This document shows positions 1 through 42,010 of a stretch of DNA of 42,010 bases, piece by piece. The position numbers and the translations under genes are program-made. Under the pieces are notes generated by a model that saw nothing but the letters and a program-made list of their open reading frames with translations, made no database searches and was not told the DNA's origin. Origin of the DNA: a virus; IMG/VR virus record IMGVR_UViG_3300028800_000026, positions 1 through 42,010 of that record, one strand, 5' to 3'. How positions within the stretch are numbered: position 1 is the first letter of the stretch; the number at the start of each line of letters is the position of its first letter.

Positions 1-127
1 GGATGAGCAGAGTGGGGTATTGAAAAGCGGTGGCGGTGATAAAGGAAATAAAACGCAAAACGGCGGATATGGCAAAGGATATGGATATATAAAACGAGAT
101 AGCCAAGGGTCTACGGGGGGAGCCTCC
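1..127. repeat. Terminal direct repeat, identical to 41884-42010 (contig self-overlap; circular or terminally redundant genome of 41,883 bp)
   Basis: Base-by-base comparison of 1-127 with 41884-42010 shows no mismatch. An ORF continues in frame across the junction. Confidence 0.97.
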
Positions 128-442
128 TGTTTCTTCTACTGCGCTAAAGCATCATCTCGAGAAAGAAATGAGGGGCTTCCCGAAGGTAAAAGGTCTACCC
201 ATCCCACAGTTAAGCCCATCAAACTCATGGAATACCTCATCAAGCTCGTTATGCCCCCAAAAGACGGCCTCCTCCTAGACCCCTTCGCAGGATCGGGAAC
301 CACAATTATAGCAGCCAAACGCCTTGGATTTAATGCAATTGGTATCGAGAAAGAACCACAATATTGCGAAATAGCTCGTTCTAGAATAATTAAACATTCA
401 GACACAGACGATCAAATGGAGCTTTTAAATGAAGATAAATAG
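1..442 (+). CDS. DNA methyltransferase, C-terminal part (continues from 41267-42010 across the contig junction; beta-class N6-adenine/N4-cytosine type)
   Basis: The track ORF 20-442 is in the same frame (41883 is divisible by 3) as the open frame that runs off the right end. It contains HPTVKP...LLLDPFAGSGTT (AdoMet motif I, FxGxG), which lies C-terminal to the DPPY motif in the other part. Confidence 0.85.
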   Translation, partial: DEQSGVLKSGGGDKGNKTQNGGYGKGYGYIKRDSQGSTGGASCFFYCAKASSRERNEGLPEGKRSTHPTVKPIKLMEYLIKLVMPPKDGLLLDPFAGSGTTIIAAKRLGFNAIGIEKEPQYCEIARSRIIKHSDTDDQMELLNEDK

Positions 443-944
443 ATTAGAGACACACGACAGATGGCAACATTTTAACAAAACACAATCGGTAGATTTAACA
501 ACCTGTTGCCAATCTATTATAGATAAAAGGCCATTCGGAGACCGTCCCTTTTATATATTCGCCCACAAGAGAGAAATAGGATACGACGAGAAATTTTCTC
601 TCTTTTTAACCGGAAAATTCAATCACATGGCCGAAGTTCCAACACATCGTATGATTTGGCAGCCCCGCCTAACCAAACCTAAGGCCCAAACTAACTCCAT
701 GCTCTTTAAGGCATATCCAGGAACTGATATGATTAAGATCATTTGGATTATCCCCGAGCGTGAGTTGTGGGATCAGTACCAAAAGGGGAAGATGACACAG
801 AGCCAGATTGTGGTGGAGAGCATCGATAAGTTTCAGAATGATAGAGGGGCTCTAGAAGCACCGGAGGAAGACGATGCAAGGGAAGAAGAAGGAATTAAAA
901 TATATGAAAGCATCAGCAGAGAAGCGCGGTCTAAAGCGGTCTAA
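429..944 (+). CDS. hypothetical protein (171 aa)
   Basis: Long ORF with an ATG start overlapping the methyltransferase stop. No motif recognised. Confidence 0.6.
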   Translation: MKINRLETHDRWQHFNKTQSVDLTTCCQSIIDKRPFGDRPFYIFAHKREIGYDEKFSLFLTGKFNHMAEVPTHRMIWQPRLTKPKAQTNSMLFKAYPGTDMIKIIWIIPERELWDQYQKGKMTQSQIVVESIDKFQNDRGALEAPEEDDAREEEGIKIYESISREARSKAV

Positions 945-1098
945 ATGCGCGAAGTGTTCCGACCCAGCCAAACTCCGAATTGACGACTCGGTTTATGGAT
1001 GGCCAGAAAAGATATACCTATGTGATATCTGTTTCGAGGTTCAGAAATTAATAGCAAAAGACAGAAAAAGGATAAGTTATGAGAATGGAAGAGTATAA
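874..1098 (+). CDS. small zinc-ribbon-like protein (CxxC...CxxC)
   Basis: GGAGGA lies 5 nt upstream of ATG 874. Contains KCAKCSD...LCDICF cysteine pairs. Overlaps the preceding ORF by 71 nt, so the start is uncertain. Confidence 0.45.
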   Translation: MQGKKKELKYMKASAEKRGLKRSKCAKCSDPAKLRIDDSVYGWPEKIYLCDICFEVQKLIAKDRKRISYENGRV

Positions 1099-1357
1099 AA
1101 TTGAAGAGCTTATAGACATTTTCTCGGACCACATGGTGCGAGCAAAAAAACAGTCAGATGATTTTATAGAAAAATTTCGTGAAAACAATCCAAACGATCC
1201 TATTCCTGAAATTTATGCAGAAGATTTTAACTTCCCCGGGGCACTAAGGTCTATTTGTTCCGAGATATTAAGGCTTAAGAGTGAGATACACTGTATTAAG
1301 CCAACGCCTTCGGAGGCATTCTCATCGATTTCTGAGGAATCGGAGAGTCGCTCATAG
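1079..1357 (+). CDS. hypothetical protein (92 aa)
   Basis: ORF with AGGA 6 nt upstream of the ATG. Confidence 0.5.
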   Translation: MRMEEYKIEELIDIFSDHMVRAKKQSDDFIEKFRENNPNDPIPEIYAEDFNFPGALRSICSEILRLKSEIHCIKPTPSEAFSSISEESESRS

Positions 1358-1742
1358 AAGAACGGAGCTTCCCGATCGGAGCTTTGAATCCGGTCCCGTA
1401 ATAATCTCCTCCGGGCCACATCTGATGCTTGGCTTCAAAAGAAGGTTGAGGTTGAAATGGATTACGGCCAGAACTTCCGCCCTTAGAACTAAGTTTCGGC
1501 TGAGTGGGGTTGTTAAAAATTCCGCGTTTTTCCATAAGTTCCTCGATTTATACCAATTTATACCCATGTATAGTGGCGTATACTATAGTTGCACACGTCT
1601 AAGATAAGGAGTTCAGTCCCTTATCGCTCCGGGCTGTCGAAAGCCCCGCTACCCCTGCGAGCCATGTATAAAAGAGGGCAAGCCTCCCTTACGAATCAAA
1701 CCTTTAAGGAGGCATGGCAATTCGCGAAGGCTGCCCCAAAAA

Positions 1743-1964
1743 TTAATACCTGTAACCAGGCTTCATCTTTTGTTTTTTACCCTCAGCATCCCCTTTCATT
1801 TGGTCGCTGTGGATTCTCTCGCTCGTGTCAGGATAGTCCTCACCAACGTGGGCAAATCCTTCCGCACTTTTGAAAGATTTCATTTTATTTCCCTCAGGAA
1901 GCGGATACTCTTTTCCCGACTTTCCCGCGAACGATGCATGATCGTCAATACGTCTGCCAGCCAT
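1743..1964 (-). CDS. hypothetical small protein (73 aa)
   Basis: ORF only. It lies in a region where both strands carry overlapping ORFs. Confidence 0.3.
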   Translation of the reverse strand: MAGRRIDDHASFAGKSGKEYPLPEGNKMKSFKSAEGFAHVGEDYPDTSERIHSDQMKGDAEGKKQKMKPGYRY

Positions 1965-2027
1965 CTTAATTCCTCTAATTGCTGTTTATCTTTTAATTAA
2001 CAAGTAGAGTTATTTATGGCAACAAAC

Positions 2028-2267
2028 TTAAACGGTATTTGTTTCACCGCCAGGAATTGGAATCGGACGCTCAATATGGATATCGATAATAGGCCCGGGC
2101 CACCCCAACACCATTTCTCTGTAAAGAGGGGTAGGATGCTTAGAATCATAAGAATACGCGGCCATCCCCAAAGCGACAGTGAAGCAAGATACTGCGAGAA
2201 GAAAAACCCAATAATTGAAACCGAAGGGGATGCTTTTATCGAAAAATTCTTTGACAGAAGACTTCAT
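2028..2267 (-). CDS. small membrane protein (one predicted TM segment)
   Basis: Hydrophobic stretch FNYWVFLLAVSCFTVALGMAAY. Lies downstream of the portal on the same strand. Confidence 0.5.
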   Translation of the reverse strand: MKSSVKEFFDKSIPFGFNYWVFLLAVSCFTVALGMAAYSYDSKHPTPLYREMVLGWPGPIIDIHIERPIPIPGGETNTV

Positions 2268-2279
2268 TTGTTACCTCAG

Positions 2280-2402
2280 CTAAAAGATTTCAAGAGGATT
2301 TTCCACGAGGAAAAGTCCATCATCTAACCACACCATGACAAGAGTGGTAAGGAAAACTATAGCAAAGATCATTAAAAATGTGTGAATTATTTTTACGCGC
2401 AT
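2280..2402 (-). CDS. 40-aa membrane peptide (MRVKIIHTFLMIFAIVFLTTLVMVWLDDGLFLVENPLEIF)
   Basis: Hand-translated; below the track length cutoff. Its ATG overlaps the portal TGA (ATGA at 2400-2404). Confidence 0.4.
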   Translation of the reverse strand: MRVKIIHTFLMIFAIVFLTTLVMVWLDDGLFLVENPLEIF

Positions 2403-4516
2403 CATTGTTGCATCGGTGACGATTGTTGTTGCGTTCCACCTAATTGCCCCATCATCTGACGAACAAAATCATTGCTCAAAGCGGTTCGCTTAGCATCTTC
2501 TTTCTCTCTATCCTCCCCCGCTTCCTGGCTGGCATTCAATCCTTCGACCTCTCCAAGAGCATTCTGAGCCTGTCTATCTCCGACTAGCCCAATAGTCTCA
2601 ACCAGTGTCTTAAGAGCTTCCATTTTAGCCTTTGTAGCCATTGCGCGATTTTGCGTAATCTCGCTAAGGCGCTCTTCAAATAATCCGATATCGGCTTCTG
2701 TTCTTCCATGACGCTCCCTTGCCATAGCCACTTGATTGGCGGCTTTTGCGTAAAGTTCTTTAAGTTTGGCCTCCTCAAACGCGTGCTGAATGGTCGTCGC
2801 CTGCTCTTGAACGGCTGCTTGTTGCTGTTCTTGCTGTTGCAGAGCTTCCATAAGCTTATTCTTTCCCTGAAGAGTGGCCACAGAGGCAATGTAAGAGGCA
2901 GGGATGATGCCGCCTAGCATCTGATTGAGTTCTAGAGTTTGCTGGAATTCCTGTTGTCTCTGGATGGCGGTGTTAAGACCTTCCGCAATCACCACCTGGT
3001 ATCGGCTAAAGATCTTCGAGTAAAAATATGGAGAAGGTTCTTCACCGAGGTATAGACCTACCTTAGCTGCATTCCAGTTATTTTGAACAATGCTCAAGAG
3101 CCGCTCGCCTAAAAGTTTCAACGAAAAGTCCCACTGATCGAAGTACTTTTGGAGCACCATCAGATTGGCCGCCTGTTTCAATAAAACCGTCAAGGAAGAG
3201 GTCTGTTTGTCGTCCTGGCCAGACCAATTCTCAATATCGACCCCTGAAGTAGAAAATATTAATGCCTGCAGTTGGTTCGCGAGTTCCATATCAGATTGAG
3301 GAACAGCCGAAGGAAGGATTTTTTCGCAGTCGGCAAGTTCATATCCCTCGTTAATAATAATATCCCAACCTTGTCCACTTTTCTTAAGGTTATCTTCATT
3401 CGCAACCGCGCCAACCTTTCTCTTCCAACCAGCATTGATAGTAGCTTCCGATATATCATGATTAATTATTATCCTTCTATTAAGCAAGAATTGTGGATCT
3501 CTCATTGTTTTAACTAATGATCTAATTCTTAAATCATAGTAATTAATGTGCGGCTCGTAGTTCCAGTACACCGGGACCATTGGGCACTCGTCGAATCCCA
3601 GCGGATTGTCCCCTTGAAACATGAGCTGATCGTTGAGAACGACAGCCAGCTTCCACGTCGGAACCTCTACCTCTACCTCTTCCATATCTGGAATCTGATA
3701 GAGCATCGCGTCTAGAGTTTCTTGTCCTCCAGCGAAGTCAAAGAATTGGTTTCTGGATCGGCTGTACAATCTCTTTTTCTTACGCTTCCACCTGTACCAC
3801 ACATAAGACAAAACCATAAGGTCATTGCGGGCCATGTTGTAGTTTTCCGGTAAGAAGTAAAAACTACCATATCTTTGGGGTGTTCCTGACATCGGCGCGA
3901 TGTTCTGTAACTTGTCAGGGAATCGATTTTCAGCCTCTTTTTTTGAAATATATTCTTGACACCAGATGAATTGGGCATCTGCAAACCCCGGATCTCTGGC
4001 ATACGGATCAACCAGAAACGCGTTATACTCCCAAATCTTCGCCTTTAATTCCCCCTGAGCCGGATCATTCCCCACAAAGTCAAGGTAGGGCTGCACCAAT
4101 ACAAGCCCAGAGATGGCGGCAAGCTCACACGCTTTAGAAAATTGCTCGTTGATCCCTCCCACATTACAGGCATGGTCGATAATCCTTGTGTATTGATCGG
4201 TTGTCTGTCCATCTCCCCCCTCGGACGCTATATAGTTGATTGACTTTCTGTGCTGCCTTTGGTACCCTGTTACCATGTTTATTGGTTGTTGCAGCAAGTT
4301 GAAATAAAAGTTCTGGTAACTGAAGCTGGGTGTAAAATTAAAGTATCTATTAATAAATGTTTGAGAGCCCGCGTAAAATAAAGTATCTATATTACTTTGG
4401 TTCCAGCGAGCTTGCTCGATAGGCTGAAATTTGCTGTAAAGGTTGTCTAACCAAGCCCTTACGTTTCCTTGATTCGGTTCGAGTGCGTTATTCCAGGGGG
4501 GGTAATAAAAGCTAAT
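2402..4516 (-). CDS. portal protein (proposed non-canonical ATT start at 4516; first canonical start is TTG at 4297)
   Basis: The track gives 631 aa from TTG 4297. The same frame stays open 73 more codons, up to TAG 4526-4528, and reads as plausible protein (ISFYYPPWNNALEPNQGNVRAWLDNLYSKFQPIEQARWNQSNIDTLFYAGSQTF...). ATT lies 4 nt after GAGGTG. The size, the Q/A/E-rich coiled-coil C-terminus and the terminase-side location fit a portal. The family was not verified. Confidence 0.7.
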   Translation of the reverse strand: MSFYYPPWNNALEPNQGNVRAWLDNLYSKFQPIEQARWNQSNIDTLFYAGSQTFINRYFNFTPSFSYQNFYFNLLQQPINMVTGYQRQHRKSINYIASEGGDGQTTDQYTRIIDHACNVGGINEQFSKACELAAISGLVLVQPYLDFVGNDPAQGELKAKIWEYNAFLVDPYARDPGFADAQFIWCQEYISKKEAENRFPDKLQNIAPMSGTPQRYGSFYFLPENYNMARNDLMVLSYVWYRWKRKKKRLYSRSRNQFFDFAGGQETLDAMLYQIPDMEEVEVEVPTWKLAVVLNDQLMFQGDNPLGFDECPMVPVYWNYEPHINYYDLRIRSLVKTMRDPQFLLNRRIIINHDISEATINAGWKRKVGAVANEDNLKKSGQGWDIIINEGYELADCEKILPSAVPQSDMELANQLQALIFSTSGVDIENWSGQDDKQTSSLTVLLKQAANLMVLQKYFDQWDFSLKLLGERLLSIVQNNWNAAKVGLYLGEEPSPYFYSKIFSRYQVVIAEGLNTAIQRQQEFQQTLELNQMLGGIIPASYIASVATLQGKNKLMEALQQQEQQQAAVQEQATTIQHAFEEAKLKELYAKAANQVAMARERHGRTEADIGLFEERLSEITQNRAMATKAKMEALKTLVETIGLVGDRQAQNALGEVEGLNASQEAGEDREKEDAKRTALSNDFVRQMMGQLGGTQQQSSPMQQ

Positions 4517-4570
4517 GTTACACCTCTATGACTATAGAAGTGCCAATAACAAAGTGAGGAATTACTTTAA

Positions 4571-4840
4571 ATGACCATAAACAACAAAGAAGCAATCGAC
4601 AAGCTAGAATCCTACTACGCTGAGCAAGATCCGAGAACAGTTGCTAGGGCGCTCGCGGCGCTAATGCTGGATATTCACCGGATTGTAACCGTGGATCGTC
4701 TTCCCGAGGGAGAGGCAATCAATCTTAAAAATAGAATGGTGCTAAACTCCCAAGCTTTCGTGGATTTTATTAAAAATGGGTCAAAAGGAGAAAAGTTCAA
4801 AATAATTAATATCCCTAGTGGAGAAGGAGGGAGCGAGTGA
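4571..4840 (+). CDS. hypothetical protein (89 aa), paralog of 5507-5686
   Basis: GTGAGGA Shine-Dalgarno before the ATG. KLESYYAEQDPRTVARALAALMLDI aligns with RLESLEHLCAEQPPEMVAKLVFEIIDQ in the other ORF. Confidence 0.65.
   Translation: MTINNKEAIDKLESYYAEQDPRTVARALAALMLDIHRIVTVDRLPEGEAINLKNRMVLNSQAFVDFIKNGSKGEKFKIINIPSGEGGSE
4808..4840 (+). repeat. gene-junction cassette copy 1 (AATATCCCTAG...GCGAGTGA)
   Basis: Shares AATATCCCTAG, a purine-rich core and the GCGAGTGA end with 5052-5086. In both copies the GTG inside GAGTGA is the next gene's start. Confidence 0.7.
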
Positions 4841-5028
4841 CGCCGGTAAAAAAAATATGGTCGGCTTTAGTGGTATTGTCAATAGCCTATGCATTCTCCT
4901 ATGTGTTTATCGCGGTTTACTTTGAAGAGTGCAGATCGTATCTCAGAATTGGGTGGGCGGTTTCCCTTGGAATTCTTTTGATCCAGCTAAAAATCTTTGG
5001 AAAGGTACAAAATCTTTGGAAAAAATAG
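4837..5028 (+). CDS. small membrane protein (63 aa, two hydrophobic segments), GTG start
   Basis: GTGA start/stop overlap with the upstream gene. Contains hydrophobic stretches. Confidence 0.55.
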   Translation: MTPVKKIWSALVVLSIAYAFSYVFIAVYFEECRSYLRIGWAVSLGILLIQLKIFGKVQNLWKK

Positions 5029-5051
5029 AGCTGGTTCCGGTGAAACTGTTT

Positions 5052-5086
5052 AATATCCCTAGCGTACTGAGGAAGGGCGCGAGTGA
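5052..5086 (+). repeat. gene-junction cassette copy 2
   Basis: See 4808-4840. Here the upstream 'gene' is only a 17-codon remnant (VKLFNIPSVLRKGASE) resembling the C-terminus ...KFKIINIPSGEGGSE of 4571-4840. Confidence 0.7.
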
Positions 5087-5310
5087 GTAAAAGAAAACCA
5101 AAGAGATCTGACCAAAAAAACACTGAATACGCCTATCAGATTCTGATAAAAGCGATGCAAGAACACCCCGAGATAGAACAAACGTTATGGGCCGGTGCCT
5201 GTTGGACGGCCCTGGTTAACGGATATCTAAACTCAGGCGTTTCGTTTGAGGAGTTCGACGTCGATTGGAGGTGTGCTTATGACCATTATAGAAAGTGGTG
5301 GGATAAATGA
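5083..5310 (+). CDS. hypothetical protein (75 aa), GTG start
   Basis: ORF following junction cassette copy 2. Confidence 0.55.
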   Translation: MSKRKPKRSDQKNTEYAYQILIKAMQEHPEIEQTLWAGACWTALVNGYLNSGVSFEEFDVDWRCAYDHYRKWWDK

Positions 5311-5501
5311 GACTCTACATAATCCAAACAATTGAAATAGACGAAAAGGGTGGAATTGTGGGTATTACGTGGCACAAGCATCTTCATCTGTTCAAAGAGG
5401 ACGCTTTTAGGGACGCTATAAAAATGGGAAAGAGCGCCGTGGTGATAGAAATGAAGGAACAGGAAACTTGGAACTTAAGTCAGATCGAGAAAAGCAAGTG
5501 A
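5307..5501 (+). CDS. hypothetical protein (64 aa)
   Basis: ATGA overlap with the upstream gene. Confidence 0.55.
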   Translation: MRLYIIQTIEIDEKGGIVGITWHKHLHLFKEDAFRDAIKMGKSAVVIEMKEQETWNLSQIEKSK

Positions 5502-5506
5502 AGAAA

Positions 5507-5686
5507 ATGCGCCTCGAGTCTCTTGAACATTTATGCGCTGAGCAGCCCCCGGAGATGGTCGCAAAGCTGGTATTTGAAATCATCGACCAAAGCATAAAAG
5601 AACTCCGCTTAGTGGGAGTAAAAATAGGAAAAGCTCCAGGTATAATAATATTAAATGGAATTGAATATCCTAGGGAACTCAAATGA
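5507..5686 (+). CDS. hypothetical protein (59 aa), paralog of 4571-4840
   Basis: ATG 5507 lies 5 nt after the previous stop. Paralogy as noted above. The C-terminus again runs through an AATATCC-TAG-like junction. Confidence 0.55.
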   Translation: MRLESLEHLCAEQPPEMVAKLVFEIIDQSIKELRLVGVKIGKAPGIIILNGIEYPRELK

Positions 5687-6357
5687 TCATTGATTGCATC
5701 TCGGACCTACACGGATATTACCCCAAGCTCGAAGGAGGGGACCTTCTGATTATTGGGGGCGACCTGACCGCTGGAGATGAGCCGCACGAATATAGAGAAT
5801 TTACGGATTGGCTCTGTAATTACGGTCACGGTGGCGATTACGATCAAGTGGTCATCATTGGAGGAAATCACGATAATAAAATATCAACGATCCTCCATTG
5901 TTGGGGAAGATTAGATGGCGTACATTATCTCTGCGACGCCCGAACCGAATTCGAAGGTCTGAAAATATGGGGATCTCCGTGGACTAAAACCTTTCCTGGA
6001 ATGAATCCGCATTGCAAAGCATTCACGGTCGATACAGACGAAGAGCTGGCCGAAAAGTGGTCGTTAATTCCCCATGATACGGATATTTTGGTAACTCATT
6101 CACCTCCGTACGATTTTGGGGATCATATAAAAACTGAATGGAATGACTATTTTGCAGTAGGGAGCGAAAGTTTATATTTCAAGGTTACCGAAATATGTCC
6201 GAAGCTGCACGTGTTCGGGCATATACACGAAGGACACGGCCTAGAGAAGAGAGACTATTTTCCTCGGGTGACAACCCAAACCGTTTTATATGTCAACGCC
6301 TCTCACGTAAACGAATATTATAAACCGGTTAACAAACCAATTAGGGTAATTTTATGA
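5683..6357 (+). CDS. calcineurin-like metallophosphoesterase
   Basis: Ordered motifs DLHG, GGDL, GGNHD, VTHSPP and GHIHEGHG. Confidence 0.85.
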   Translation: MIIDCISDLHGYYPKLEGGDLLIIGGDLTAGDEPHEYREFTDWLCNYGHGGDYDQVVIIGGNHDNKISTILHCWGRLDGVHYLCDARTEFEGLKIWGSPWTKTFPGMNPHCKAFTVDTDEELAEKWSLIPHDTDILVTHSPPYDFGDHIKTEWNDYFAVGSESLYFKVTEICPKLHVFGHIHEGHGLEKRDYFPRVTTQTVLYVNASHVNEYYKPVNKPIRVIL

Positions 6358-6842
6358 ACCAAAACATGCAGATAATAGAAGACGAAATCTCTAAACTTCA
6401 AAGACTTTTTCATAAAGATCCAAAAACACTCTCGGATGACGAAAAAGCCGGAATTTCTCTTATCACGCCCATCTCACGCACCTCTCTAAAATATTATTCC
6501 CCCTTGGGACGGCCCATAGATTTTGGAATAGGAATCACTGTTAGAGAATTGTGCTCTCCGCACGTGAAGGGAACTACAATCGGCGACTTCTACATAAGCA
6601 CAGTGTGGATTGGGCATGACATGTCCATGAGAAAGTATTTTCTAAAAGAAGGGGAAAAGATAACGCCAATCATCTTCGAGACCATGATATTTAAAGATAG
6701 AGAAACCGAGAAAGACGAAAGCGGCCTCGATGGGTACCAAGCTCGATACACAACCATAGAAGAGGCGGAAGAAGGGCACGAAAAAGCTGTTCAATGCGTA
6801 AAGAGTTGGGTCGAGAAGGGAATAGTATACGAGGAGCCCTAA
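6354..6842 (+). CDS. conserved phage protein of unknown function
   Basis: The C-terminal pattern STVWIGHD...PIIFETMIF...RYTTIEEAEEGHEKAV resembles a domain I have seen in many phage genomes. The family name is not recalled. Confidence 0.6.
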   Translation: MNQNMQIIEDEISKLQRLFHKDPKTLSDDEKAGISLITPISRTSLKYYSPLGRPIDFGIGITVRELCSPHVKGTTIGDFYISTVWIGHDMSMRKYFLKEGEKITPIIFETMIFKDRETEKDESGLDGYQARYTTIEEAEEGHEKAVQCVKSWVEKGIVYEEP

Positions 6843-7105
6843 ACCTCATCTTCCTCAGAATCCGTGTACTTTAGAGAATCCAACACATCGTTTATCACGT
6901 CGCACAAAACCTGGGGTTCCCAGCCACAGAACGCCTTTGAGAAGGAAATCGCATGAAAGAACATGGTGGCCGCGAAAACGTCAGGATGAACCCCTGGAAA
7001 TTTATTCATCCATTCTTCGCAAAGCTCCTTGAATCGCTCGTCAATCTCCTCTATCTCCAGCTGGTCATCGGGGGACATGTCCTCAAACGCGTCTGATGGT
7101 TTCAT
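6839..7105 (-). CDS. small acidic protein, paralog of 7102-7326
   Basis: Start chosen at ATG 7105 (ATGA overlap with the upstream stop). Shares the pattern M-x-PDD...EE-D-E/R-F...W with its neighbour. Confidence 0.55.
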   Translation of the reverse strand: MKPSDAFEDMSPDDQLEIEEIDERFKELCEEWMNKFPGVHPDVFAATMFFHAISFSKAFCGWEPQVLCDVINDVLDSLKYTDSEEDEV

Positions 7106-7326
7106 TTTACCCTTCCCTTTTTTACATCGATAATCATATGAATGCCCCGCAGGAGGTCTTCCTCCTCGATAAGCTCGAGGCACGCGAGAAGAGGGTTTCG
7201 CATGAGCGCCCATGTCACAATCGAAGGGGGCATCTTTCTCTTCGCACATTTTTTGACCCAGCGCCGGACGATCGCTGCAAATTCTTCATCTAACATCTTA
7301 GCATCTTCCCAGTCATCAGGAGTCAT
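7102..7326 (-). CDS. small acidic protein, paralog of 6839-7105
   Basis: ORF immediately downstream of the terminase large subunit. Confidence 0.55.
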   Translation of the reverse strand: MTPDDWEDAKMLDEEFAAIVRRWVKKCAKRKMPPSIVTWALMRNPLLACLELIEEEDLLRGIHMIIDVKKGRVK

Positions 7327-7347
7327 CGTGAGGGCCCTCTTCTTTTC

Positions 7348-8616
7348 TCATATTCTTCTAAACCCTCCCAACGTTTTCCCATCTGAATCCGGAACGTTCG
7401 TTACCTTGTGGGTCGCAATTGCGTAACGAAGAGCGTCGCAGGCGTGATCCATAATCCCTTTCCCCTTCATAGGCTCATCCTCCCCTTTTTCCGCCTTTTT
7501 TGCATCCCAAACATACCCTTCAATCTCTTTGATTAAGTTCTTGCACTCGTCGCAAATAACCAAATTCCCCTTATACATTTCAGACGCAACCTGTTGCAGC
7601 CCATAGGCTACGTCATTATTTGCATCAATGCAATGAATTCCTAGCCGAGAGAGGTCGAGCTTAAACGCGGCGCAGGATGGATCGACATACACTCCTTTAA
7701 TCGCATAGTCAGCTAAGAACTTTTGTACGTCTGCCGCATACTCGGAGTTGGTCTTTTGCCTGTTTGTGACAGCTGAGTTCCAGTAATATTCCTTCTCAAC
7801 CCACCATTTGCGGCCGGTGCCGTCGAATCTTCCGGTGTTGACCCCAATGAGGAGGCAACAAAATGGGGCCAGCGTCCCGTAATCGATAGACGCAATCCAA
7901 TATTCTGCAGCCTTGGGAGGCCGTCTAACGACGTGAAGCTTTGGATCAAAGAAGTCGTAAACCGCTCCTTCGGCCAGACACCATATACCTAGAATGTTTC
8001 GTTTGTAGAATAGGCCGCTCGAGGATCTCCGCATATCCTCTTTATATGACTCCTCCAGGAAGATGTTGTCATCCAACACAAAATGAAGAGCGTAATACTT
8101 AGGATCGGTCTCGGCCCTATCGATCCATTGCTTGCACTTGTGAGATGGTGCTTTAGGGTTCATGGCGGCATAGAGCTTGCTGTGAGGGCGCGACAGTCTA
8201 GTCTGGATCATGTCGATCACGATTTCAGGATAGAGGGTCATCTCGTCGCAATAGCAAAGATCGAGCGTTATTCCCTGGATCTTACCCAATGCTCCCTCGT
8301 CGCCCGCCCCTATACAAACGATTGTCTTCAATCCAAAGGTGAGAACGCCCTTGCTAGACCAATTGCACAGGGGACGAAACACCTTAAGCTCTTCGCTGTT
8401 GTAAAGGGGGGCAATCACATTGGTATAGACGCTGCCCATGCTATATCCAAAGATCGCAATGCTCTCGCCTGGAGACTCAAATGCCTGTTGCAAGAACTTA
8501 AATGTTGTACATACGGTTTTGCCCGTTCGCACCGCGCCGTGAGCGAGATTGTATTTAGCATCGGCCTCTTCAATAAACTGAATCTGCTTGGGGGAGAGGA
8601 GGGGTTCAAAAGTCAT
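7348..8616 (-). CDS. terL: terminase large subunit
   Basis: Walker A GAVRTGKT, a Walker B-like LCYCDE, and a C-terminal nuclease-like region (CIDANNDV...MDHACDALRY). Start set at ATG 8616, which has AGGAG 9 nt upstream. Confidence 0.85.
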   Translation of the reverse strand: MTFEPLLSPKQIQFIEEADAKYNLAHGAVRTGKTVCTTFKFLQQAFESPGESIAIFGYSMGSVYTNVIAPLYNSEELKVFRPLCNWSSKGVLTFGLKTIVCIGAGDEGALGKIQGITLDLCYCDEMTLYPEIVIDMIQTRLSRPHSKLYAAMNPKAPSHKCKQWIDRAETDPKYYALHFVLDDNIFLEESYKEDMRRSSSGLFYKRNILGIWCLAEGAVYDFFDPKLHVVRRPPKAAEYWIASIDYGTLAPFCCLLIGVNTGRFDGTGRKWWVEKEYYWNSAVTNRQKTNSEYAADVQKFLADYAIKGVYVDPSCAAFKLDLSRLGIHCIDANNDVAYGLQQVASEMYKGNLVICDECKNLIKEIEGYVWDAKKAEKGEDEPMKGKGIMDHACDALRYAIATHKVTNVPDSDGKTLGGFRRI

Positions 8617-8674
8617 TGGCGAGATCTCCTGTTTAGTGTACATAAAAAATTTTACGCACCAAATAGGGTATACC

Positions 8675-9154
8675 ATGAAGACACGATTATATTGCAAGCT
8701 TTGTAAAGACACCATTGAGCCACAACGACATAGAAATATCGTTTACTGCAAGTGCGGAAAGCTGGGCGCAGATGTGATAGGGGCGGGACAAATGAGGGTA
8801 AGCTACGCTCAAAGAGAGGATTATTGCATGGTAGACGACGAGGGCAATGAGATCGTGATTAAGGAAGAGGAAAAGATCGTTCCGGTCAGCGTGGCCGTAG
8901 CGCCTTCCGATGCACCTGCTTTAGAAGATGCTCTCGTCCACTCGGAATTGATTCTTTCGCTTACACATCAGATCGAGGCTATGGAAAGTTTGTCTTCAGC
9001 TGGACGGTTTTCCCCGTGCACGAATGGAGATCTTTTGGCTCATCTGGTGTGGCTGGAGGCACTTCTGAAGGTTCAGGCGCGGCGTCTAAAATCTTTTGAA
9101 CCCCAGCTCGGGGCTTTGAACCAATGGCGGCAAACATTTCCCGATAAGCATTGA
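8675..9154 (+). CDS. zinc-ribbon protein (CKLC...CKCG) with helical C-terminal half
   Basis: The N-terminal pattern C-x2-C...HR..(V)YC.CG is seen in small phage proteins. The 3' 176 nt overlap the convergent ORF 8979-9488. Confidence 0.5.
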   Translation: MKTRLYCKLCKDTIEPQRHRNIVYCKCGKLGADVIGAGQMRVSYAQREDYCMVDDEGNEIVIKEEEKIVPVSVAVAPSDAPALEDALVHSELILSLTHQIEAMESLSSAGRFSPCTNGDLLAHLVWLEALLKVQARRLKSFEPQLGALNQWRQTFPDKH

Positions 9155-9488
9155 GCTTCGCGGTGTTCATATCCTCTAGTGGCGCGTGTTCGATGAACCC
9201 CCGATGTCGGCCGATGGTCTTTAGATAGAACAGAATTGCGGTTGGGTTTTTTGAATCCCGGAGATCGTCAAGGGCTCGCTCGTATTTGTCTAGGCGAACC
9301 TCGATTAGCTCCGCGCACACCTGCTTTAGTTCGGGGACTTTTTGTATTCTTTTGTGAAGAGACGGCCTTTGAACTCCCAGGATTTTTGCAGCGTCCGACT
9401 GATTCCCATCTGTCTTAATTAGAGCGGCTTTCGCTTGTTCATCGGTGAATTTACACACTCTTTTTTGCGATTGTCTTTTGTTAGCCAT
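8979..9488 (-). CDS. HTH DNA-binding protein, probable terminase small subunit
   Basis: Fis-type HTH (NQSDAAKILGVQRPSLHKRIQK) and an ILFYLKTIGRHRGF motif. Lies upstream of terL on the same strand, but is separated from it by the plus-strand ORF. Confidence 0.5.
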   Translation of the reverse strand: MANKRQSQKRVCKFTDEQAKAALIKTDGNQSDAAKILGVQRPSLHKRIQKVPELKQVCAELIEVRLDKYERALDDLRDSKNPTAILFYLKTIGRHRGFIEHAPLEDMNTAKLNAYREMFAAIGSKPRAGVQKILDAAPEPSEVPPATPDEPKDLHSCTGKTVQLKTNFP

Positions 9489-9583
9489 GAGTTACGCATT
9501 ATCACAGAGTTAGATTAAAGTAAAGATTGGGAATTGTTTTTGTTTGGGAATTATGTATAATGGTTGGAAACCTGGAGGGTTTT

Positions 9584-9853
9584 ATGAAAACACATTATAG
9601 AGGCATTGCTGAGTGCTGGGATATATCGGGCCTCATCACCGGCTCCTCCGATCCTTTGGTGGAGTATAATAAATATAGAGAGGTTTTTCCTGCGGGATGG
9701 GAATGTGATGAGCTTTCTAATGATGATTCCGAATTCACTTTGGAAGATTTCCAAAATTATATTTATGAATTGCACGACAATGCCCTTACAGAAGCAGAAG
9801 ATTTTAGGGTTGAAGAACATAATAAAGGAGAGTGGGCGAAGCCAAAGATGTAA
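9584..9853 (+). CDS. hypothetical acidic protein (89 aa)
   Basis: GGAGG lies 5 nt upstream of ATG 9584. Confidence 0.55.
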   Translation: MKTHYRGIAECWDISGLITGSSDPLVEYNKYREVFPAGWECDELSNDDSEFTLEDFQNYIYELHDNALTEAEDFRVEEHNKGEWAKPKM

Positions 9854-10005
9854 ATGTTTTCCTTAAAGTGCCGAGATAGTAAACAGGTTTGCATGGTATG
9901 TACAATAAATGGTGAGTTATGTATTAAAGAAATAAGTGTCGGGAAATTAACTAGACTTGCCTGACCACCTGCCTCATATCAGGTTTTTCATACTGGTCTG
10001 GATGC

Positions 10006-10031
10006 GTCTCTCGTGATTGAGAGGCTTTTTT
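10006..10031 (+). terminator. intrinsic terminator-like hairpin plus T-run
   Basis: GTCTCTC-gtgatt-GAGAGGC (7 bp including one G.U pair) followed by TTTTTT. Confidence 0.5.
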
Positions 10032-10284
10032 ATTTCATCTTCTTCTTGCACTTAGCGATCAGCGGATCTCTCACTCTTTCGTCGTAATCGGCGAGTCTAG
10101 CGTTGCTCTTTTCGGCCTTTTTCACGAGCTTCTCTGCCTTTTTCAGTGGAACGCCCACTTCCTTCCTCATCTTCTTATCCATTCCTGTCTTCCTGTAGAG
10201 TTCAACGAAAGCTTGCTCGAGGTGAGATATTCTATTTAACATCTCGTGGATCTTCGTCGTAATCCATCGCTCGGAATCGCTCAT
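10030..10284 (-). CDS. small lysine-rich protein (84 aa)
   Basis: ORF with ATGA-type coupling to the upstream gene. Confidence 0.55.
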   Translation of the reverse strand: MSDSERWITTKIHEMLNRISHLEQAFVELYRKTGMDKKMRKEVGVPLKKAEKLVKKAEKSNARLADYDERVRDPLIAKCKKKMK

Positions 10285-10586
10285 TTTTTTTTGCCCTTTC
10301 TAGATTCGCTAAGGGCGATTGCAATTGCTTGTTTCGGATTGCTTACTTCTGGACCTTTTTTGGAACCCGAGTGAAGTTTTCCTTCCTTGAACTCTCTCAT
10401 TACCCTGTGAACTTTCTTTTGGGATTTATTTTCTTTTTTCATTTTTTTCTCTAATTTTGAAATTCGAGTGAGGAGTTTCATTAATTCCCAGACAATCCTT
10501 TGGAATTTTTGTGGGAAAGTGGCCGCAGATTTTTTAGGTCCGAATCCCTTCAACACACTTCGAAGGTGATTATAGGCGCTACTCAT
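10281..10586 (-). CDS. small basic protein with a C-terminal MxEFKxGxLxSG...KQAIAIALSE motif
   Basis: VMREFKEGKLHSGSKKGPEVSNPKQAIAIALSESRK matches a widespread small bacterial protein motif. I do not assert the family accession. Confidence 0.6.
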   Translation of the reverse strand: MSSAYNHLRSVLKGFGPKKSAATFPQKFQRIVWELMKLLTRISKLEKKMKKENKSQKKVHRVMREFKEGKLHSGSKKGPEVSNPKQAIAIALSESRKGKKK

Positions 10587-10771
10587 TTCTTATGAAATCC
10601 CTTCAGGGTCTTTGCAAGGCTTGCGCGCTTTCTTTCAAGAGGATTCTTGGAATGCTCGGCTTCTTCTAACTTCTTGGCCGGGATTTTCTTCCCTGCTTTG
10701 ACGCCAAGTTCTTTGTGGAGAGCTCCAGGGTGCTTTATGGAGCCAGAGATCCATTTCTTTTTCTCACCCAT
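10583..10771 (-). CDS. small basic protein (WI..SIKHPGALHKELGV...KRASLAKTL motif)
   Basis: The motif resembles a conserved small-protein family from bacteria and phages. The family name is not recalled. Confidence 0.55.
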   Translation of the reverse strand: MGEKKKWISGSIKHPGALHKELGVKAGKKIPAKKLEEAEHSKNPLERKRASLAKTLKGFHKK

Positions 10772-11039
10772 TTTTATTTTTCTCCTTTTCTCTCTCTAAT
10801 TCCCATTCAAGTTTAAATTGGTCGAGCATTTGCGATAGATCCCTCATGGTAGGATGGCTTTCGAAAGTCTTTTCTTGATACTTGTGGTCGTGATCGTGAT
10901 CTCGAGGGGAAAGGTTCGGATGACTGTGGTGTCTAATAAATTCGTCCGTTTCTCTGTGTTTTGCCCAGAGGAGCCACAAAGAAATCATTGTAAGTGCTTG
11001 GAGAAATCCCCATACAATTTCTGGAAAGACCGAAATCAT
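10764..11039 (-). CDS. membrane protein with a His/Asp-rich tail (HHSHPNLSPRDHDHDH)
   Basis: Start set at ATG 11039 (ATGA overlap with the upstream 44-aa ORF). N-terminal TM segment. Confidence 0.55.
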   Translation of the reverse strand: MISVFPEIVWGFLQALTMISLWLLWAKHRETDEFIRHHSHPNLSPRDHDHDHKYQEKTFESHPTMRDLSQMLDQFKLEWELEREKEKNKNG

Positions 11040-11170
11040 TGCTTGCACCCTTTCATCATCTTGTGATCTTTGTCCATCTTGTGTTTGATGGCTTTTTTGG
11101 GTTCAGCTTTTTTCTCGTGTTTTTCTTCTTTGTGTTCTTTCTTCATCATTGGTTTTTTCTTATGGGCCAT
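11036..11170 (-). CDS. 44-aa Lys/His-rich peptide (MAHKKKPMMKKEHKEEKHEKKAEPKKAIKHKMDKDHKMMKGCKQ)
   Basis: Hand-translated; below the track cutoff. GGAG lies 8 nt upstream. The listed plus ORF 10994-11257 is its antisense shadow. Confidence 0.4.
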   Translation of the reverse strand: MAHKKKPMMKKEHKEEKHEKKAEPKKAIKHKMDKDHKMMKGCKQ

Positions 11171-11219
11171 TGGGATACTCCGGGTTGTTGTTTAAATTTG
11201 AGTAAACCTTTTTCAATAA

Positions 11220-11453
11220 TTATTTATCAATTTCTTTTATATATTTTTCCCAATTAAGTGCGTAGTCTCTGTACAGGGACTCGTAAACCTTCTCTTTCAT
11301 AATTTGAGGGCAAATCCCGCATTGGATGCAAAGAGAGGTGTGGACGCGGGCTAACGCAGCTAGTGAGTTTGCGGGGTGAGTATTTTTTACAAGCTCGAAG
11401 ATCTGGTCTGCGAGGTGTCCTGCTTCTTTGTCTAAAAGTCCAAAGTCATTCAT
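11220..11453 (-). CDS. hypothetical protein (77 aa)
   Basis: Start at ATG 11453 (ATGA overlap with 11450-11641). Confidence 0.55.
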   Translation of the reverse strand: MNDFGLLDKEAGHLADQIFELVKNTHPANSLAALARVHTSLCIQCGICPQIMKEKVYESLYRDYALNWEKYIKEIDK

Positions 11454-11641
11454 TTTTTCCCATAAATTTGATTGTGATTGATGTCTTCTACAATAGCACA
11501 AATGGTTTCAGCTTCTTGTGAAAGCTGGGTGATCTTCTTAAAAAGGCCGCGCTGGGCCCTTTGAATTTTATCTAATTTTATTAACGCTTCGGCAATCTTT
11601 TCCTGATCTTCTACATCCCACATGGTAAGTTGCGCTGACAT
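11450..11641 (-). CDS. hypothetical protein (63 aa)
   Basis: ORF in an operon context. Confidence 0.5.
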   Translation of the reverse strand: MSAQLTMWDVEDQEKIAEALIKLDKIQRAQRGLFKKITQLSQEAETICAIVEDINHNQIYGKK

Positions 11642-11687
11642 ATAAACTCCCTAATTAAGAGAAAGTAATATATCATAAGCGAAAACA

Positions 11688-12083
11688 TTAAGCAAGTTCG
11701 ATATGAACAATCGTGCGAGGTTTTTCTGAATAGAACTTGCGAGCGCGACATTCCACAACCTGCGAATCGTCTTTAAGAACTATATCCTTTAAGGTGTCTT
11801 CTACGAATTTCTGAAGGTTAGTTGTATCAGGCCGTTTTATGTGATGATCGCGGCCAGCCAGGATTCTTTCTCTTCTTTTCTTAGAGAACGAATTGGGAAT
11901 AGGCATACAAAAAGAATAGTCGATTTTTACAGCGACAGTGAGAGGTAAGTTTTGGTAATACTGTTTTTTTATTTCATGTTGATAATACTGCTTTTCTTCA
12001 AATCGAGGATTAAATGAACGCCTTCCATAGCCTCCGTGTGCTTTCCATGCTACCGGATTCCCTTCGATTTCAAAGTCAAACAT
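11688..12083 (-). CDS. rusA: RusA-family Holliday junction resolvase
   Basis: KRPDTTNLQKFVEDTLKDIVLKDDSQVV matches the RusA core (K-P-D-x-D/T-N-L-x-K...D-D-x-Q-V). The size of about 130 aa also fits. Confidence 0.8.
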   Translation of the reverse strand: MFDFEIEGNPVAWKAHGGYGRRSFNPRFEEKQYYQHEIKKQYYQNLPLTVAVKIDYSFCMPIPNSFSKKRRERILAGRDHHIKRPDTTNLQKFVEDTLKDIVLKDDSQVVECRARKFYSEKPRTIVHIELA

Positions 12084-12126
12084 GTATACCCCCTGTTGGT
12101 TGCTTCAGGGATATCAACAAAATAAT

Positions 12127-12342
12127 TTATTTTAAACCTAAATCTTCATCGGTGATCGCTCCCTTCGTTGCTTTTTTTATTTTCATAGCTGTCCAGGGTT
12201 TTGGCTTTCTGTGCCCATGATAGATGGCATGGACGACAGATACCGTAATTCCAGACATCCTGGAGAACTCGGTAAGATTTATTCCTTTCTCATCCATGTA
12301 TTTAGAGAGAGGAGTGTATGTTTTTTCCGTTTTCATTGACAA
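12127..12342 (-). CDS. Cro/XRE-like HTH regulator (71 aa)
   Basis: NLTEFSRMSGITVSVVHAIYHG helix-turn-helix. Sits at a divergent promoter region. Confidence 0.65.
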   Translation of the reverse strand: MSMKTEKTYTPLSKYMDEKGINLTEFSRMSGITVSVVHAIYHGHRKPKPWTAMKIKKATKGAITDEDLGLK

Positions 12343-12365
12343 AATCCTTTCCGTTGGATTAGTAT
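12336..12365 (+). promoter_or_regulatory. sigma70-type promoter candidate reading rightward toward erf
   Basis: TTGACA (12336-12341), an 18-nt spacer, then TAGTAT (12360-12365). Confidence 0.4.
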
Positions 12366-12392
12366 ATTAGCATACCCAAACGTCCAGGTAAA
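12364..12392 (-). promoter_or_regulatory. promoter candidate reading leftward into the cro-like gene
   Basis: On the minus strand: TTTACC, a 17-nt spacer, then TAATAT. The -10 region overlaps that of the rightward candidate. Confidence 0.3.
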
Positions 12393-12393
12393 C

Positions 12394-12421
12394 AAAAAAC
12401 CCGCTTGTTTGTGCAAGCGGG
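12394..12421 (-). terminator. perfect 8-bp GC-rich hairpin followed by a T-run on the minus strand
   Basis: CCCGCTTG-tttgtg-CAAGCGGG (12400-12421), with TTTTTT on the minus strand (A-run 12394-12399 on plus). Confidence 0.45.
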
Positions 12422-12492
12422 AAAACCCTGGAGTGGGTATTTAAAAGAGTGAAGTTTAACAAGTACAGGGTTTAACGCCCAAGGGAAAAATC

Positions 12493-13137
12493 ATGGAGAA
12501 ACGGAATATTTATCAAAGAATTCTGGGAGTTATGAAAGATGTCACTTATATCCAAAAATCAGAAAAAAGAGTTGATAACCAATATCGATTCGTGAGCCAC
12601 GACCAAGTGGCCGCTGTCATTCATCCGGCCTTAGTAAACCACGGAATAGTTGCGGTCCCGACGGTTAAAAGCCTCACACAAGAAGAGTTCATGTCTAGTG
12701 TGAAGGCTCCAAATGGTTCCTTTTATGATAAAAAACAACAAAGGACCTCTGTCTGCTTAAATGTTAAGTTCGTAAATGTCGATGATCCTAACGATTTTAT
12801 TGATATCGATGCGTGGGGATATGGATTGGACTATTCAGATAAAGGACCAGGAAAGGCGGTATCCTACGCTTTTAAATATGCAATATTGAAAATATTCTGT
12901 TTGGAAACAGGAGATGACCCGGACCAAAACCAAGAAATGACTCTCAATGAATCTCAACAAAAAGAAATACAAACTGTCGTAGGAAACGATGACGCCCTCG
13001 CGGAAAGAGTCCTTAAGGGGTATGAGAGAAAGTACAGAAAGCCGGTTAGATCGTTTGCGGATATCAAGCAAGAAGACTTCGGGCCTGCGATTAGCAAGCT
13101 GAAAGAAACTCCAAGACCTATTGCGAGGAATGTATGA
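12493..13137 (+). CDS. erf: ERF-family single-strand annealing protein
   Basis: N-terminal IYQRILGVMKDVTYIQKSEK...YRFVSHDQV and YSDKGPGKAVSYAFKYAILKIFCLETGDDPD match the ERF pattern. Confidence 0.8.
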   Translation: MEKRNIYQRILGVMKDVTYIQKSEKRVDNQYRFVSHDQVAAVIHPALVNHGIVAVPTVKSLTQEEFMSSVKAPNGSFYDKKQQRTSVCLNVKFVNVDDPNDFIDIDAWGYGLDYSDKGPGKAVSYAFKYAILKIFCLETGDDPDQNQEMTLNESQQKEIQTVVGNDDALAERVLKGYERKYRKPVRSFADIKQEDFGPAISKLKETPRPIARNV

Positions 13138-13215
13138 GCTGGCAGACGTGGTATGATAATTTAAACCCATATGAACCCCCATATTATTTCCCAGAGTTCC
13201 AAGAGGAGGAAGAAA

Positions 13216-14058
13216 ATGAAGATAATTAATTTAGAACAAGGATCACCTGAATGGATTGAGTTTCGAAAAACAAAGATCGGAGCCTCGGACATCGGAATCC
13301 TTATGACTGGATCTCCTAAAGAAGTATCCGACCTCTACTGGGAGAAAAAAGGAGAAGAGAAATACGTAACAGCAGCCATGCGCCGAGGATCGGATATGGA
13401 AGCGGACGCAAGACGATGGTTTGAAAGAGAACATGATATCAAGGTTGAAAGGCCCGTGGGTGTGCATGATACCCACGAATGGTTGATGGCTTCGTTTGAC
13501 GGTCTTAATTTCGAATTGGGACTGTCCTTGGAGATTAAATGTCCTAACCAATTGCCCGACTTTATCGAGGATTTGAATAACTACAAGCGATATTACTGGC
13601 AAGTGCAGGCTCAGTTAGCCGTCGGAGGCCACGAAAAGGGGTTTATTTTGGCCTACAGTGAGTCAAAACAGGTAACAGGCATCATCTTTAGGGATGAGAC
13701 TGCGATCGCCGATTTAATAGCCAAAGGAAAGTGGTTTCATGATCTCCTCGAATCCAACCTCCCACCTCCAGAACCTCTCATATTTCGGGACGATGAGGAT
13801 GCGGTGGAATTTTCGGAGGCGGCGAGGACCTTAAAGGCGCAGATAGATAATCTTGAGGAACAGTGGAAGATCTTGCGAGATGGAGGCATTTATCTGGCTG
13901 GCGAGATCTCTTTCGAGTGTAACGGGGTGAAGGTCCAAAAGATCGTCCCTAAGCCGTCGATTGATTACAAAGCGGCTCTGGACGCTTTAGCCCCTGGCGC
14001 TGATTTGAGTTCATTTCTCAAACCTATCAAACCATCTTGGAGGTTAACAGTTTCCTAG
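13216..14058 (+). CDS. YqaJ/lambda-Exo-like recombination exonuclease
   Basis: QGSPEWIEFRKTKIGASDIG, FDGL...LEIKCP and YYWQVQAQL motifs. AGGAGG lies before ATG 13216. Paired with erf. Confidence 0.8.
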   Translation: MKIINLEQGSPEWIEFRKTKIGASDIGILMTGSPKEVSDLYWEKKGEEKYVTAAMRRGSDMEADARRWFEREHDIKVERPVGVHDTHEWLMASFDGLNFELGLSLEIKCPNQLPDFIEDLNNYKRYYWQVQAQLAVGGHEKGFILAYSESKQVTGIIFRDETAIADLIAKGKWFHDLLESNLPPPEPLIFRDDEDAVEFSEAARTLKAQIDNLEEQWKILRDGGIYLAGEISFECNGVKVQKIVPKPSIDYKAALDALAPGADLSSFLKPIKPSWRLTVS

Positions 14059-14336
14059 AATGGTTGGTTCATAGGAAGGAAGGGTTTTACTAGGTCGAAT
14101 GCTTGCCGACTAAAATCCTTCCACATTTCATCGGGCATTTCAGGATAGTTCCCATAGACTTTGTTCCCAAAGCCGTCGTCGCTCTTAAGGTAGCAAGGGC
14201 GAGCGATAAAAAACCCTCCGTTCTTCCCTCTTTTGAGTCTCATGTTTGGGTAAACGATTCTGGATCCGGTCGCAACGTCGAACGTAGCAAAAACTTTATC
14301 GCCCACCCCATTTTCTTTATAATTTAAAATTTCCAT
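14055..14336 (-). CDS. hypothetical protein (93 aa; faint SpoVG-like pattern)
   Basis: ORF. The resemblance (NGGFFIARP...DDGFGN) is weak. Confidence 0.45.
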   Translation of the reverse strand: MEILNYKENGVGDKVFATFDVATGSRIVYPNMRLKRGKNGGFFIARPCYLKSDDGFGNKVYGNYPEMPDEMWKDFSRQAFDLVKPFLPMNQPF

Positions 14337-14557
14337 AGCCCTAGTCTTTTCAAGTTTTTTTCTTCCATGATCATGAATTTACCGCATCTCTTGCATTCGC
14401 AACAGTCTCTAAATAAGACCGTAAGAGAGTTTTTTCTCAACGAAATCCCGCAGCGGTAGCATTTAGAAGCTTTGCACTGCGGAACGATTGCCCACGAGGA
14501 ATTGAATGGGGTTTTTCCTCTTTTTACAGGAGATAGTTTGCTAACATATAGACCCAT
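14324..14557 (-). CDS. cysteine-rich zinc-finger-like protein (77 aa)
   Basis: CKASKCYRCG...CCECKRCG. Confidence 0.5.
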   Translation of the reverse strand: MGLYVSKLSPVKRGKTPFNSSWAIVPQCKASKCYRCGISLRKNSLTVLFRDCCECKRCGKFMIMEEKNLKRLGLWKF

Positions 14558-14600
14558 TCCTCTCAGTTAGCAGTAATTTATTTATTTATAAACTAATTTT

Positions 14601-15170
14601 TTACATCCCTTTTTGTCTCAAATCTTGTCCTTCATGATTTTCTATTATTAAATTTTCGGATGCAAATAAACGGGAAGCCGCTCTCTGTCCCAAGCAGTCT
14701 GCTAGAGTTTTTCTAGTAAGATTGGAAGTAAATACGGTGGGCTTTCTGTTTTCATATCTGAAATCTATTAGCCCAAAAATTACCTCTACTCTCCAATCAT
14801 TCATTCCAGTGCTCCCTAGGTCATCAAACATCAGAAACTCATGATCAAAGGACTGAGATATTTCCTTCGAATAATCCCACCCTCTGTCGATACATTCTCT
14901 AAGACGAATCAAATAATTTCTCTCATTAATGTAGTAATAATTATTCACCTTCCCATGAATCCAAGGAAGGAGAGCCGAGCAAAAATATGTTTTTCCGATG
15001 CCGGGTGCTCCAAGATATAATAAAAATCCGTTGGGACTTTTCACGTAGTTGGTGACTCGCTTTCCATCAAGAGATCCATCAGGGATTTTGGAGAGGTTGG
15101 CTCCGGCGTATCTTTGCCCGATGAGTTGGCATTGGATTCGGTAGTGTTCGTTATATATCTTTTCGTCCAT
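14601..15170 (-). CDS. DnaC/IstB-like AAA+ helicase loader
   Basis: Walker A GAPGIGKT and Walker B LMFDDLG. Follows the initiator gene. Confidence 0.75.
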   Translation of the reverse strand: MDEKIYNEHYRIQCQLIGQRYAGANLSKIPDGSLDGKRVTNYVKSPNGFLLYLGAPGIGKTYFCSALLPWIHGKVNNYYYINERNYLIRLRECIDRGWDYSKEISQSFDHEFLMFDDLGSTGMNDWRVEVIFGLIDFRYENRKPTVFTSNLTRKTLADCLGQRAASRLFASENLIIENHEGQDLRQKGM

Positions 15171-15865
15171 GGATTAGATTCCTTTATTTTTGGTTTATTT
15201 TTTCCTTTAGAGTCCCGATTGATCCATGAATCTATGACGGCTGCATGGCTTTTGTACCTTTTGAACCGTGCTGGGTCTATCTCCGAGAATAAATCGAGCT
15301 GTTTGATGGTATAGTCTACTGCTTCTTCACCAAACTTTTCAATAAGCTCTTTGTAGGAATGAAGGAACATTCTCACTTTCCCTCTTTCAAAAATAGGAGG
15401 GATGTTTGGAGGGGTGGACGGGGGCGCAGCCTCCCCCCCTTTCTTTAACCCTATTCCTTTAGGAATAGGGATTTCTTTTGTGGGTGTGTTAAACACACTG
15501 GGGGGGGGTGTGTTAAACACACTGGGGGGGGTGTGTTCATCACACTGGGTAAAATTATTTGAATCTTCCGACACCACCAGTTCATAGAAAGTCTTTTGAT
15601 CGGATTTTTCCCCTACCACTACTTTTGATATTAAATTTTTTTCTTGTAAAGATTTGGTGGCTTTAAGGATGGCTTGTCTTAAAGATCCTGTGCTTTTTTC
15701 TAATTGTGAAAGACTGATTTGATCCCGAATTTTGTGCCAACCAAAAGTTTTTCGCATGATAACGAAAAGAACTTTGGTTTCGACGGGGGTGAGTTTTGGC
15801 AACCACTCATCTAAAAAGATGTTAGGGACTTGTGTGTAGTTTGGGGCTGGGAGTTTGAATGTCAT
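15041..15865 (-). CDS. replication initiator, lambda O-like N-terminal winged-helix domain
   Basis: YTQVPNIFLDEWLPKLTPVETKVLFVIMRKTFGWHK..DQISLSQLEKSTGSLRQAILKATKSLQEKNLI. AGGAG lies before ATG 15865. The 3' end overlaps the loader gene by 130 nt. Confidence 0.75.
   Translation of the reverse strand: MTFKLPAPNYTQVPNIFLDEWLPKLTPVETKVLFVIMRKTFGWHKIRDQISLSQLEKSTGSLRQAILKATKSLQEKNLISKVVVGEKSDQKTFYELVVSEDSNNFTQCDEHTPPSVFNTPPPSVFNTPTKEIPIPKGIGLKKGGEAAPPSTPPNIPPIFERGKVRMFLHSYKELIEKFGEEAVDYTIKQLDLFSEIDPARFKRYKSHAAVIDSWINRDSKGKNKPKIKESNPWTKRYITNTTESNANSSGKDTPEPTSPKSLMDLLMESESPTT
15484..15547. repeat. three iterons (candidate origin) inside the initiator gene
   Basis: GTGTGTTAAACACACTG at 15484 and 15508 (24-bp period), and GTGTGTTCATCACACTG at 15531. 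They are separated by G6-G8 tracts, and each unit is itself a GTGTG/CACAC inverted repeat. Translated, the region gives PPSVFNTPPPSVFNTP. Confidence 0.7.
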
Positions 15866-15973
15866 TGGTCACTCCTATTTTTGTAGGACTTGACCGTTAA
15901 AGGTTTTCTGCTTGCAAACTTGCTTGCGAGAAATTATCTTACGAGATAAGATACTAAACGTTCTTATTTTCGT

Positions 15974-16033
15974 ACCTTTAACATATCAAGTCCGCAAGCG
16001 CTCCGTTTCAGCGGGGCCTTGCACCTTTAACAT
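15974..16033. repeat. 11-bp direct repeat ACCTTTAACAT x2, plus an inverted partial copy at 15896-15903
   Basis: Exact copies at 15974-15984 and 16023-16033, in the non-coding region upstream of the initiator gene. Confidence 0.6.
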
Positions 16034-16311
16034 TCCCTCAAGACTAATAAAAAATAGAATTAGGGTCTAACAGAAAAATGCAACTTCCTGTTAGGGCGAC
16101 TCAATTTTAACCTCTCTTTTTCCAGCAAAATCTCGCCCAAAACGGAAAGAAAACAAATGATGAAAAAATCTGTCATGCGATGTTGCGAATGTAGTGGATA
16201 AGTCTAAGAATAAAGAACAGGATGAGAAGAAAAATGCCTATTTTGAGTACCCATTCCATGGAAAACCTTTGGTAGACTTATCTTCCAAATAAAGGGATGG
16301 GGATTAAACGT

Positions 16312-16473
16312 CTACTTTTTGAAAGGAAGTTCAGGAAGGGGGATGAGCTGAATTTCAATTCCCTCTTTCTTTTTTAGAACTTGTTCCGTCATGAGTTCCA
16401 GCTCGTTATCGGCATGGGAGGGTAGGAGGGAGCAACCAGATAAGAAAAGAAGAAGGATAAATATAAGTTTCAT
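16312..16473 (-). CDS. 53-aa lipoprotein (lipobox LSGC)
   Basis: Hand-translated: MKLIFILLLFLSGCSLLPSHADNELELMTEQVLKKKEGIEIQLIPLPELPFKK. The ATG directly abuts the fibre gene's TGA. Confidence 0.5.
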   Translation of the reverse strand: MKLIFILLLFLSGCSLLPSHADNELELMTEQVLKKKEGIEIQLIPLPELPFKK

Positions 16474-17865
16474 TCAGTTTCCATATGCTAAGTAAAAACA
16501 GGCTGTACCGCCCCCGAAGGTGTTCCACCCAGTAAATCCGTTGGTATTTACAGAAGTAGCGGCACATGCTATGCCCCCCCCTACTGAACTGTTGGCCGTG
16601 ATGACTACACCAAAACAATTACTTGGAAAGGGGGATGAAAAAGTCACAGCAATTCCGGTATTATCAAGAGTAGCAGTTCCTTGTCTGAATAATAGACCGC
16701 TCGGTTCTGCGAGGGCCCAACTCCCATTTCCGCTGGAATCGCTTGTCAAAACATATCCAGCGACTCCTCCGGAAAGATTAATTGTGCGTCCTGTGTTGGC
16801 TACGCCCGTTCCTCCATATTGACCAGAGATAACCGATCCGTTCCATGTTCCTGAAGAAATTGTTCCCACTGAAGTTATATTTCCCTGGACCGCTGCCGGA
16901 AGAGTAGAAGATATAGAAGGAACGCCTCCTGCACTTGTAATCAAAACGCCGTTGTTCGCTGTTGTAATTTGAGCCACCACATTGTTTGAAGAAGAATACA
17001 GAATATCGTTGATTGTAGTGGAAGAGGGATAAGTAGCTGTAGAAAAGCTAGGCGCTGATGCAGCGTTAGATTGAAGAACGTTTCCAGTTGTACCGGGTCC
17101 GGCAAGTAAAGACGGTATGCCTGTATTGCCAGTGACTAAAACCCCATTATTTTGCGTTGTTATTGTAGAGGCGGCCACATCGGTTCCCTGACCGTAGAAT
17201 ATTTGATTTAAAGGGCCTTGTAGCTCGATTTTTAACGTATTGGCTATGCTTCCGTCAGTAAATGTAGTCACGGAATCATTTACGTTGACCACTCCACCGC
17301 TCGGAACAACATTGCTTCCTAGGTTAGGTTTCAATTGCTCGATGGCGCCCCCTCCCCCCGTAAGGGAAATTGTTAGGGTGTTAGTTCCAGGATTGCCGGT
17401 AACTATTACTTGTCCTGACGCGCCTACTAAATTCACATTTCCAGACGCATCCCCCGTAACTGCTCCTCCGGAGTCTCCGGTTATCGTTGCAATATCGGCG
17501 GTCGTAGGCCCGGCGGTTACATCCCAGGTAGCGGTAGTCCCACTTACATTCACAAGCATCCAGAATCGATGAGAGCTTGTATTGCCCCATACTTGTCCCA
17601 GCGGATAGAGATAATCGGAAGTAGTGGGATCAACGGTTTTTAAAACAATAGGACCTAAAGCTCTCCACTGAGCATAAACCACCCCATTTGATGGAGCCAA
17701 TGTCTCTAAAATCCAAATCGCTTGTGTTTGAGTATTCACCCATCTTTGCTGAATAGGGAAAGCAACGTCGGTATTTGATGGATCAGCGGGAGAAAAGATG
17801 GGAGCGCCGATTTTTGACGCTCCGCTCGAAATTGAATAAGCTTGGTTGCTTACCGGATAGGTCAT
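16474..17865 (-). CDS. tail fibre protein (463 aa)
   Basis: G/T/S/N-rich. Shares modules with 18126-20939 and with the N-terminus of 21793-22755 (see findings). Confidence 0.7.
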   Translation of the reverse strand: MTYPVSNQAYSISSGASKIGAPIFSPADPSNTDVAFPIQQRWVNTQTQAIWILETLAPSNGVVYAQWRALGPIVLKTVDPTTSDYLYPLGQVWGNTSSHRFWMLVNVSGTTATWDVTAGPTTADIATITGDSGGAVTGDASGNVNLVGASGQVIVTGNPGTNTLTISLTGGGGAIEQLKPNLGSNVVPSGGVVNVNDSVTTFTDGSIANTLKIELQGPLNQIFYGQGTDVAASTITTQNNGVLVTGNTGIPSLLAGPGTTGNVLQSNAASAPSFSTATYPSSTTINDILYSSSNNVVAQITTANNGVLITSAGGVPSISSTLPAAVQGNITSVGTISSGTWNGSVISGQYGGTGVANTGRTINLSGGVAGYVLTSDSSGNGSWALAEPSGLLFRQGTATLDNTGIAVTFSSPFPSNCFGVVITANSSVGGGIACAATSVNTNGFTGWNTFGGGTACFYLAYGN

Positions 17866-18023
17866 TGAGCTGGAGGCTCCTTAATTTCTTCCGGAGGAAG
17901 CTGGATAGATGAGATTACAGCATGGACCTGGTGATGCACCTGCATCCCACCAGCTTTGAGAGCGGCATCAAAGATAGTTACCAAGTGTTTTTCAATTTCT
18001 TCACTGATTTTTAAAAATTTCAT
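17862..18023 (-). CDS. 53-aa hypothetical protein between fibre genes
   Basis: Hand-translated: MKFLKISEEIEKHLVTIFDAALKAGGMQVHH... AAGGGGA lies upstream. ATGA overlap with the fibre start. Confidence 0.4.
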   Translation of the reverse strand: MKFLKISEEIEKHLVTIFDAALKAGGMQVHHQVHAVISSIQLPPEEIKEPPAQ

Positions 18024-18125
18024 GTTTCCCCTTAAGATTAGTTAGGTCTAGTTTGGATATCGCTTTTATTTTCCGCGACCTTATACAGACCATACATAAC
18101 TAACGCTTTCATACAAATAACTTTT

Positions 18126-20939
18126 TTAAACTTGTGTCTGGTTTGCGATATAAGCCGTAGTAGAAACTCCGTAGAAATATCCTATTCCTCGGTTATGATT
18201 AATTTGATAAGGAACGACCGACACATTTCCATTAATAGTATCTCCCCCAATCGTCGGAGCTACATCAATATTATTTGTTGTTGCAAAATTTCCCACATCG
18301 ATCACGACAAATCCCTTTCCAGGAACCACGGGGTGAGGAAGAGTGACGGTGAAAACTCCCCCTGTAGTATCGCAAAGAATTACAGTGTCAGTTGTTGCAG
18401 CGCTATAGTTAGAAGTTTTAACGGAAGTAGTTGCATAATTGATCTGACCTCCTCCTCCACTTCCAACCGGCTGCCAAGTTCCATTGCCGCTACCGTCTGA
18501 AGTAAGTACGTACCCATTCGTAGGAGAAGTGCTCAATGTTATAGTCGTACCAGAAATACTTCCGTTAACTTGCAGTTCATGGACTCCGTCATCTGTGACA
18601 GTTCCGACCATCACTCGACTTCCATTCAAAAATAATTGAGTAGCTCCCGCAGCCCCGATGCTCAGGCTTCCCGAATCTGTTCTTATGGTGGTATTCCCAG
18701 CTCCTCCGTCTGTAGTTCGCGTAGAAGAATTGACGAAAATGACAAGCTTATCCGCACTTGTATCATTTCCCATTTCTAAAAATGTAAATGCGCTACTCCC
18801 TGCATTTGTATTTCTAAGTAGGGTAGTGACTCCTCCGTTCACCGATCTTTGGATGGTTAGATCACCAGTACTTACGATAGAACCAGAGGCCAAAATATTC
18901 CCAGAAGAGTCAACTTGGAACTGATTCGCACTTCCTACGTTGAAAAGAGAAGTTGCTGTAGATGATCCAATACTTGTTCCCCCACTGACGATTAATCCAT
19001 TGGTGGGCGGTGTAGTAGTCGAATAGGAACCGATTGCCATATTGGCGCTATAGAGGGCAAGATTATTAGATCCTGCGCCAGGAGCTCCAAAAAAACCCCC
19101 GTATGCAGTGGTAATAGTTCCAACGGCTGCCCCGCCACCGTCGAAATAAAACCCTGCTACTGTAGTAAGAGTTCCGGCATTTCCTGTAAATCCATAGGAA
19201 GAATAATAGGAAGCTAAGGTTCCGCTTTCTGTATTTCCCCCTCCTATTTTAAAAGTGGGACCCCCATATATAGCAGTATACAAATTAGCAGTGCTGGCAG
19301 AGGGAAAGTAAGTGGGAGCGGAATAAACACCCACTCCAAAAGATGCGGTACTTGTCTGAATTCCGTTTATGAGCAATCCATAAAGGGAGCTTGCTGTGGA
19401 AAGGGTTACTCTTGCGCTGGCATTCACGGATGAAGTGCCGAATGCCGATTGACCGGAGACTAAGAGGCCATTCGTTGGAGGGGTGGTAGCCGTGTATCCA
19501 ATTGAGGCGTCGTCGGAATACAGAGCAGCTTTCGTTCCACCAAATCCAGGGTTGGTGAAATAAGCTCCATAGGCATTTGTGACGGTAGGGGAAGAGGCTG
19601 TTGAGGTAGCCCCGATGAAAACACCATAGCTTGACGTGATTGTTCCAGTTCCAGAAATAAAAAATTGTCCTGTATAAAGAGACGCTGACGTCGCAGTTCC
19701 CCCCGTAGGGGCAATAACGGTGCCTCCGGCGTTAAAGTTTGCGGATAGATTGCTATTTGGGGGATCAAGAGTAGGAGCTACCGATATCCCTATTACGCTT
19801 GCGGCACCTAACGCTGCTGCAATAGTTCCTATTACGCTGATACCGCCCACATCGTTACTTACCCCTGTGATAGTAAGTCGAGTGTTTGCTGTTGCAGCTC
19901 CGTTGAGAGTTAAAGTCCCAAATCGAACCGCAGATGTTGTAGCGATGTCTTGAGGTGTGGACAGAGTCACAGCTCCAGTAGAAGCAGAAGCGATTACTTG
20001 ATTCGCTGTTCCGGTTATACTAGTCACTCCTAATGCCGATAATGCTTGCCAAGTCGCATTCCCACTAGAATCAGAGGCCAAAACCTTTCCGGTCGCTCCT
20101 GATGCCAAACTAATCGTCAATCCTGTATTCGCAACTCCCGTTCCTCCATATTGACCGGCGATAACCGTTCCATGCCAGGCACCCGCGACAATAGTAGAGA
20201 GAGAAACATTTCCTGAATCGGTGATACTGAGGATAGAAGCGCCATACGCATTATTTAGTACCTGGAAATCACCTGTACTATCTATTCGAACGTATTTACT
20301 TGGAGTGGGAACTCCCGTCCCCGTATTAACTAATTGAATTTGTCCTCCCTGCGTCCCCGCAGTTCCTCCGCTACTGACAACTAGTGCCGTTCCATCTGCA
20401 TTCAGATTTAAATTAGAGGAACCTAAGACATCTAAAAGAAAAGTAGCAGAAACCCCAATTCCAACTTTTCCAAATTGTACACTTGAACTAGTAGCAATAG
20501 ACTGTGGGAGGGTTAAAGTGATCGCGCCACTAGTAGGAGTTCCGGACGTCCCATTGACGAGGACTTGATTTGCTGTCCCCGTAAGTGTCGTAACAGAAAG
20601 GGAAGATATATTTCCCCATGAAGGAGGATTGCTTGTAGTAGCAATAAGAACCTGTCCAGTAGTTCCCGCTGATAAAAAAGAAGGAACCCCGCTGGCACTT
20701 GTAATGAGAACTCCATTATTCCCGGTAGACAGTCCCCCGATGGTGTTATTTGCTGAGGAATAAAGGATCTGGTTAATCGTAGTAGTAGAAGGGTATGTAG
20801 CCGTAGAGAAGGTAGGAGCGGAACTAGTATTTGCTTGTAGTACCTGTCTGGTCGAGCCAGTTACTCCGGTATAAACACTCGTCCCATCAAAATATTGAGT
20901 GCCTTGCGTTGCTGTTCCGAGAGTATTTTGTTGAGACAT
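18126..20939 (-). CDS. large tail fibre/spike protein (937 aa)
   Basis: Repetitive G/T/S/A-rich sequence. Shares the ...SAPTFSTATYPSTTTINQILYSS...NNGVLITSASGVPS and QYGGTGVANTG modules. Confidence 0.7.
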   Translation of the reverse strand: MSQQNTLGTATQGTQYFDGTSVYTGVTGSTRQVLQANTSSAPTFSTATYPSTTTINQILYSSANNTIGGLSTGNNGVLITSASGVPSFLSAGTTGQVLIATTSNPPSWGNISSLSVTTLTGTANQVLVNGTSGTPTSGAITLTLPQSIATSSSVQFGKVGIGVSATFLLDVLGSSNLNLNADGTALVVSSGGTAGTQGGQIQLVNTGTGVPTPSKYVRIDSTGDFQVLNNAYGASILSITDSGNVSLSTIVAGAWHGTVIAGQYGGTGVANTGLTISLASGATGKVLASDSSGNATWQALSALGVTSITGTANQVIASASTGAVTLSTPQDIATTSAVRFGTLTLNGAATANTRLTITGVSNDVGGISVIGTIAAALGAASVIGISVAPTLDPPNSNLSANFNAGGTVIAPTGGTATSASLYTGQFFISGTGTITSSYGVFIGATSTASSPTVTNAYGAYFTNPGFGGTKAALYSDDASIGYTATTPPTNGLLVSGQSAFGTSSVNASARVTLSTASSLYGLLINGIQTSTASFGVGVYSAPTYFPSASTANLYTAIYGGPTFKIGGGNTESGTLASYYSSYGFTGNAGTLTTVAGFYFDGGGAAVGTITTAYGGFFGAPGAGSNNLALYSANMAIGSYSTTTPPTNGLIVSGGTSIGSSTATSLFNVGSANQFQVDSSGNILASGSIVSTGDLTIQRSVNGGVTTLLRNTNAGSSAFTFLEMGNDTSADKLVIFVNSSTRTTDGGAGNTTIRTDSGSLSIGAAGATQLFLNGSRVMVGTVTDDGVHELQVNGSISGTTITLSTSPTNGYVLTSDGSGNGTWQPVGSGGGGQINYATTSVKTSNYSAATTDTVILCDTTGGVFTVTLPHPVVPGKGFVVIDVGNFATTNNIDVAPTIGGDTINGNVSVVPYQINHNRGIGYFYGVSTTAYIANQTQV

Positions 20940-21448
20940 TAAACCACCGTGTAGGTTCCTGAAGTTCTAATTTTAAAAGTAGTATTGGCTACGACGCAGA
21001 CGATGGTCACATCATCATACCGATTCGTGCTCGTTATCGATCCTCCGACGCCTACTGTGGTGCTTACACCACCTACAATCACGTTCTGGCCCGCATTTTG
21101 CGAAATATCCCACCCTCCCGCACCCAGTCCAGTTATCGAATAAGTATCTCCCACAGCTGCTGTTGCCGGAAGAGCTAATGTAATAGGACTAGCGGAGTTA
21201 GTTATATATCCGTTGAATGCTGACATAGAGGTATCTGTTGTCACAACAGACCACATAAACCCCGATCCAGAAACAGAAATTGTGAGAGTATTAGTTCCGG
21301 CATTCCCAGAAACCAAAACTCCTCCAGTCCCTAATAGACTGATTACTCCCGAAACATTCGGTCCTACATTTCCGCCCGAATTTCCCGCTAGAAATAATAC
21401 TGAACTGCCTCCACTTCCTCCGCCTCCTTGAGAACCCGACTGACTCAT
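20939..21448 (-). CDS. fibre-associated protein (169 aa)
   Basis: Contains GN.GG..G...G.I.L.G.GG..V.GN.GTNTLTISVSG. The C-terminal module resembles the C-terminus of the 937-aa protein. Confidence 0.6.
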   Translation of the reverse strand: MSQSGSQGGGGSGGSSVLFLAGNSGGNVGPNVSGVISLLGTGGVLVSGNAGTNTLTISVSGSGFMWSVVTTDTSMSAFNGYITNSASPITLALPATAAVGDTYSITGLGAGGWDISQNAGQNVIVGGVSTTVGVGGSITSTNRYDDVTIVCVVANTTFKIRTSGTYTVV

Positions 21449-21450
21449 CG

Positions 21451-21783
21451 TTACCTATTACAATAGTAAGTTGATAAATAAACCAATCCGGTCCCTGACG
21501 AACCTTTTACAAAAATCTGCGTATTTGCTGAGATTTGACATTGAAAATTAGATTCCTTATTCGTGGCCACATCTAAAAGAACAAATCCTGTGCTAGGAAG
21601 ATATTCGTGATCGTTTATTCCGTCCCAAGAAATTGTAATTCCTACGCTCGACCCATTATATATTTTAATAATTCGAGTAGGAAACGAAAGAGCAGTTCCT
21701 ACCGCTTGGTAAGATCCTGTAAAAGTAGAGGAATCAATACTTCTCAATAGATCGGGAACTAAATTTGAAAATGCTGCGCTCAT
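21451..21783 (-). CDS. hypothetical virion-module protein (110 aa)
   Basis: ORF tightly packed within the fibre block. Confidence 0.55.
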   Translation of the reverse strand: MSAAFSNLVPDLLRSIDSSTFTGSYQAVGTALSFPTRIIKIYNGSSVGITISWDGINDHEYLPSTGFVLLDVATNKESNFQCQISANTQIFVKGSSGTGLVYLSTYYCNR

Positions 21784-21792
21784 ATTTATTCC

Positions 21793-22755
21793 TTACGGTG
21801 CGTTAGTGGTCCACGTTGGAACCCAAGCCACTTGAGTACCGATATAAAACTTGATCCATCCAGTATTGGTCGCTACATTTCCAGTGCTCATGTGAATTGT
21901 TCCTACCCCCGTACTAATCGTGGTGGAATTAATATTAGACATCGCATTTTGAGAAACTACGCCCCCGGCATCCGCTGTCGCATAGAATGTAGCTCCCGTG
22001 ATAGTTGACGTTCCTTGCAAAGCACTTCCAACTTGAACGAGGCCCAAACCCGCATTGATGGTAACGGCTCCCGTTCCGGTTCCCGATCCAATCGTAACCG
22101 CGTTTCCTGTGATCGCTCCTGTGCCTATATTGACCGTTTTTGCGTTGGTAGCGCCCGTGGCTATATTGACGGTAGTGGCGCCTGCTCCGCCTCCCACAAT
22201 CACTGTATTCGTTCCAGAAGAGGAACCTAAAGTGAGCGTTCCTGTCTGGCCGGTTCCCCCGATGACGATAGTACCCGCAACCAGAGAAGCCCCGATTCCG
22301 ATTGCCGTACCGACGGCTCCATCAAGGGTAATGCTCGTCCCACCTAAGATGGTGGCCGTATTCGTTCCAGAGGTACTTCCGATAGAAAATGTTGGAGGAA
22401 TACTGAAGGTGATTGTGTTTCCTGAACCTACCGTTGAAATTTCAAGAGCAGTTCCTAGGAGATTGATATTGCCTAGGACCGGACTGATGGGTCCTCCAGA
22501 GTCTCCGGTGAGAGTTGATACCAAAATACTGCCTCCCGCGTCTGCTTGCCAGTTGGCTACCAAAGCCCCCGCCGAAGGGGTATAAGAGGTGAGAGAATAA
22601 ACTGTATTTCCCGCCGTGTTTACCCATCTTTTCCCGATGGGAAACCCTACATTCGTAGACGTCGGATTAACTAGGGCATAGAAAGGAACCGCAACGTTAT
22701 CAGTGGACGTTCCCACTGCTACGGCATAATTGTTTGATATCACTCCAAAAGACAT
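21793..22755 (-). CDS. tail fibre paralog (320 aa)
   Basis: Start at ATG 22755 (AGGAG 9 nt upstream). The N-terminus FPIGKRWVNT...ANW...TGDSGG parallels 16474-17865. Confidence 0.65.
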   Translation of the reverse strand: MSFGVISNNYAVAVGTSTDNVAVPFYALVNPTSTNVGFPIGKRWVNTAGNTVYSLTSYTPSAGALVANWQADAGGSILVSTLTGDSGGPISPVLGNINLLGTALEISTVGSGNTITFSIPPTFSIGSTSGTNTATILGGTSITLDGAVGTAIGIGASLVAGTIVIGGTGQTGTLTLGSSSGTNTVIVGGGAGATTVNIATGATNAKTVNIGTGAITGNAVTIGSGTGTGAVTINAGLGLVQVGSALQGTSTITGATFYATADAGGVVSQNAMSNINSTTISTGVGTIHMSTGNVATNTGWIKFYIGTQVAWVPTWTTNAP

Positions 22756-23002
22756 AGAGAGAAACTCCTGATGATCGTTTCTTTCCAAGTAACAAGAGAT
22801 TCTTTTAATAGAAATAAAAAAATGTATCGTATTTAGCGAAATGTTGGAAGGTGCTAGAATAGCGGGAAAAATGAGGAAAAGATCTTTATTAAAGAAAGGG
22901 GAGATAAATGATTTTTTTACAATGGTTTTTTATAATATTTGGGCTTGCATTGGTGCCTTTTATTTTGGGAGATAACAATGAAAACGAAGATGAATTAGAA
23001 TA

Positions 23003-24355
23003 TTAATCGGGCCAATTTATTTCTTTATATTCTTCTGGAAGGTCCTCTTTAACTTTATTTTTTAAAATTTGTAATATTGCAGATGACCCTTTAATACTTT
23101 TGTTTTTTATCGCTACAGATATTTTACTATGGAGATTCTGCCATTTTGGATCTGTTAATAATTTCGCAGAAATTTTTCCTAGTGCTTTTTTACCTGCATA
23201 ACCAACAGCTATTTTTTCAGCTAAATCCAAATTTCCTGTAAATATAGAACCTAAAAAAGCAGTCGTAGCACCTGCGTCTATATATTCTTGTATTTTATTT
23301 ACTCCGAGAGCCTTTTGCACTCCTTTCATTTTGCTATATAGTGCATTGGTATCAGTTAGATCTTTAGCCAATTTCGGATATATAGAAGATAGGGTTTTAA
23401 ATATGGGTTTTTTAAGCGCTTCCAGAGTCTTTTTCCCACCTTTTACTGAATTCCAATTAACCATTTTATTAATTTCTCTGTAAAAATTAATTAGTTCCTC
23501 TGGAGAAGTACCAAAATTATTTGCCTTTTCTATTGCCTCGTCTATAAATTTTACGACCGACTTAGTTTCTGGAGAAGAACCCAACGTTTTTTTAAGCCCC
23601 ATACTAATGTCTTCGAATTTATCAATCAACTTGATGGTATCGTGAGCGTGTAGCTGAGGAAGTTTGGAGGCTTTATCGGTGATAACATCATAGACATTTC
23701 CCAAAGCGGCCTCCGTATTTTTTAACGCCGTATGCGCTTCTTTAGATTTCTTGGCTAATTTACCTAATAATTTTTCTGTAACATTCCCATGTAGGAGAGG
23801 CGCTATTTCTTTTTCAGATAGTCCTATTCGTTTACCAGTTTCATAAATTAATTTTTTATTACCCTTTCTAACAAACTTAGATTGTCCGCCGGGGACGGGA
23901 AGAACCAATGAAGTTAACAAGCTTAAGTTATCTTCCCATTCTTTTTCAGATTCATTCAGAGGAGCAGTTGAGGGAGCTAATTTCTCTATCCCTGACTGGA
24001 TTGATTTAGATGTGAGAGGGTTTTCTGTTATATGTTTGAGTTCTTCCTCCTCTTTTGGTTTTCCGCCTGGGACTTGTTTAGCAATCCAATTTAGGCCCTC
24101 CCCTATCCCAGAAACTACATCCCCAGGCAACCCGAGAGCGGTAGACGCAACAACTTTTCCAGTCCTTCCTAGAGTCCTTTTCATCTCCCCTACTTGAGAT
24201 TTATTGGCGACTTTTTTTCCCATTCCTAATTTGGGGAAATGGATGGATTTATTTTCAGGAACGGCCTTATCTTCCTCGAATTGAGACCAATCGAAAGATT
24301 TTTTTTCTCCCCCTGGCTCTTCCTCAAACTGAGACCAATCGAATTCGGATGTCAT
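23003..24355 (-). CDS. hypothetical virion protein (450 aa), compositionally chimeric
   Basis: Duplicated FDWSQFEE motif at the N-terminus. My 60-nt hand counts show G+C falling from about 48% at the 5' end to about 25% in the 3' two-thirds. Confidence 0.6.
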   Translation of the reverse strand: MTSEFDWSQFEEEPGGEKKSFDWSQFEEDKAVPENKSIHFPKLGMGKKVANKSQVGEMKRTLGRTGKVVASTALGLPGDVVSGIGEGLNWIAKQVPGGKPKEEEELKHITENPLTSKSIQSGIEKLAPSTAPLNESEKEWEDNLSLLTSLVLPVPGGQSKFVRKGNKKLIYETGKRIGLSEKEIAPLLHGNVTEKLLGKLAKKSKEAHTALKNTEAALGNVYDVITDKASKLPQLHAHDTIKLIDKFEDISMGLKKTLGSSPETKSVVKFIDEAIEKANNFGTSPEELINFYREINKMVNWNSVKGGKKTLEALKKPIFKTLSSIYPKLAKDLTDTNALYSKMKGVQKALGVNKIQEYIDAGATTAFLGSIFTGNLDLAEKIAVGYAGKKALGKISAKLLTDPKWQNLHSKISVAIKNKSIKGSSAILQILKNKVKEDLPEEYKEINWPD

Positions 24356-24969
24356 TTTACGACCTTACCGCCAGCTGCAATCGCCTCTTTCACTTTATCT
24401 TTCGGTATTTTTAATATTTTCCCATCTGGGGATTTGACCTTTACCATCATATTTCCAGCAGAAGTTGATTCTTTTTTTTCTGGAGAAGGTTCGCTTCTCC
24501 CCTCAACTTCGCGTGATAAAAGATTTTGCAACCCATCGAGGGCCCCTTCAATTTCAGCCTGGCGTGCATTTGGGTCTGTTAAAACTTTTTTATATTCATC
24601 AAACTCTTTCTGGTTTCTTATACTGACTCCCGCTGAAACCAGAGGGATAAGAGATCTTCCAAGTTGTTCGAATTCCGCCCTATTTTTTGTCGTTTCTCCT
24701 CCGAAAAGACCTTGTATCCAATTAGAGGGGCCCGTACTTGAAATCAATTCTCTCATTCGATCAATTGTTCCGAGTCCCGTTTCTATCATTTTAACTTTTT
24801 CGAGTTGTTTAGTCTGATTAGCTAAACCAGCTCCTCTTTCCTTTTGCAATGCCATTTGCTTAGCGAAATCAATTCCTCCCACCAATCCCTGAGAAGCTCC
24901 TTGTCCCAAATTTCTAGCCAGCAACTGCCCCATCGATGGCGTTTCCGGCAATACTCCATAAAATCCCAT
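24352..24969 (-). CDS. hypothetical protein (205 aa), possible internal virion protein
   Basis: ORF with operon coupling (ATGA-type overlap). No motif recognised. Confidence 0.55.
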   Translation of the reverse strand: MGFYGVLPETPSMGQLLARNLGQGASQGLVGGIDFAKQMALQKERGAGLANQTKQLEKVKMIETGLGTIDRMRELISSTGPSNWIQGLFGGETTKNRAEFEQLGRSLIPLVSAGVSIRNQKEFDEYKKVLTDPNARQAEIEGALDGLQNLLSREVEGRSEPSPEKKESTSAGNMMVKVKSPDGKILKIPKDKVKEAIAAGGKVVK

Positions 24970-24978
24970 ATCAATACC

Positions 24979-25530
24979 TCAGAATATTCCCGCTAATTTA
25001 CCGATTCCCATTCCGCCGAGAGAGCCCGCTGCCGTTCCCACCCCTCCGGCCAACGCAGGAAGTAATTCTTCCCACCATTTTTTCTGTTTTGGAAGAAATG
25101 CCGTGGTGTTCAAATCCTGTCCTATCAAATTCTGATATAACCCCATCAAATTCTGAATAGCCTGATTTTGTAATCCCATTCTATTCCCTTGCAATCTCTC
25201 GGCCAAATCAGTGGCCGCCCCTCCGACCGCATTCTGAAAGCCGCTAGACCTTCTGGCGCCCATTCCTGCGCCCGAGAACCTGGAAGCTATGTTGCCCTGG
25301 AGCTGACCGAATTGACGGATTGCAGGGGCTTCTAATTGCTTCCACTGTTCCTCGTTACCCCCAGCTCCCATTTGTAAGAGCTGCTGGAGGATGGCTGGGA
25401 ATCCTTGAGATAGAGCGTCTGCCCCTTGATTAAACAACCCCATCTGCTTAGGATCTCTATTGGACGCTGTAACTAGATTATAACCGCTCTTTCCCAAGGA
25501 AGAAACGGAACCTGTGGCAGGCATAGACAT
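24979..25530 (-). CDS. Gly/Gln/Ala-rich protein, possible internal virion protein
   Basis: Start moved to ATG 25530 (AAGAGG 5 nt upstream). Low-complexity G/Q/A/M-rich sequence. Confidence 0.55.
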   Translation of the reverse strand: MSMPATGSVSSLGKSGYNLVTASNRDPKQMGLFNQGADALSQGFPAILQQLLQMGAGGNEEQWKQLEAPAIRQFGQLQGNIASRFSGAGMGARRSSGFQNAVGGAATDLAERLQGNRMGLQNQAIQNLMGLYQNLIGQDLNTTAFLPKQKKWWEELLPALAGGVGTAAGSLGGMGIGKLAGIF

Positions 25531-25630
25531 ACGAACCTCTTTTATTTCCCCCATACCAAATTCATATTTACATTGTTATAAAAAAGAAAGGGTTGTCAGA
25601 AATTCGACCTACGCATTATCATGTATTTAT

Positions 25631-26866
25631 ATGAAACTTTACCCATATCAAAAAAAAATATTCGACGCAGCTATAGAGCATTACAAGCATCAAAACAATT
25701 TGATGATAGTCGTCCCTACTGGCGGAGGAAAAACCGTAATCCTCTCTCATTTGATTAAACATTTCAATCTAAGAACCTTAGTGGTCGCCCATACCAAAGA
25801 ATTAATTGACCAATGTAGGAACACTCTTTCTATACAAAACATTAAAAATGCAGAAGTTCGAACGATTCAATCATGCTATAGAGATGTAGACAAGTGGAGC
25901 GATTTTGATTTTTTAATTGTCGACGAATGCCATAGATCGTGCACAATATCTTATTTAAAATTGATTGAAAAATTTAATAAAAAAAAGATTTTGGGATTAA
26001 CGGCCACTCCTTTTCGGAGCGACGGACAAAAATTAGAGTATATTTTTGGAAAAAAAATATCTCCCCTCAACTTGATCGATATGATAGAAAATGGGTTGCT
26101 ATGCGACTTTGAGGGATACAGGGTGAAAACCAGTCAAAGTTTAAGAGGAATAAGCACCAAAAAAGGAGATTTCGTTTCTAGTAAGTTAGCGGCGGTCGTC
26201 AATGTTAAAAACAGAAATGAATTAATCGTGGGCGAATATAAAAATATTTCCCCAGGAGAAAAAGCTCTTTGTTTTTCCGTAAATATTAAACATGCAATTG
26301 ATTTGCAGAAAGAGTTTGAATTAAACGGAATTTCTGCTAAAGCAGTGCATGGAAAACTTTCTCGGGAAAATAGAATAGAATACATAGAACAGTTTAAGAA
26401 AGATAAAATAAAAGTTTTAATAAACTGCCAAATTCTAACAGAAGGGTTTGATGAACCATCTGTTACATGTTTATTAATGGCTCGTCCCACTCTATCTAAA
26501 GTTTTATATATGCAAATGATTGGAAGAGGTTCTCGAAATTTTCCAGGAAAGTCCACATGCAAAGTAATAGAATTTACAGATAATTCGTATAATGTATGCT
26601 CCTTGGACGATCTATTAGAAAAAAGTTCAAAGACGCATACTATAACAAGAGGAGAACGACTATCCAGATTCAGGAAAAGGATAAACGAATTATTGGATGA
26701 TTCAGGTGAATTAGTAGTTGAAAAATACAAGGTAGTTGAAAAACCGTTTGGCGAACGCGCCGCCACTCCTTGGCAAATTAATTTTATAAAAAAATTTAAT
26801 GTCGAATTTTCAGAAGATTTAACAGAATTGCAAGCTAACGAAATTATATCAAAAATAACAGGATAA
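25631..26866 (+). CDS. SF2 (DEAD/DEAH-type) helicase
   Basis: Motifs VPTGGGKT (I), DECH (II), TATP (III) and QMIGRGSR (VI). AT-rich gene on the opposite strand to its neighbours. Confidence 0.8.
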   Translation: MKLYPYQKKIFDAAIEHYKHQNNLMIVVPTGGGKTVILSHLIKHFNLRTLVVAHTKELIDQCRNTLSIQNIKNAEVRTIQSCYRDVDKWSDFDFLIVDECHRSCTISYLKLIEKFNKKKILGLTATPFRSDGQKLEYIFGKKISPLNLIDMIENGLLCDFEGYRVKTSQSLRGISTKKGDFVSSKLAAVVNVKNRNELIVGEYKNISPGEKALCFSVNIKHAIDLQKEFELNGISAKAVHGKLSRENRIEYIEQFKKDKIKVLINCQILTEGFDEPSVTCLLMARPTLSKVLYMQMIGRGSRNFPGKSTCKVIEFTDNSYNVCSLDDLLEKSSKTHTITRGERLSRFRKRINELLDDSGELVVEKYKVVEKPFGERAATPWQINFIKKFNVEFSEDLTELQANEIISKITG

Positions 26867-26867
26867 T

Positions 26868-28007
26868 ATGAGAAATCCGATTACTCTTGAACAAAGACAG
26901 ATTTTAGAAAAATTTAAAGATAGTTCATTGGATGCTAAAGAAATTGGGTTGCTATCCGGAATGTTTTATTCAACGGCTTCCGTAGAATACAAAAGAGGAG
27001 GAGGAAGAAGCAATTATAATGCTCAAATAGCGCATGAATTGTCTCAAAAAAGATTAGAAAAGATTAAAAAATCTCATGAGTCACGTAAATCCCCTCCCAA
27101 ATCCTTGGATTTGCAAACCAGAAAGTTGATAGAAAAATACAAGGATACCGAACTTTCAGGGGCTAAAATTGGAGAAAAAATTGGGAAGCATAAAAATGTT
27201 ATAAATAGAGAATTTAATCTTTTTAAAACCAGAGGAGAATATAATGCAGATTTAGCCCAAAAAATGAGAGATCAAAAAAAAGAAGAAGGGCATCAAAAAA
27301 TTAGAAAAAAAATTATTATCACAGAAAAAAGACCAGGAATAGAAGAACTGGATTTATCAAAAGAATTTATTGACTCTTTCAAAAATAAACAAATTTCAAA
27401 TGAAATTGAGAGTTCTAATGCATATAACTTACCCAAACTTACGTTAAATATTTGGATCGAACGATTTAAAGAAGAAGAAGCTCCTACCAGGAGAAATTGG
27501 AAAAAAGAGATTAGATATTTTGAATTTTGGAGTAAATATTTAGGAAATAAGATCGCTATTGATATTTCATCTAGAGAAATTGAAGAAGTTGCCGATATTA
27601 TTATGCAGCAACCTTCTAGACATAAAAAACAATTATCAAAAGAAACGAAAAGAAAATTCCTGTTATACCTCTCTTCTTTATATTCCACCGCTATTTATAA
27701 ATGGAAATGGGCCATATTCAATCCTTTGTCTTGTGTGGATAAAAAAAAGAGCAAGCAAAATTATATCCCTGATCAAACTCAAAATCAGTCTTCCATAGAA
27801 CTAAAGAAAAAATTTATATCTTTGGTTAAAAAATTTACATCTCTAGAAGATATTCCCTTGAGGAAGCAGGCTGAAAAGTGCGGCGTATCTCTATCTGTAT
27901 TTCAAAACGCCGTTTCACTCAGCTGTAATACTACGCTGAAAGTTTTCATGAAAATATGTGATAAATTTGGAGTGTCATTGGAGTTGGTGGAAACTGGTAA
28001 TAAATAA
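26868..28007 (+). CDS. multi-domain DNA-binding protein: two IS30-type HTH modules, an integrase-N-terminal (SAM-like) core-binding-like segment and a C-terminal XRE-like HTH. No catalytic domain.
   Basis: ITLEQRQILEKFKD..AKEIG...SNYNAQIAHELSQKR and LDLQTRKLIEKYKD..AKIGEKIGKHKNVINREFN...EYNADLAQKMR both resemble the IS30 transposase N-terminal HTH. ...ISSREIEEVADIIM...SKETKRKFLLYLSSLYSTAIYKWKWAIFNP resembles the core-binding domain. The end RKQAEKCGVSLSVFQNAVS is HTH-like. Confidence 0.55.
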   Translation: MRNPITLEQRQILEKFKDSSLDAKEIGLLSGMFYSTASVEYKRGGGRSNYNAQIAHELSQKRLEKIKKSHESRKSPPKSLDLQTRKLIEKYKDTELSGAKIGEKIGKHKNVINREFNLFKTRGEYNADLAQKMRDQKKEEGHQKIRKKIIITEKRPGIEELDLSKEFIDSFKNKQISNEIESSNAYNLPKLTLNIWIERFKEEEAPTRRNWKKEIRYFEFWSKYLGNKIAIDISSREIEEVADIIMQQPSRHKKQLSKETKRKFLLYLSSLYSTAIYKWKWAIFNPLSCVDKKKSKQNYIPDQTQNQSSIELKKKFISLVKKFTSLEDIPLRKQAEKCGVSLSVFQNAVSLSCNTTLKVFMKICDKFGVSLELVETGNK

Positions 28008-28019
28008 TTTATTTATTAA

Positions 28020-28499
28020 CTAAACCTGACTGATCCACTCTAAAACCACAACTCCCGAACTGATCGTTGGAGGAGATCCCGCTCCTGCCGTAATCACGAT
28101 ATTTGTGAGCGTAACCGAAAGTTGAACCTGATTGTTTGCGGCAGTCGCGCTAACATACGGCAGAGGGTACCAATTAGTTCCATCTGTGAATGATCCGAAT
28201 ATCCTAGAAAAAGCAAAAATCTGAGACAGATTGAGCATATGGGGATAACTCCCAGCCCCTGTAATAGAATAGATCTGTCTAATCGTCTGCTGACGAGAAG
28301 AACTTAAAAACCAAGACTCACCAGTAATAACGGGCCTTCCCTGGACGAATAAAGAAATCGTCCTATTGTTCACAGCGTTGGCGATGTCTATATAGGATTT
28401 ATTCACTTCAACGGTGAGAGCCTGAGGGTCTTCGGGAAAGTTCCTCGAAGTTCTTAGAAATGGAGCTTGATTAGCAAAATTTGAACTCATAGTTTCCAT
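28020..28499 (-). CDS. hypothetical virion-module protein (159 aa)
   Basis: ORF in the structural operon. Confidence 0.6.
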   Translation of the reverse strand: METMSSNFANQAPFLRTSRNFPEDPQALTVEVNKSYIDIANAVNNRTISLFVQGRPVITGESWFLSSSRQQTIRQIYSITGAGSYPHMLNLSQIFAFSRIFGSFTDGTNWYPLPYVSATAANNQVQLSVTLTNIVITAGAGSPPTISSGVVVLEWISQV

Positions 28500-28519
28500 C
28501 TATGAGTTTTATGATTAAA

Positions 28520-31500
28520 TTAACATAACAATTGAGATGGAGATACATCCAATATAAAAGAATGAAGTTCAATTTCAGAAAATTGATTACTAAAACTGGT
28601 GTCTCTCATCTGCTCCTCTGACAGGGTAAATCCGATCTGTACTGTATCTCCCAGCAAAGATGTATTCATCCGGTGCCATATTTGATTCTGTTGAGAAGCC
28701 GTGATCATCTGTAAGTTTATGTTCGCGGGAGTTAATCCCAGGTTCGTTGATTCAGGACATGTATAGAGAATAGCTGTGTAAACCAACGAATTATTTGAAT
28801 CAAACGGGTCGTTATAGGGAGAGGAAGCGTTCTGACTTAAATAGATAAGGAGGGTAATTTGCCCTCGAGCGGTTGTGGTGAAAAGATATTTTTGTGTCCC
28901 AATCCGGGTCTTTCTTCCCATTTCCCACGAGACCGGAAACTGTCTAGTCTGAATCATAGGGACGTACATTCGTTGGATAACTCCAAGTCCTAGATAGGTC
29001 CCTCCCGCAATAGGAGGAGAAAGAGTGAACGTATCTTGAGTGGGGTTGCTAACCGAAAAGATCTTCCCATTAACTTGAGCCCCTACCGTTCCTAGAGCCC
29101 CGCTGATGACGATATAATCTCCTTCATTCAAAGAATGGCCAGGGGATGTAACGAGAGAAAGTGCGCCAAAAGATTTTATATATTCCGAATTAGCTTCGTC
29201 CGTTCCATCTCCCAAGAACATAATGAAACCCTGAGAATTTCCTCCGATTACCTCGGGCTGTAGCAATGTAGATACGCCCGAGTCCCAAGGATCGTTCCAA
29301 GACTCCCAGGTTGGGTATATATCTCCAACCGTAGACCATGTTAATCCCGTCTGCCTTCTAAACGTCCCATAAGTCGTATAAGTCTCATTAAAGAGAGCCC
29401 AACTATTATTCCTGTAATTAAACAACAGGGTTTGATTAGGAAATGTTGCGATTGATTCGTTAGAACGGTAAGTAAAATAAATCCATTCGTTTATAAAATC
29501 CCTTTGCGCACACACTCTTTGCGACCCATTGCTCGTTAAGTTGAATTGAAAGATCTGGTCAGGAATAGGAAGATCGATCCTCTGGGATGCGGTTTGGCTC
29601 GTAATCACAATTCCTCTTCCTCCTACCGTGATCACTCCTCTATCTAATGTCACAGAACTAAAGGTGCTTTCCGAACCTAATTCAGTATTTATACTATAAA
29701 AATTGAATGGTATAATATCATTTCCTGAATAAATCAATCTAGTTTGTCTATTTTTAAATCCTACAATTAAAACATCTTCATTAAATCCGACAGTGGTGAT
29801 CGAACTTTGTATGCCCGCTTGGATGAACCCTCCGTATCCCGCTTCGTCTTCCCAAAATGCGCTAGGTTGAGCGGTTTGAGAGACAGGATTGGCAATTGAC
29901 CATCCAGGGGTCAATAAAGGGAGGTAAGTTTGAATGGGAGAGGGTGCTCCTGGCCACGAGGCGGTATAGTAAGGAACTCCATTTTGGCTATAGATGATCG
30001 TATCGGGAAGATAAACTTGACTCCCTGCGCTGGAAGTTTGAACTACGGGACCCAGGAATAAAATTCGATCCTTGTAGGGAACGATCATTCTGGCCCCTAC
30101 TAGATAATACTGTGAGGGGGGAAGATCGGAAATATTAAATATATTTGTAGGTCCAGAAATCAAGGGAGGACAGAAATTGACCCAACCATTTCCAGGAGTA
30201 GGCGTGTAAGGGGAAATGCCTATGGTCGGATCGCCATCATACCAACGCAGACAGTCTTTAGTTGCATCAGAATTATTCGTAAGGTACTGCAATATTCCAT
30301 TAGCATATGTTTGATTGGATATGGCAGCGTAGGGAAATCTCACCGTCAAAGTCGTGGTAGTCGTGTTATTAGAAACTGCCGATACAAAACCTGTTTGAAA
30401 ATTTACGGTATTACTATTTGTTCCAGTTACTTCATTTATGAAAACCCAGTCTCCAACAACCAAGCTTGCTACGGATTCAGTTATCGTAATTGTTAATTGC
30501 GTTGCGCTTACATAGGTAACAGAAGCGCACGGCTTGTACTGCATTCCTATATTGGTGGCGGAGAAAGGAGTTTGTATTCCATTTGTCACCCAGAAAGCTT
30601 GTTGGTAGTTAGTAGACCAAAATTGCTGATAATTTTGCCCATTCCACAGAGCCGGAGTCACCGTCGCCGGCGATTTTTGAGTATAAGTAATCGAAGTCCC
30701 CGCAAAAGTCCCGGTAGGAGGGTTTTTGTAAAAACTCACACTATAGGGCGTGTAAGGAACGGAAATAGGGACATTGTAAGAATAAACAGTATCGAATCCC
30801 AGAGTCCTCGTATCATCGGTGGTGTTCAGTTGAAGATCCTCTAGACCCATGACTGGAAGGGAAGGATAGTAGATAAATTGTTCCGTAATCGCCGTCGTCA
30901 ATAGAGGTGGAGAGGTTTGAAAAGTGACAGATCCTGTGGCATAGTTAATGGTCCCAGTTCCTCCCGCTCCATTGGATAAAACGCCAGTCCCATTGTCGGT
31001 GAAAACTTGCCCTCCGATGGTGATGCTGATGGAAGATGGAACGACCGATGCGTTTACTTGGTTCGTATTTTCCCATATTCCCCCTGACGTATAAACGCCG
31101 TAGAGAGTGGAATCTACACCAATCGTAAATGTATCTGCTCCAGTGACGGTTACTGTATAAGTAGCTCCATTGAGTTGAGTCATCCCTCCCACACCGGAAA
31201 TAAGAACATGATTCGTGGTTATGAGATTATGGGCGATGCTCGTGATAGAACATGGACTGGCATTCGTAGCCCCTGTTATATTTCCCTTTAATCCAATGGG
31301 AGAAAATACATTTCCTGAAAACGCCCCTGACCCGTCCGTCGTGCCTAAAGAAAGGGAAGAAACATTTCTTTGAAGTCTCCCGAGGGGCGAAGTTCCTCTC
31401 CGGCGCTTTATCCTTCCCCTCCATTGGTACGCATTAACTAGAGTAGGAAAAGAGTCATTATCTACGTTAAACGGGAGCACATCGTTTTTCAATCCTCCTG

Positions 31501-31531
31501 AAATCGGTCCCACAACGATTTTTTGGCTCAT
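28520..31531 (-). CDS. large virion/tail protein (1003 aa; nozzle or tubular-type role suspected)
   Basis: It is the largest ORF. The N-terminal pattern G..K.D..P....DSFP.L.NAY.WRGRI.RR.G resembles podovirus tail-hub proteins. It carries three copies of the beta-module described in the findings. Confidence 0.6.
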   Translation of the reverse strand: MSQKIVVGPISGGLKNDVLPFNVDNDSFPTLVNAYQWRGRIKRRRGTSPLGRLQRNVSSLSLGTTDGSGAFSGNVFSPIGLKGNITGATNASPCSITSIAHNLITTNHVLISGVGGMTQLNGATYTVTVTGADTFTIGVDSTLYGVYTSGGIWENTNQVNASVVPSSISITIGGQVFTDNGTGVLSNGAGGTGTINYATGSVTFQTSPPLLTTAITEQFIYYPSLPVMGLEDLQLNTTDDTRTLGFDTVYSYNVPISVPYTPYSVSFYKNPPTGTFAGTSITYTQKSPATVTPALWNGQNYQQFWSTNYQQAFWVTNGIQTPFSATNIGMQYKPCASVTYVSATQLTITITESVASLVVGDWVFINEVTGTNSNTVNFQTGFVSAVSNNTTTTTLTVRFPYAAISNQTYANGILQYLTNNSDATKDCLRWYDGDPTIGISPYTPTPGNGWVNFCPPLISGPTNIFNISDLPPSQYYLVGARMIVPYKDRILFLGPVVQTSSAGSQVYLPDTIIYSQNGVPYYTASWPGAPSPIQTYLPLLTPGWSIANPVSQTAQPSAFWEDEAGYGGFIQAGIQSSITTVGFNEDVLIVGFKNRQTRLIYSGNDIIPFNFYSINTELGSESTFSSVTLDRGVITVGGRGIVITSQTASQRIDLPIPDQIFQFNLTSNGSQRVCAQRDFINEWIYFTYRSNESIATFPNQTLLFNYRNNSWALFNETYTTYGTFRRQTGLTWSTVGDIYPTWESWNDPWDSGVSTLLQPEVIGGNSQGFIMFLGDGTDEANSEYIKSFGALSLVTSPGHSLNEGDYIVISGALGTVGAQVNGKIFSVSNPTQDTFTLSPPIAGGTYLGLGVIQRMYVPMIQTRQFPVSWEMGRKTRIGTQKYLFTTTARGQITLLIYLSQNASSPYNDPFDSNNSLVYTAILYTCPESTNLGLTPANINLQMITASQQNQIWHRMNTSLLGDTVQIGFTLSEEQMRDTSFSNQFSEIELHSFILDVSPSQLLC

Positions 31532-31537
31532 TATTCC

Positions 31538-32167
31538 TCAAATTTGGAGTACGATGAACGAGACTGCTTGGGCAGCAACGGGAGAATAAACAGAAGTGTA
31601 GGGTAAAATTACTTGTAATTGAAAAGAGGAAACCCCTAAGTTTTTCGTCATGACAATTACAGGAACAGTAGTACCAGTTACAGTAGCAATAACCGCATAA
31701 TTCGCAGCGACAACTGTATTTGCACTCATAGTGATAGTGGCCAACCAGTTTGAATCAATAGCTACAGAAACAATATTTGAAGACTGCGGAATCTGACCCG
31801 CGCCATATGTATAAGTGACGTTTGACGAGGCCGCTGAGTACGTGCCCCATGCTTTAATAGCCCCTAAAAGGTAAGGGACAGCGGCACCTCCTCCATTAGA
31901 ATTCTTCCAGAATACTTGTGAAGATGCCGATGAAGCGGTCCCTGGAGCCGTATAGATAGTAAGTTGCGCCCCCGTTTGCGTTCCTGCCGCATTAGCGTTA
32001 GGAAAATTCACTTGCCTGTGGGTACCTGCGTTACTCTCCGCAAATGTGTAGTGGTCTACGGCCATGATTGAGGACGTTGCATTGGTATTTACCTTCATTT
32101 TCGGCTGATCCACCGAGGGATTGTTAGGCGCGTCGGGGATATCTAAATTGTATGTTATCGATGACAT
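31538..32167 (-). CDS. hypothetical virion protein (209 aa)
   Basis: ORF in the structural operon. Confidence 0.6.
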   Translation of the reverse strand: MSSITYNLDIPDAPNNPSVDQPKMKVNTNATSSIMAVDHYTFAESNAGTHRQVNFPNANAAGTQTGAQLTIYTAPGTASSASSQVFWKNSNGGGAAVPYLLGAIKAWGTYSAASSNVTYTYGAGQIPQSSNIVSVAIDSNWLATITMSANTVVAANYAVIATVTGTTVPVIVMTKNLGVSSFQLQVILPYTSVYSPVAAQAVSFIVLQI

Positions 32168-33315
32168 CAGGTGGACCCTATGTTTGAACCCGAAAAATTA
32201 TTCTGGCCCATCAAATCACTGAAGATGGTGCCTGTTCGGGTTGCGGTGAATTGTCTTTGAGATCGTTTCCAGACGAGCATTTCTTGCTCTCGGAAGAGGG
32301 GCTCATAAAACATGAACTGTTCGGTATCACCAGTGTCGGCAAGGATCTTTCGAGCAGCTCCCCTAGCGATATATTCTGCCATGTATCCGAATGGGATAGC
32401 GCTCCCTGTGTTGAGAAAAGCCGCAGGGGAAAGGTAAGCGTCCATTTCAACCAGATAAGGAATATCAGGAGGAGGCCGGATAGTAATGCAATTATTAAAG
32501 TACATGATCGCGCGAGGAATTCCTTGCTCGAAGAAATAACATTGCACATTGATATTGCTCCCAGATGTGACGTTTGAGGGAAAAGTAACGTTCAAAGCTC
32601 CCGTAGCGTAATTTACAGTATTAGAAGTAGTGCTATATCCTCCTGGAAGAGCAGAATTTCCGAAGGGAGCTTGACCCACAGACATGAGTAATCCATAACC
32701 CACACTCCCCGATAAAAACTGTCCGCTATCTGCAACCACCATCGTAGATCCATCCGTTCCAGTTGCGGTTATGTAGACCGCTGAATACACTGAGCTACTC
32801 GGAATGTTAATCATGAATGTTGAGACAAGGGGAGGATCGGATGTCGCACCAGATGTTATTATTCCATTTATGTCTATATGGCCTGCTAAAGCCGGAAAAA
32901 ACGGAAGGTTTAAACTGTACGGCCCTTGCGTACGGTTCCCTGTGCCAGCGGGAGCTAATGTCTGAACATAATTCGGCCAGAGGTTCCAAAAGCTCGAGCG
33001 GTCAGTGTAAAAAGGAACCTGAATCCCCGCCACATAACAAGGGGTCATAAATCCTTGATAAACGGGAAAGGAGGCGATCTGTTGCCCTCCAGGTTCTGTC
33101 TGCACTGAATACAAGGGCATATTGTACTGATCGATTCCTGGAGTACTTTGAAATCCATACTTCGTCTTCAGATCGAATAATTGAAGTCGCGCATCTACAT
33201 CCATGATCCAAAATCGATTGATATAATCGATGATGAGGTTGTCTGATAAAGACGTGTTGGACGGAGTCTTTACGATTCTACGAATATAGGTAATCACATC
33301 GCTCAACAGATTCAT
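32167..33315 (-). CDS. hypothetical virion protein (382 aa; adaptor/tubular-type position)
   Basis: ORF with overlap-coupled neighbours. Confidence 0.6.
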   Translation of the reverse strand: MNLLSDVITYIRRIVKTPSNTSLSDNLIIDYINRFWIMDVDARLQLFDLKTKYGFQSTPGIDQYNMPLYSVQTEPGGQQIASFPVYQGFMTPCYVAGIQVPFYTDRSSFWNLWPNYVQTLAPAGTGNRTQGPYSLNLPFFPALAGHIDINGIITSGATSDPPLVSTFMINIPSSSVYSAVYITATGTDGSTMVVADSGQFLSGSVGYGLLMSVGQAPFGNSALPGGYSTTSNTVNYATGALNVTFPSNVTSGSNINVQCYFFEQGIPRAIMYFNNCITIRPPPDIPYLVEMDAYLSPAAFLNTGSAIPFGYMAEYIARGAARKILADTGDTEQFMFYEPLFREQEMLVWKRSQRQFTATRTGTIFSDLMGQNNFSGSNIGST

Positions 33316-33923
33316 TAGAAGTTACTTACCTTCCTGTTAAACGAAATCTGAGAATTGGGAGCTGGTTTAGCGTCTAATCTTTGCACCGTATTCGAAGCTA
33401 TAATGCCTCCTACGATCGTTCCTGCCGTTCCTGATTCGACCACCTTATGATCATTCATTACCAGTCGGTGATAACATTTACGTTTGATCTGCTCGGCCAG
33501 ATAACGAGGACCCCATACCGCTTTGTTGGCAGGAACTTCCCACATCTGCGCTTGAATGCCCGGATAAGGACGAGTCCAAAGAGTGATAACCTCTCCAATA
33601 ATTTCATGATTTTCAGCGATAAAGCGGACGTATTTTTTCTGATACTCGTATTCCTCTCTGAACTTCTCATTAAATACATCCTCTTGAATCCCTTTCTTGG
33701 CATTCATAGGAGGGTCAATCGTTCGAACAGGTTTCAAGTAGATCTCTGGAGCGCTATTCAATTCCCTGGAAGAAAGTTTCGTCTGAGGTTCGGATTCTTC
33801 TTTCGGCGCTTGACTCATTCGATCCATCGTCATAGATTTCACTTCGGATTCGAACGCATCCAATCTTTCATTCGCTTTATCTAGTTCCTTTTGCCCTTCA
33901 CTATTTACCTTTGGTCTTGCCAT
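33315..33923 (-). CDS. hypothetical virion-module protein (202 aa)
   Basis: Start set at ATG 33923 (GAGGA upstream), which avoids overlap with 33931-34356. Confidence 0.55.
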   Translation of the reverse strand: MARPKVNSEGQKELDKANERLDAFESEVKSMTMDRMSQAPKEESEPQTKLSSRELNSAPEIYLKPVRTIDPPMNAKKGIQEDVFNEKFREEYEYQKKYVRFIAENHEIIGEVITLWTRPYPGIQAQMWEVPANKAVWGPRYLAEQIKRKCYHRLVMNDHKVVESGTAGTIVGGIIASNTVQRLDAKPAPNSQISFNRKVSNF

Positions 33924-33930
33924 TAATTCC

Positions 33931-34356
33931 TCATTGTGGTGATATATTTTGAAATGAACCGGGGATCGCCGTGGTAGGGATAGATCTTCCGGTTGATGAG
34001 ATAACCCCTGAGTTGATATCTCCAACGGCCACTACCTGGGGGGGAGTGGGCCCGTAAGCGGGAGAAGAGACGAAGGGGTTAACATTAGTTGAATCGATAT
34101 CAATGGTTATCTGCGTTGCTGTGGGAACTGCAATCACATAACCGGAGAGTTCATTCAATTGATAAGATCCATAAGTGGGTTGTATTAACAATCGAACGAG
34201 CTGCCCTATGACATAGTTATGAGAAACAGAAGTGGTTACAATTGTGGTTGGTCCCAGTGAAATCGCTGAGATCACAAACCTAGACGGCTTATAATTCTGT
34301 GCCTTAATCGGAAGGTTATTATACGCAGGCGTAGGAGGACCGAAGTAGTTGCCCAT
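33931..34356 (-). CDS. small virion protein carrying one beta-module copy
   Basis: ISLGPTTIVTTSVSHNYVIGQLVRLLIQPTYGSYQLNELSGYVIAVPTATQITIDID. Confidence 0.6.
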   Translation of the reverse strand: MGNYFGPPTPAYNNLPIKAQNYKPSRFVISAISLGPTTIVTTSVSHNYVIGQLVRLLIQPTYGSYQLNELSGYVIAVPTATQITIDIDSTNVNPFVSSPAYGPTPPQVVAVGDINSGVISSTGRSIPTTAIPGSFQNISPQ

Positions 34357-34433
34357 AACTCTATTTCTATTTTTTCTCCCAATAACATTAATTGAATTAA
34401 TGTGATAGAGTGTCTTTGTTTTAAGGAGAGTAT

Positions 34434-35066
34434 ATGGAAGAAAGAGCCGAAGATATTAAGTACTTTTTAGATTATTTTGGTGGAATAGATAATCTTAAAT
34501 TGCTTCTAAATGAAGAGTTTTTTTTAAAAAATGATAAAATATATTCCAGATTAAAAGGAATTTTAATAGATTATTTTTTGAACAATAAAAATTGTGCGCA
34601 AATCGGAGAAGATCAGGAGGTAACCTCTAGCAGAATTAACCATCTCTTGAAAAAAGGACTGCGAGGCTTAAAGTCAATTTATGAAAAAGAAAAAGCCAAA
34701 AAAGAGATACTAGAACGGGGAATTCCTGATTTAAGCATACGAGAAATGAATCTCAGCTACTATACTGAAAATATATTGATTCGCTCTGGTTGCACGAATT
34801 TAAAGGATGTTTTGACTCTCACTCAAAAGAATTTTTTAAAAATTAGCGACTCCGGGAGACGGAATCTCCGAGAACTTCAGGAATGGCTAGACTCAAATGG
34901 ACTAGAAACACTTAAAGTTGGCAATGCTGACCCTAAGATTCGTAATTCAAAAAAAGACATGTGTAATTATATTATAAATATGTGCTCTGGAAAGACCTTC
35001 ACAAATGAAGAAGTTGATAAAATAGTTTGTTTTTTAAAATCTAGAGTAAAAACAGGGGACAACTAG
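34434..35066 (+). CDS. sigma region-4-like HTH fused to an RNA polymerase alpha C-terminal-domain-like (HhH) module
   Basis: ILIDYFLNNKNCAQIGEDQEVTSSRINHLLKKGLRGLK resembles sigma70 region 4.2. MNLSYYTENILIRSGCTNLKDVLTLTQKNFLKISDSGRRNLRELQEWLDSNGLE aligns by eye with E. coli RpoA [53 protein letters not shown]. Confidence 0.6.
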   Translation: MEERAEDIKYFLDYFGGIDNLKLLLNEEFFLKNDKIYSRLKGILIDYFLNNKNCAQIGEDQEVTSSRINHLLKKGLRGLKSIYEKEKAKKEILERGIPDLSIREMNLSYYTENILIRSGCTNLKDVLTLTQKNFLKISDSGRRNLRELQEWLDSNGLETLKVGNADPKIRNSKKDMCNYIINMCSGKTFTNEEVDKIVCFLKSRVKTGDN

Positions 35067-35082
35067 GGAATTCATTCCCTAG
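35063..35082. terminator. palindromic hairpin CTAGGGAA-ttca-TTCCCTAG at the stop codon of 34434-35066
   Basis: Perfect 8-9 bp palindrome with no T-run. Lies between convergent genes. Confidence 0.3.
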
Positions 35083-35153
35083 CGGCCCTGCGCCTCGACA
35101 TTTTAAGCCGACGACTTGATAGATGTTAACCTAGGCCATCTACCCATTTCAGA

Positions 35154-36293
35154 TTATGGAGAGCTAATATCATCGATAAAAGCTTCCCAGTATACAACGT
35201 CACTTGTACTTCCTGACAGATGTGAAGAAGTATCAGCAGAGGCTTGAAATACGGCATTACCCGACCCAATTATAAAACCCTGCCGTGTGTTATTAACGAA
35301 TGCACCTTGGATCGCAGGTCCATTAATCGTACTTACACCAGCCGAAAAGGTTGGGAAGACAGGACTTGGATACAATGCGCCACCGCTATACTGCACGCCG
35401 CCACTATTGATATCGCCTACGGCTAAAACTTGCGGGAACGAAAGCCCAGGAACACTAGCCACTGTTTGGTTAGTATTAAAGGCAGTCGCTGCGCTAGAAT
35501 TAGCGCTGCAAACGAATTGTGTATTGCTAGAGACCGAAGTCACATAGTAATAAACAGGCGAACCGGGAATTGAGTTGTTTGGAAGAGAATTGAGCTGAGT
35601 TGTCCCCCATGCGGCAGGAATTCTAAACGCAATCTCTTGACCTACAACAAAATTGTGATTCGTAGTAGTCGTTACAGTCGTTGTACTTCCAGTGGAAATA
35701 GCTTCAATGAAGTTTAGTCCTGGAAGATACAAAAAGGGGTAAAGCACTTTTTTAACGAATGCTCCCGCAGGAGAACCAGTTAAAGCAGTGTAATTGCTTC
35801 CACCGCCGGGCCATACGACCGAGAAGTGATCCGCATCCCCAACCGCACTAATGCGGAATGGCATACCAGAAATTTGAGGCATCCCAGTCGTCGCCGATTG
35901 GTATAATCCCTCAAACATCACTACATCCCCAACAGAATACCCGTGGGCAGTCACGTTAAAGACGATAGGATTGGCAGCGGTAGCACCGATGATCTGTTGC
36001 TGCGCACCAAATTGGAACATCAGCCCAGCACCAAACGTGCTAATACCATTGGAAGTAACAACAGCTGTAGTTAATACAGGTGTTCCGCCATTACAATAAT
36101 TGCAAATTGCAAATCCTTGCCCCATCGATACATCCCAGCTTGCGCTAGGGATCAAATGCTGGGTAAATGCCGCCGATGCGGTATAGTTATATAACTTCAC
36201 TCGAGTGGGTTGGAACGGCAGATAAATCGGCACGTTGTTCCCAGTAGCTGCAAGAGTATAGTTACCTTTCGCTGATCTTGAATATTCGCTCAT
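35154..36293 (-). CDS. virion protein with two beta-module copies, directly downstream of the capsid gene (decoration/head-fibre role suspected)
   Basis: Start at ATG 36293 (GGGAGG upstream, just after the MCP TAA). Module copies are ...ATAANPIVFNVTAHGYSVGDVVMFEGL... and ...STGSTTTVTTTTNHNFVVGQEIAFRIPAAWGTTQLN... Confidence 0.65.
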   Translation of the reverse strand: MSEYSRSAKGNYTLAATGNNVPIYLPFQPTRVKLYNYTASAAFTQHLIPSASWDVSMGQGFAICNYCNGGTPVLTTAVVTSNGISTFGAGLMFQFGAQQQIIGATAANPIVFNVTAHGYSVGDVVMFEGLYQSATTGMPQISGMPFRISAVGDADHFSVVWPGGGSNYTALTGSPAGAFVKKVLYPFLYLPGLNFIEAISTGSTTTVTTTTNHNFVVGQEIAFRIPAAWGTTQLNSLPNNSIPGSPVYYYVTSVSSNTQFVCSANSSAATAFNTNQTVASVPGLSFPQVLAVGDINSGGVQYSGGALYPSPVFPTFSAGVSTINGPAIQGAFVNNTRQGFIIGSGNAVFQASADTSSHLSGSTSDVVYWEAFIDDISSP

Positions 36294-36303
36294 GGTTCCT
36301 CCC

Positions 36304-36732
36304 TTATGCCGCAACAAAGTTACCGGCACGAGTCGAAAGCAAGTTTCGAATAGCCGTATCTTGAGTGAGCGCTTGGGCCTGTGCAAACTTCACAGCCAAG
36401 GTAGCATTTTGCGCAAGCATACCAGAATAATAAGGATCTCGATAAATTAGATTCATCGAATAGCCATCCTGGTTAATGTGCGTAATTGCTTGTTTTCCAA
36501 CAACCGTATTATAATAAACGTCTCTTCCGGAAGCCGATGACAATCTTGACACTGGCGCTTCAGAGCTCGTTAAAATACGGACGTTGTATACCGCGCCGTA
36601 CTCCGTTGGGAGTGCGTCGGTGTTGTGGCCATAATTCCATGTGGAAAGAAAGCCGCTACCTGTAAGCGAGTCGAAGTCAGGCTGAAGCTCAGTTGAACTC
36701 AGCATGAAATACGCCGAACGAACAGGACCTGT
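36304..36732 (-). CDS. MCP exon 4 (142 aa plus stop)
   Basis: TGPVRSAYFMLSSTELQPDFDSL...TEYGAVYNVRILTSSEAP...RDVYYNTVVGKQAITHI...LAVKFAQAQALTQDTAIRNLLSTRAGNFVAA. Confidence 0.85.
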   Translation of the reverse strand, partial: TGPVRSAYFMLSSTELQPDFDSLTGSGFLSTWNYGHNTDALPTEYGAVYNVRILTSSEAPVSRLSSASGRDVYYNTVVGKQAITHINQDGYSMNLIYRDPYYSGMLAQNATLAVKFAQAQALTQDTAIRNLLSTRAGNFVAA

Positions 36733-38820
36733 CAAATTCTATTACTTTTGTGACCTAGACTACAAACGTCTGGGCGGGGAAACCTCTTCGGATCTCCCTC
36801 TCATAGTTACCTATGAGTTTAGACTATCGCATCTCCGTTGCCATTCATCAAAATTAAGTGACGAATTAGCCCCATATTCTGGGATTGGAGTCTCAGGATT
36901 TAGTCGTTCAGGCTGATCTGTTTGTAAAAACGACATATCAAGTCCCTTCAGCCAACAACCACATTGCATGCAGTTTCCACCACATTTATAACAAATGCCG
37001 TCTGGCCCAGCTACTTCCATTATGTAATTCTTATCACACATCTCTTGCCCCTTGTTATCCTTCAGCCTATGCTGCAAGGAACTTCAAGTCAATTACCCAA
37101 GATTTTACTTCGGCACAAAGTTTACCGAATTTCAAACTACCTTCAATACCAGAAACGAATTTCTGAGCATTATTTGTATCAAGAGTTGCAGCCACAAGGC
37201 TAAAATCTGAGACGCCCAAATTTGTTGGGTTGTCTCCGTTTCCGCCACCGCCTGCATTGATTTCGGACGCTGCCGATACAATGTAGTCGCGGAGGATCAA
37301 ATCCTCTGCTTGGCGCATGGCTACAGCAAGACGCTCTGACACCCAGGCCAAAACACCTTCCTGATCTTGACATCATTGTTACTTAATGACTTAAGTCACT
37401 AGGTCTGGTCATTTCTGCCAGACTCTGCAATTTCATTTTATAGTTGCAGATCGGACTGTCGCATCACCTTTCGGCGTCCACTCACTCAGTCTCTCACGGT
37501 GACTTTCGTCTTCCGCCTTGTCACCCCATCGGGCTTCCAAGTCAATCAGAGCGGATTTTTAGCATTCAGTATAGCTGTAATATGCAGGATATGCTACAAT
37601 CCTTCACAAACATTCAACATAGGATTCATATGCATGATTTTTACGGAAAGGAGCTTTCTCAATATGAGGTTGGCTATCTTGCCGGGATTATGGACGGAGA
37701 AGGAACTATTCATATCTCCAGACCTATTTCTAGGGCTAAAGACTGTAAAAGTCCGATTTACCAAACTTATATAGCAGTCACCAATACTGACCAAGGCCTT
37801 CTTAATTGGCTTCAAGAAAGAATAGGAGGTATTATTCGATCCATCCCTATAGATAAAAAATCTGGAGTGGTTCGACGTCCCATTTGGAGATGGTATTGTC
37901 CTATTTGTCGTATCAAGAGTTTTTGCGAACTGCTTATTCCATATTCCGTTGTAAAAAGACGAGAGTTTGAGATTATGTATGAGATCAGAGGAACCTATCG
38001 CAATCAAGCAAAACCTGGAAAGCAAGGTGTCCAAAAAGTTCCTGATGAGGATATTTCTATTCGACATCGCTGTTACCTTGAACTTAAAGATCTTCATATA
38101 AGGCCAAATCTTCGTCATCCTAATCTACTACCTAAACGCGGTGAACCCACAAAATCCTAGGATCACCTGCTCGTTGATTCATTTTACGAGCACTTTATGC
38201 TGCACAATCTAAAATGCAGCCGGTTCCAAAAAACGCCATTTGCGCATCAATGATGTCGCGTTGTGGCACCTGTGCAGGAGGGTCAATCCCGCTATTTCCC
38301 AACTGTCTATCTGTTAACTACTTACGTTTAAGTAAGCCGAAAGCCTATTGCACTTTCGTCATTCAGTTTCCTGAATGTTCAGAGCACCGCATCTCTGATT
38401 TCCAGAGGCCAAAATCACATTTGCCTCCATATTCAGAGTCTTCTCGCTTGCTACGTTCAGGCTGACCATAGATTTCTAAAATTCTACCATTTTCATTCAT
38501 AATCCTTCTGGGAACTTCCAGGAGTATTTTTCTGAAATTATCTATTATTTTATCATCCACAGGCTTGCCCCTTCTTATCACCGTCTTTACGCTGCGACTT
38601 TGAAGTCTATCAGAGAAGATTTTACAACCACACATTTTATGGTTGGAGGAGTTAACGCCCTTGGACGCATAAAGCGGCAAGTCGTTCCCCCGTTCACTGG
38701 CATCGACACTTTGTCGCACACCAAAATATAGTTCATTGTGGGAGTCGGGGTATAAAGCATCGCAGGCGCGAGCGACTGCAATATCATTGGACCAAGGTTC
38801 CCAGTAGTAGTAATAGACAT
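36304..38820 (-). CDS. major capsid protein (HK97 fold), split gene: 4 exons and 3 group I introns. Spliced CDS is 954 nt = 317 aa.
   Basis: Exon translations match, in order, the pattern I recall for a common HK97-type capsid family (N4-gp56-type, assignment unverified): LL..A.P.LV...IP.N.GKTV.FRRY / L.EG.TP...V.A.V.QYG / D.VL.E...LLG.QA..TLD.I.RD...NA.KF...KFGT.P..AY / GE.G.LYGVRF..T.EA...DVY...V.G..A.G / ...AKIL. Confidence 0.85.
36733..37123 (-). mobile_element. group I intron C (391 nt)
   Basis: P1: exon TTCGGT (37124-37129) pairs with GCCGAA (37109-37114), with a U.G pair at the splice site. The last base is G (36733). GTAA-capped 7-bp hairpin at 36800-36817. The joined exons read ...SLKFG|TGPVRSAYF in frame. 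Confidence 0.8.
37124..37373 (-). CDS. MCP exon 3 (1 nt plus 83 codons)
   Basis: (I)CQDQEGVLAWVSERLAVAMRQAEDLILRDYI...TLDTNNAQKFVSGIEGSLKFG. The 5' boundary could instead be 37370. Confidence 0.8.
37374..38213 (-). mobile_element. group I intron B (840 nt) carrying an antisense LAGLIDADG gene
   Basis: P1: exon GCTGCAT (38214-38220) pairs with GTGCAGC (38199-38205), with a U.G pair at the splice site. The 3' end ...AAGTAACAATG resembles the ends of introns A and C. Homologous 7-bp hairpin at 37424-37450. Confidence 0.7.
37630..38160 (+). CDS. LAGLIDADG homing endonuclease, single-motif (homodimer-type), encoded antisense to its host intron
   Basis: YLAGIMDGEGTIHI lies about 15 aa after ATG 37630. 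About 176 aa, with no second LAGLIDADG motif. The track ORF extends to 37444; alternative ATG starts are at 37582 and 37591. Confidence 0.75.
   Translation: MHDFYGKELSQYEVGYLAGIMDGEGTIHISRPISRAKDCKSPIYQTYIAVTNTDQGLLNWLQERIGGIIRSIPIDKKSGVVRRPIWRWYCPICRIKSFCELLIPYSVVKRREFEIMYEIRGTYRNQAKPGKQGVQKVPDEDISIRHRCYLELKDLHIRPNLRHPNLLPKRGEPTKS
38214..38306 (-). CDS. MCP exon 2 (93-nt mini-exon: 1 nt + 30 codons + 2 nt)
   Basis: (I)QLGNSGIDPPAQVPQRDIIDAQMAFFGTGC(I) supplies the otherwise missing E-loop tip and return strand (compare L.EG.TP......V.A.V.QYG). It has no start codon, so it is absent from the ORF track. Confidence 0.7.
38307..38638 (-). mobile_element. group I intron A (332 nt)
   Basis: P1: exon CAACCAT (38639-38645) pairs with GTGGTTG (38625-38631), with a U.G pair at the splice site. 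GTAAAATCTT immediately follows, as in intron C. GAAA-capped 7-bp hairpin at 38360-38377. The last base is G (38307). Confidence 0.75.
38639..38820 (-). CDS. MCP exon 1 (60 codons + 2 nt)
   Basis: MSITTTGNLGPMILQSLAPAMLYTPTPTMNYILVCDKVSMPVNGGTTCRFMRPRALTPPT. AAAGGA lies 8 nt upstream of the ATG. Confidence 0.85.
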
Positions 38821-38923
38821 TTTTTTAATCCTTTTGTCTACGTTCCCAATCTAGTTTTGACCTCAGCGAAAGGACTATTACGCCTAATGGAATCAAGATG
38901 GCCGTCTCGAGACCATGTTTAGT

Positions 38924-38985
38924 CGGTACATAAGGGGTTAGCTCCGTACATATAGCTACTATGTACTAACCTACTCCGTACATAA
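38924..38985. promoter_or_regulatory. cluster of GTACATA repeats upstream of the capsid gene
   Basis: CGGTACATAA 38924-38933, CCGTACATAT 38944-38953 and CCGTACATAA 38976-38985, plus an inverted TATGTAC at 38959-38965. Confidence 0.5.
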
Positions 38986-39108
38986 GACCACCTTTGCGAA
39001 GGGGATTACGCGAAACTCATTAACGGCGAGCTACCGAAAACTTCTGATTAACAAATTGATTAAAAATTGGCAAGTGGCGAAAGTGCGATACGAATTCGAC
39101 ACATCTTT

Positions 39109-39480
39109 TTATTGCTTCGAATTCGAGTCGAATCTGTTCCAGGGAGAATGGCCCTCTAGACGTAACTTGTGAGCCATGCGGATATTGTTTGCAATCCACC
39201 CGTCGAACGTAGGGCCTAAGTAATCTTTCATGGATAAATTAGGATGATCACTTAAGAATTGATCGCAGAACTTACAGAAATTGAAGCTTTGGTCTCCGTC
39301 GAATCTAGAACGTCCCCCATTTGCATCTTCTTCACACTTGGCGCATCTCATATTCATAGAATCAATCGTGTTGGTTTTTATCGTATGGAATAATTTCTCA
39401 CAGCAACAGTTGATGCAATAGTAGTAACCATCGTAGATTTCACTTTCCAAGACATCTTCGCTACATTCCCAGCATTTCAT
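39109..39480 (-). CDS. cysteine-rich multi-zinc-finger-like protein (123 aa)
   Basis: CWEC...CINCCC...CAKC...CKFC. Confidence 0.55.
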   Translation of the reverse strand: MKCWECSEDVLESEIYDGYYYCINCCCEKLFHTIKTNTIDSMNMRCAKCEEDANGGRSRFDGDQSFNFCKFCDQFLSDHPNLSMKDYLGPTFDGWIANNIRMAHKLRLEGHSPWNRFDSNSKQ

Positions 39481-39499
39481 GTTATGATAACTCTACTTA

Positions 39500-39682
39500 T
39501 CATACTAATTCCCAGACAACTTTTACTTGTTTGGCGATATACTTATCATTGCCGTGAAGCCACAGAGTACCTTTTTCATAAACATCCTCTTCGCACGGCG
39601 CCCGAGAAGAAATAACGAGAGGACTGTTTCTTATTTCCTCTCTTATAACGCTTCTAACTATTTCCTTAATCCAATTTCTCAT
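39500..39682 (-). CDS. hypothetical protein (60 aa)
   Basis: ORF only. Confidence 0.4.
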   Translation of the reverse strand: MRNWIKEIVRSVIREEIRNSPLVISSRAPCEEDVYEKGTLWLHGNDKYIAKQVKVVWELV

Positions 39683-39814
39683 TTTTTTCTGTCAACTCCT
39701 CGTGTTTTAGAATCGGCAAAACTCATACAGTTTTTGGCGCCCAAAGTTTCATCTTCTCAAAAAAATATAAATCTGACAACGTGAAACGCGGGGCAATCAA
39801 AATAGGAGTCAAAG

Positions 39815-40009
39815 ATGGCTGTCATATATATAGCGCTCAAAAATGCGAGGGAACAAATGTCTGGCAAGATTTCACGAGACTTAGCTGCCAGGTTTGTTCT
39901 CAATCCCATAGATTTATCTATTTTGATGGATGAGGGTTGGGAATGTTTCGAAATCGGAGATCTCAAGCAAATCGAAAAAGTAGAAACAACCGTACTGGAA
40001 AGAAACTAA
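39815..40009 (+). CDS. hypothetical protein (64 aa)
   Basis: AGGAG upstream of the ATG. Confidence 0.5.
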   Translation: MAVIYIALKNAREQMSGKISRDLAARFVLNPIDLSILMDEGWECFEIGDLKQIEKVETTVLERN

Positions 40010-40143
40010 TGGACATCGACCCCTTTTGGTATCTTATGATCTCAATCCTCTCGCTCATATCCTCTATTTCAAGTGTCGCGGCCCTGTGGTATGCGATAAA
40101 GATATTCAATTTTCTAGAAAAAAATGAAATGGATTGGTTCTGA
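40009..40143 (+). CDS. 44-aa membrane peptide
   Basis: TAATG overlap with the upstream gene. MDIDPFWYLMISILSLISSISSVAALWYAIKIF. Confidence 0.45.
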   Translation: MDIDPFWYLMISILSLISSISSVAALWYAIKIFNFLEKNEMDWF

Positions 40144-40443
40144 ATGAAATATAAAATTGTTAAAATTCTAAGGATTGAAACAACACTCGATTCGAGTGAA
40201 TCTATCATGTTTAACAAAGGAGGGGCTCACGAAATTAATATAAAAGCATTTTACCCGGACGACAACGAGGAGGAGCCCACTTCTATTTTCCCCGGATGGG
40301 ACCTATTTGATCAAATAATTGTTCGCGTACAAATGGAAAAGGGGTCCGTAGGAACGTTTAATAGAATCACAGAAGAAGCTAAAGCGCACCGAGCTCAGTG
40401 GGATGGTATCAACAAAAGAGAGTCTGATTTAGGTAACTCTTAA
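40144..40443 (+). CDS. hypothetical protein (99 aa)
   Basis: TGAATG junction with the upstream ORF. Confidence 0.55.
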   Translation: MKYKIVKILRIETTLDSSESIMFNKGGAHEINIKAFYPDDNEEEPTSIFPGWDLFDQIIVRVQMEKGSVGTFNRITEEAKAHRAQWDGINKRESDLGNS

Positions 40444-40447
40444 AGAA

Positions 40448-40485
40448 ACAAACTCTCTCGCACCATTGATCGCGAGAGAGTTTGT
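40448..40485. terminator. 14-bp perfect hairpin between convergent genes
   Basis: ACAAACTCTCTCGC-accattgatc-GCGAGAGAGTTTGT. Confidence 0.55.
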
Positions 40486-40491
40486 CAAAGC

Positions 40492-41169
40492 TCAGAGCCT
40501 CAATCTTTTCTTGAGTTCCTGAACTTTATCGTAAGCATTTTTCTGGCCTACTTCACTAAAGTCACCACCCCCTGCGTAGGGAGCGGCCCCAACGCCCGTG
40601 GGCTGGTAAAAGGGTGATTTCCGATTCTTATCGATCGTCTCTTGGATGGAAGGAGGAGCGACCGCTGGTTTATGAACCCCCAGGGCTTTGATATTTTGAT
40701 ATAAAAGCTTTTGCCTAGCAAACCCATCGGGCATTTCGAGCATGGGTTCAGCGATCTCAGGATGCTTTTGAGCGAATCTTTCGATCACTTCTGATGAAAG
40801 AACCTGAGAGAAGTCGGGATTCTGTCGTAAAAACTGGGCGTTTTTCTCCTGTTCTAACATCTGCCGGGCGCGTTGATCGGCCACTTCATCTACCTTCTTG
40901 CTAAACCTTTCTTCGAACTTCTCGAGCCTTCTATTAAGCCTCTTCTCGTCCACATAAGGTTCATCGTAAGTATCTTCATCGAGATCGGGCTCTCTAAATT
41001 TTTTCTTAGCCACCTCAGCTATCTCTTTTTCATAAGCTGCCGCTTTAGCAATCGCCGCCTGCTTTTCTCTTTCAGTCGCTTCGAGTTTTCGTCTCAGTTG
41101 CTCAAAGTTGTGATCCTTGTCGTTCTCTTTTGACGCTTCTTTTTTCTCGTCTTGAACCGGTGTTGTCAT
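40492..41169 (-). CDS. scaffolding-like protein (acidic, coiled-coil, 225 aa)
   Basis: Charged helical repeats (EKQAAIAKAAAYEKEIAEVAKKK...RRLEKFEERFSKKVDEVADQRARQMLEQEK). AAGGA upstream. The assignment rests on composition and position only. Confidence 0.5.
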   Translation of the reverse strand: MTTPVQDEKKEASKENDKDHNFEQLRRKLEATEREKQAAIAKAAAYEKEIAEVAKKKFREPDLDEDTYDEPYVDEKRLNRRLEKFEERFSKKVDEVADQRARQMLEQEKNAQFLRQNPDFSQVLSSEVIERFAQKHPEIAEPMLEMPDGFARQKLLYQNIKALGVHKPAVAPPSIQETIDKNRKSPFYQPTGVGAAPYAGGGDFSEVGQKNAYDKVQELKKRLRL

Positions 41170-41266
41170 TCATTCCTTCGTCTTTACGCCGACCAGCGAG
41201 TTGATTGTTTTATACAATTTTGTTATTAGCAGGATTAGTTAATTAACATCAACTCAGGACAAGATA

Positions 41267-42010
41267 TTGAAGATAAATGAGATAATTCAAGGAGATTGTT
41301 TGGAAGTCATGAAATCATTTCCAGACAATCATTTCAGCGCGATTGTAACGGACCCTCCTTACGGGATATCATTCATGGGAAAAGGGTGGGATCATGAAAT
41401 ACCAGGAATCGAATATTGGAAAGAATGTATCAGAATTACAAAGCCAGGTGGTCATTTACTTGCAATGGGAGGAACTCGAACATTTCATCGACTCACTTGT
41501 GCAATCGAAGATGAAGGGTGGGAGATTCGAGATTGCCTTATGTGGATCTACGGATCTGGGTTTCCTAAAAGTCATAATCATTTCGGAATTGAAGGATACG
41601 GGAGCGCTCTAAAACCGGCATACGAACCAATCATAATGGCAATGAAGCCGCTCGATGGCACGTTTGCCCAGAACGCCGAGAAATGGGGACAAGCGGGGAT
41701 TAATATTGATGGGTGTCGGATTGGTTTTGCGGAACAAAAAAGATGTGCGGGAACAAGAACCTATAAAGCAGGAACCTTAGCCGGTGGTTTGAATGGAGAA
41801 GGTGTTTTACAATTAGCTCCTCATGATGGGAAAGGCCGCTGGCCAGCCAATGTCATGTTCGACAAAGAGGCTGGAGCGCTTTTGGATGAGCAGAGTGGGG
41901 TATTGAAAAGCGGTGGCGGTGATAAAGGAAATAAAACGCAAAACGGCGGATATGGCAAAGGATATGGATATATAAAACGAGATAGCCAAGGGTCTACGGG
42001 GGGAGCCTCC
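41267..42010 (+). CDS. DNA methyltransferase, N-terminal part (runs off the contig end and continues at 1-442; 352 aa in total)
   Basis: Hand-translated: (L)KINEIIQGDCLEVMKSFPDNHFSAIVTDPPYG (motif IV, DPPY)...AMGGTRTFHR... The frame is open to the end. The only upstream in-frame start is TTG 41267. Confidence 0.8.
   Translation, partial: MKINEIIQGDCLEVMKSFPDNHFSAIVTDPPYGISFMGKGWDHEIPGIEYWKECIRITKPGGHLLAMGGTRTFHRLTCAIEDEGWEIRDCLMWIYGSGFPKSHNHFGIEGYGSALKPAYEPIIMAMKPLDGTFAQNAEKWGQAGINIDGCRIGFAEQKRCAGTRTYKAGTLAGGLNGEGVLQLAPHDGKGRWPANVMFDKEAGALLDEQSGVLKSGGGDKGNKTQNGGYGKGYGYIKRDSQGSTGGAS
41884..42010. repeat. Terminal direct repeat, identical to 1-127
   Basis: See feature 1-127. Confidence 0.97.

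Follow-up and report, generated by a model that had tools for sequence, protein, structure and literature searches.

The DNA analysed here, referred to throughout as the window, is a 42,010 nt stretch of viral DNA (IMG/VR record IMGVR_UViG_3300028800_000026). On its plus strand lies an ATG-to-TAG ORF encoding 210 aa (Table 1), which is a genuine gene and whose translation includes the peptides quoted in the original prediction. As had been described, the gene is AT-rich and runs against the direction of the probable virion genes between which it is situated, with a GC content of 31.8 % (GC3 28 %) versus 43–47 % (about 46 %) for the flanking minus-strand genes and 42.9 % for the whole window. 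The flanking genes include a major-head-protein fragment (36304–36735), and PHROG ‘major tail protein’ matches, both weak, were obtained for 35154–36386 and 28520–31531. The left neighbour (33931–34356), for which no match was obtained, has a domain in common with the 410 aa right neighbour.

Cro/CI-type early genes are present in the window phage, and no RNA polymerase or sigma region 2 is encoded among its ORFs. It has no tRNA genes. An ORF with a LAGLIDADG motif is located near the capsid gene, and there is a second AT-rich island that is missing from the sister phage L001. The best match to TerL is about 36 % identical, with matches scattered over many host phyla, and the portal protein had no match among cultured phages.

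Table 1. Positions in the window of the gene, the parts of its product and the adjacent signals
Feature	Position	Strand	Basis
Predicted sigma70/sigmaA-type promoter of the gene	34382..34411	+	-35-like hexamer, extended -10
Shine-Dalgarno sequence AAGGAGAG	34423..34430	+	Read from sequence; 3 nt before ATG
Sigma4-like/alpha-CTD-like fusion protein ORF, 210 aa	34434..35066	+	Translation, profile matches, selection versus P0002
Three short helices packing on the HTH, residues 1–36; clade-specific	34434..34541	+	AF2 models, pLDDT >90
Sigma-70 region 4-like helix-turn-helix (4.1 + 4.2), residues 37–80	34542..34673	+	Family HMM, hhalign, Foldseek
Linker, residues 81–99	34674..34730	+	Modelled as extension of recognition helix
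Alpha-CTD-like helix-hairpin-helix domain, residues 100–158	34731..34907	+	Pfam, Foldseek, family HMM
Two-helix C-terminal tail, residues 175–208; clade-specific	34956..35057	+	Identity to P0002, AF2
Intrinsic terminator, two-tier stem 35053–35090 then UUUUU 35048–35052	35048..35090	-	RNA fold

Transcription signals and the gene in a sister phage

Only one ortholog of the protein was found. This ortholog, P0002, occupies the same genomic slot in L001 and shares 48 % identity with the ORF product, and the pN of 0.35 versus a pS of 0.74 (saturated) between the two indicates that the ORF is under purifying selection. Hence, though the gene had been described as inserted between the virion genes, a recent invasion is ruled out. 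No relative lacking the gene between the same flanking genes was found among GenBank phages, GTDB genomes or JGI metagenomes. In a word-index protein search for close relatives the ORF product itself was the sole match, neither a DNA match to the window nor a significant protein match to the ORF product came from GenBank phages, and scans of GTDB genomes and JGI metagenomes for the clade comprising the two proteins found nothing.

Upstream of the ORF, a -35-like hexamer (ATAACA, 34382–34387) is followed after an 18 bp spacer by the -10 hexamer TAGAGT (34406–34411), which is preceded by TG at 34403–34404. Though the hexamers match at only 8 of 12 positions, which is under the threshold of the promoter scanner, the block AATAACATTAATT..TTAAT.TG.TAGA has been kept in L001 (where it reads TGcTAGAAT) while the rest of the spacer has diverged, and 13 bp of it are identical in the two phages. 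We infer that the ORF has its own sigma70/sigmaA-type extended -10 promoter. A near-perfect palindrome, ATAACATTAATT/AATTAATGTGAT (34382–34406), overlaps the predicted promoter. In L001, the spacer is only 44 bp and the palindrome is imperfect, with about 7 of 12 positions in the right arm. The Shine-Dalgarno sequence is missing there, only 4 nt separate the -10 hexamer from the ATG, and the L001 mRNA may be leaderless. A search of the phage genome for repeated binding motifs gave no candidate: the conserved upstream 12-mer matches about as often as expected (10 matches versus 9.1), and no k-mer of at least 11 nt is shared by three or more intergenic regions.

At the 3′ end of the ORF, a minus-strand terminator overlaps the stop codon and is predicted to end the capsid-side virion transcript there. 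The fold has a free energy of -24.1 kcal/mol (z -2.7) in the window. Its counterpart at the corresponding position in L001, with -31.0 kcal/mol (z -4.7), differs in the sequence of the inner stem but preserves the pairing. The plus-strand hairpin at the same end is not followed by a U-run.

Domains of the 210 aa protein

The assignment of an alpha-CTD-like domain, originally made from the sequence, is solid, as the Pfam cut-off is passed and the predicted structure superposes on known RpoA CTDs. RNA_pol_A_CTD (PF03118) matched residues 95–152 with 26.8 bits versus a gathering score of 23.8 (E 4.3e-6), RpoA CTDs were matched in a search of PDB sequences (best E 9e-6), and an HMM built only from other members of the family described below gave an E of 8e-20 for the alpha-CTD module. 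Using Foldseek, the AF2 model of the ORF product (pLDDT 84) was superposed on 3gfk_B, 1lb2_E, 1z3e_B and 8y5t_A2 with an rmsd of 0.6–1.5 Å over 59–63 residues and a target TM of 0.75–0.87. The Spx-bound alpha-CTD of B. subtilis (3gfk, 1z3e) is among the nearest matches in sequence and structure. At the positions of the 265 determinant, which we take to be R265, N268, G296, K298 and S299 in E. coli alpha numbering, the ORF product has Y, N, G, R and N, and the Arg265 that it has replaced with Tyr is retained in P0002. E302 is also retained, but not the 261 and 287 determinants. The ORF product is not RpoA. No match to the alpha N-terminal domains (PF01000, PF01193) was found with Pfam or NCBIfam, the NCBIfam rpoA models matched via their C-terminal 70–80 positions only and with scores far under the cut-offs, and a protein in which the alpha N-terminal dimerisation and assembly domain is missing is no RNAP subunit.

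The likeness of the middle of the protein to sigma region 4, also proposed originally, is not carried by its own Pfam score. Sigma70_r4 (PF04545) matched residues 41–80 below the threshold (16.9 versus 24.1 bits, E 0.0044), but residues 35–80 were matched at an E of 6e-11 by an HMM built from the sigma4 portion of other members, and profile-profile comparison using hhalign produced a single collinear match over residues 33–163 (99.5 % probability, E 3e-23). The top Foldseek matches of the HTH are almost all sigma4 domains (prob 0.9–1.0, TM 0.62–0.77), though with weak E-values of 0.17 or worse. The assignment is secure via the relatives, and because of the Pfam, PDB, family HMM and profile-profile scores both likenesses are far beyond chance. 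Both domains that had been proposed were thus matched in profile and structure searches.

At the positions of the -35 contact set, presumably R584, E585, R586, R588 and Q589 in E. coli sigma70 numbering, the ORF product has S, S, R, N and H, and P0002 has G, S, R, N and N. R554, R586, K593 and R596 are retained in the ORF product, leaving only R586 and R554 of the -35 contacts. As few of the -35 contacts are left and Arg265 has become Tyr, it is uncertain whether either module of the ORF product binds DNA. As Pfam revealed no Sigma70_r2 match, the protein cannot be a sigma factor, and a full sigma factor was also rejected because region 2 was not found in the phage or in viral relatives.

The N-terminal helices and the tail are specific to the window clade. 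In the AF2 model the recognition helix runs into the linker as a single helix (residues 65–95), and the linker, at 19 residues, is among the shortest in the family, in which linkers span 14–206 residues. The tail helices (residues 169–184 and 191–206) have a pLDDT of about 80. Neither the N-terminal segment nor the tail had a Pfam match at E up to 10 and their PDB matches are at chance level only, while the tail gave a weak match to a PHROG ‘HTH DNA binding protein’ (E 0.011). Identity to P0002 is 44 % in residues 1–36, 61 % in the HTH, 26 % in the linker, 36 % in the alpha-CTD and 65 % in the tail. Conservation is thus highest in the tail and, of the folded domains, lower in the alpha-CTD module than in the HTH, which hints that protein–protein contacts may matter more in this clade. 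A free-standing homing endonuclease was rejected, as the ORF product has no GIY-YIG, HNH, LAGLIDADG or NUMOD-type match in Pfam, PHROGs or NCBIfam, as was a defence-system protein, the ORF having no PADLOC match.

A family of sigma4 and alpha-CTD proteins

Profile comparison places the ORF product as a diverged member of a large family of proteins in uncultured phages and mobile elements that combine sigma4 with alpha-CTD, and the sub-HMMs for the two modules both match it in the correct order. Members include P0021, P0042, P0046, L005 and L007, and the UniProt ‘RNA polymerase, alpha subunit, C-terminal [uncultured Caudovirales phage]’. Automatic pipelines name proteins of this family ‘DNA-directed RNA polymerase subunit alpha’, a label that misleads when phage genomes are annotated. 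IMG/VR was scanned for the family using an alignment of six sequences as query; pattern scans of it with P0021, P0042 or P0061 alone gave no match. The family profile matched the RpoA CTD at an E of 1e-26 and region 4 of the housekeeping SigA/RpoD at 6e-17, and 11 of the 12 aligned members have a Sigma70_r4 match at an E of 0.01 or better (best 6e-18).

The DNA-contact residues that have been replaced in the ORF product are intact in many of its relatives. The full R584/E585/R586/R588/Q589 set is found in P0021, P0061, P0079, L007 and L011, among others, and Arg265 is retained together with N268/G296/K298/S299 in 18 of 22 family members. Sigma70_r2 was absent from all eight viral members examined. 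Family versions include from 1 to 12 alpha-CTDs, sometimes with an extra HTH, and some are from jumbo-phage contigs; an extra sequence-specific DNA-binding domain was identified in longer viral members (HTH_3 in L009, HTH_17 in L011 and L046). The alpha-CTD modules occur in tandem arrays and are paired with sigma4 in both orders, behaving as a DNA-binding module would. The window clade shares with these canonical relatives the domain order, a phage location and collinearity over residues 33–163, but is only ~25 % identical to them and differs in its 19-residue linker, its altered DNA-contact residues and the added N-terminal helices and tail. The gene context also differs, the window gene being antisense within a virion module whereas those of the relatives are among small early-type or accessory phage genes and not beside virion operons. 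The PHROG matches for genes next to L005 and L009 were all either of unknown function or weak and of replication type.

When cultured phages were searched for the fusion using tblastn with P0021, only rpoD-like or rpoA-like pieces were recovered, none covering 80 % of the query, and these appear to be from contaminated or host-derived records. The original remark that no characterised phage factor with this architecture was known agrees with the literature covered, which lay mostly outside the subscription journals and in which neither a natural sigma4/alpha-CTD fusion nor a phage alpha-CTD-like protein is described, but an uncharacterised family of this kind is widespread in uncultured phages.

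Proposed role and known systems

We consider it plausible, as did the original prediction, that the ORF product redirects or blocks host RNAP. Our main reading, to which we assign a probability of about 0.4, is that it acts as a DNA-bound regulator of promoters used by host RNAP, possibly by occlusion. The sigma4-type HTH, helical linker, alpha-CTD-type helix-hairpin-helix and clade-specific tail would together make a small transcription regulator that sits on the DNA at the upstream part of promoters. In the holoenzyme, sigma4 and alpha-CTD lie side by side on UP/-35 DNA and touch each other, and one of the Foldseek matches, 3n97, includes separate alpha-CTD and sigma4 chains on adjacent UP and -35 DNA. 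As the phage is without its own RNA polymerase, the protein would act on host-RNAP-dependent transcription, altering the choice of promoters, and the simplest route would be to occupy the -35/UP region. Promoters that depend on -35/UP recognition would then be blocked and extended -10 promoters would escape, including the gene’s own, from which host RNAP would transcribe it, with the conserved terminator perhaps shielding the gene from the convergent virion transcript. In this reading the domains, family membership, conserved synteny, selection and the promoter-like and terminator signals were observed, whereas the binding to DNA, its sites, whether promoters are blocked or favoured, and when the gene is expressed are inferred. 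The recognition by one protein of both -35 and UP elements, as first proposed, fits the relatives with intact contacts better than the ORF product, in which the contact residues, including Arg265, have been replaced. While both DNA-reading surfaces are intact in the canonical relatives, the recognition helix of the window clade may have been re-specified, and together with the Tyr at position 265 this leads us to expect a phage-specific target sequence. A wider and more doubtful proposal is that phages have repeatedly built single-chain proteins from sigma4 and one, two or more alpha-CTDs to compete with or steer host RNAP at -35/UP-type DNA, the ORF product being a member with its recognition helix and tail aimed at such a phage-specific target.

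The retention of both folds at high model confidence after most sigma 4.2 base contacts and Arg265 had been lost, together with the orphan tail being the best-conserved part, could also reflect an RNAP-binding appropriator or decoy that rewires or inhibits host transcription independently of DNA binding. Either docking on the beta-flap or the attraction of sigma4-binding proteins would fall to the sigma4-like domain, the alpha-CTD-like domain would sequester host factors that ordinarily touch alpha-CTD (e.g. activators, Spx-like regulators or NusA), and the tail would make a further protein contact; the presence of the Spx-bound B. subtilis alpha-CTD (3gfk, 1z3e) among the nearest sequences and structures is in keeping with this. 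However, N268, G296 and a basic residue at 298 are still present in the ORF product, most family members have kept the DNA-contact residues of both modules, and what the relatives gain is DNA-binding HTHs or tandem alpha-CTDs rather than known protein-binding modules, and we consider this alternative unlikely. Less likely again is a dedicated activator of the left virion operon that would bind the palindromic block at 34382–34406, restart late transcription of 33931–34356 and beyond, and regulate its own gene. The conserved minus-strand terminator just to the right of the gene means that the genes to the left can be transcribed only by read-through or from a new promoter, the 13 bp block identical in both phages forms a near-perfect palindrome in the window, and sigma4-like late activators are a known kind of phage protein (RinA family, PMC3152322). 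Against this, the gene’s own promoter, with its -35 side and extended -10, adequately accounts for the conserved block, and both the imperfect palindrome in the short L001 spacer and the chance-level frequency of the upstream motif in the genome argue against a dedicated site, as does the location of other family members away from virion operons.

That the gene plays no part in transcription and is carried as selfish or accessory cargo, for example as a DNA-binding remnant of a homing endonuclease or a nucleoid-type HhH moron, is suggested by its AT-richness and its position on the opposite strand between conserved virion genes, and also by the LAGLIDADG-motif ORF near the capsid gene, the second AT-rich island that the sister phage lacks, and the use of alpha-CTD modules as generic repeat modules elsewhere. 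We regard it as very unlikely given that Pfam, PHROGs and NCBIfam, searched up to an E of 10, gave neither a nuclease domain nor a NUMOD-type match, that PADLOC did not match the ORF to a defence system, and that the gene has been held under purifying selection in the same slot in L001. The recurrent pairing with a region 4 derived from a housekeeping sigma also points to promoters.

Compared with the RpoA alpha-CTD (PF03118; 1lb2, 3gfk, 3n97), the ORF product has the same fold and has N268, G296, E302 and a basic residue at 298 in common, but it has Tyr for Arg265, a fused HTH and an orphan tail, and no alpha N-terminal domain. With region 4 of the housekeeping sigma-70 (PF04545) it shares the HTH fold and a sequence in register with 4.1/4.2, but it has S, S, N and H instead of R584, E585, R588 and Q589 and, as regions 1–3 are missing, it cannot open promoters. 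Late activators of the RinA/ArpU type are small phage proteins with a sigma4-type HTH that direct host-RNAP transcription of virion genes (PMC3152322). Unlike the ORF product they include no alpha-CTD module, and no RinA/ArpU-type match to it was found in Pfam, PHROG or NCBIfam scans.

Known phage strategies are to modify or bind RNAP subunits (AsiA, gp67, Alt/ModA, P7, gp2) or to supply whole sigma factors. AsiA and gp67 bind region 4 of the host sigma, and promoters that depend on -35 or UP elements are lost while extended -10 promoters are spared. The closest precedents for action on the -35/UP recognition of host RNAP are T4 AsiA (with MotA) and gp67 of the S. aureus phage G1 (PMC3694059). 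Under the proposed mechanism the ORF product would have the same effect on promoters, though no homology of the ORF product to AsiA or gp67 was found and both are unlike sigma4/alpha-CTD in sequence and fold, whereas the ORF product is built from copies of RNAP modules. The family, being abundant and available in graded versions, offers small, easily purified proteins for a direct test of mimicry. If true, these would be hijackers that mimic the DNA-reading heads of the polymerase rather than bind to them as AsiA and gp67 do, which is a different principle.

Genomic setting and conservation of the gene

The window is essentially the entire contig of a phage of ~42 kb, which has a P22-type portal and a large terminase among its structural and packaging genes and a lambdoid-style early set (Cro/CI HTHs, replication protein O, ERF, YqaJ and RusA). 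No tRNAs were found in it, no RNA polymerase of the phage's own was found among its ORFs, and searches among GenBank phages revealed no near relatives. The ORF of interest runs from ATG to TAG, its translation matches the peptides originally reported, and its GC content is 31.8 % (GC3 28 %) versus 43–47 % in the neighbouring minus-strand genes and 42.9 % in the whole window. The surrounding genes are probably virion genes and, as their PHROG matches are to head and tail proteins, the description of an AT-rich plus-strand gene lying between minus-strand virion genes holds. The two immediate neighbours have a paralogous domain and the C-terminal motif ..PQV.AVGDINSG.. in common, and thus the ORF is flanked by two related virion genes.

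Coordinates of features in the window, in related loci and in the window protein (residues, from AlphaFold2 models)
Feature	Position	Strand	Remarks
N6_N4_Mtase DNA methylase ORF	20-442	+	match to profile positions 159-220 of 221
AT-rich island	25514-28007	+	within minus-strand virion module
'Major tail protein'	28520-31531		weak PHROG match
Left neighbour	33931-34356	-	141 aa
Near-perfect palindrome	34382-34406		left part of upstream signal stretch
ORF	34434-35066	+	210 aa
Predicted terminator	35048-35090	-	two-tier hairpin 35053-35090, then UUUUU 35048-35052
Right neighbour, 'major tail protein'	35154-36386	-	410 aa; weak PHROG match
Major capsid gene region	36300-39500	-	L001 10100-13200
Major-head-protein fragment	36304-36735	-	PHROG match, C-terminal third only
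Further capsid-region pieces	36811-37077, 37067-37351, 38363-38719	-
ORF among capsid pieces	37444-38160	+	LAGLIDADG motif; PHROG 'HNH endonuclease', E 5e-15
29-nt segment	38437-38465		three identical copies in L001
Terminator in L001	about 8590-8640	-	-31 kcal/mol, z -4.7
Stand-alone alpha-CTD genes	L013 6037-6312; L017 6013-6288		viral loci in IMG/VR
Three short helices	residues 8-31
Sigma region 4-like HTH	residues 38-61
Recognition helix	residues 65-95		continues as single long helix
Alpha-CTD module	residues 100-158
Disordered stretch	residues 162-173
Two-helix tail	residues 169-206

A syntenic sister phage (L001; IMG/VR contig IMGVR_UViG_3300050821_013652, 41,991 bp) carries an ortholog of 203 aa, P0002, in the same slot and orientation, with a GC content of 34 % versus 42 % for its surroundings. 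The flanking virion proteins of the two phages share 66–82 % identity and the ORF products 46–48 %, or, by segment, 61 % in sigma region 4, 65 % in the tail, 44 % in the N-terminal segment, 36 % in the alpha-CTD and 26 % in the linker. At a saturated pS of 0.74, pN is 0.35, compared to 0.13–0.22 for the neighbours; hence, the ORF is under purifying selection and is evolving about twice as fast as they are. Searches of GTDB genomes and JGI metagenomes yielded no further orthologs.

The divergent spacer upstream of the ORF is 77 bp long and contains, in order, ATAACA, 18 bp, TGaTAGAGT and AAGGAGAG, which ends three bases ahead of the ATG. Within this otherwise diverged spacer the block AATAACATTAATT..TTAAT.TG.TAGA is kept in L001, where the last element is TGcTAGAAT, and we read it as a putative extended -10 promoter for host RNA polymerase (RNAP). 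On the minus strand, a hairpin of -24.1 kcal/mol overlaps the ORF stop codon and is predicted to be the intrinsic terminator of the convergent capsid-side virion genes. It is kept in L001, where the inner stem differs in sequence and retains its pairing. Recent insertion of the ORF was considered and rejected given the shared slot, the selection and these conserved signals, which together identify it as a long-standing resident of the lineage with signals of its own. We regard as established its conservation, the selection on it and the presence of a promoter-like element of its own.

At the ORF, the conserved terminator separates two units of minus-strand virion genes; the unit on the left may be transcribed by read-through, by antitermination or from a promoter within the 77-bp spacer. 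Elsewhere in the window, the major capsid gene appears fragmented; Rfam found no intron, and introns or other mobile insertions may be present in the gene. The second AT-rich plus-strand island, missing in its entirety from L001, encodes a 450-aa ResIII/Helicase_C helicase (GC 33 %) and a 379-aa orphan (GC 31 %). In PADLOC, the former best matches the helicase portion of type IV methyl-directed restriction enzymes (E 1.6e-31). The island is a candidate cassette for defence or counter-defence carried by the phage. The methylase ORF matches the C-terminal part of its profile only and is probably truncated where the window or contig starts.

Domain composition and relatives

The window protein combines a sigma region 4 fold with an alpha-CTD fold, as originally proposed. 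Residues 95–152 match Pfam RNA_pol_A_CTD with 26.8 bits (E 4.3e-6), above the curated cut-off of 23.8; in eight NCBIfam rpoA models the match is confined to the last 70–80 positions, and phmmer against PDB sequences retrieved the RpoA CTDs of Clostridioides difficile and Bacillus subtilis (E down to 9e-6). In an AlphaFold2 model built from a 12-sequence family alignment (mean pLDDT 84), this module superposes on the solved structures 3gfk_B, 1lb2_E, 1z3e_B and 8y5t_A2 at 0.6–1.5 Å across 59–63 residues. The Pfam search proposed for the sigma half did not succeed on the protein alone, as residues 41–80 match Sigma70_r4 below threshold (16.9 bits against 24.1, E 0.0044), and this assignment was rescued via relatives. 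When 1.84 billion representatives were searched exhaustively with HMMER, proteins of 150–220 aa emerged that have a textbook region 4.2 (e.g. '...TRERVRQIEAKALRKLRHPSR') followed by an alpha-CTD, and among 12 aligned family proteins Pfam identified RNA_pol_A_CTD in all 12 and Sigma70_r4 in 11 (best E 6e-18). Profile–profile comparison of the window protein and its ortholog with 12 other members gave one collinear match (residues 33–163, 99.5 %, E 3e-23), and HMMs built only from other members match residues 35–80 (sigma region 4, E 6e-11) and 100–158 (alpha-CTD, E 8e-20). A separate model of residues 1–98 (pLDDT 89) retrieved with Foldseek almost only sigma region 4 domains (SigF, WhiG, SigD4, SigL4 and sigmaA region 4 in 1rio), with TM scores of 0.62–0.77 over 58–70 residues; as the E-values are weak (0.17 or worse), the modelled structure supports the assignment rather than proving it. 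Taken together, these comparisons make it secure despite the sub-threshold Pfam score. The family profile also matches RpoA CTD (E 1e-26) and housekeeping SigA/RpoD region 4 (E 6e-17), and none of the solved structures searched with it contains the fusion. The N-terminal segment and tail have no match in Pfam or PDB.

The window protein does not stand alone: it belongs, as a diverged member, to a sizeable and uncharacterised family of phage proteins. In IMG/VR, a pattern scan recovered 45 viral loci that encode alpha-CTD modules. Eight of these specify sigma region 4 plus alpha-CTD proteins of 212–357 aa, some of them on 250- and 394-kb contigs, and Pfam detected sigma region 2 in none of the eight. 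L009 adds a Cro/CI-type HTH_3 at the N-terminus and L011 and L046 an HTH_17. In these phages the family genes have ordinary GC content and share their orientation with runs of small genes. Two members from other assemblies adjoin YopX/DUF1064 genes and DarA_C/DUF4314/HTH_17 genes, neighbourhoods typical of early or accessory regions of phages or mobile elements. The remaining loci encode stand-alone alpha-CTD proteins of 77–200 aa, which occur in many uncultured phages (loci L012–L049), and one recurrent 91-aa form is found on at least 10 different contigs; no study of phage stand-alone alpha-CTD proteins was found in the literature.

The 83 representatives matching the window protein include 17 with the order sigma4-aCTD, nine with sigma4-aCTD-aCTD, 12 with aCTD(2-4)-sigma4 and 35 pure aCTD arrays of 2–12 copies, among other types. 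Tandem alpha-CTD arrays of 2–12 copies are found in library proteins P0003–P0083, and in large proteins of this set (500–1170 aa) alpha-CTDs occur either before or after a sigma region 4 HTH. Pfam found multiple significant RNA_pol_A_CTD matches in all ten large proteins searched and Sigma70_r4 in eight, the exceptions being P0014 (three alpha-CTD matches) and P0003 (six); beyond overlapping helix-hairpin-helix families, it found no other domains in them. The best viral structural matches (BFVD) are small proteins named 'RNA polymerase, alpha subunit, C-terminal [uncultured Caudovirales phage]', together with one from Rhodococcus phage Finch. Hence, the architecture is already in public data, usually auto-named RpoA. 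The original prediction knew of no characterised phage factor of this kind, and our literature search likewise found no description of it.

DNA contacts and possible function

Contact residues were mapped using the C-termini of Escherichia coli RpoD and RpoA as rulers; the numbering is supported by the finding that 13/13 sigma and 14/14 alpha marker positions fall on the expected residue. The sigma70 -35 contacts R584, E585, R586, R588 and Q589 (R-E-R-R-Q) are S-S-R-N-H in the window protein and G-S-R-N-N in P0002. The exact set is present in P0021, P0061, P0079, L007 and L011, and near-exact sets in several other members. For the DNA determinant of the alpha-CTD, R265, N268, G296, K298 and S299 (R-N-G-K-S), the window protein has Y-N-G-R-N and P0002 R-N-G-K-S. 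R265 is retained in 18 of 22 family members, and the other positions mostly so. Tyr265 also occurs in P0046 and is thus recurrent rather than an isolated defect.

In the holoenzyme, sigma region 4 on the -35 hexamer and alpha-CTD on the proximal UP subsite occupy adjacent DNA, and the modules touch. PDB 3n97, which shows this arrangement, was among the Foldseek matches of the window protein model. A single chain with both modules has the look of a two-part reader of DNA upstream of promoters, which fits the intact DNA-contact sets of many relatives, the extra HTH domains of some and the tandem alpha-CTDs of others. The simplest consequence would be competition with RNAP at -35/UP-dependent promoters, sparing extended -10 promoters such as the ORF's own; activation is in principle just as possible. 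We consider the window protein a candidate DNA-bound promoter regulator, with a probability of roughly 40 %. The original suggestion that it redirects or blocks host RNAP is plausible, though weakened for this protein by the loss of canonical DNA-contact residues. With the recognition helix re-specified and Arg265 lost, the target in the window clade is expected to differ from TTGACA plus an A-tract; motif and k-mer searches of the phage genome identified no target site. A further partner is suggested by the conserved tail.

The same substitutions speak for the possibility that the protein binds RNAP independently of DNA, or acts as a decoy, which we regard as rather unlikely; against it stand most family members, which retain the DNA-contact residues of both modules. 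A dedicated role in activating the virion operon next to it on the left is less likely again; the terminator and the conserved block in the 77-bp spacer speak for it, and against it speaks that family genes elsewhere do not adjoin virion operons. Selfish or generic DNA-binding cargo would suit the low GC content of the ORF and is very improbable for a gene so long resident and under selection.

A regulator of promoters is thus the reading we prefer. Identity as a sigma factor was rejected because region 2 is absent, and as an RNAP subunit because the alpha N-terminal domain is absent, and we class the window protein with the phage regulators built from RNAP-derived modules.

What the first reader, a model, noticed from the sequence alone, without database searches (positions are those of the whole stretch)
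36304..38820. Major capsid protein gene interrupted by three group I-type introns
The ORF track shows only three unconnected minus-strand fragments: 38587-38820, 37067-37351 and 36304-36735. Their N-terminal or in-frame parts match consecutive segments of an HK97-type capsid protein, and each is followed by junk sequence and a stop.

Every break has the hallmarks of a group I intron:
- The upstream exon ends in T, which pairs as U.G with the first base of a perfectly complementary guide sequence 7-9 nt downstream. The pairs are CAACCAT/GTGGTTG, GCTGCAT/GTGCAGC and TTCGGT/GCCGAA.
- The last intron base is G.
- The joined exons are in frame and restore family-like sequence: ...RALTPPT-I-QLGNSGIDPP..., ...FFGTGC-I-CQDQEGVLAW... 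and ...SLKFG-TGPVRSAYF...

The exon lengths (182 + 93 + 250 + 429 = 954 nt) give a 317-aa protein of typical size. Intron-bearing phage genes are known, for example in T4, SPO1 and Twort. An essential capsid gene that needs three splicing events is unusual. Standard gene callers would mis-annotate it as pseudogene fragments.
Basis: partly seen in the sequence, partly recalled or inferred. Interest (0 to 1): 0.9.

Follow-up and report, generated by a model that had tools for sequence, protein, structure and literature searches.

The report
Capsid gene with core-less mini-intron
A phage major capsid gene is broken by three real self-splicing (group I) introns plus a 34-base "mini-intron" that keeps only the guide sequences and no ribozyme, and it appears built to borrow the ribozyme of the intron next to it, which has not been described in nature.

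Summary
The minus-strand gene 38820-36304 encodes an N4-gp56-family capsid protein. It has four interruptions, not three.

- Three are genuine group I introns: 38638-38307, 38158-37371 and 37123-36733. A covariance model built only from relatives hits exactly these three places. The P3-P8/P7 core shows strong covariation.
- Rfam finds nothing, but it also misses the textbook T4 td and nrdB introns.
That intron carries an antisense LAGLIDADG endonuclease gene.
- The corrected product is 323 aa and matches about 1000 uninterrupted homologues.

The 34-nt insert has no catalytic core. It keeps a U·G P1 helix, a P10 guide and a terminal G. About 40 related core-less elements (30-56 nt, or about 950 nt when they carry an endonuclease gene) occur at four sites in related phages. 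Each lies 21-102 nt upstream of a core-bearing intron. P1 and P10 covary. The tail pairs, with covariation, to the exon directly next to the neighbour's P1.

Best reading: these are helper-dependent mini-introns. No transcript evidence exists.

The parts
38639..38820 (-). Exon 1 (182 nt; ATG at 38820)
   Evidence: Aligns with uninterrupted homologues up to ...PPT-I. It ends in U, at ...CCAACCAU.
38307..38638 (-). Intron 1 (332 nt), a group I intron. IGS GTGGTTG at 38631-38625; last base G.
   Evidence: Model R1 scores 83.8 bits, E 3.6e-17. The P1 has a U·G pair. The same site in L297 has CCUACCAU/GUGGUAG, a compensatory change. There is an insertion of about 100 nt in the P6 loop.
38214..38306 (-). 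Exon 2 (93 nt)
   Evidence: Aligns with homologues from QLGNSG to FFGTGC-I.
38180..38213 (-). Core-less 34-nt mini-intron (site M1). P10 guide GATT at 38209-38206; IGS GTGCAGC at 38205-38199; tail-helix strand TGCTCGT at 38192-38186; terminal G at 38180.
   Evidence: It is absent from intronless homologues and contains an in-frame TAA. No R1 core is found in it. Twenty-two distinct versions sit at the identical site in other phages, all with U·G, P10 and a terminal G. Removing it exactly restores GCI-INEQVIL.
38159..38179 (-). 21-nt micro-exon AATCAACGAGCAGGTGATCCT, encoding (I)NEQVIL
   Evidence: DNA alignment to L001 and L002 shows only synonymous differences. Nt 1-4 pair with the mini-intron's P10 guide, nt 6-12 with its tail, and nt 13-21 with the IGS of the next intron.
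37371..38158 (-). Intron 2b (788 nt), a group I intron. P10 guide ATTTTG at 38155-38150; IGS GGGTTCACC at 38148-38140; antisense endonuclease gene; catalytic core at 37576-37372; last base G at 37371.
   Evidence: R1 scores 149.3 bits, E 1.9e-31, on the core. P1 is supported by compensatory changes in L376, which has the same site and architecture (GGUCAUAUU/GGUAUGACC). The join CT|T restores Leu and the homologue sequence.
37630..38160 (+). LAGLIDADG homing-endonuclease gene (176 aa) on the strand opposite to the capsid gene, lying between the intron's guide and its core. Its TAG stop spans the 5' splice site.
   Evidence: The YLAGIMDGEG motif is present. Hits: phrog_5046, E 5e-15; I-MsoI, PDB 3fd2, E 6.9e-5; Pfam PF00961, E 0.021, below cut-off. 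AGGA lies 7 nt before the ATG. The gene caller called a 176-aa product on the opposite strand at this place in the source contig.
37124..37370 (-). Exon 4 (247 nt)
   Evidence: Aligns with homologues from QDQEGVLAW to SLKFG.
36733..37123 (-). Intron 3 (391 nt), a group I intron. IGS GCCGAA at 37114-37109; last base G.
   Evidence: R1 scores 123.1 bits, E 9.7e-26. Introns occupy the same site in L366, L242 and L105. There are insertions in the P6 and P8 loops.
36304..36732 (-). Exon 5 (429 nt including the stop codon)
   Evidence: Aligns with homologues from TGPVRSAYF to the C-terminus.

Best explanation
**What it is.** The window holds the major capsid gene of a roughly 42-kb phage with a P22-type portal. 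Four intervening sequences split the gene into five exons.

**The three full introns.** Three of the interruptions are compact group I introns with no P2. They belong to a family that has colonised more than 20 sites in this capsid gene across related phages. Each presumably self-splices: P1 with a U·G pair sets the 5' site, P10 and a terminal G set the 3' site, and the P3-P9 core does the catalysis. The middle intron also carries an I-MsoI-like LAGLIDADG homing endonuclease gene on the opposite strand.

**The fourth element.** This is a 34-nt guide-only mini-intron. It keeps three things:
- an internal guide that pairs with the end of exon 2 (P1, with U·G) and the start of the micro-exon (P10);
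- a terminal G;
- a tail that pairs with the micro-exon directly next to the P1 helix of the following intron.

It has no catalytic core.

**Proposed mechanism.** The tail helix parks the mini-intron's P1/P10 substrate helix beside the neighbour's P1. The neighbour's ribozyme core then docks it and carries out the same two transesterifications on it. The excised neighbour might also do this in trans.

**Shown versus inferred.**
- Shown: the anatomy, the conservation and covariation of all helices, the absence of a core, the strict linkage to a downstream core, and the need for exact removal to restore the reading frame.
- Inferred: that removal happens at the RNA level, and that the neighbour's core is the catalyst.
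For: **Gene and corrected junctions**
- About 1000 uninterrupted homologues of 322-325 aa share 83-89% identity.
- The protein and DNA alignments fix the junctions.
- TIGR04387 is met.

**Group I cores**
- RNAalifold plus a hand-placed P7, on 16 compact introns from relatives, give 98.3% of cells paired.
- 23 of 29 pairs have compensatory changes, and 0 of 500 shuffles reach this. Slid controls pair at about 40%.
- Model R1 hits exactly three loci in the window and 70 in relatives.

**The mini-intron family**
- There are 22 distinct M1 versions, 13 M2, 3 M3 and 1 M4.
- All begin after a U paired as U·G, and all end in G.
- P10 covaries with synonymous exon positions: GUGUU/AACAC, GUAUU/AAUAC, GUACU/AGUAC and ACUGG/CCAGU versus ACCGG/CCGGU.
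- P1 covaries: CUUCGGU/GCCGAAG versus UUUCGGU/GCCGAAA.
- No core is found inside them, including the 950-nt endonuclease-bearing versions.

**Exact excision is required**
- Removing every insertion restores ORFs of 316-329 aa in genes carrying two to six insertions.
- dN is about 0.13 while dS is saturated, so these genes are under purifying selection.

**Linkage to a helper**
- Every mini-intron with enough downstream sequence has a core-bearing intron 21-102 nt downstream.
- In an unbiased sample of 26 B1 introns (the intron at ...GAGGAT|), 24 have a core-less element upstream.

**The tail helix**
- The best tail-exon duplex lands about 18 nt upstream of the helper's 5' splice site, whatever the distance to the mini-intron.
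- It tracks four different Arg codons in the exon.
- Cognate pairs average -13.96 kcal/mol. Non-cognate pairs average -11.32 ± 0.38 (0 of 2000 permutations reach the cognate value). Shuffled tails average -5.99.
- 85.5% of cells pair, against 27-46% when the partner is slid.
- In the window, the unconstrained MFE fold gives three adjacent helices: mini-intron P1, tail helix and intron 2b P1.

**Biochemical plausibility**
- A group I core works with its IGS supplied in trans (PMC2709566).
- Engineered group I 'spliceozymes' remove introns in trans in E. coli (PMC4094466).
Against: - There is no transcript or biochemical evidence. The spliced protein of this gene and of 10 relatives is absent from the 15-billion-protein collection.
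- Rfam gives no Intron_gpI hit at any threshold. Model R1 does not cross-hit the T4 td or nrdB introns. The family is therefore tied to group I by architecture, not by sequence homology to a proven ribozyme.
- No natural case of a group I core splicing a separate core-less intron was found in the held literature.
- The tail helix could serve another purpose, such as ordering splicing or stabilising the neighbour's P1.
- The linkage could partly reflect co-conversion during homing rather than catalytic dependence.
- Two B1 introns (L370, L375) have no mini-intron, so the helper does not need one.
- The terminal G sits at the far end of the tail helix from the junction, so the geometry of the second step has not been modelled.
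Confidence: 0.6

Rival explanations
1. There are three group I introns, and the middle one runs from 38213 to 37374 using the GCTGCAT/GTGCAGC P1. The product is 317 aa and the micro-exon is skipped.
For: Both a valid P1 (the mini-intron's) and a valid 3' end exist, so this exon-skipping product is chemically possible as a by-product.
Against: - It deletes INEQVIL, which is at least 90% invariant in homologues.
- The 21-nt micro-exon keeps that coding with only synonymous changes.
- Relatives have the same mini-intron followed by 84-91-nt exons that cannot be skipped.
- Intron 2b has its own covarying P1 and P10.
- The 3' splice site is 3 nt off the frame needed for Leu.
Confidence: 0.03
2. The 34 nt stay in the mRNA and the ribosome hops over them. 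This would be translational bypassing, as in T4 gene 60.
For: - The gap is short and non-coding, with a hairpin at its 5' edge and an in-frame stop.
- At M1, a take-off on AUU and a landing on AUC is conceivable.
- In T4, a homing endonuclease gene (mobA) has inserted into gene 60 (PMC2988022). That gene 60 also carries the 50-nt bypass gap is from my own knowledge.
Against: - No stop or rare codon follows the putative take-off codon.
- The M1 hop would delete one of two conserved Ile residues, and two versions have take-off AUA against landing AUC.
- At M2, M3 and M4, no matching take-off and landing pair restores the frame or the conserved residues. This follows from sequence reasoning.
- Bypassing explains neither the invariant U·G and terminal G nor the covariation of P10 and the tail helix.
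Confidence: 0.05
3. The mini-introns are removed at the RNA level, but not by a group I core. One possibility is a nuclease plus an RNA ligase that uses the P1/P10 guide as a splint holding the two exon ends in a nicked duplex. Another is an unknown small ribozyme activity.
For: The guide lines the two exon ends up as a continuous duplex, which is the substrate type of nick-sealing RNA ligases (own knowledge). No experiment ties excision to the neighbour's core.
Against: - The U·G pair at the 5' site and the terminal G are group I hallmarks with no role in protein-mediated cutting.
- The tail helix docks specifically next to a group I P1.
- No RNA ligase domain appears among the ten largest ORFs of the window. 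Only ten were scanned.
- Thirty nucleotides are too few for two cleavage ribozymes.
Confidence: 0.12
4. The mini-intron is a dead scar, from a deletion remnant or an assembly artefact. The capsid gene would then be non-functional, or rescued by a co-infecting phage.
For: The tail motifs resemble the 5' (UGAUU..UUGG) and 3' (..CAUAAAAG) ends of full introns, which fits an origin by internal deletion.
Against: - About 40 distinct versions come from independent samples and assemblers.
- Flanking exons are under strong purifying selection with saturated dS.
- Three helices of the element itself covary.
- The contig is 42,024 nt, near the 38-43 kb of most related contigs.
Confidence: 0.03

Closest known systems
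Phage genes with several group I introns, and capsid-gene introns. Examples: Staphylococcus phage Twort orf142 with three introns (own knowledge) and Cluster J mycobacteriophage capsid and tail introns (PMC3706429).
   Same: A phage structural gene is split by self-splicing introns. P1 has a U·G pair, the last base is G, and homing endonucleases are associated. Gene callers fragment the gene.
   Different: The family here is compact, with no P2 and cores of about 200 nt. Neither Rfam nor T4 cross-search recognises it. It occupies more than 20 sites in one 970-nt gene, with up to six insertions per gene. It coexists with core-less derivatives.
Engineered trans-acting group I systems: spliceozymes (PMC4094466), trans-excision-splicing ribozymes (PMC2532722) and the Azoarcus core with its IGS supplied in trans (PMC2709566).
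   Same: A group I core removes an internal segment from an RNA that has no core of its own. The P1 and P10 helices define both splice sites.
   Different: - Those systems are man-made, and most put the guide in the ribozyme.
- Here the guide lies inside the excised segment.
- The substrate is tethered in cis by a tail helix stacked on the helper's own P1.
- The arrangement is natural and evolutionarily maintained.
- Catalysis here is inferred, not shown.
Degenerate organellar introns that depend on trans factors (group III and degenerate group II introns), and the group II to spliceosome analogy (own knowledge; PMC4424553 is a review).
   Same: An intron lineage sheds its catalytic parts and relies on catalysis supplied from elsewhere. 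Only the splice-site recognition elements remain.
   Different: Those cases are group II chemistry with protein or snRNA helpers. This would be the group I counterpart, in a phage, with the helper a neighbouring intron in the same transcript.
T4 gene 60: the 50-nt translational bypass (own knowledge), with the mobA homing endonuclease gene inserted in gene 60 (PMC2988022).
   Same: A short untranslatable insert sits in an essential phage gene, next to a homing endonuclease gene.
   Different: The defining bypass features were tested here and not met: matched take-off and landing codons, and a stop codon right after take-off. Group I splice-site features are present instead.
Group I introns with antisense homing endonuclease genes in nuclear rDNA of protists and fungi (PMC9548176).
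   Same: The endonuclease gene is encoded on the strand opposite to the intron and its host gene.
   Different: - Those are His-Cys box genes in eukaryotic rDNA introns.
- Here LAGLIDADG genes sit in phage mRNA introns.
- The arrangement recurs at two positions: the P6 loop in B1/B0 introns, and between the guide and the core in intron 2b and L376.

Membership tests
Group I intron (introns 1, 2b and 3) | The 5' splice site follows a U that forms a U·G pair in P1 with an internal guide sequence. | tested here: met
   All three have it. P1 covaries with the exon in relatives at the same sites: window versus L297 for intron 1, and window versus L376 for intron 2b.
Group I intron (introns 1, 2b and 3) | A terminal G, and a P10 pairing between the guide and the 3' exon. 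| tested here: met
   The last bases are G. The family 3' end is GTAACAG-NNN-G. P10 covaries at the B1 site: UUAAUU/GAUUAA, UAAUC/GAUUA and UUAUC/GAUAA.
Group I intron (introns 1, 2b and 3) | A conserved core in the order P3-P4-P5-P6-P7-P3'-P8-P7', with the P3/P7 pseudoknot. | tested here: met
   98.3% paired, 23 of 29 pairs compensatory, and all six helices supported. One search aligns all three window introns to the full model.
Group I intron (introns 1, 2b and 3) | A match to the curated Rfam model (Intron_gpI). | tested here: inconclusive
   No hit at gathering score or at E<=10, even on stretches of 226-241 nt. The positive control also fails: there is no hit on the annotated T4 td and nrdB introns.
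Group I intron (introns 1, 2b and 3) | Guanosine-initiated self-splicing. | not testable with these tools
   This needs in vitro transcription with GTP and Mg2+, or RT-PCR.
Group I intron (the 34-nt element 38213-38180) | P1 with U·G, P10, and a terminal G. | tested here: met
   GCUGCAU/GUGCAGC, AAUC/GAUU, and G at 38180. The same holds in 22 distinct M1 versions.
Group I intron (the 34-nt element 38213-38180) | A catalytic core (P3-P9). | tested here: not met
   Only 34 nt, of which 11 are guide. R1 finds nothing there. It is therefore not a group I intron in the strict sense. It works like the substrate half of one.
LAGLIDADG homing endonuclease (I-CreI/I-MsoI type, single motif) | The LAGLIDADG motif, and sequence similarity across the domain. 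| tested here: met
   YLAGIMDGEG is present. I-MsoI (3fd2) gives E 6.9e-5 over residues 9-114, and 3ko2 gives E 0.0035 over residues 9-142. phrog_5046 gives E 5e-15. Pfam PF00961 scores 16.1 bits, below its 23.1 cut-off. Cleavage activity was not tested.
N4-gp56 family major capsid protein (TIGR04387) | A score above the curated cut-off over the full length. | tested here: met
   84.8 bits against a cut-off of 60, covering residues 20-306 of the corrected 323-aa product. phrog_1357, major head protein, gives E 2.9e-14.
Programmed translational bypass (T4 gene 60 type) | Matched take-off and landing codons that restore the frame, with a stop codon right after take-off. | tested here: not met
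   Sense codons follow the candidate take-off codon in all M1 versions. At M2-M4 no matching pair restores the conserved protein (sequences).

The most novel reading that the evidence does not exclude
The 30-56-nt inserts, and their roughly 950-nt endonuclease-carrying forms, are natural 'guide-only' group I introns. They have lost, or never had, a ribozyme. A neighbouring intron's core splices them after a dedicated tail helix docks them onto that intron's P1. This would make them a satellite or helper system among self-splicing introns. It would also be a group I parallel to the split between catalytic RNA and minimal introns that is thought to have produced the spliceosome.
Probability: 0.55. 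Interest if true: 0.9.

Novelty: new variant of a known kind. Interest (0 to 1): 0.8.

Why it matters
**If the mechanism holds.** Group I ribozymes would be shown to act in nature on introns that are not their own. So far this has only been engineered.
- A selfish RNA could shed about 85% of its length and still be removed.
- The smallest functional intron-like element in bacteria or phages would shrink to about 30 nt.
- The system is small and testable: one transcript, about 1 kb, and pure RNA. It could be used to study how catalytic and substrate functions of introns become separated.

**Practical consequences, whatever the mechanism.**
- An abundant phage group of roughly 40-kb environmental genomes has its marker capsid gene routinely fragmented by gene callers. 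One 90%-identity cluster holds 153 truncated N-terminal fragments.
- Rfam-based screens miss the whole intron family.
- The guide-plus-tail design might also serve as a compact tag for ribozyme-mediated RNA excision.

Tried and rejected
- **Rfam searches.** Gathering score on the whole window; E<=10 on 2.8 kb, on three related loci and on two single introns. Nothing was found. The T4 td/nrdB control showed that this negative is uninformative.
- **R1 against the T4 td/nrdB region, filters off.** Only noise, so there is no sequence-level link to classic IA2 introns.
- **blastn of intron 3 against GenBank phages.** Only a 60-nt match to two unannotated Desulfovibrio phage records.
- **tblastn of the capsid against GenBank phages.** One hit at 32% identity, so no cultured close relative exists.
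- **Over-loose DNA patterns.** A few useful loci were rescued by tblastn.
- **Search for M1 elements with a long L1 loop or an endonuclease gene.** None was found.
- **Exact look-up of spliced proteins as a proxy for transcript contigs.** None is in the collection.
- **Early idea that ATTAAGTAACAATGATG before exon 4 is a decayed exon copy.** Rejected: it is the family's normal 3' end, GTAACAG-NNN-G.
- **Idea that GAATGC next to the intron 2b core is a working guide for the mini-intron's 5' site.** Rejected: it is not conserved in L376.
- **Generic scan of the window for further mini-introns.** Only the known one stands out. Two other hits are at chance level.
- **Other negatives.** The promoter and terminator scan found nothing above chance. 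PDB search with the capsid sequence gave no meaningful hit. One Pfam call failed on wrong coordinates.


Full report
**1. Checking the observation**

A search of 5.8 billion protein clusters with that product found 989 hits. The listed top 120 are uninterrupted, 316-325 aa long and 82-89% identical. Several are named N4-gp56 family major capsid protein.

In the protein alignment, the first and third joins (PPT-I-QLG and KFG-TGPV) are exact. The second is not.

A DNA alignment with two intronless genes (L001, L002) shows where the missing residues lie. They are encoded in the window as AATCAACGAGCAGGTGATCCT, only 34 nt after exon 2, and differ from the homologues only at synonymous positions.

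The corrected structure is:
- exons 38820-38639, 38306-38214, 38179-38159, 37370-37124 and 36732-36304;
- 972 nt in total, giving 323 aa.

The corrected protein passes TIGR04387 capsid_maj_N4 at 84.8 bits against a cut-off of 60.

**2. The three large insertions are group I introns**

Rfam gave nothing at any threshold. It also gave nothing for the annotated T4 td and nrdB group IA introns. The negative result therefore carries no weight.

Related capsid genes from IMG/VR and metagenomes turned out to be full of insertions. They occupy more than 20 sites, with up to six per gene.

I aligned sixteen compact insertions of 201-274 nt, none of them from the window. RNAalifold recovered P3, P4, P5, P6 and P8. 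Adding P7 by hand gives the group I order P3-P4-P5-P6-P7-P3'-P8-P7', with the P3/P7 pseudoknot. The counts are:
- 98.3% of cells paired;
- compensatory changes in 23 of 29 pairs;
- 0 of 500 shuffles as good;
- about 40% pairing when the partners are slid.

A covariance model of this alignment (R1) hits the window at exactly three places, all on the minus strand:

| Position | Score |
|---|---|
| 37372-37576 | 149 bits |
| 36735-37123 | 123 bits |
| 38307-38640 | 84 bits |

Each intron follows a U that pairs as U·G with a guide, and each ends in G. P1 and P10 covary with the exons in relatives at the same sites. R1 does not hit the T4 introns. This is therefore a distinct, compact family without P2.

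**3. The middle region**

The large middle intron runs from 38158 to 37371.
- Its P1 is GGUGAUCCU/GGGUUCACC.
- Its P10 is CAAGAU/AUUUUG.
- The join CT|T restores Leu.
- L376 has the same intron type at the same site, with GGUCAUAUU/GGUAUGACC, which means three compensated positions.

Between the guide and the core lies a 176-aa ORF on the opposite strand, 37630-38160. It has a LAGLIDADG motif and resembles I-MsoI at E 6.9e-5. Its stop codon spans the 5' splice site. Antisense LAGLIDADG genes also sit in the P6 loop of the B1 and B0 introns of relatives.

**4. The 34-nt insert**

The element 38213-38180 has an in-frame TAA and shifts the frame. It is far too short for a core, and R1 finds nothing in it. 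It does have:
- a U·G P1 (GCUGCAU/GUGCAGC);
- a 4-bp P10 (AAUC/GAUU) immediately 5' of the guide;
- a terminal G.

It is not a one-off. Pattern scans of IMG/VR and JGI/ENA metagenomes found the following:

| Site | Exon context | Distinct versions | Size |
|---|---|---|---|
| M1 | same site as the window | 22 | 32-46 nt |
| M2 | GAGGGU\|GUN | 13 | 30-56 nt, 325 nt, or 950-975 nt |
| M3 | UUCGGU\|ACYGG | 3 | |
| M4 | CUUGGCU\|GUAG | 1 | |

The 950-975-nt M2 forms carry a sense-strand double-LAGLIDADG gene in the P1 loop.

All begin after a U·G pair and end in G. P10 covaries with synonymous exon positions: GUGUU/AACAC, GUAUU/AAUAC, GUACU/AGUAC and ACUGG/CCAGU versus ACCGG/CCGGU. P1 covaries at M3. 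None contains an R1 core.

Removing all insertions, mini-introns included, restores ORFs of 316-329 aa. Between such genes dN is about 0.13 while dS is saturated. They are therefore functional genes, and exact removal of the mini-introns is needed.

**5. Link to the neighbouring intron**

Every mini-intron with enough downstream sequence has a core-bearing intron 21-102 nt downstream. A sample chosen only by the P1 of the B1 intron gave 26 contigs. Of these, 24 have a core-less element upstream.

The tails of the mini-introns pair with the exon. The best duplex lands about 18 nt upstream of the helper's 5' splice site, directly beside the helper's P1. This holds whether the mini-intron is 21, 24, 54, 91 or 102 nt away.

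The helix tracks four different Arg codons in the exon:
- CGC pairs with UUGGCG;
- CGU pairs with UUGACG;
- AGA pairs with UUGUCU;
- CGG pairs with UGCUGC.

The statistics support it:
- Cognate pairs average -13.96 kcal/mol.
- Non-cognate pairs average -11.32 ± 0.38, and 0 of 2000 permutations reach the cognate value.
- Shuffled tails average -5.99.
- On an alignment, 85.5% of cells pair, against 27-46% for slid partners. One position shows GC, AU and UA pairs.

In the window, the tail UGCUCGU (38192-38186) pairs with ACGAGCA (38174-38168) and abuts intron 2b's P1 strand (38167-38159). The unconstrained MFE fold of 38225-38135 is exactly three adjacent helices: mini-intron P1, tail helix and intron 2b P1. 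All but one of the 21 micro-exon nucleotides are therefore paired to one of three guides.

**6. Mechanism**

The best-supported reading is that the mini-intron is a guide-only derivative of a group I intron. Its tail motifs resemble the 5' and 3' ends of full-length family members.

The proposal is that the neighbouring intron's core splices it, with the tail helix acting as a tether that places its P1/P10 helix next to the helper's P1. The chemistry is plausible:
- A group I core can use a guide supplied in trans (PMC2709566).
- Engineered group I ribozymes excise introns in trans in E. coli (PMC4094466, PMC2532722).

No natural example turned up in the held literature.

Translational bypassing is disfavoured. 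No stop follows a take-off codon, and no codon pair restores the conserved protein at M2-M4. Bypassing also explains none of the covariation. A protein-based cut-and-ligate route cannot be excluded.

No transcript evidence could be obtained.

**7. Context**

The window is nearly the whole 42,024-nt MEGAHIT contig k141_3757001 of ENA ERZ27245399. It has a P22-type portal, a large terminase, a helicase and a tail-fibre gene. No cultured relative exists in GenBank phages.

**8. Verdict**

The capsid gene is interrupted by group I introns, as claimed. The middle junction was misread, however, and it hides the more unusual feature: a core-less mini-intron structurally coupled to its neighbour.

Multi-intron phage genes are a known kind. 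The helper-dependent guide-only intron would be a new variant, and it is inferred from comparative evidence only.

Noticed in passing
L247, L297, L309, L365, L376 and others (capsid genes of related phages): This capsid gene family is an intron hot spot. At least 20 distinct insertion sites are used, from aa 28 to aa 271, with up to six insertions in one 970-nt gene and micro-exons as short as 16 nt (L376). The region aa 84-122 is the most crowded.
   Followed up: partly
L338 1292-2241; L347 about 12872-13846; L377; L381; L350 2274-2598: At site M2 there are core-less elements of 950-975 nt. They carry an intact sense-strand double-motif LAGLIDADG gene in the P1 loop but have no ribozyme core. 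A size series runs 975, 325, 56, 49, 44, 33 and 30 nt, which suggests endonuclease loss and shrinkage.
   Followed up: partly
window 38158-38160 and 38140-38155: The TAG stop of the antisense endonuclease ORF spans the 5' splice site of intron 2b, with two of its bases in the micro-exon. The last codons of the ORF overlap the intron's P10/P1 guide on the other strand.
   Followed up: no
window 36811-37077 (-) and 38363-38719 (-): Small ORFs occupy the P6-loop insertions of introns 3 and 1. One is an 88-aa Cys-rich product and the other is 118 aa. Both run into the conserved core sequence CAGCCTGAACG, read as QPER. Similar small ORFs sit in the same loop in L217 and L227. None has a family match.
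   Followed up: partly
L242 7136-7345 and 7423-7619; L365 2572-2773: Strong R1 hits (164-175 bits) lie outside the capsid gene in relatives. In L242, two lie 77 nt apart. The intron family therefore also lives in other genes of these phages.
   Followed up: no
L383 (T4 AF158101 134000-146000): The Rfam gathering search reports no Intron_gpI hit for the annotated T4 td and nrdB group IA introns. Rfam-based screens can therefore miss phage group I introns altogether.
   Followed up: yes
window 37562-37567 (-), next to the intron 2b core: GAATGC sits where family members have their guide, directly before TAAAAATCC. It is complementary to GCATTT at the mini-intron's 5' edge. It is not conserved in L376, so it is probably a relic or chance.
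   Followed up: partly
L149, L182, L238, L252 (M1 mini-introns upstream of B0 introns): In B0-linked mini-introns, the first four tail bases (AGCU) can also pair with the last bases of the B0 5' exon (GGCU). That would compete with the helper's own P1. The tail also resembles a shortened copy of the B0 P1 hairpin.
   Followed up: no
window 28520-31531 (-): A 1003-aa protein has a ubiquitin-E1 FCCH domain match (PF16190, E 5e-16). In L001, the protein encoded just downstream of the capsid gene has a weak hit to the same domain. The window's own downstream protein (35154-36293) gave only a weak major-tail-protein hit (phrog_584, E 4.5e-4).
   Followed up: no
window 23087-23125 (-) and 2001-2036 (-): There is a weak R1 local hit (E 0.22) that joins the 5' and 3' ends of the model. 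There is also one generic mini-intron-like pattern match. The first lies inside a continuous ORF, and both are at chance level.
   Followed up: yes
protein cluster of the exon-1 ORF: The 77-aa exon-1 ORF belongs to a 90%-identity cluster of 153 truncated capsid N-terminal fragments, 58-113 aa among the members listed, from JGI, ENA, Logan and NCBI. Interrupted capsid genes of this kind are therefore widespread and systematically mis-annotated.
   Followed up: partly

Follow-up and report, generated by a model that had tools for sequence, protein, structure and literature searches.

A putative mobile group I intron with a reversed LAGLIDADG endonuclease gene in a phage capsid gene, beside a candidate core-less mini-intron

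The window, that is, the whole stretch of 42,010 nucleotides of the virus record IMGVR_UViG_3300028800_000026 that was analysed, comes from a tailed phage of about 42 kb whose major capsid gene, a member of the N4-gp56 family, lies on the minus strand. The gene is interrupted. Removal of four intervening sequences from the minus strand yields a product of 323 aa, which is colinear with hundreds of intron-less N4-gp56-family capsid proteins (closest match 91% identical), and the four capsid pieces, all on the minus strand, are joined in frame at boundaries with a U on the 5' side and a G at the 3' end. No identical spliced protein was present among 5.8 billion clusters, and a capsid search of the phage GenBank collection returned only one match, a distant one.

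The longest interruption had been described in the first-pass annotation as a single intron B at 37374-38213. These limits were nearly right, the true ones being 37371-38213, but the stretch proved to be composite: in the 5' to 3' direction of the minus strand it consists of a mini-intron (B1), a microexon and a group I intron (B2), with an open reading frame (ORF) on the plus strand (Table 1). B2 exceeds introns C and A by about 400-450 nt, as would be expected if the ORF accounts for the additional sequence.

Table 1. Features of the interrupted capsid locus; intron, helix and signal assignments are those proposed from the sequence
Feature	Position	Strand	Details
Intron C	38638-38307	-	332 nt
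Capsid exon 2	38214..38306	-	93 nt
Mini-intron B1	38180..38213	-	34 nt, UUUAGAUUGUGCAGCAUAAAGUGCUCGUAAAAUG; terminal G at 38180; no catalytic core
B1 P1		-	exon GCUGCAU (38220-38214) x guide GUGCAGC (38205-38199), with U.G
B1 P10		-	guide GAUU (38209-38206) x microexon AAUC (38179-38176)
B1 clamp helix P-x		-	UGCUCGU (38192-38186) x ACGAGCA (38174-38168)
Microexon	38159..38179	-	21 nt, AAUCAACGAGCAGGUGAUCCU, coding I-INEQVIL
Group I intron B2	38158-37371	-	788 nt; 5' exon end ...GGUGAUCCU; omega-G at 37371
P1 of B2	38140..38167	-	microexon GGUGAUCCU (38167-38159) x guide GGGUUCACC (38148-38140); U.G at splice site
P10 of B2		-	guide GAUUUUG (38156-38150) x exon 3 CAAGAUC (37369-37363)
P2 of B2	37562..38139	-	GCGUUUAG (38139-38132) x CUGAAUGC (37569-37562)
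B2 catalytic core	37400..37554	-	P3 5' strand 37554-37549, P4-P6, P8, P9, P9.1
B2 core P7, P3'		-	P7 37491-37487 x 37458-37454; P3' 37483-37478
Predicted LAGLIDADG homing endonuclease gene	37630..38160	+	176 aa, single-motif I-CreI/I-MsoI type
Candidate ORF expression signals	37592..37624	+	conserved upstream of ATG
Extended -10-like element	37592-37600	+	TGCTACAAT; TGnTACAnT pattern
Candidate Shine-Dalgarno AGGA (TAGGAG-type)	37621-37624	+	5 nt before ATG
Intron-sense open frame	37594..38118	-	174 codons, exactly complementary to LAGLIDADG codons
Capsid exon 3	37124..37370	-	247 nt
Intron A	37123-36733	-	391 nt

The position, strand, length and LAGLIDADG motif first reported for the ORF were all confirmed; it starts with ATG, and the motif reads YLAGIMDGEG. 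A profile made from the ORF alignment matched I-MsoI (E 1e-7 for the natural chain and 1e-15 for the single-chain form), I-CreI (8e-5), I-CvuI and I-Vdi141I in the PDB, with one matched stretch per protein, and the ORF matched PHROG 5046 at 2e-15. The AlphaFold model of the product (pLDDT 84, pTM 0.78) gave 1bp7_A (I-CreI) and I-MsoI as the top Foldseek matches (probability 1.0, TM 0.62-0.71), and the predicted structure contains the alpha-beta-beta-alpha-beta-beta-alpha core fold in one domain of about 150-180 aa. Both the profile search and the predicted fold therefore support the I-CreI-like single-domain fold that had been proposed at first sight. With the single ORF sequence, Pfam LAGLIDADG_1 scored 16.7 bits, below its cut-off of 23.1, and some ORF homologues carry a precomputed PF00961 match. 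The family profile matched 27,003 library representatives, including both one-domain and two-domain proteins.

The catalytic Asp of the motif (D22) and Lys K109 are invariant across 18 aligned sequences, and the D22 motif region aligns with the motif of I-MsoI and I-CreI. The ORF is open in all nine close homologues, with a pN/pS of 0.23 and a dN/dS of 0.07-0.18 against homologues. Among the five other frames over the ORF, four had pN/pS values of 1.2-2.0, and the fifth, with 0.39, contains 8-11 stops per sequence. Judging from these data, the ORF is evidently not a chance ORF, and its product is predicted to be an intact single-domain LAGLIDADG enzyme of the I-CreI/I-MsoI homodimer type, maintained under purifying selection.

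On the minus strand, the proposed structure of B2 contains a P3-P8 core with a P3/P7 pseudoknot, as is characteristic of group I introns, together with a P1 with U.G, a terminal G and a P10. P1 was recovered by the MFE fold and shows compensatory changes at the locus L084 (GUCAUAUU x GGUAUGAC), and the last base of the intron is G in 13/13 loci (nine distinct sequences). All nine P2 pairs are formed in eight of nine homologues, and eight of the nine in the window, with several compensatory variants; this helix closes the loop L2, inside which the antisense ORF and its upstream signals are located. P9.1 has the conserved loop CAGAAAUGA. For the proposed window-type core, 97.9% of the cells were paired, compared with 30-45% in slid controls, and 10 pairs showed changes on both sides, values that come from six sequences from which the structure had itself been derived.

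An Rfam search of 35500-40000 revealed no group I intron on either strand, neither at the gathering threshold nor at E up to 10, and 20 metagenomic loci with antisense ORFs gave no match. Because Rfam returned nothing on the window or on these loci, a separate 3'-core model was built, by which each of the introns A, B2 and C was detected on the minus strand. The core model R1 scored 97 bits on B2 on this strand, the B2 sequence being among those used to build the model. In addition, RF00028 matches the orthologous introns at the same site in L082, L085, L088, L089 and L091 (72-85 bits, E 1e-16 to 1e-20), which have a second core type and lie on the strand opposite their homologous ORF. Further reversed-ORF introns were considered for the terminase region (~8700-10600) and rejected, as the ORFs there are ordinary HTH and DUF proteins; the region has one weak core-model match only (10223-10317).

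In this structure, the ORF lies antisense inside L2 of B2, a group I intron of the minus-strand capsid gene. That the endonuclease occupies the strand opposite both the intron and the capsid gene, as initially suggested, agrees with the strand of RF00028 in the orthologues and with the covariation of the window core, and neither Rfam nor the core model detected plus-strand intron features near the ORF. A host element on the plus strand together with the ORF, or a free-standing ORF between separate genes for capsid fragments with no splicing, is considered extremely improbable. Such an arrangement would fit the lack of an Rfam match on either strand of the window, the free-standing ORF relatives that exist elsewhere (P0018, another phage) and the sense-oriented relatives in three loci, also at a neighbouring site (L161, L220, L223). 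It is contradicted by the in-frame joining of the minus-strand capsid pieces into 323 aa colinear with intron-less homologues, by the P1, P10, P2 and core pairings with their compensation, which are all read on the minus strand, and by the minus-strand RF00028 matches in the orthologues, the core model finding no plus-strand match here.

At its 3' end, the ORF extends across P2, the internal guide sequence and the 5' splice site of B2; its stop codon TAG straddles the splice site, with T in the intron and AG in the microexon. The guide sequence therefore dictates the variable C-terminal tail of the protein.

The reversed layout of B2 and its ORF extends well beyond the window. All close ORF homologues with readable context lie between minus-strand capsid fragments, 61 of 80 metagenomic ORF relatives are antisense inside capsid homologues, and at metagenomic loci the group I core model was on the strand opposite the ORF in 58/75 cases and on the same strand in 3/75. 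By these counts, dozens of capsid genes, both related and distant ones, have retained this antisense layout. The first-pass annotation had regarded antisense endonuclease genes as rare, with no case known in phage capsid genes. Published reports were indeed found only for nuclear rDNA and none for phage or bacterial introns, but within this capsid family the arrangement is the rule rather than a rarity. The literature searched, with few subscription journals covered, contained no description of a reversed ORF in phage introns, and antisense endonuclease genes in phage or bacterial introns are not mentioned in PMC3984707 or PMC11878797.

The ORF appears to have its own expression signals on the plus strand. 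The candidate signals are conserved in nine homologues, across two different intron core types. The proposed promoter was absent from the output of a generic sigma-70 scan, and a terminator scan was negative. Moreover, the conserved upstream block sits in an inverted repeat, and RNA structure could be the reason for its conservation instead. An extended -10-type promoter belonging to the ORF would drive its transcription, on the strand on which the replication genes (helicase and others) also lie, and translation would start from a Shine-Dalgarno sequence of its own, while the ribozyme would excise B2 from the capsid transcript. In the reverse orientation, the capsid pre-mRNA would never show the endonuclease ORF to ribosomes. 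The ORF RNA had been expected to be antisense to the late capsid transcript; this holds for the precursor and the intron, but not for the mature mRNA, to which only 2 nt of exon are complementary. As the complementarity is nearly confined to the intron, the ORF mRNA would pair with the precursor or the excised intron and not with mature capsid mRNA.

A long open frame is also present in the sense of the intron, and it is open because the first 160 codons of the ORF contain no TTA, CTA or TCA, the codons that read as stops on the complementary strand. Its interpretation as a continuation of the capsid reading frame was rejected, as only the window and L084 have it in frame, so that the feature is not general. 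It was likewise rejected as a selected protein, with a pN/pS of about 1.2, a measure confounded by the overlap.

With regard to mobility, 72 intron-less alleles at the B2 site contrast with the intron-bearing alleles at the same site. The intron-less alleles include 57 different wobble variants of the site, and eight of 13 intron-bearing loci, the window included, share the flank GTGATCCT^TCAAGATCA; the joined GTGATCCT^TCAAGATCA sequence is carried by no intron-less allele in IMG/VR. An element that is polymorphic at one site, with one flank sequence common to most of its bearers and free variation in intron-less alleles, displays the pattern of homing. The site is also a hot spot at which LAGLIDADG lineages as well as intron cores of different kinds have been swapped. 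With a gene in a peripheral loop, presence/absence polymorphism and shared flanks, B2 has the apparent make-up of a mobile group I intron.

Single-motif LAGLIDADG homodimers cleave a pseudo-palindromic site of about 22 bp and leave 4-nt 3' overhangs. In the joined exons AGGTGATCCTT/CAAGATCAGGA, six of 11 half-site positions are symmetric and the insertion point lies within the four central bases; as a pseudo-palindrome, the proposed target is weak and no more than suggestive. The homodimer would cut intron-less capsid alleles around ...GGTGATCCT^TCAAGATCAGG..., with GAGCAGGTGATCCTTCAAGATCAGGAAGG as a candidate intron-less cleavage substrate of the 176-aa protein, and double-strand-break repair would then copy the intron plus flanking exon sequence into the cut allele.

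It is unlikely that the ORF encodes a LAGLIDADG protein that is no longer homing and is under selection as a maturase or a domesticated DNA-binding protein. Strong purifying selection is compatible with any function, the exact joined-exon allele without the intron was not found in IMG/VR, and LAGLIDADG maturases are known, one of them in a bacterial 23S intron (PMC3984707). Three observations argue against a non-homing role and for a homing enzyme, namely the invariance of the catalytic Asp and the conserved Lys in 18 sequences, the presence or absence of the intron at one precise site with a flank common to most bearers, and the swapping of LAGLIDADG lineages and intron cores at the same hot spot.

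The MFE fold of B1 consists of its three hairpins, P1, P10 and the clamp helix (z = -3.6). Its removal is required by the capsid reading frame. The microexon that follows completes an Ile codon with its first base, encodes INEQVI and ends two bases into a Leu codon, and it varies across loci almost only at synonymous or Ile/Val positions, which indicates that it is translated. B1 and B2 as a twintron were therefore rejected, as the intervening 21 nt are coding, retained and constrained at the protein level.

B1 is one of a family of mini-introns of 28-68 nt, which fall into three types and show strong covariation in P1, P10 and the clamp helix. A second mini-intron at the B1 site was found in L276, at a distance of about 93 nt from the nearest full intron. 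Among 22 distinct copies of sister mini-introns at the FFG site, 94.1% of the cells were paired and 13 of 23 pairs compensated, the P-x strand in this count being the best-pairing 9-mer by choice, which inflates P-x pairing. U.G was present in 22/22 of these copies, and all four pair types occur in the wobble column of P10. A 14-base mini-intron pattern was too unspecific (~120 matches, almost all by chance); a gapped pattern worked, and this unbiased scan located a full intron 26-33 nt downstream in 11/11 mini-intron capsid loci. Every recovered capsid locus with a mini-intron also has a full intron in the same gene. From this co-occurrence, on which the dependence of mini-introns on a neighbouring core rests, we infer that B1 is spliced by group I chemistry provided by a full intron of the same transcript, B2 being the likeliest. 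B1 would then spread by co-conversion with that full intron.

In T4 gene 60, a coding gap is hopped over by ribosomes, and exon skipping between tandem group I introns is reportedly found in phage Twort. It is conceivable, at rather long odds, that B1 is not an RNA intron and that ribosomes hop over it, or that its 5' site is spliced to the 3' site of B2, giving a capsid shorter by about seven residues. B1 is far too short for a ribozyme, its gap is flanked by hairpins, and skipping of the exon between group I introns in tandem has been described (PMC10136302). Translational bypass of the T4 gene 60 type, which uses matching take-off and landing codons around the gap and a stop codon immediately behind the take-off site, was rejected because none of the three mini-intron types has a matching codon pair that would recover the conserved residues: take-off and landing codons mismatch, and conserved residues are lost or the frame is changed. 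Moreover, group I hallmarks are present for which hopping has no need, namely U.G, the terminal G and a P10 that follows the Thr wobble base through all four nucleotides, and the constraint on the microexon implies its translation. Hopping and skipping were both rejected because of codon logic and covariation.

The locus very probably represents a mobile group I intron, B2, with a reversed homing endonuclease gene in L2 within a phage capsid gene, beside a mini-intron, B1, that would be spliced by its neighbour. The chances appear evenly balanced that the 28-68-nt elements are natural core-less group I mini-introns, composed of a guide, a clamp and a terminal G, that are spliced by the core of a neighbouring intron and, as DNA, hitch-hike by co-conversion with the endonuclease of that intron; a possible second layer would be the recoding of the ORF without TTA, CTA or TCA so that ribosomes read through the intron-sense RNA.

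Several known systems share part of this organization. Like I-CreI, I-MsoI and I-CvuI, the ORF product has one LAGLIDADG motif in about 160-175 aa and the same fold according to profile and predicted structure, conserves the catalytic Asp and Lys and is encoded inside a group I intron. However, identity to these enzymes is only about 17-22%, and their genes lie on the same strand as the intron in green-algal chloroplast 23S rRNA, whereas the present gene is reversed, lies in a phage structural gene and, unlike theirs, overlaps the intron guide sequence and 5' splice site. Antisense His-Cys box genes are found in nuclear rDNA group I introns, including I-DirII (Didymium iridis S956-2) and I-DsqI (Diderma squamulosum L2066), and are expressed as separate transcripts from an internal promoter (PMC9548176). 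There too, an endonuclease gene in a peripheral loop is opposed to the ribozyme and the host gene. The enzymes are of the His-Cys box type, with Pol II, polyadenylation, spliceosomal introns and an rRNA host, while the window combines a LAGLIDADG enzyme, a phage and a translated mRNA; the window ORF thus departs from that type in enzyme and in expression and has only the reversed orientation in common with it. In addition, I-DirII and I-DsqI stand alone as single cases, in contrast to the large family in which the layout prevails here.

The T4 td/I-TevI, Bastille-like DNA polymerase and Twort introns resemble B2 in having an endonuclease gene in a loop within a phage protein-coding gene (PMC2988022, PMC11878797, PMC3984707). 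An in-frame stop shortly after the 5' splice site and the occurrence of several introns per gene are also common to both. Their ORFs share the strand of the intron and mostly encode GIY-YIG, HNH or EDxHD enzymes, in contrast to the reversed LAGLIDADG gene here, and LAGLIDADG is uncommon in phage introns (PMC3984707).

For B1, no description of core-less or helper-dependent group I introns was found in the literature searched, again with few subscription journals covered. An engineered spliceozyme based on the Tetrahymena group I ribozyme removes a core-less intron in trans and works in E. coli (PMC4094466). The proposed splicing of B1 is similar, as a core-less sequence would be removed by group I chemistry after guide pairing aligns the splice sites; the spliceozyme is man-made and carries the guides on the ribozyme, whereas B1 carries its own guide and the ribozyme would presumably be that of a natural intron next to it. 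Degenerate group I introns in the rDNA of lichen fungi do not self-splice, yet are removed in vivo (PMC8527467). They measure about 200-300 nt, retain a core remnant and are thought to need host machinery, in contrast to the mini-introns of 28-68 nt with no core remnant.

To our knowledge, reversed endonuclease genes in group I introns were previously known only as curiosities of eukaryotic rDNA, in which the two strands can be transcribed apart from each other in space. In contrast, the reversed layout found here is dominant in a large family of phage capsid introns, in a bacterial setting with coupled transcription and translation. This makes several questions testable, including the timing of a selfish gene (early-strand promoter versus late capsid transcript), the avoidance of a clash between sense and antisense RNA, and the folding of a ribozyme around a 600-nt loop. 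B1, the 21-nt microexon and B2 all fall within 850 nt, and the locus also offers a compact natural system for asking whether one ribozyme can serve a second, core-less intron. If the proposed reading of the mini-introns is true, they would form a further class of group I introns, one that is non-autonomous in the way MITEs are among transposons, and would be a natural counterpart of the engineered spliceozyme. As a separate observation, the capsid genes of such genomes are split into fragments by gene callers and their introns are missed by Rfam, so that such genomes end up mis-annotated.

A LAGLIDADG homing endonuclease gene, which the first-pass annotation had placed antisense to its host intron, is indeed present on the plus strand of the window as an ATG-initiated ORF with the motif YLAGIMDGEG. 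As a single sequence, its product matches Pfam weakly (E 0.014, below the cut-off), PHROG 5046 at 2e-15, and I-MsoI in PDB. The family assignment is borne out by a profile of 18 homologues, which matches I-MsoI (1e-7) and its single-chain form (1e-15) in PDB, as well as I-CreI, I-CvuI, and I-Vdi141I; the same profile matched 27,003 representatives, both single- and double-domain, in a library of 1.8 billion proteins. The AlphaFold model (pLDDT 84, pTM 0.78) has I-CreI and I-MsoI as its best structural matches (probability 1.0, TM 0.62-0.71). The motif Asp (D22) and Lys K109 are invariant in the 18 aligned sequences, and K109, which lines up with the lysine-rich RIKKK segment of I-MsoI in both single-sequence and profile alignments, is probably the counterpart of the conserved catalytic lysine. 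Against eight homologues, dN/dS was 0.07-0.18 with dS saturated, and the LAGLIDADG frame is the only one of the six that combines zero stops with a low pN/pS.

The window represents a nearly complete phage genome of approximately 42 kb, and a 42,024-bp contig encodes a product identical to that of the ORF. Portal, large terminase, tail, and capsid genes are located on the minus strand, and the helicase block and a few other genes on the plus strand. The interrupted gene encodes a major capsid protein of the N4-gp56 family (so named by the database source), of which four segments, all on the minus strand, were detected by tblastn with an intron-less homologue as query. At least 240 related capsid loci occur in IMG/VR (individual related loci carry L-numbers below), the majority of them uninterrupted. 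Junction-by-junction comparison with intron-less homologues yielded the exon/intron map in the table. The joined product has 323 aa, the same length as the intron-less proteins of L004 and L007, and contains ...AFFGTGCIINEQVILQDQEGVLAWV..., identical there to both; the closest of its 999 strong database matches shows 91% identity.

Features of the interrupted capsid gene and other elements discussed in the text
Feature	Position	Strand	Length
Capsid gene	38820-36304	-	
Exon 1	38820-38639	-	182 nt
Intron C	38638-38307	-	332 nt
Exon 2	38306-38214	-	93 nt
Mini-intron B1	38213-38180	-	34 nt
Microexon	38179-38159	-	21 nt
Intron B2	38158-37371	-	788 nt
Exon 3	37370-37124	-	247 nt
Intron A	37123-36733	-	391 nt
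Exon 4	36732-36304	-	429 nt
LAGLIDADG ORF	37630-38160	+	176 aa
Complementary ORF	38118-37594	-	174 codons
P9.1 loop of B2	37414-37406	-	
ORF in intron A (sense)	36811-37077	-	88 codons
ORF among structural genes	34434-35066	+	210 aa
Weak 3'-core match	10223-10317	-	
DUF6496 ORF	10281-10586	-	

The interruption previously described as one intron (37374-38213) does contain a group I intron, B2, but is not a single unit. Intron-less homologues have INEQVIL between GTGCI and QDQEG, and in the window the codons for these residues lie within the supposed intron, cut off from exon 2 by 34 nt and from exon 3 by 788 nt; mini-intron B1 and a coding microexon are thus also included. Sequence differences in the microexon are almost confined to synonymous or Ile/Val positions, so it is translated.

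An Rfam search of the window returned no group I match. In B2, the microexon end GGUGAUCCU pairs with GGGUUCACC, located 10 nt into the intron, to form P1 with a U.G at the junction; GAUUUUG, immediately 5' of this guide, forms P10 with the start of exon 3, and the last base is G. Compensatory changes in these splice-site pairings were found in L084. ORF homologues (66-86% identical) occupy the same capsid site in four IMG/VR loci and several ENA, JGI, and Logan contigs, without exception on the strand opposite to the capsid gene. In five of these orthologue loci the core is of a second type, which shows R and S elements of textbook form and scores 72-85 bits on RF00028, again on the strand opposite the ORF. 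The window-type core, common to L081, L084, L087, the ORF-less L230, and L255, fits the order P3-P4-P5-P6-P7-P3'-P8-P7'-P9-P9.1, with 97.9% of cells paired and 10 of 41 pairs changed on both sides (30-45% paired in control structures slid by 1-3 columns). P2, a 9-bp helix with 8 standard pairs in the window and several compensated variants, joins the segment right after the guide to that right before P3, and therefore the ORF and its upstream region sit in loop L2. In L230, P1 is directly followed by UAAAAU and P3. Sixteen sequences were used to build a covariance model of the core's 3' half. On the minus strand this model recognised B2 as well as introns A (E 0.003) and C (E 0.047), and the plus strand near the ORF gave no match, so the antisense layout stands. 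Taken together, these pairings, orthologues, core, and P2 settle that the ORF is hosted by a group I intron encoded on the opposite strand. The first-pass observation is real and its reading is supported, with a LAGLIDADG gene lying reversed in a group I intron of a phage capsid gene and overlapping the guide sequence. The P9.1 loop CAGAAAUGA is invariant in both core types and nearly all related introns, which suggests a tertiary contact; a search for a complementary partner of the loop found none.

This intron is one of a large family that has gone unannotated. Metagenomes scanned with the ORF alignment yielded 80 loci (26-86% identical to the query), in 61 of which the ORF is antisense inside a capsid homologue, including capsids just 30-45% identical; these insertions lie mostly at capsid residues about 88-105. 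When the 3'-core model was applied to 75 of these loci, 58 had a match opposite the ORF strand, usually directly 5' of the ORF start as in the window, three (L287, L295, L311) had a same-strand match just after the ORF, and 14 gave no match. In related phages, a neighbouring insertion point, 7 nt upstream of that in the window and after ...GAGCAGGU, hosts several intron forms: ORF-less introns (L216, L230), a different antisense LAGLIDADG lineage in another loop, after P6 (L218, L219, L226), and a different sense LAGLIDADG (~180 aa) running into core P7-P9 (L161, 2635-3174; L220; L223). This variety and the wide antisense layout imply that the capsid gene is a hot spot for introns whose cores and ORFs have often been exchanged, and by these comparisons the reversed orientation is old and common within it. 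Among capsid homologues L073-L092, L216-L230, and L235-L312, interruptions were noted at residues ~22, 29, 31, 62, 81, 88, 93, 97, 100, 102, 120-122, 144, 163, and 181, with up to five in L216, the most for any one gene.

With regard to expression, all nine close homologues retain two plus-strand elements ahead of the ATG, TGnTACAnT at a distance of about 30 nt and TAGGAG (in the window, TAGGAT) at 4-6 nt, across differing surrounding ribozyme types; these are candidate expression signals of the ORF. The TGnTACAnT site was not listed by a generic sigma-70 scan because it has no -35 element. The block lies in an inverted repeat, and it may instead be conserved for RNA structure. The location of the ORF on the strand of the helicase block points to early or middle expression. 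Since the ORF's complementarity covers the intron and only 2 nt of exon, its mRNA could form a duplex with the capsid precursor RNA or with the excised intron and not with spliced capsid mRNA. A further plus-strand ORF lies among the minus-strand structural genes; its product scores above the cut-off against the RNA polymerase alpha C-terminal domain (E 4e-6), has a weak match to sigma-70 region 4, and may be a phage transcription factor. Related contigs have similar plus-strand ORFs in the vicinity of the capsid gene.

Most intron-bearing alleles share GTGATCCT^TCAAGATCA (^, insertion point), and the 72 intron-less alleles comprise 57 wobble variants of the B2 insertion site; the joined form was not found among intron-less IMG/VR sequences. 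This pattern is in line with homing with co-conversion, or with susceptible targets having become saturated, without proving either. The joined site forms a weak pseudo-palindrome (TGATC...GATCA) with 6 of 11 half-site positions symmetric, and the insertion point falls in its central four bases.

The most interesting content of the region, absent from the first-pass annotation, is a core-less mini-intron with its microexon, together with a stop-free frame complementary to the endonuclease gene. B1 starts after ...GCUGCAU and ends with G. GUGCAGC forms P1 with the exon end, U.G included, GAUU directly 5' of it forms P10 with the first four microexon bases, and UGCUCGU pairs with microexon ACGAGCA in a clamp helix, P-x. 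The minimum free energy fold of 38226-38122 has exactly three hairpins, P1 of B1, P-x, and P1 of B2 (z = -3.6). L276 has a second mini-intron at the B1 site (33 nt), with P1 and P10 as in B1. Most related loci, including capsids just 42-46% identical, carry sister mini-introns of 28-68 nt inserted after FFG (GGU^), four codons upstream; alleles without them (e.g., L087, L310) have GGG, not GGU, at this site. In 22 distinct copies, the three helices are 94.1% paired (slid controls, 22-50%), with P1 and P10 taken at fixed offsets and P-x favoured by construction, its 5' strand being the best-pairing 9-mer. Moreover, both partners have changed in 13 of 23 pairs (56 cells), all copies keep the U.G pair, and the P10 column opposite the Thr wobble base includes A-U, C-G, G-C, and U-A. 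A third type (47 nt; L084, L230/L274) lies after GAGGGU^, 15 nt downstream of a full intron, with P1 AAGAGGGU/GCCCUCUU, P10 GUAUUA/UAAUAC, and a terminal G.

Since the mini-introns contain stops and their lengths are not multiples of three, their removal is required. Ribosome hopping over them was considered and rejected on codon logic. An unbiased pattern scan recovered 11 capsid loci with an FFG-site mini-intron, each followed by a full intron 26-33 nt downstream (in L276, the nearest is ~93 nt downstream of the mini-intron), and no mini-intron-like insertion was found in a score-ranked list of 72 intron-less capsid genes. From this co-occurrence, we infer that the neighbouring full intron's ribozyme core would catalyse mini-intron splicing. 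Removal of a core-less intron by a group I ribozyme has an engineered precedent (PMC4094466), and tandem group I introns undergo exon skipping, which shows that the core of one intron can use a splice site of the adjacent intron (PMC10136302). A literature search found no description of natural core-less group I introns; the nearest known are degenerate lichen rDNA introns, which are 200-300 nt long (PMC8527467). The intron A target UUCGGU^ACAGG has the same context as the FFG site, and the intron's start, ...UUUGUGCCGAAGUA, resembles the ...CCUGUGCCGAAGUAG of FFG-site mini-introns, hinting that the latter could be internally deleted derivatives.

Read in exact complement to the LAGLIDADG codons, the opposite strand is free of stops for 160 codons in each of the nine close homologues; in the window this frame forms a minus-strand ORF that starts 6 nt past the double UAG ending microexon read-through. 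It is open because of codon choice in the LAGLIDADG gene, where 10 of the 13 Leu codons are CTT, neither TTA nor TCA occurs, and the only two CTA lie in the C-terminal tail, leaving the first 160 codons free of all three. In 12 other genes of the window, these codons account for 35% of the Leu codons and 16% of those for Ser, and the chance of avoiding them is 6e-4 from codon usage alone, an idealised whole-ORF figure although the tail has two CTA. Their count among the 80 relatives is bimodal (0 in 42, 1-2 in 11, and 3-13 in the rest), with the three sense-oriented ORFs in the normal group. The complementary frame has a pN/pS of ~1.2, and only in the window and L084 does it share the phase of the upstream exon. 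As T4 intron splicing depends on pre-mRNA translation and ribosome position (PMC3984707 and its refs 65, 66), it may be speculated that ribosome passage across the 600-nt loop is selected for, which could guard against Rho termination, nucleases, or antisense mRNA pairing.

Introns A and C also belong to group I and are of the same broad type; they contain inserts of 100-150 nt. The ORF of intron A includes a Cys-rich stretch, CYKCGGNCMQCGCW, and has no family match. Another match of the 3'-core model in the window is weak (16 bits, E 0.048), overlaps the DUF6496 ORF, and may be due to chance. In addition, strong matches to the 3'-core motif, including the P9.1 loop, were observed several kb away from the capsid gene in L007 (1579-1675, plus strand), L015 (689-785, plus strand), and at a second site in L219, which indicates that further genes in these related phages also contain introns of this family.

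What the first reader, a model, noticed from the sequence alone, without database searches (positions are those of the whole stretch)
36733..38638. The three introns are paralogs with retargeted guide sequences and a co-varying hairpin
Introns A and C share long blocks of nucleotide identity: GTAAAATCTT right after the guide, GATAA.AAGGGGCAAG, TCAGCCTGAACG, GA.GACTC..GAATATGG.GC.AAT and GAGATGCG. All three introns share a GATGCG....TC block followed by a 7-bp hairpin. The hairpin sequence differs in each, but base pairing is preserved:
- A: CATTCAG-gaaa-CTGAATG (38360-38377)
- B: TCTGCAA-13 nt-TTGCAGA (37424-37450)
- C: CTCATAG-gtaa-CTATGAG (36800-36817)

The 3' ends are also similar (AAGTA..A.AAT..G). 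By contrast, the three P1 guide sequences are unrelated and match their own exon contexts. This pattern suggests one intron lineage spread to three ectopic sites within a single gene, by reverse splicing or endonuclease-assisted transposition. Compensatory change argues that selection acts at the RNA level.
Basis: seen in the sequence. Interest (0 to 1): 0.6.

Follow-up and report, generated by a model that had tools for sequence, protein, structure and literature searches.

The report
Related self-splicing introns riddling a capsid gene
The phage's only major capsid gene is cut by three related group I (self-splicing type) introns plus a 34-base core-less mini-intron, and this intron family also encodes an in-frame peptide ending Ala-Ala-stop that probably marks capsid fragments made from unspliced RNA for destruction.

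Summary
Introns A (38638-38307), B (38158-37371) and C (37123-36733), all on the minus strand, share the reported blocks, 3' ends and a 7-bp hairpin (P9) at the stated coordinates.

In 28 relatives, P1, P3-P6, P8 and P9 covary, and the U.G pair at the 5' splice site is invariant.

- **Four intervening sequences, not three.** The guide assigned to B belongs to a separate 34-nt core-less mini-intron (38213-38180). A 21-nt micro-exon follows it.
- **Not recent copies of each other.** Each intron is closer (about 87-90%) to introns in other phages than to its neighbours (40-64%).
- **A much larger family.** It occupies at least 27 sites in this capsid gene across 77 loci, and also other genes, including the experimentally spliced LittleE capsid intron.

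Two further results:
- **Ala-Ala-stop leaders.** Reading from the upstream exon into A, C and the mini ends in Ala-Ala-stop. The motif is in frame in 71 of 73 elements, and some leaders resemble tmRNA tags. I found no description of this.
- **Mini-introns.** All 44 have P1, P10 and a terminal G, and each is directly followed by a core-containing intron. This scan has reported such minis on other genomes.

No RNA data could be obtained.

The parts
38639..38820 (-). Capsid exon 1 (aa 1-61, phase 2 at its end)
   Evidence: tblastn of intact homologues P0001 and P0037. The spliced product is 323 aa and aligns without gaps to homologues at 88-90% identity.
38307..38638 (-). Intron A, 332 nt. P1 AACCAT (38644-38639) / GTGGTT (38631-38626); P3 38619-38613 / 38445-38439; P7 AGCA / UGCU; P8 38438-38433 / 38398-38393; P9 38377-38360; terminal G at 38307.
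   Evidence: The insertion site (nt 182 of the CDS) is seen only in this window among 77 loci.
38587..38638 (-). In-frame leader of intron A. Read from the exon it gives ...PPT-IKCVVVKSSLIDFKVAA-stop (GCA GCG TAA at 38595-38587).
   Evidence: ORF 38587..38820.
38214..38306 (-). Capsid exon 2 (93 nt)
38180..38213 (-). Core-less mini-intron, 34 nt. It follows U and ends in G. P1 GCTGCAT (38220-38214) / GTGCAGC (38205-38199); adjacent P10 GATT (38209-38206) / AATC (38179-38176). In-frame read-through ...GTGCILDCAA-stop (38203-38195). Tail TGCTCGT (38192-38186) pairs with micro-exon ACGAGCA (38174-38168).
   Evidence: No match to the core HMMs.
38159..38179 (-). 21-nt micro-exon encoding (I)INEQVIL
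   Evidence: Without it the protein lacks 7 invariant residues.
37371..38158 (-). Intron B, 788 nt. P1 GGTGATCCT (38167-38159) / GGGTTCACC (38148-38140). About 560 nt carrying an antisense endonuclease gene follow. The whole ribozyme core lies in roughly the last 190 nt; the model match is 37560-37421. P3 37555-37549 / 37483-37477; P7 GACUG / CAGUC; P9 37450-37424; terminal G at 37371.
   Evidence: (143.5 bits). Introns at the same site occur in L001 and L030, with compensatory P1 changes.
37630..38160 (+). Single-motif LAGLIDADG homing-endonuclease gene, antisense to the capsid gene. It sits between P1 and P3 of intron B. Its stop codon is the complement of the last micro-exon codon.
   Evidence: phrog_5046 E 2.3e-15; I-MsoI E 7e-5; LAGIMDGEG motif.
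37124..37370 (-). Capsid exon 4 (aa 100-181)
36733..37123 (-). Intron C, 391 nt. P1 TTCGGT (37129-37124) / GCCGAA (37114-37109); P3 37102-37096 / 36897-36891; P7 GACUA (36905-36901) / UAGUC (36826-36822); P9 36817-36800; terminal G at 36733.
   Evidence: The same site is occupied in L005, L037, L043, L058 and L060.
37067..37123 (-). In-frame leader of intron C: ...FG-KLCAEVKSWVIDLKFLAA-stop (GCA GCA TAG at 37075-37067)
   Evidence: ORF 37067..37351.
36304..36732 (-). Last capsid exon (aa 182-323 plus stop)
   Evidence: (phrog_1357 major head protein).

Best explanation
The minus-strand gene 38820-36304 encodes the phage's N4-gp56-type major capsid protein. Four RNA-level intervening sequences interrupt it.

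A, B and C are homologous group I introns of one compact family. The family has no P2 and an ORF-less form of about 200 nt. Their cores are conserved, but the internal guide (the P1 strand, and usually P10) has been rewritten for each insertion site. They were drawn from a large pool of such introns circulating among related ~40-kb phages. That pool exchanges cores and guide modules by recombination and has colonised dozens of sites in this gene. They do not come from recent duplication inside this genome.

- **Shown:** homology, structure and covariation, the splice junctions, and the population distribution.
- **Inferred, about 0.55-0.6:** a ribosome that reaches an unspliced junction reads 6-30 codons into the intron. 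It terminates at a conserved in-frame Ala-Ala-stop. This gives the truncated capsid fragment an ssrA/tmRNA-like C-terminus that directs it to ClpXP-type proteolysis.
- **Inferred, about 0.5:** the 34-nt mini-intron has substrate helices only, so it is excised by the ribozyme core of intron B just downstream.
For: **Gene and junctions.** The spliced ORF is 972 nt (323 aa) and aligns without gaps at 88-90% to intact homologues. Every junction follows U and every intron ends in G.

**Structure.** The RNAalifold consensus of 28 relatives gives P1, P3, P4, P5, P6, P8 and P9. Double compensatory changes occur in 29 of 34 pairs, and U.G at the splice site is 28/28. A versus C alone shows compensatory P3, P4, P7 and P8.

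**Family membership.** Model R1 finds only A, B and C in the window. It also finds introns in the Roseobacter phage CRP-118 ribonucleotide reductase gene, in a P22-like coat gene, and in the LittleE capsid gene. The LittleE intron is spliced in vivo according to PMC3706429.

**Population.** The 77 loci hold 104 core-containing introns at 27 or more sites.

**Ala-Ala-stop.**
- 70 of about 118 non-redundant read-throughs end in AA, against none in the other two frames.
- The first GCN-GCN-stop motif is in frame in 71/73 elements (p 2e-31).
- Same-site length variants differ by multiples of 3 in 25/25 cases.
- Leu is at position -3 in 38/70.
- All four Ala codons and all three stop codons are used.
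- The same ending occurs in other genes and in LittleE, including leaders such as ANDSSFALVA.

**Mini-introns.**
- P1 averages 7.4 bp and the adjacent P10 5.6 bp, against 1.3 bp in controls, and both covary.
- 44/44 are directly followed by a core-containing intron 18-130 nt downstream (Fisher p 9e-19).
- The predicted fold places P1 of the mini, the tail helix and P1 of B side by side.
Against: - Splicing of A, B, C and the mini in this phage is therefore inferred.
- Rfam's group I model does not detect any of these introns, even at E 10.
- Counts of introns are not phylogenetically independent, so the p-values overstate significance.
- Against the degron reading: the mature capsid protein of this phage itself ends ...NFVAA, and the P22-like coat proteins in L083, L139 and L156 end ...VAA or ...IAA. 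A terminal Ala-Ala therefore cannot be lethal to a folded protein.
- About 40% of family members have an early stop without Ala-Ala.
- Against a borrowed ribozyme: the tight linkage of mini and downstream intron could partly reflect co-conversion during homing.
Confidence: 0.85

Rival explanations
1. As the first reader proposed in the narrow sense: one intron duplicated within this genome, so A, B and C are each other's direct paralogues, created by transposition inside this gene.
For: They sit in one gene and share conserved blocks. A homing endonuclease gene is present in B.
Against: Each has far closer relatives in other phages than in its own genome: 87-90% against 40-64%. B and C have same-site counterparts in other contigs. 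5' and 3' halves have different nearest neighbours.
Confidence: 0.08
2. The 34-nt element (38213-38180) is a translational bypass (ribosome hop) of the T4 gene 60 kind, not an RNA-spliced segment.
For: It is a short gap of 30-93 nt whose length is not a multiple of 3. It has an in-frame stop soon after the junction and a hairpin that includes the last exon codons.
Against: - There are no matched take-off and landing codons. In L078 the would-be take-off codon is ATA and the landing codon ATC.
- All 30 non-redundant minis follow U and end in G.
- The guide pairs with both exon ends, and P10 covaries with synonymous changes in the first codons of the 3' exon.
- The Thr or Ile codon next to the 3' junction is kept as a codon.
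Confidence: 0.07
3. The Ala-Ala-stop ending is a by-product of conserved RNA sequence (GCAGC in a stem next to a loop stop codon). Selection acts only on having a stop codon, not on the peptide.
For: In A- and C-type introns the motif lies in the P5 stem-loop. In the ~200-nt type it lies in the conserved P6'/J6-7 GCAGCGUGA. Many members manage with an immediate stop and no Ala-Ala. Native capsid proteins can end in AA.
Against: - The motif recurs in at least four unrelated sequence contexts: the P1 loop, P5, P6'/J6-7, and core-less minis.
- Third-position variation in both Ala codons occurs with all three stops.
- The leader stays open until that point, and every indel is a multiple of 3.
- Leu, Val or Ile is preferred at -3.
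- Some leaders mimic whole tmRNA tags.
Confidence: 0.25
4. The similarity of A, B and C is convergence imposed by the universal group I core, not common descent.
For: P7, J8/7 and P3 are constrained in all group I introns.
Against: Identity extends to non-core segments and to the 3' tail AAGTAACAG. Rfam's general group I model does not match them, yet a family-specific model does. A and C are 74% identical over about 330 aligned columns.
Confidence: 0.02

Closest known systems
[quoted passage not shown]
   Same: Several closely related group I introns lie in a single phage gene, each with its own guide. Short exons lie between them.
   Different: The family here is seen at 27 or more sites of one capsid gene across a phage population. 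It carries in-frame Ala-Ala-stop leaders and is accompanied by core-less mini-introns. Neither feature appears in the Twort summary I could read; the original paper was not held.
Capsid-gene group I intron of mycobacteriophage LittleE (Cluster J; PMC3706429)
   Same: It is a group I intron in a major capsid gene with a ~177-aa I-CreI-like LAGLIDADG endonuclease gene on the opposite strand. It matches model R1 at 32.8 bits, E 8e-7. Splicing was shown by RT-PCR. Its exon read-through also ends ...TAAA-stop.
   Different: It is a single intron and only a distant family member. The endonucleases share little beyond the motif. No mini-intron is reported.
T4 td / nrdB / nrdD introns and the rule that phage group I introns carry an in-frame stop just after the 5' splice site (PMC3073962)
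   Same: A stop codon halts ribosomes that enter the intron. Translation and ribozyme folding compete.
   Different: Here the reading frame is often kept open for 17-30 codons into P3-P5 or P6 and ends specifically in Ala-Ala. The review describes only a stop codon.
SsrA/tmRNA degradation tag (E. coli ANDENYALAA; C-terminal LAA read by ClpX). From general knowledge, not tested here.
   Same: The leaders end in C-terminal (L/V/I)-A-A. Some resemble whole tags (ANDSSFALVA, NEYALLAAA, AANSAFFALTA).
   Different: The tag is encoded in cis by an intron and added by normal translation, not by trans-translation. Proteolysis is not demonstrated.
Engineered trans-excision-splicing ribozymes and 'spliceozymes' (PMC2532722, PMC4094466)
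   Same: A group I core removes a segment it does not contain. The segment is defined by a U at the 5' site and a G at its 3' end.
   Different: Those are laboratory constructs that use the ribozyme's own guide. Here the mini carries its own guide (P1 + P10) and lies 18-130 nt upstream of a natural intron.
T4 gene 60 50-nt coding gap with the mobA endonuclease cassette (general knowledge)
   Same: A short stop-containing gap lies in an essential phage gene, close to a homing endonuclease gene.
   Different: Take-off and landing codon matching is absent, and group I splice-site rules are obeyed.

Membership tests
Group I intron (A, B, C) | The 5' exon ends in U, which pairs with G of an internal guide sequence (P1) | tested here: met
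   A: AACCAU / GUGGUU. B: GGUGAUCCU / GGGUUCACC. C: UUCGGU / GCCGAA. U.G is 28/28 in relatives, and all other P1 pairs covary.
Group I intron (A, B, C) | The intron ends in G (omega-G) | tested here: met
   G at 38307, 37371 and 36733. Among the 152 catalogued insertions, 133 obey both the U and the G rule.
Group I intron (A, B, C) | Conserved core P3-P8 with the P3/P7 pseudoknot and R/S-like elements (GACUA ... AUGCGAUAGUC) | tested here: met
   Consensus structure with compensatory changes in P3, P4, P5, P6 and P8. P7 covaries. Helices are located in the window.
Group I intron (A, B, C) | Match to the curated Rfam model Intron_gpI (RF00028) | tested here: not met
   No hit at the gathering threshold or at E up to 10, in the window or in L003. 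The family-specific model R1 does match.
Group I intron (A, B, C) | Self-splicing with guanosine | not testable with these tools
The only experimental support is for the distant relative in LittleE (PMC3706429).
Group I intron (34-nt mini, 38213-38180) | P1, P10, U at the 5' site and terminal G | tested here: met
   7-bp P1 and 4-bp adjacent P10 in the window. In 30 non-redundant minis the means are 7.4 and 5.6 bp, against 1.3 bp in controls.
Group I intron (34-nt mini, 38213-38180) | Own catalytic core (P3-P9) | tested here: not met
   34 nt leaves no room for a core. There is no match to the core HMMs. It is therefore not filed as a self-splicing group I intron, only as an element that follows group I splice-site rules.
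Programmed translational bypass (T4 gene 60 type) | Identical take-off and landing codons flanking the gap | tested here: not met
   No matching codon pair fits the conserved flanks.
ssrA-like C-terminal degron | Free C-terminus ending in (hydrophobic)-Ala-Ala | tested here: met
   A ends ...KVAA, C ends ...FLAA, the mini ends ...DCAA.
ssrA-like C-terminal degron | ClpXP/ClpAP-dependent degradation of the tagged protein | not testable with these tools
   Needs a stability assay.
LAGLIDADG homing endonuclease (ORF 37630-38160 +) | LAGLIDADG motif and I-CreI-like fold | tested here: inconclusive
   The motif is present. phrog_5046 scores E 2e-15 and I-MsoI E 7e-5, but Pfam gives no hit. The fold was not modelled.

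The most novel reading that the evidence does not exclude
This phage intron family has two adaptations not described in the literature I could search.

1. The introns encode tmRNA-tag-like leaders ending Ala-Ala-stop, in frame with the upstream exon. Capsid fragments translated from unspliced RNA are therefore sent to ClpXP-type proteases.
2. The family has spawned core-less satellite introns. These consist of a guide, P10 and a terminal G, sometimes with their own LAGLIDADG gene. They can be removed only by borrowing the ribozyme of the intron immediately downstream.
Probability: 0.4. Interest if true: 0.9.

Novelty: new variant of a known kind. Interest (0 to 1): 0.72.

Why it matters
Several related group I introns in one phage gene are a known situation, so the finding as written is a new member of a known kind.

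Three things would interest a specialist.

- **Scale.** One compact intron family occupies at least 27 sites of a single capsid gene across a phage population, and guides and cores are swapped by recombination. This gives a natural data set for how group I introns reach new sites.
- **Ala-Ala-stop leaders.** If they are degrons, they show a mobile intron paying for its own splicing failures with a protein-level quality-control device. This is directly testable with reporter fusions in clpX mutants.
- **Core-less mini-introns.** If they are excised by the neighbouring ribozyme, they would be a natural counterpart of engineered trans-excision ribozymes, and a parasite of a parasite.

There is also a practical consequence. 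Gene callers split these capsid genes into fragments, and the read-through ORFs ending in AA are annotated as separate proteins.

Tried and rejected
- Rfam at gathering and at E 10 on the window and on L003 gave no group I hit.
- tblastn of the last exon against 50,697 deposited phage genomes gave no match, so there is no cultured close relative.
- Pfam and PHROGs on the small ORFs inside A and C gave nothing.
A 140-position core model was used instead.
- My nucleotide DP mis-split intron C and produced spurious pieces at the divergent 3' end of the gene and in four truncated loci. These were removed or corrected by hand.
- Automated 5' splice-site calling in the wider pattern scan is only partly reliable. 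Several rows are wrong, so I use those data as examples and rough proportions only.
- The Twort paper (PMC22036) is not held.
- I considered frameshifting at the mini's stop codon and rejected it. No slippery relation exists between the two frames, and the mini-encoded peptides are not conserved.
- I considered that the micro-exon was a degenerate duplicate and not real coding sequence. I rejected this because it supplies exactly the seven missing invariant residues in phase.
Full report
**1. The gene**

The region lies in a minus-strand gene that starts at 38820 and stops at 36304. Its last exon matches PHROG 1357, major head protein. It has hundreds of uninterrupted homologues of 319-323 aa, which sources label N4-gp56 family major capsid protein, on ~40-kb viral contigs.

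Mapping intact homologues onto the window gives four large coding blocks. Translating the remaining gap shows a fifth, 21-nt block that encodes INEQVIL.

The five exons are 38820-38639, 38306-38214, 38179-38159, 37370-37124 and 36732-36304. Joined, they give a 972-nt ORF of 323 aa. It aligns without a single gap to P0001, P0003 and P0037 at 88-90% identity.

The gene therefore holds four intervening sequences:

| Element | Coordinates | Length |
|---|---|---|
| Intron A | 38638-38307 | 332 nt |
| Mini element | 38213-38180 | 34 nt |
| Intron B | 38158-37371 | 788 nt |
| Intron C | 37123-36733 | 391 nt |

**2. Check of the observation**

- The three 7-bp hairpins are at 38360-38377, 37424-37450 and 36800-36817.
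- The GATGCG block lies directly upstream of each hairpin.
- A and C share the quoted blocks at 74% column identity.
- The 3' tails are similar.

The one error concerns B. The guide that pairs with the exon ending at 38214 belongs to the 34-nt element. B has its own P1 further downstream, at 38167-38159 with 38148-38140.

**3. They are group I introns of one family**

Rfam finds nothing, even at E 10, so I tested the structure by comparison.

A scan of IMG/VR with the last exon returned 80 related loci. About two thirds of the usable ones have the capsid gene interrupted.

Twenty-eight ORF-less insertions of 196-250 nt align well. Their consensus fold gives P1, P3, P4, P5, P6, P8 and P9.
- 29 of 34 pairs show double compensatory changes.
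- The U.G pair at the 5' splice site is invariant.
- P7 (GACUN with N'AGUC) switches between G:C, A:U and U:A.
- The R- and S-like elements (GACUAA and AUGCGAUAGUC) are canonical.

A covariance model built from 26 of these relatives, none from the window, hits the 42-kb window only at three places:
- the core of B, at 143.5 bits, E 4e-31;
- A, at 25 bits, E 5e-4;
- C, at 24.4 and 17.6 bits.

A and C score low because they carry 95-130-nt inserts in L6 and an enlarged P8.

A versus C alone shows compensatory P3 (UCUUCUC / GAGAAGA against UCUUGGG / CCUGAGA), P4, P7 (AGCA / UGCU against ACUA / UAGU) and P8.

In B, the guide is separated from the core by about 560 nt. That stretch carries a single-motif LAGLIDADG endonuclease gene on the opposite strand.

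**4. How the three are related**

None of the three is the nearest relative of another.

| Intron | Closest relatives elsewhere | Identity to the window's other two introns (5' core / 3' part) |
|---|---|---|
| A | 86-87% (5' core) to introns at sites 432 and 543 of other phages; 79% at site 203 | C 64% / 50%; B 64% / 43% |
| B | 87-88% (5' core) to introns at sites 296 and 290; 83% at site 350 | A 64% / 43%; C 58% / 40% |
| C | 90% to the site-543 intron of L005 | A 64% / 50%; B 58% / 40% |

- 5' and 3' halves have different nearest neighbours.
- Site 543 holds an A-like core in L058 but a C-like core here, behind the same guide.

Across 77 loci I counted 104 core-containing introns at 27 confidently placed sites. 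Twenty-nine loci carry no insertion, and others carry up to six.

Outside this gene, the family is present in:
- at least 120 further viral contigs;
- the ribonucleotide reductase gene of Roseobacter phage CRP-118, unannotated there;
- a P22-like coat gene of a spring-water podovirus;
- distantly, the capsid gene of mycobacteriophage LittleE. Splicing of that intron was shown by RT-PCR, and its endonuclease gene is also antisense (PMC3706429).

The spread is population-wide and involves recombination between introns. It is not recent copying within this genome.

**5. An in-frame Ala-Ala-stop leader**

Reading from the upstream exon into each element gives:
- intron A: ...KSSLIDFKVAA-stop;
- intron C: ...KSWVIDLKFLAA-stop;
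- the mini...ILDCAA-stop.

Across the catalogue:
- 70 of about 118 non-redundant read-throughs end in Ala-Ala. None does in the other two frames.
- The first GCN-GCN-stop motif is in frame with the exon in 71 of 73 elements, although insertion phases differ.
- Length variants at the same site differ by multiples of three in 25 of 25 cases.
- Leu precedes the pair in 38 of 70.
- All four Ala codons and all three stop codons are used.
- The motif lies in different structural places: the P1 loop, P5, P6'/J6-7, and the minis.

These points argue for selection on the peptide and not on one RNA sequence.

The same ending occurs in independent genes:
- ...YFLLAA in the P22-like coat gene;
- ...TAAA in LittleE;
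- leaders such as ANDSSFALVA, ANDEKFALVA and AANSAFFALTA, which look like whole tmRNA tags.

The published rule is only that phage group I introns carry an in-frame stop near the junction (PMC3073962).

My reading is that a ribosome entering an unspliced intron terminates there, and the truncated capsid fragment then carries an ssrA-like C-terminus for ClpXP-type proteolysis.

Caveats:
- The mature capsid protein of this phage also ends ...FVAA, unlike 89 of 89 full-length homologues.
- Some coat proteins end ...VAA.
- About 40% of members use an early stop without Ala-Ala.
- The counts are not phylogenetically independent.

**6. The 34-nt mini-intron**

This element follows U and ends in G. 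It has a 7-bp P1 with the exon end and, immediately adjacent, a 4-bp P10 with the first bases of the micro-exon. It has no room for a core.

Similar elements of 30-93 nt occur at four sites (CDS nt 264, 275, 312 and 342), 44 times in 37 loci.
- In 30 non-redundant copies, P1 averages 7.4 bp and P10 5.6 bp, against 1.3 bp in permuted controls.
- P10 covaries with synonymous changes of the 3' exon, for example ACUGG / CCAGU, ACCGG / CCGGU and ACAGG / CCUGU.
- At site 312 some copies carry a sense-strand LAGLIDADG gene in the P1 loop and reach 987 nt.
- Every one of the 44 is directly followed, 18-130 nt downstream, by a core-containing intron. Two minis are never adjacent, and none is the last element (Fisher p 9e-19).
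- The partner site varies. Minis at 264 pair with introns at 290, 296, 303, 360 or 366.
- The 3' tail of the mini pairs with the downstream exon. In the window the predicted fold puts P1 of the mini, the tail helix (with the 3' splice site in its loop) and P1 of B side by side.

A T4 gene 60-type ribosome hop is unlikely, because there are no matched take-off and landing codons and the junction codons are conserved as codons.

The best reading is excision by the neighbour's ribozyme. The laboratory precedent is the trans-excision-splicing reaction (PMC2532722, PMC4094466).

After I had reached this reading, I found that this scan has reported the same kind of element on at least five other genomes. 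Those notes agree with it but are not independent evidence.

**7. Verdict**

- As written, the finding is a new member of a known kind, with Twort and LittleE as precedents.
- The Ala-Ala-stop leaders and the core-less minis make the locus a new variant worth experimental follow-up.

Noticed in passing
window 37594-38118 (-) overlapping 37630-38160 (+): The strand opposite the LAGLIDADG gene (the capsid-sense strand) is also open for 174 codons. The same double-open arrangement is seen in all 17 related introns that carry an antisense LAGLIDADG gene. The sense ORF has no Pfam hit. It could be a shadow ORF or a real overlapping gene.
   Followed up: partly
window 39109-39480 (-): A free-standing 123-aa Cys-rich ORF lies about 290 nt upstream of the capsid start. 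It is 47% identical (E 8e-27) to an ORF carried inside the site-30 capsid intron of locus L020. There is no Pfam family. It may be a mobile gene that moves between intronic and free-standing positions.
   Followed up: partly
window 36304-36320 (-): The mature capsid protein of this phage ends ...AGNFVAA. None of 89 full-length homologues ends in Ala-Ala; only the 284-aa homologue P0005 does. This bears on the degron reading.
   Followed up: partly
window 36811-37077 (-) and 38363-38590 (-): Introns C and A each carry a small ORF (88 and 75 aa; C's has CxxC motifs) in the L6 to P8 inserts. Neither has a Pfam or PHROG match. They may be remnants of endonuclease genes.
   Followed up: partly
L081 2473-2872 (Roseobacter phage CRP-118, OR420741.1 about 35056-35455): The two annotated 'ribonucleotide reductase' CDSs gp44 and gp45 are halves of one gene. 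An unannotated intron of this family splits them (95.9 bits, E 7e-21).
   Followed up: yes
L082 2496-2712 (MW202674.1): A P22-like coat gene is annotated as two CDSs plus a 'hypothetical protein'. It is split by an intron of the same family (114.6 bits). The upstream fragment ends ...YFLLAA.
   Followed up: yes
L058 5634-6003 versus window 36733-37123: The same insertion site (CDS nt 543) and the same guide carry an A-type core in L058 and a C-type core in the window. This is evidence for core swapping between introns.
   Followed up: partly
L003 3425-4411, L024, L034, L052, L067 (site 312): Core-less elements of 946-987 nt carry a sense-strand double-motif LAGLIDADG gene (Pfam PF00961, E 2e-8) inside the P1 loop. 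Each lies 38-54 nt upstream of a ~200-nt ORF-less intron.
   Followed up: partly
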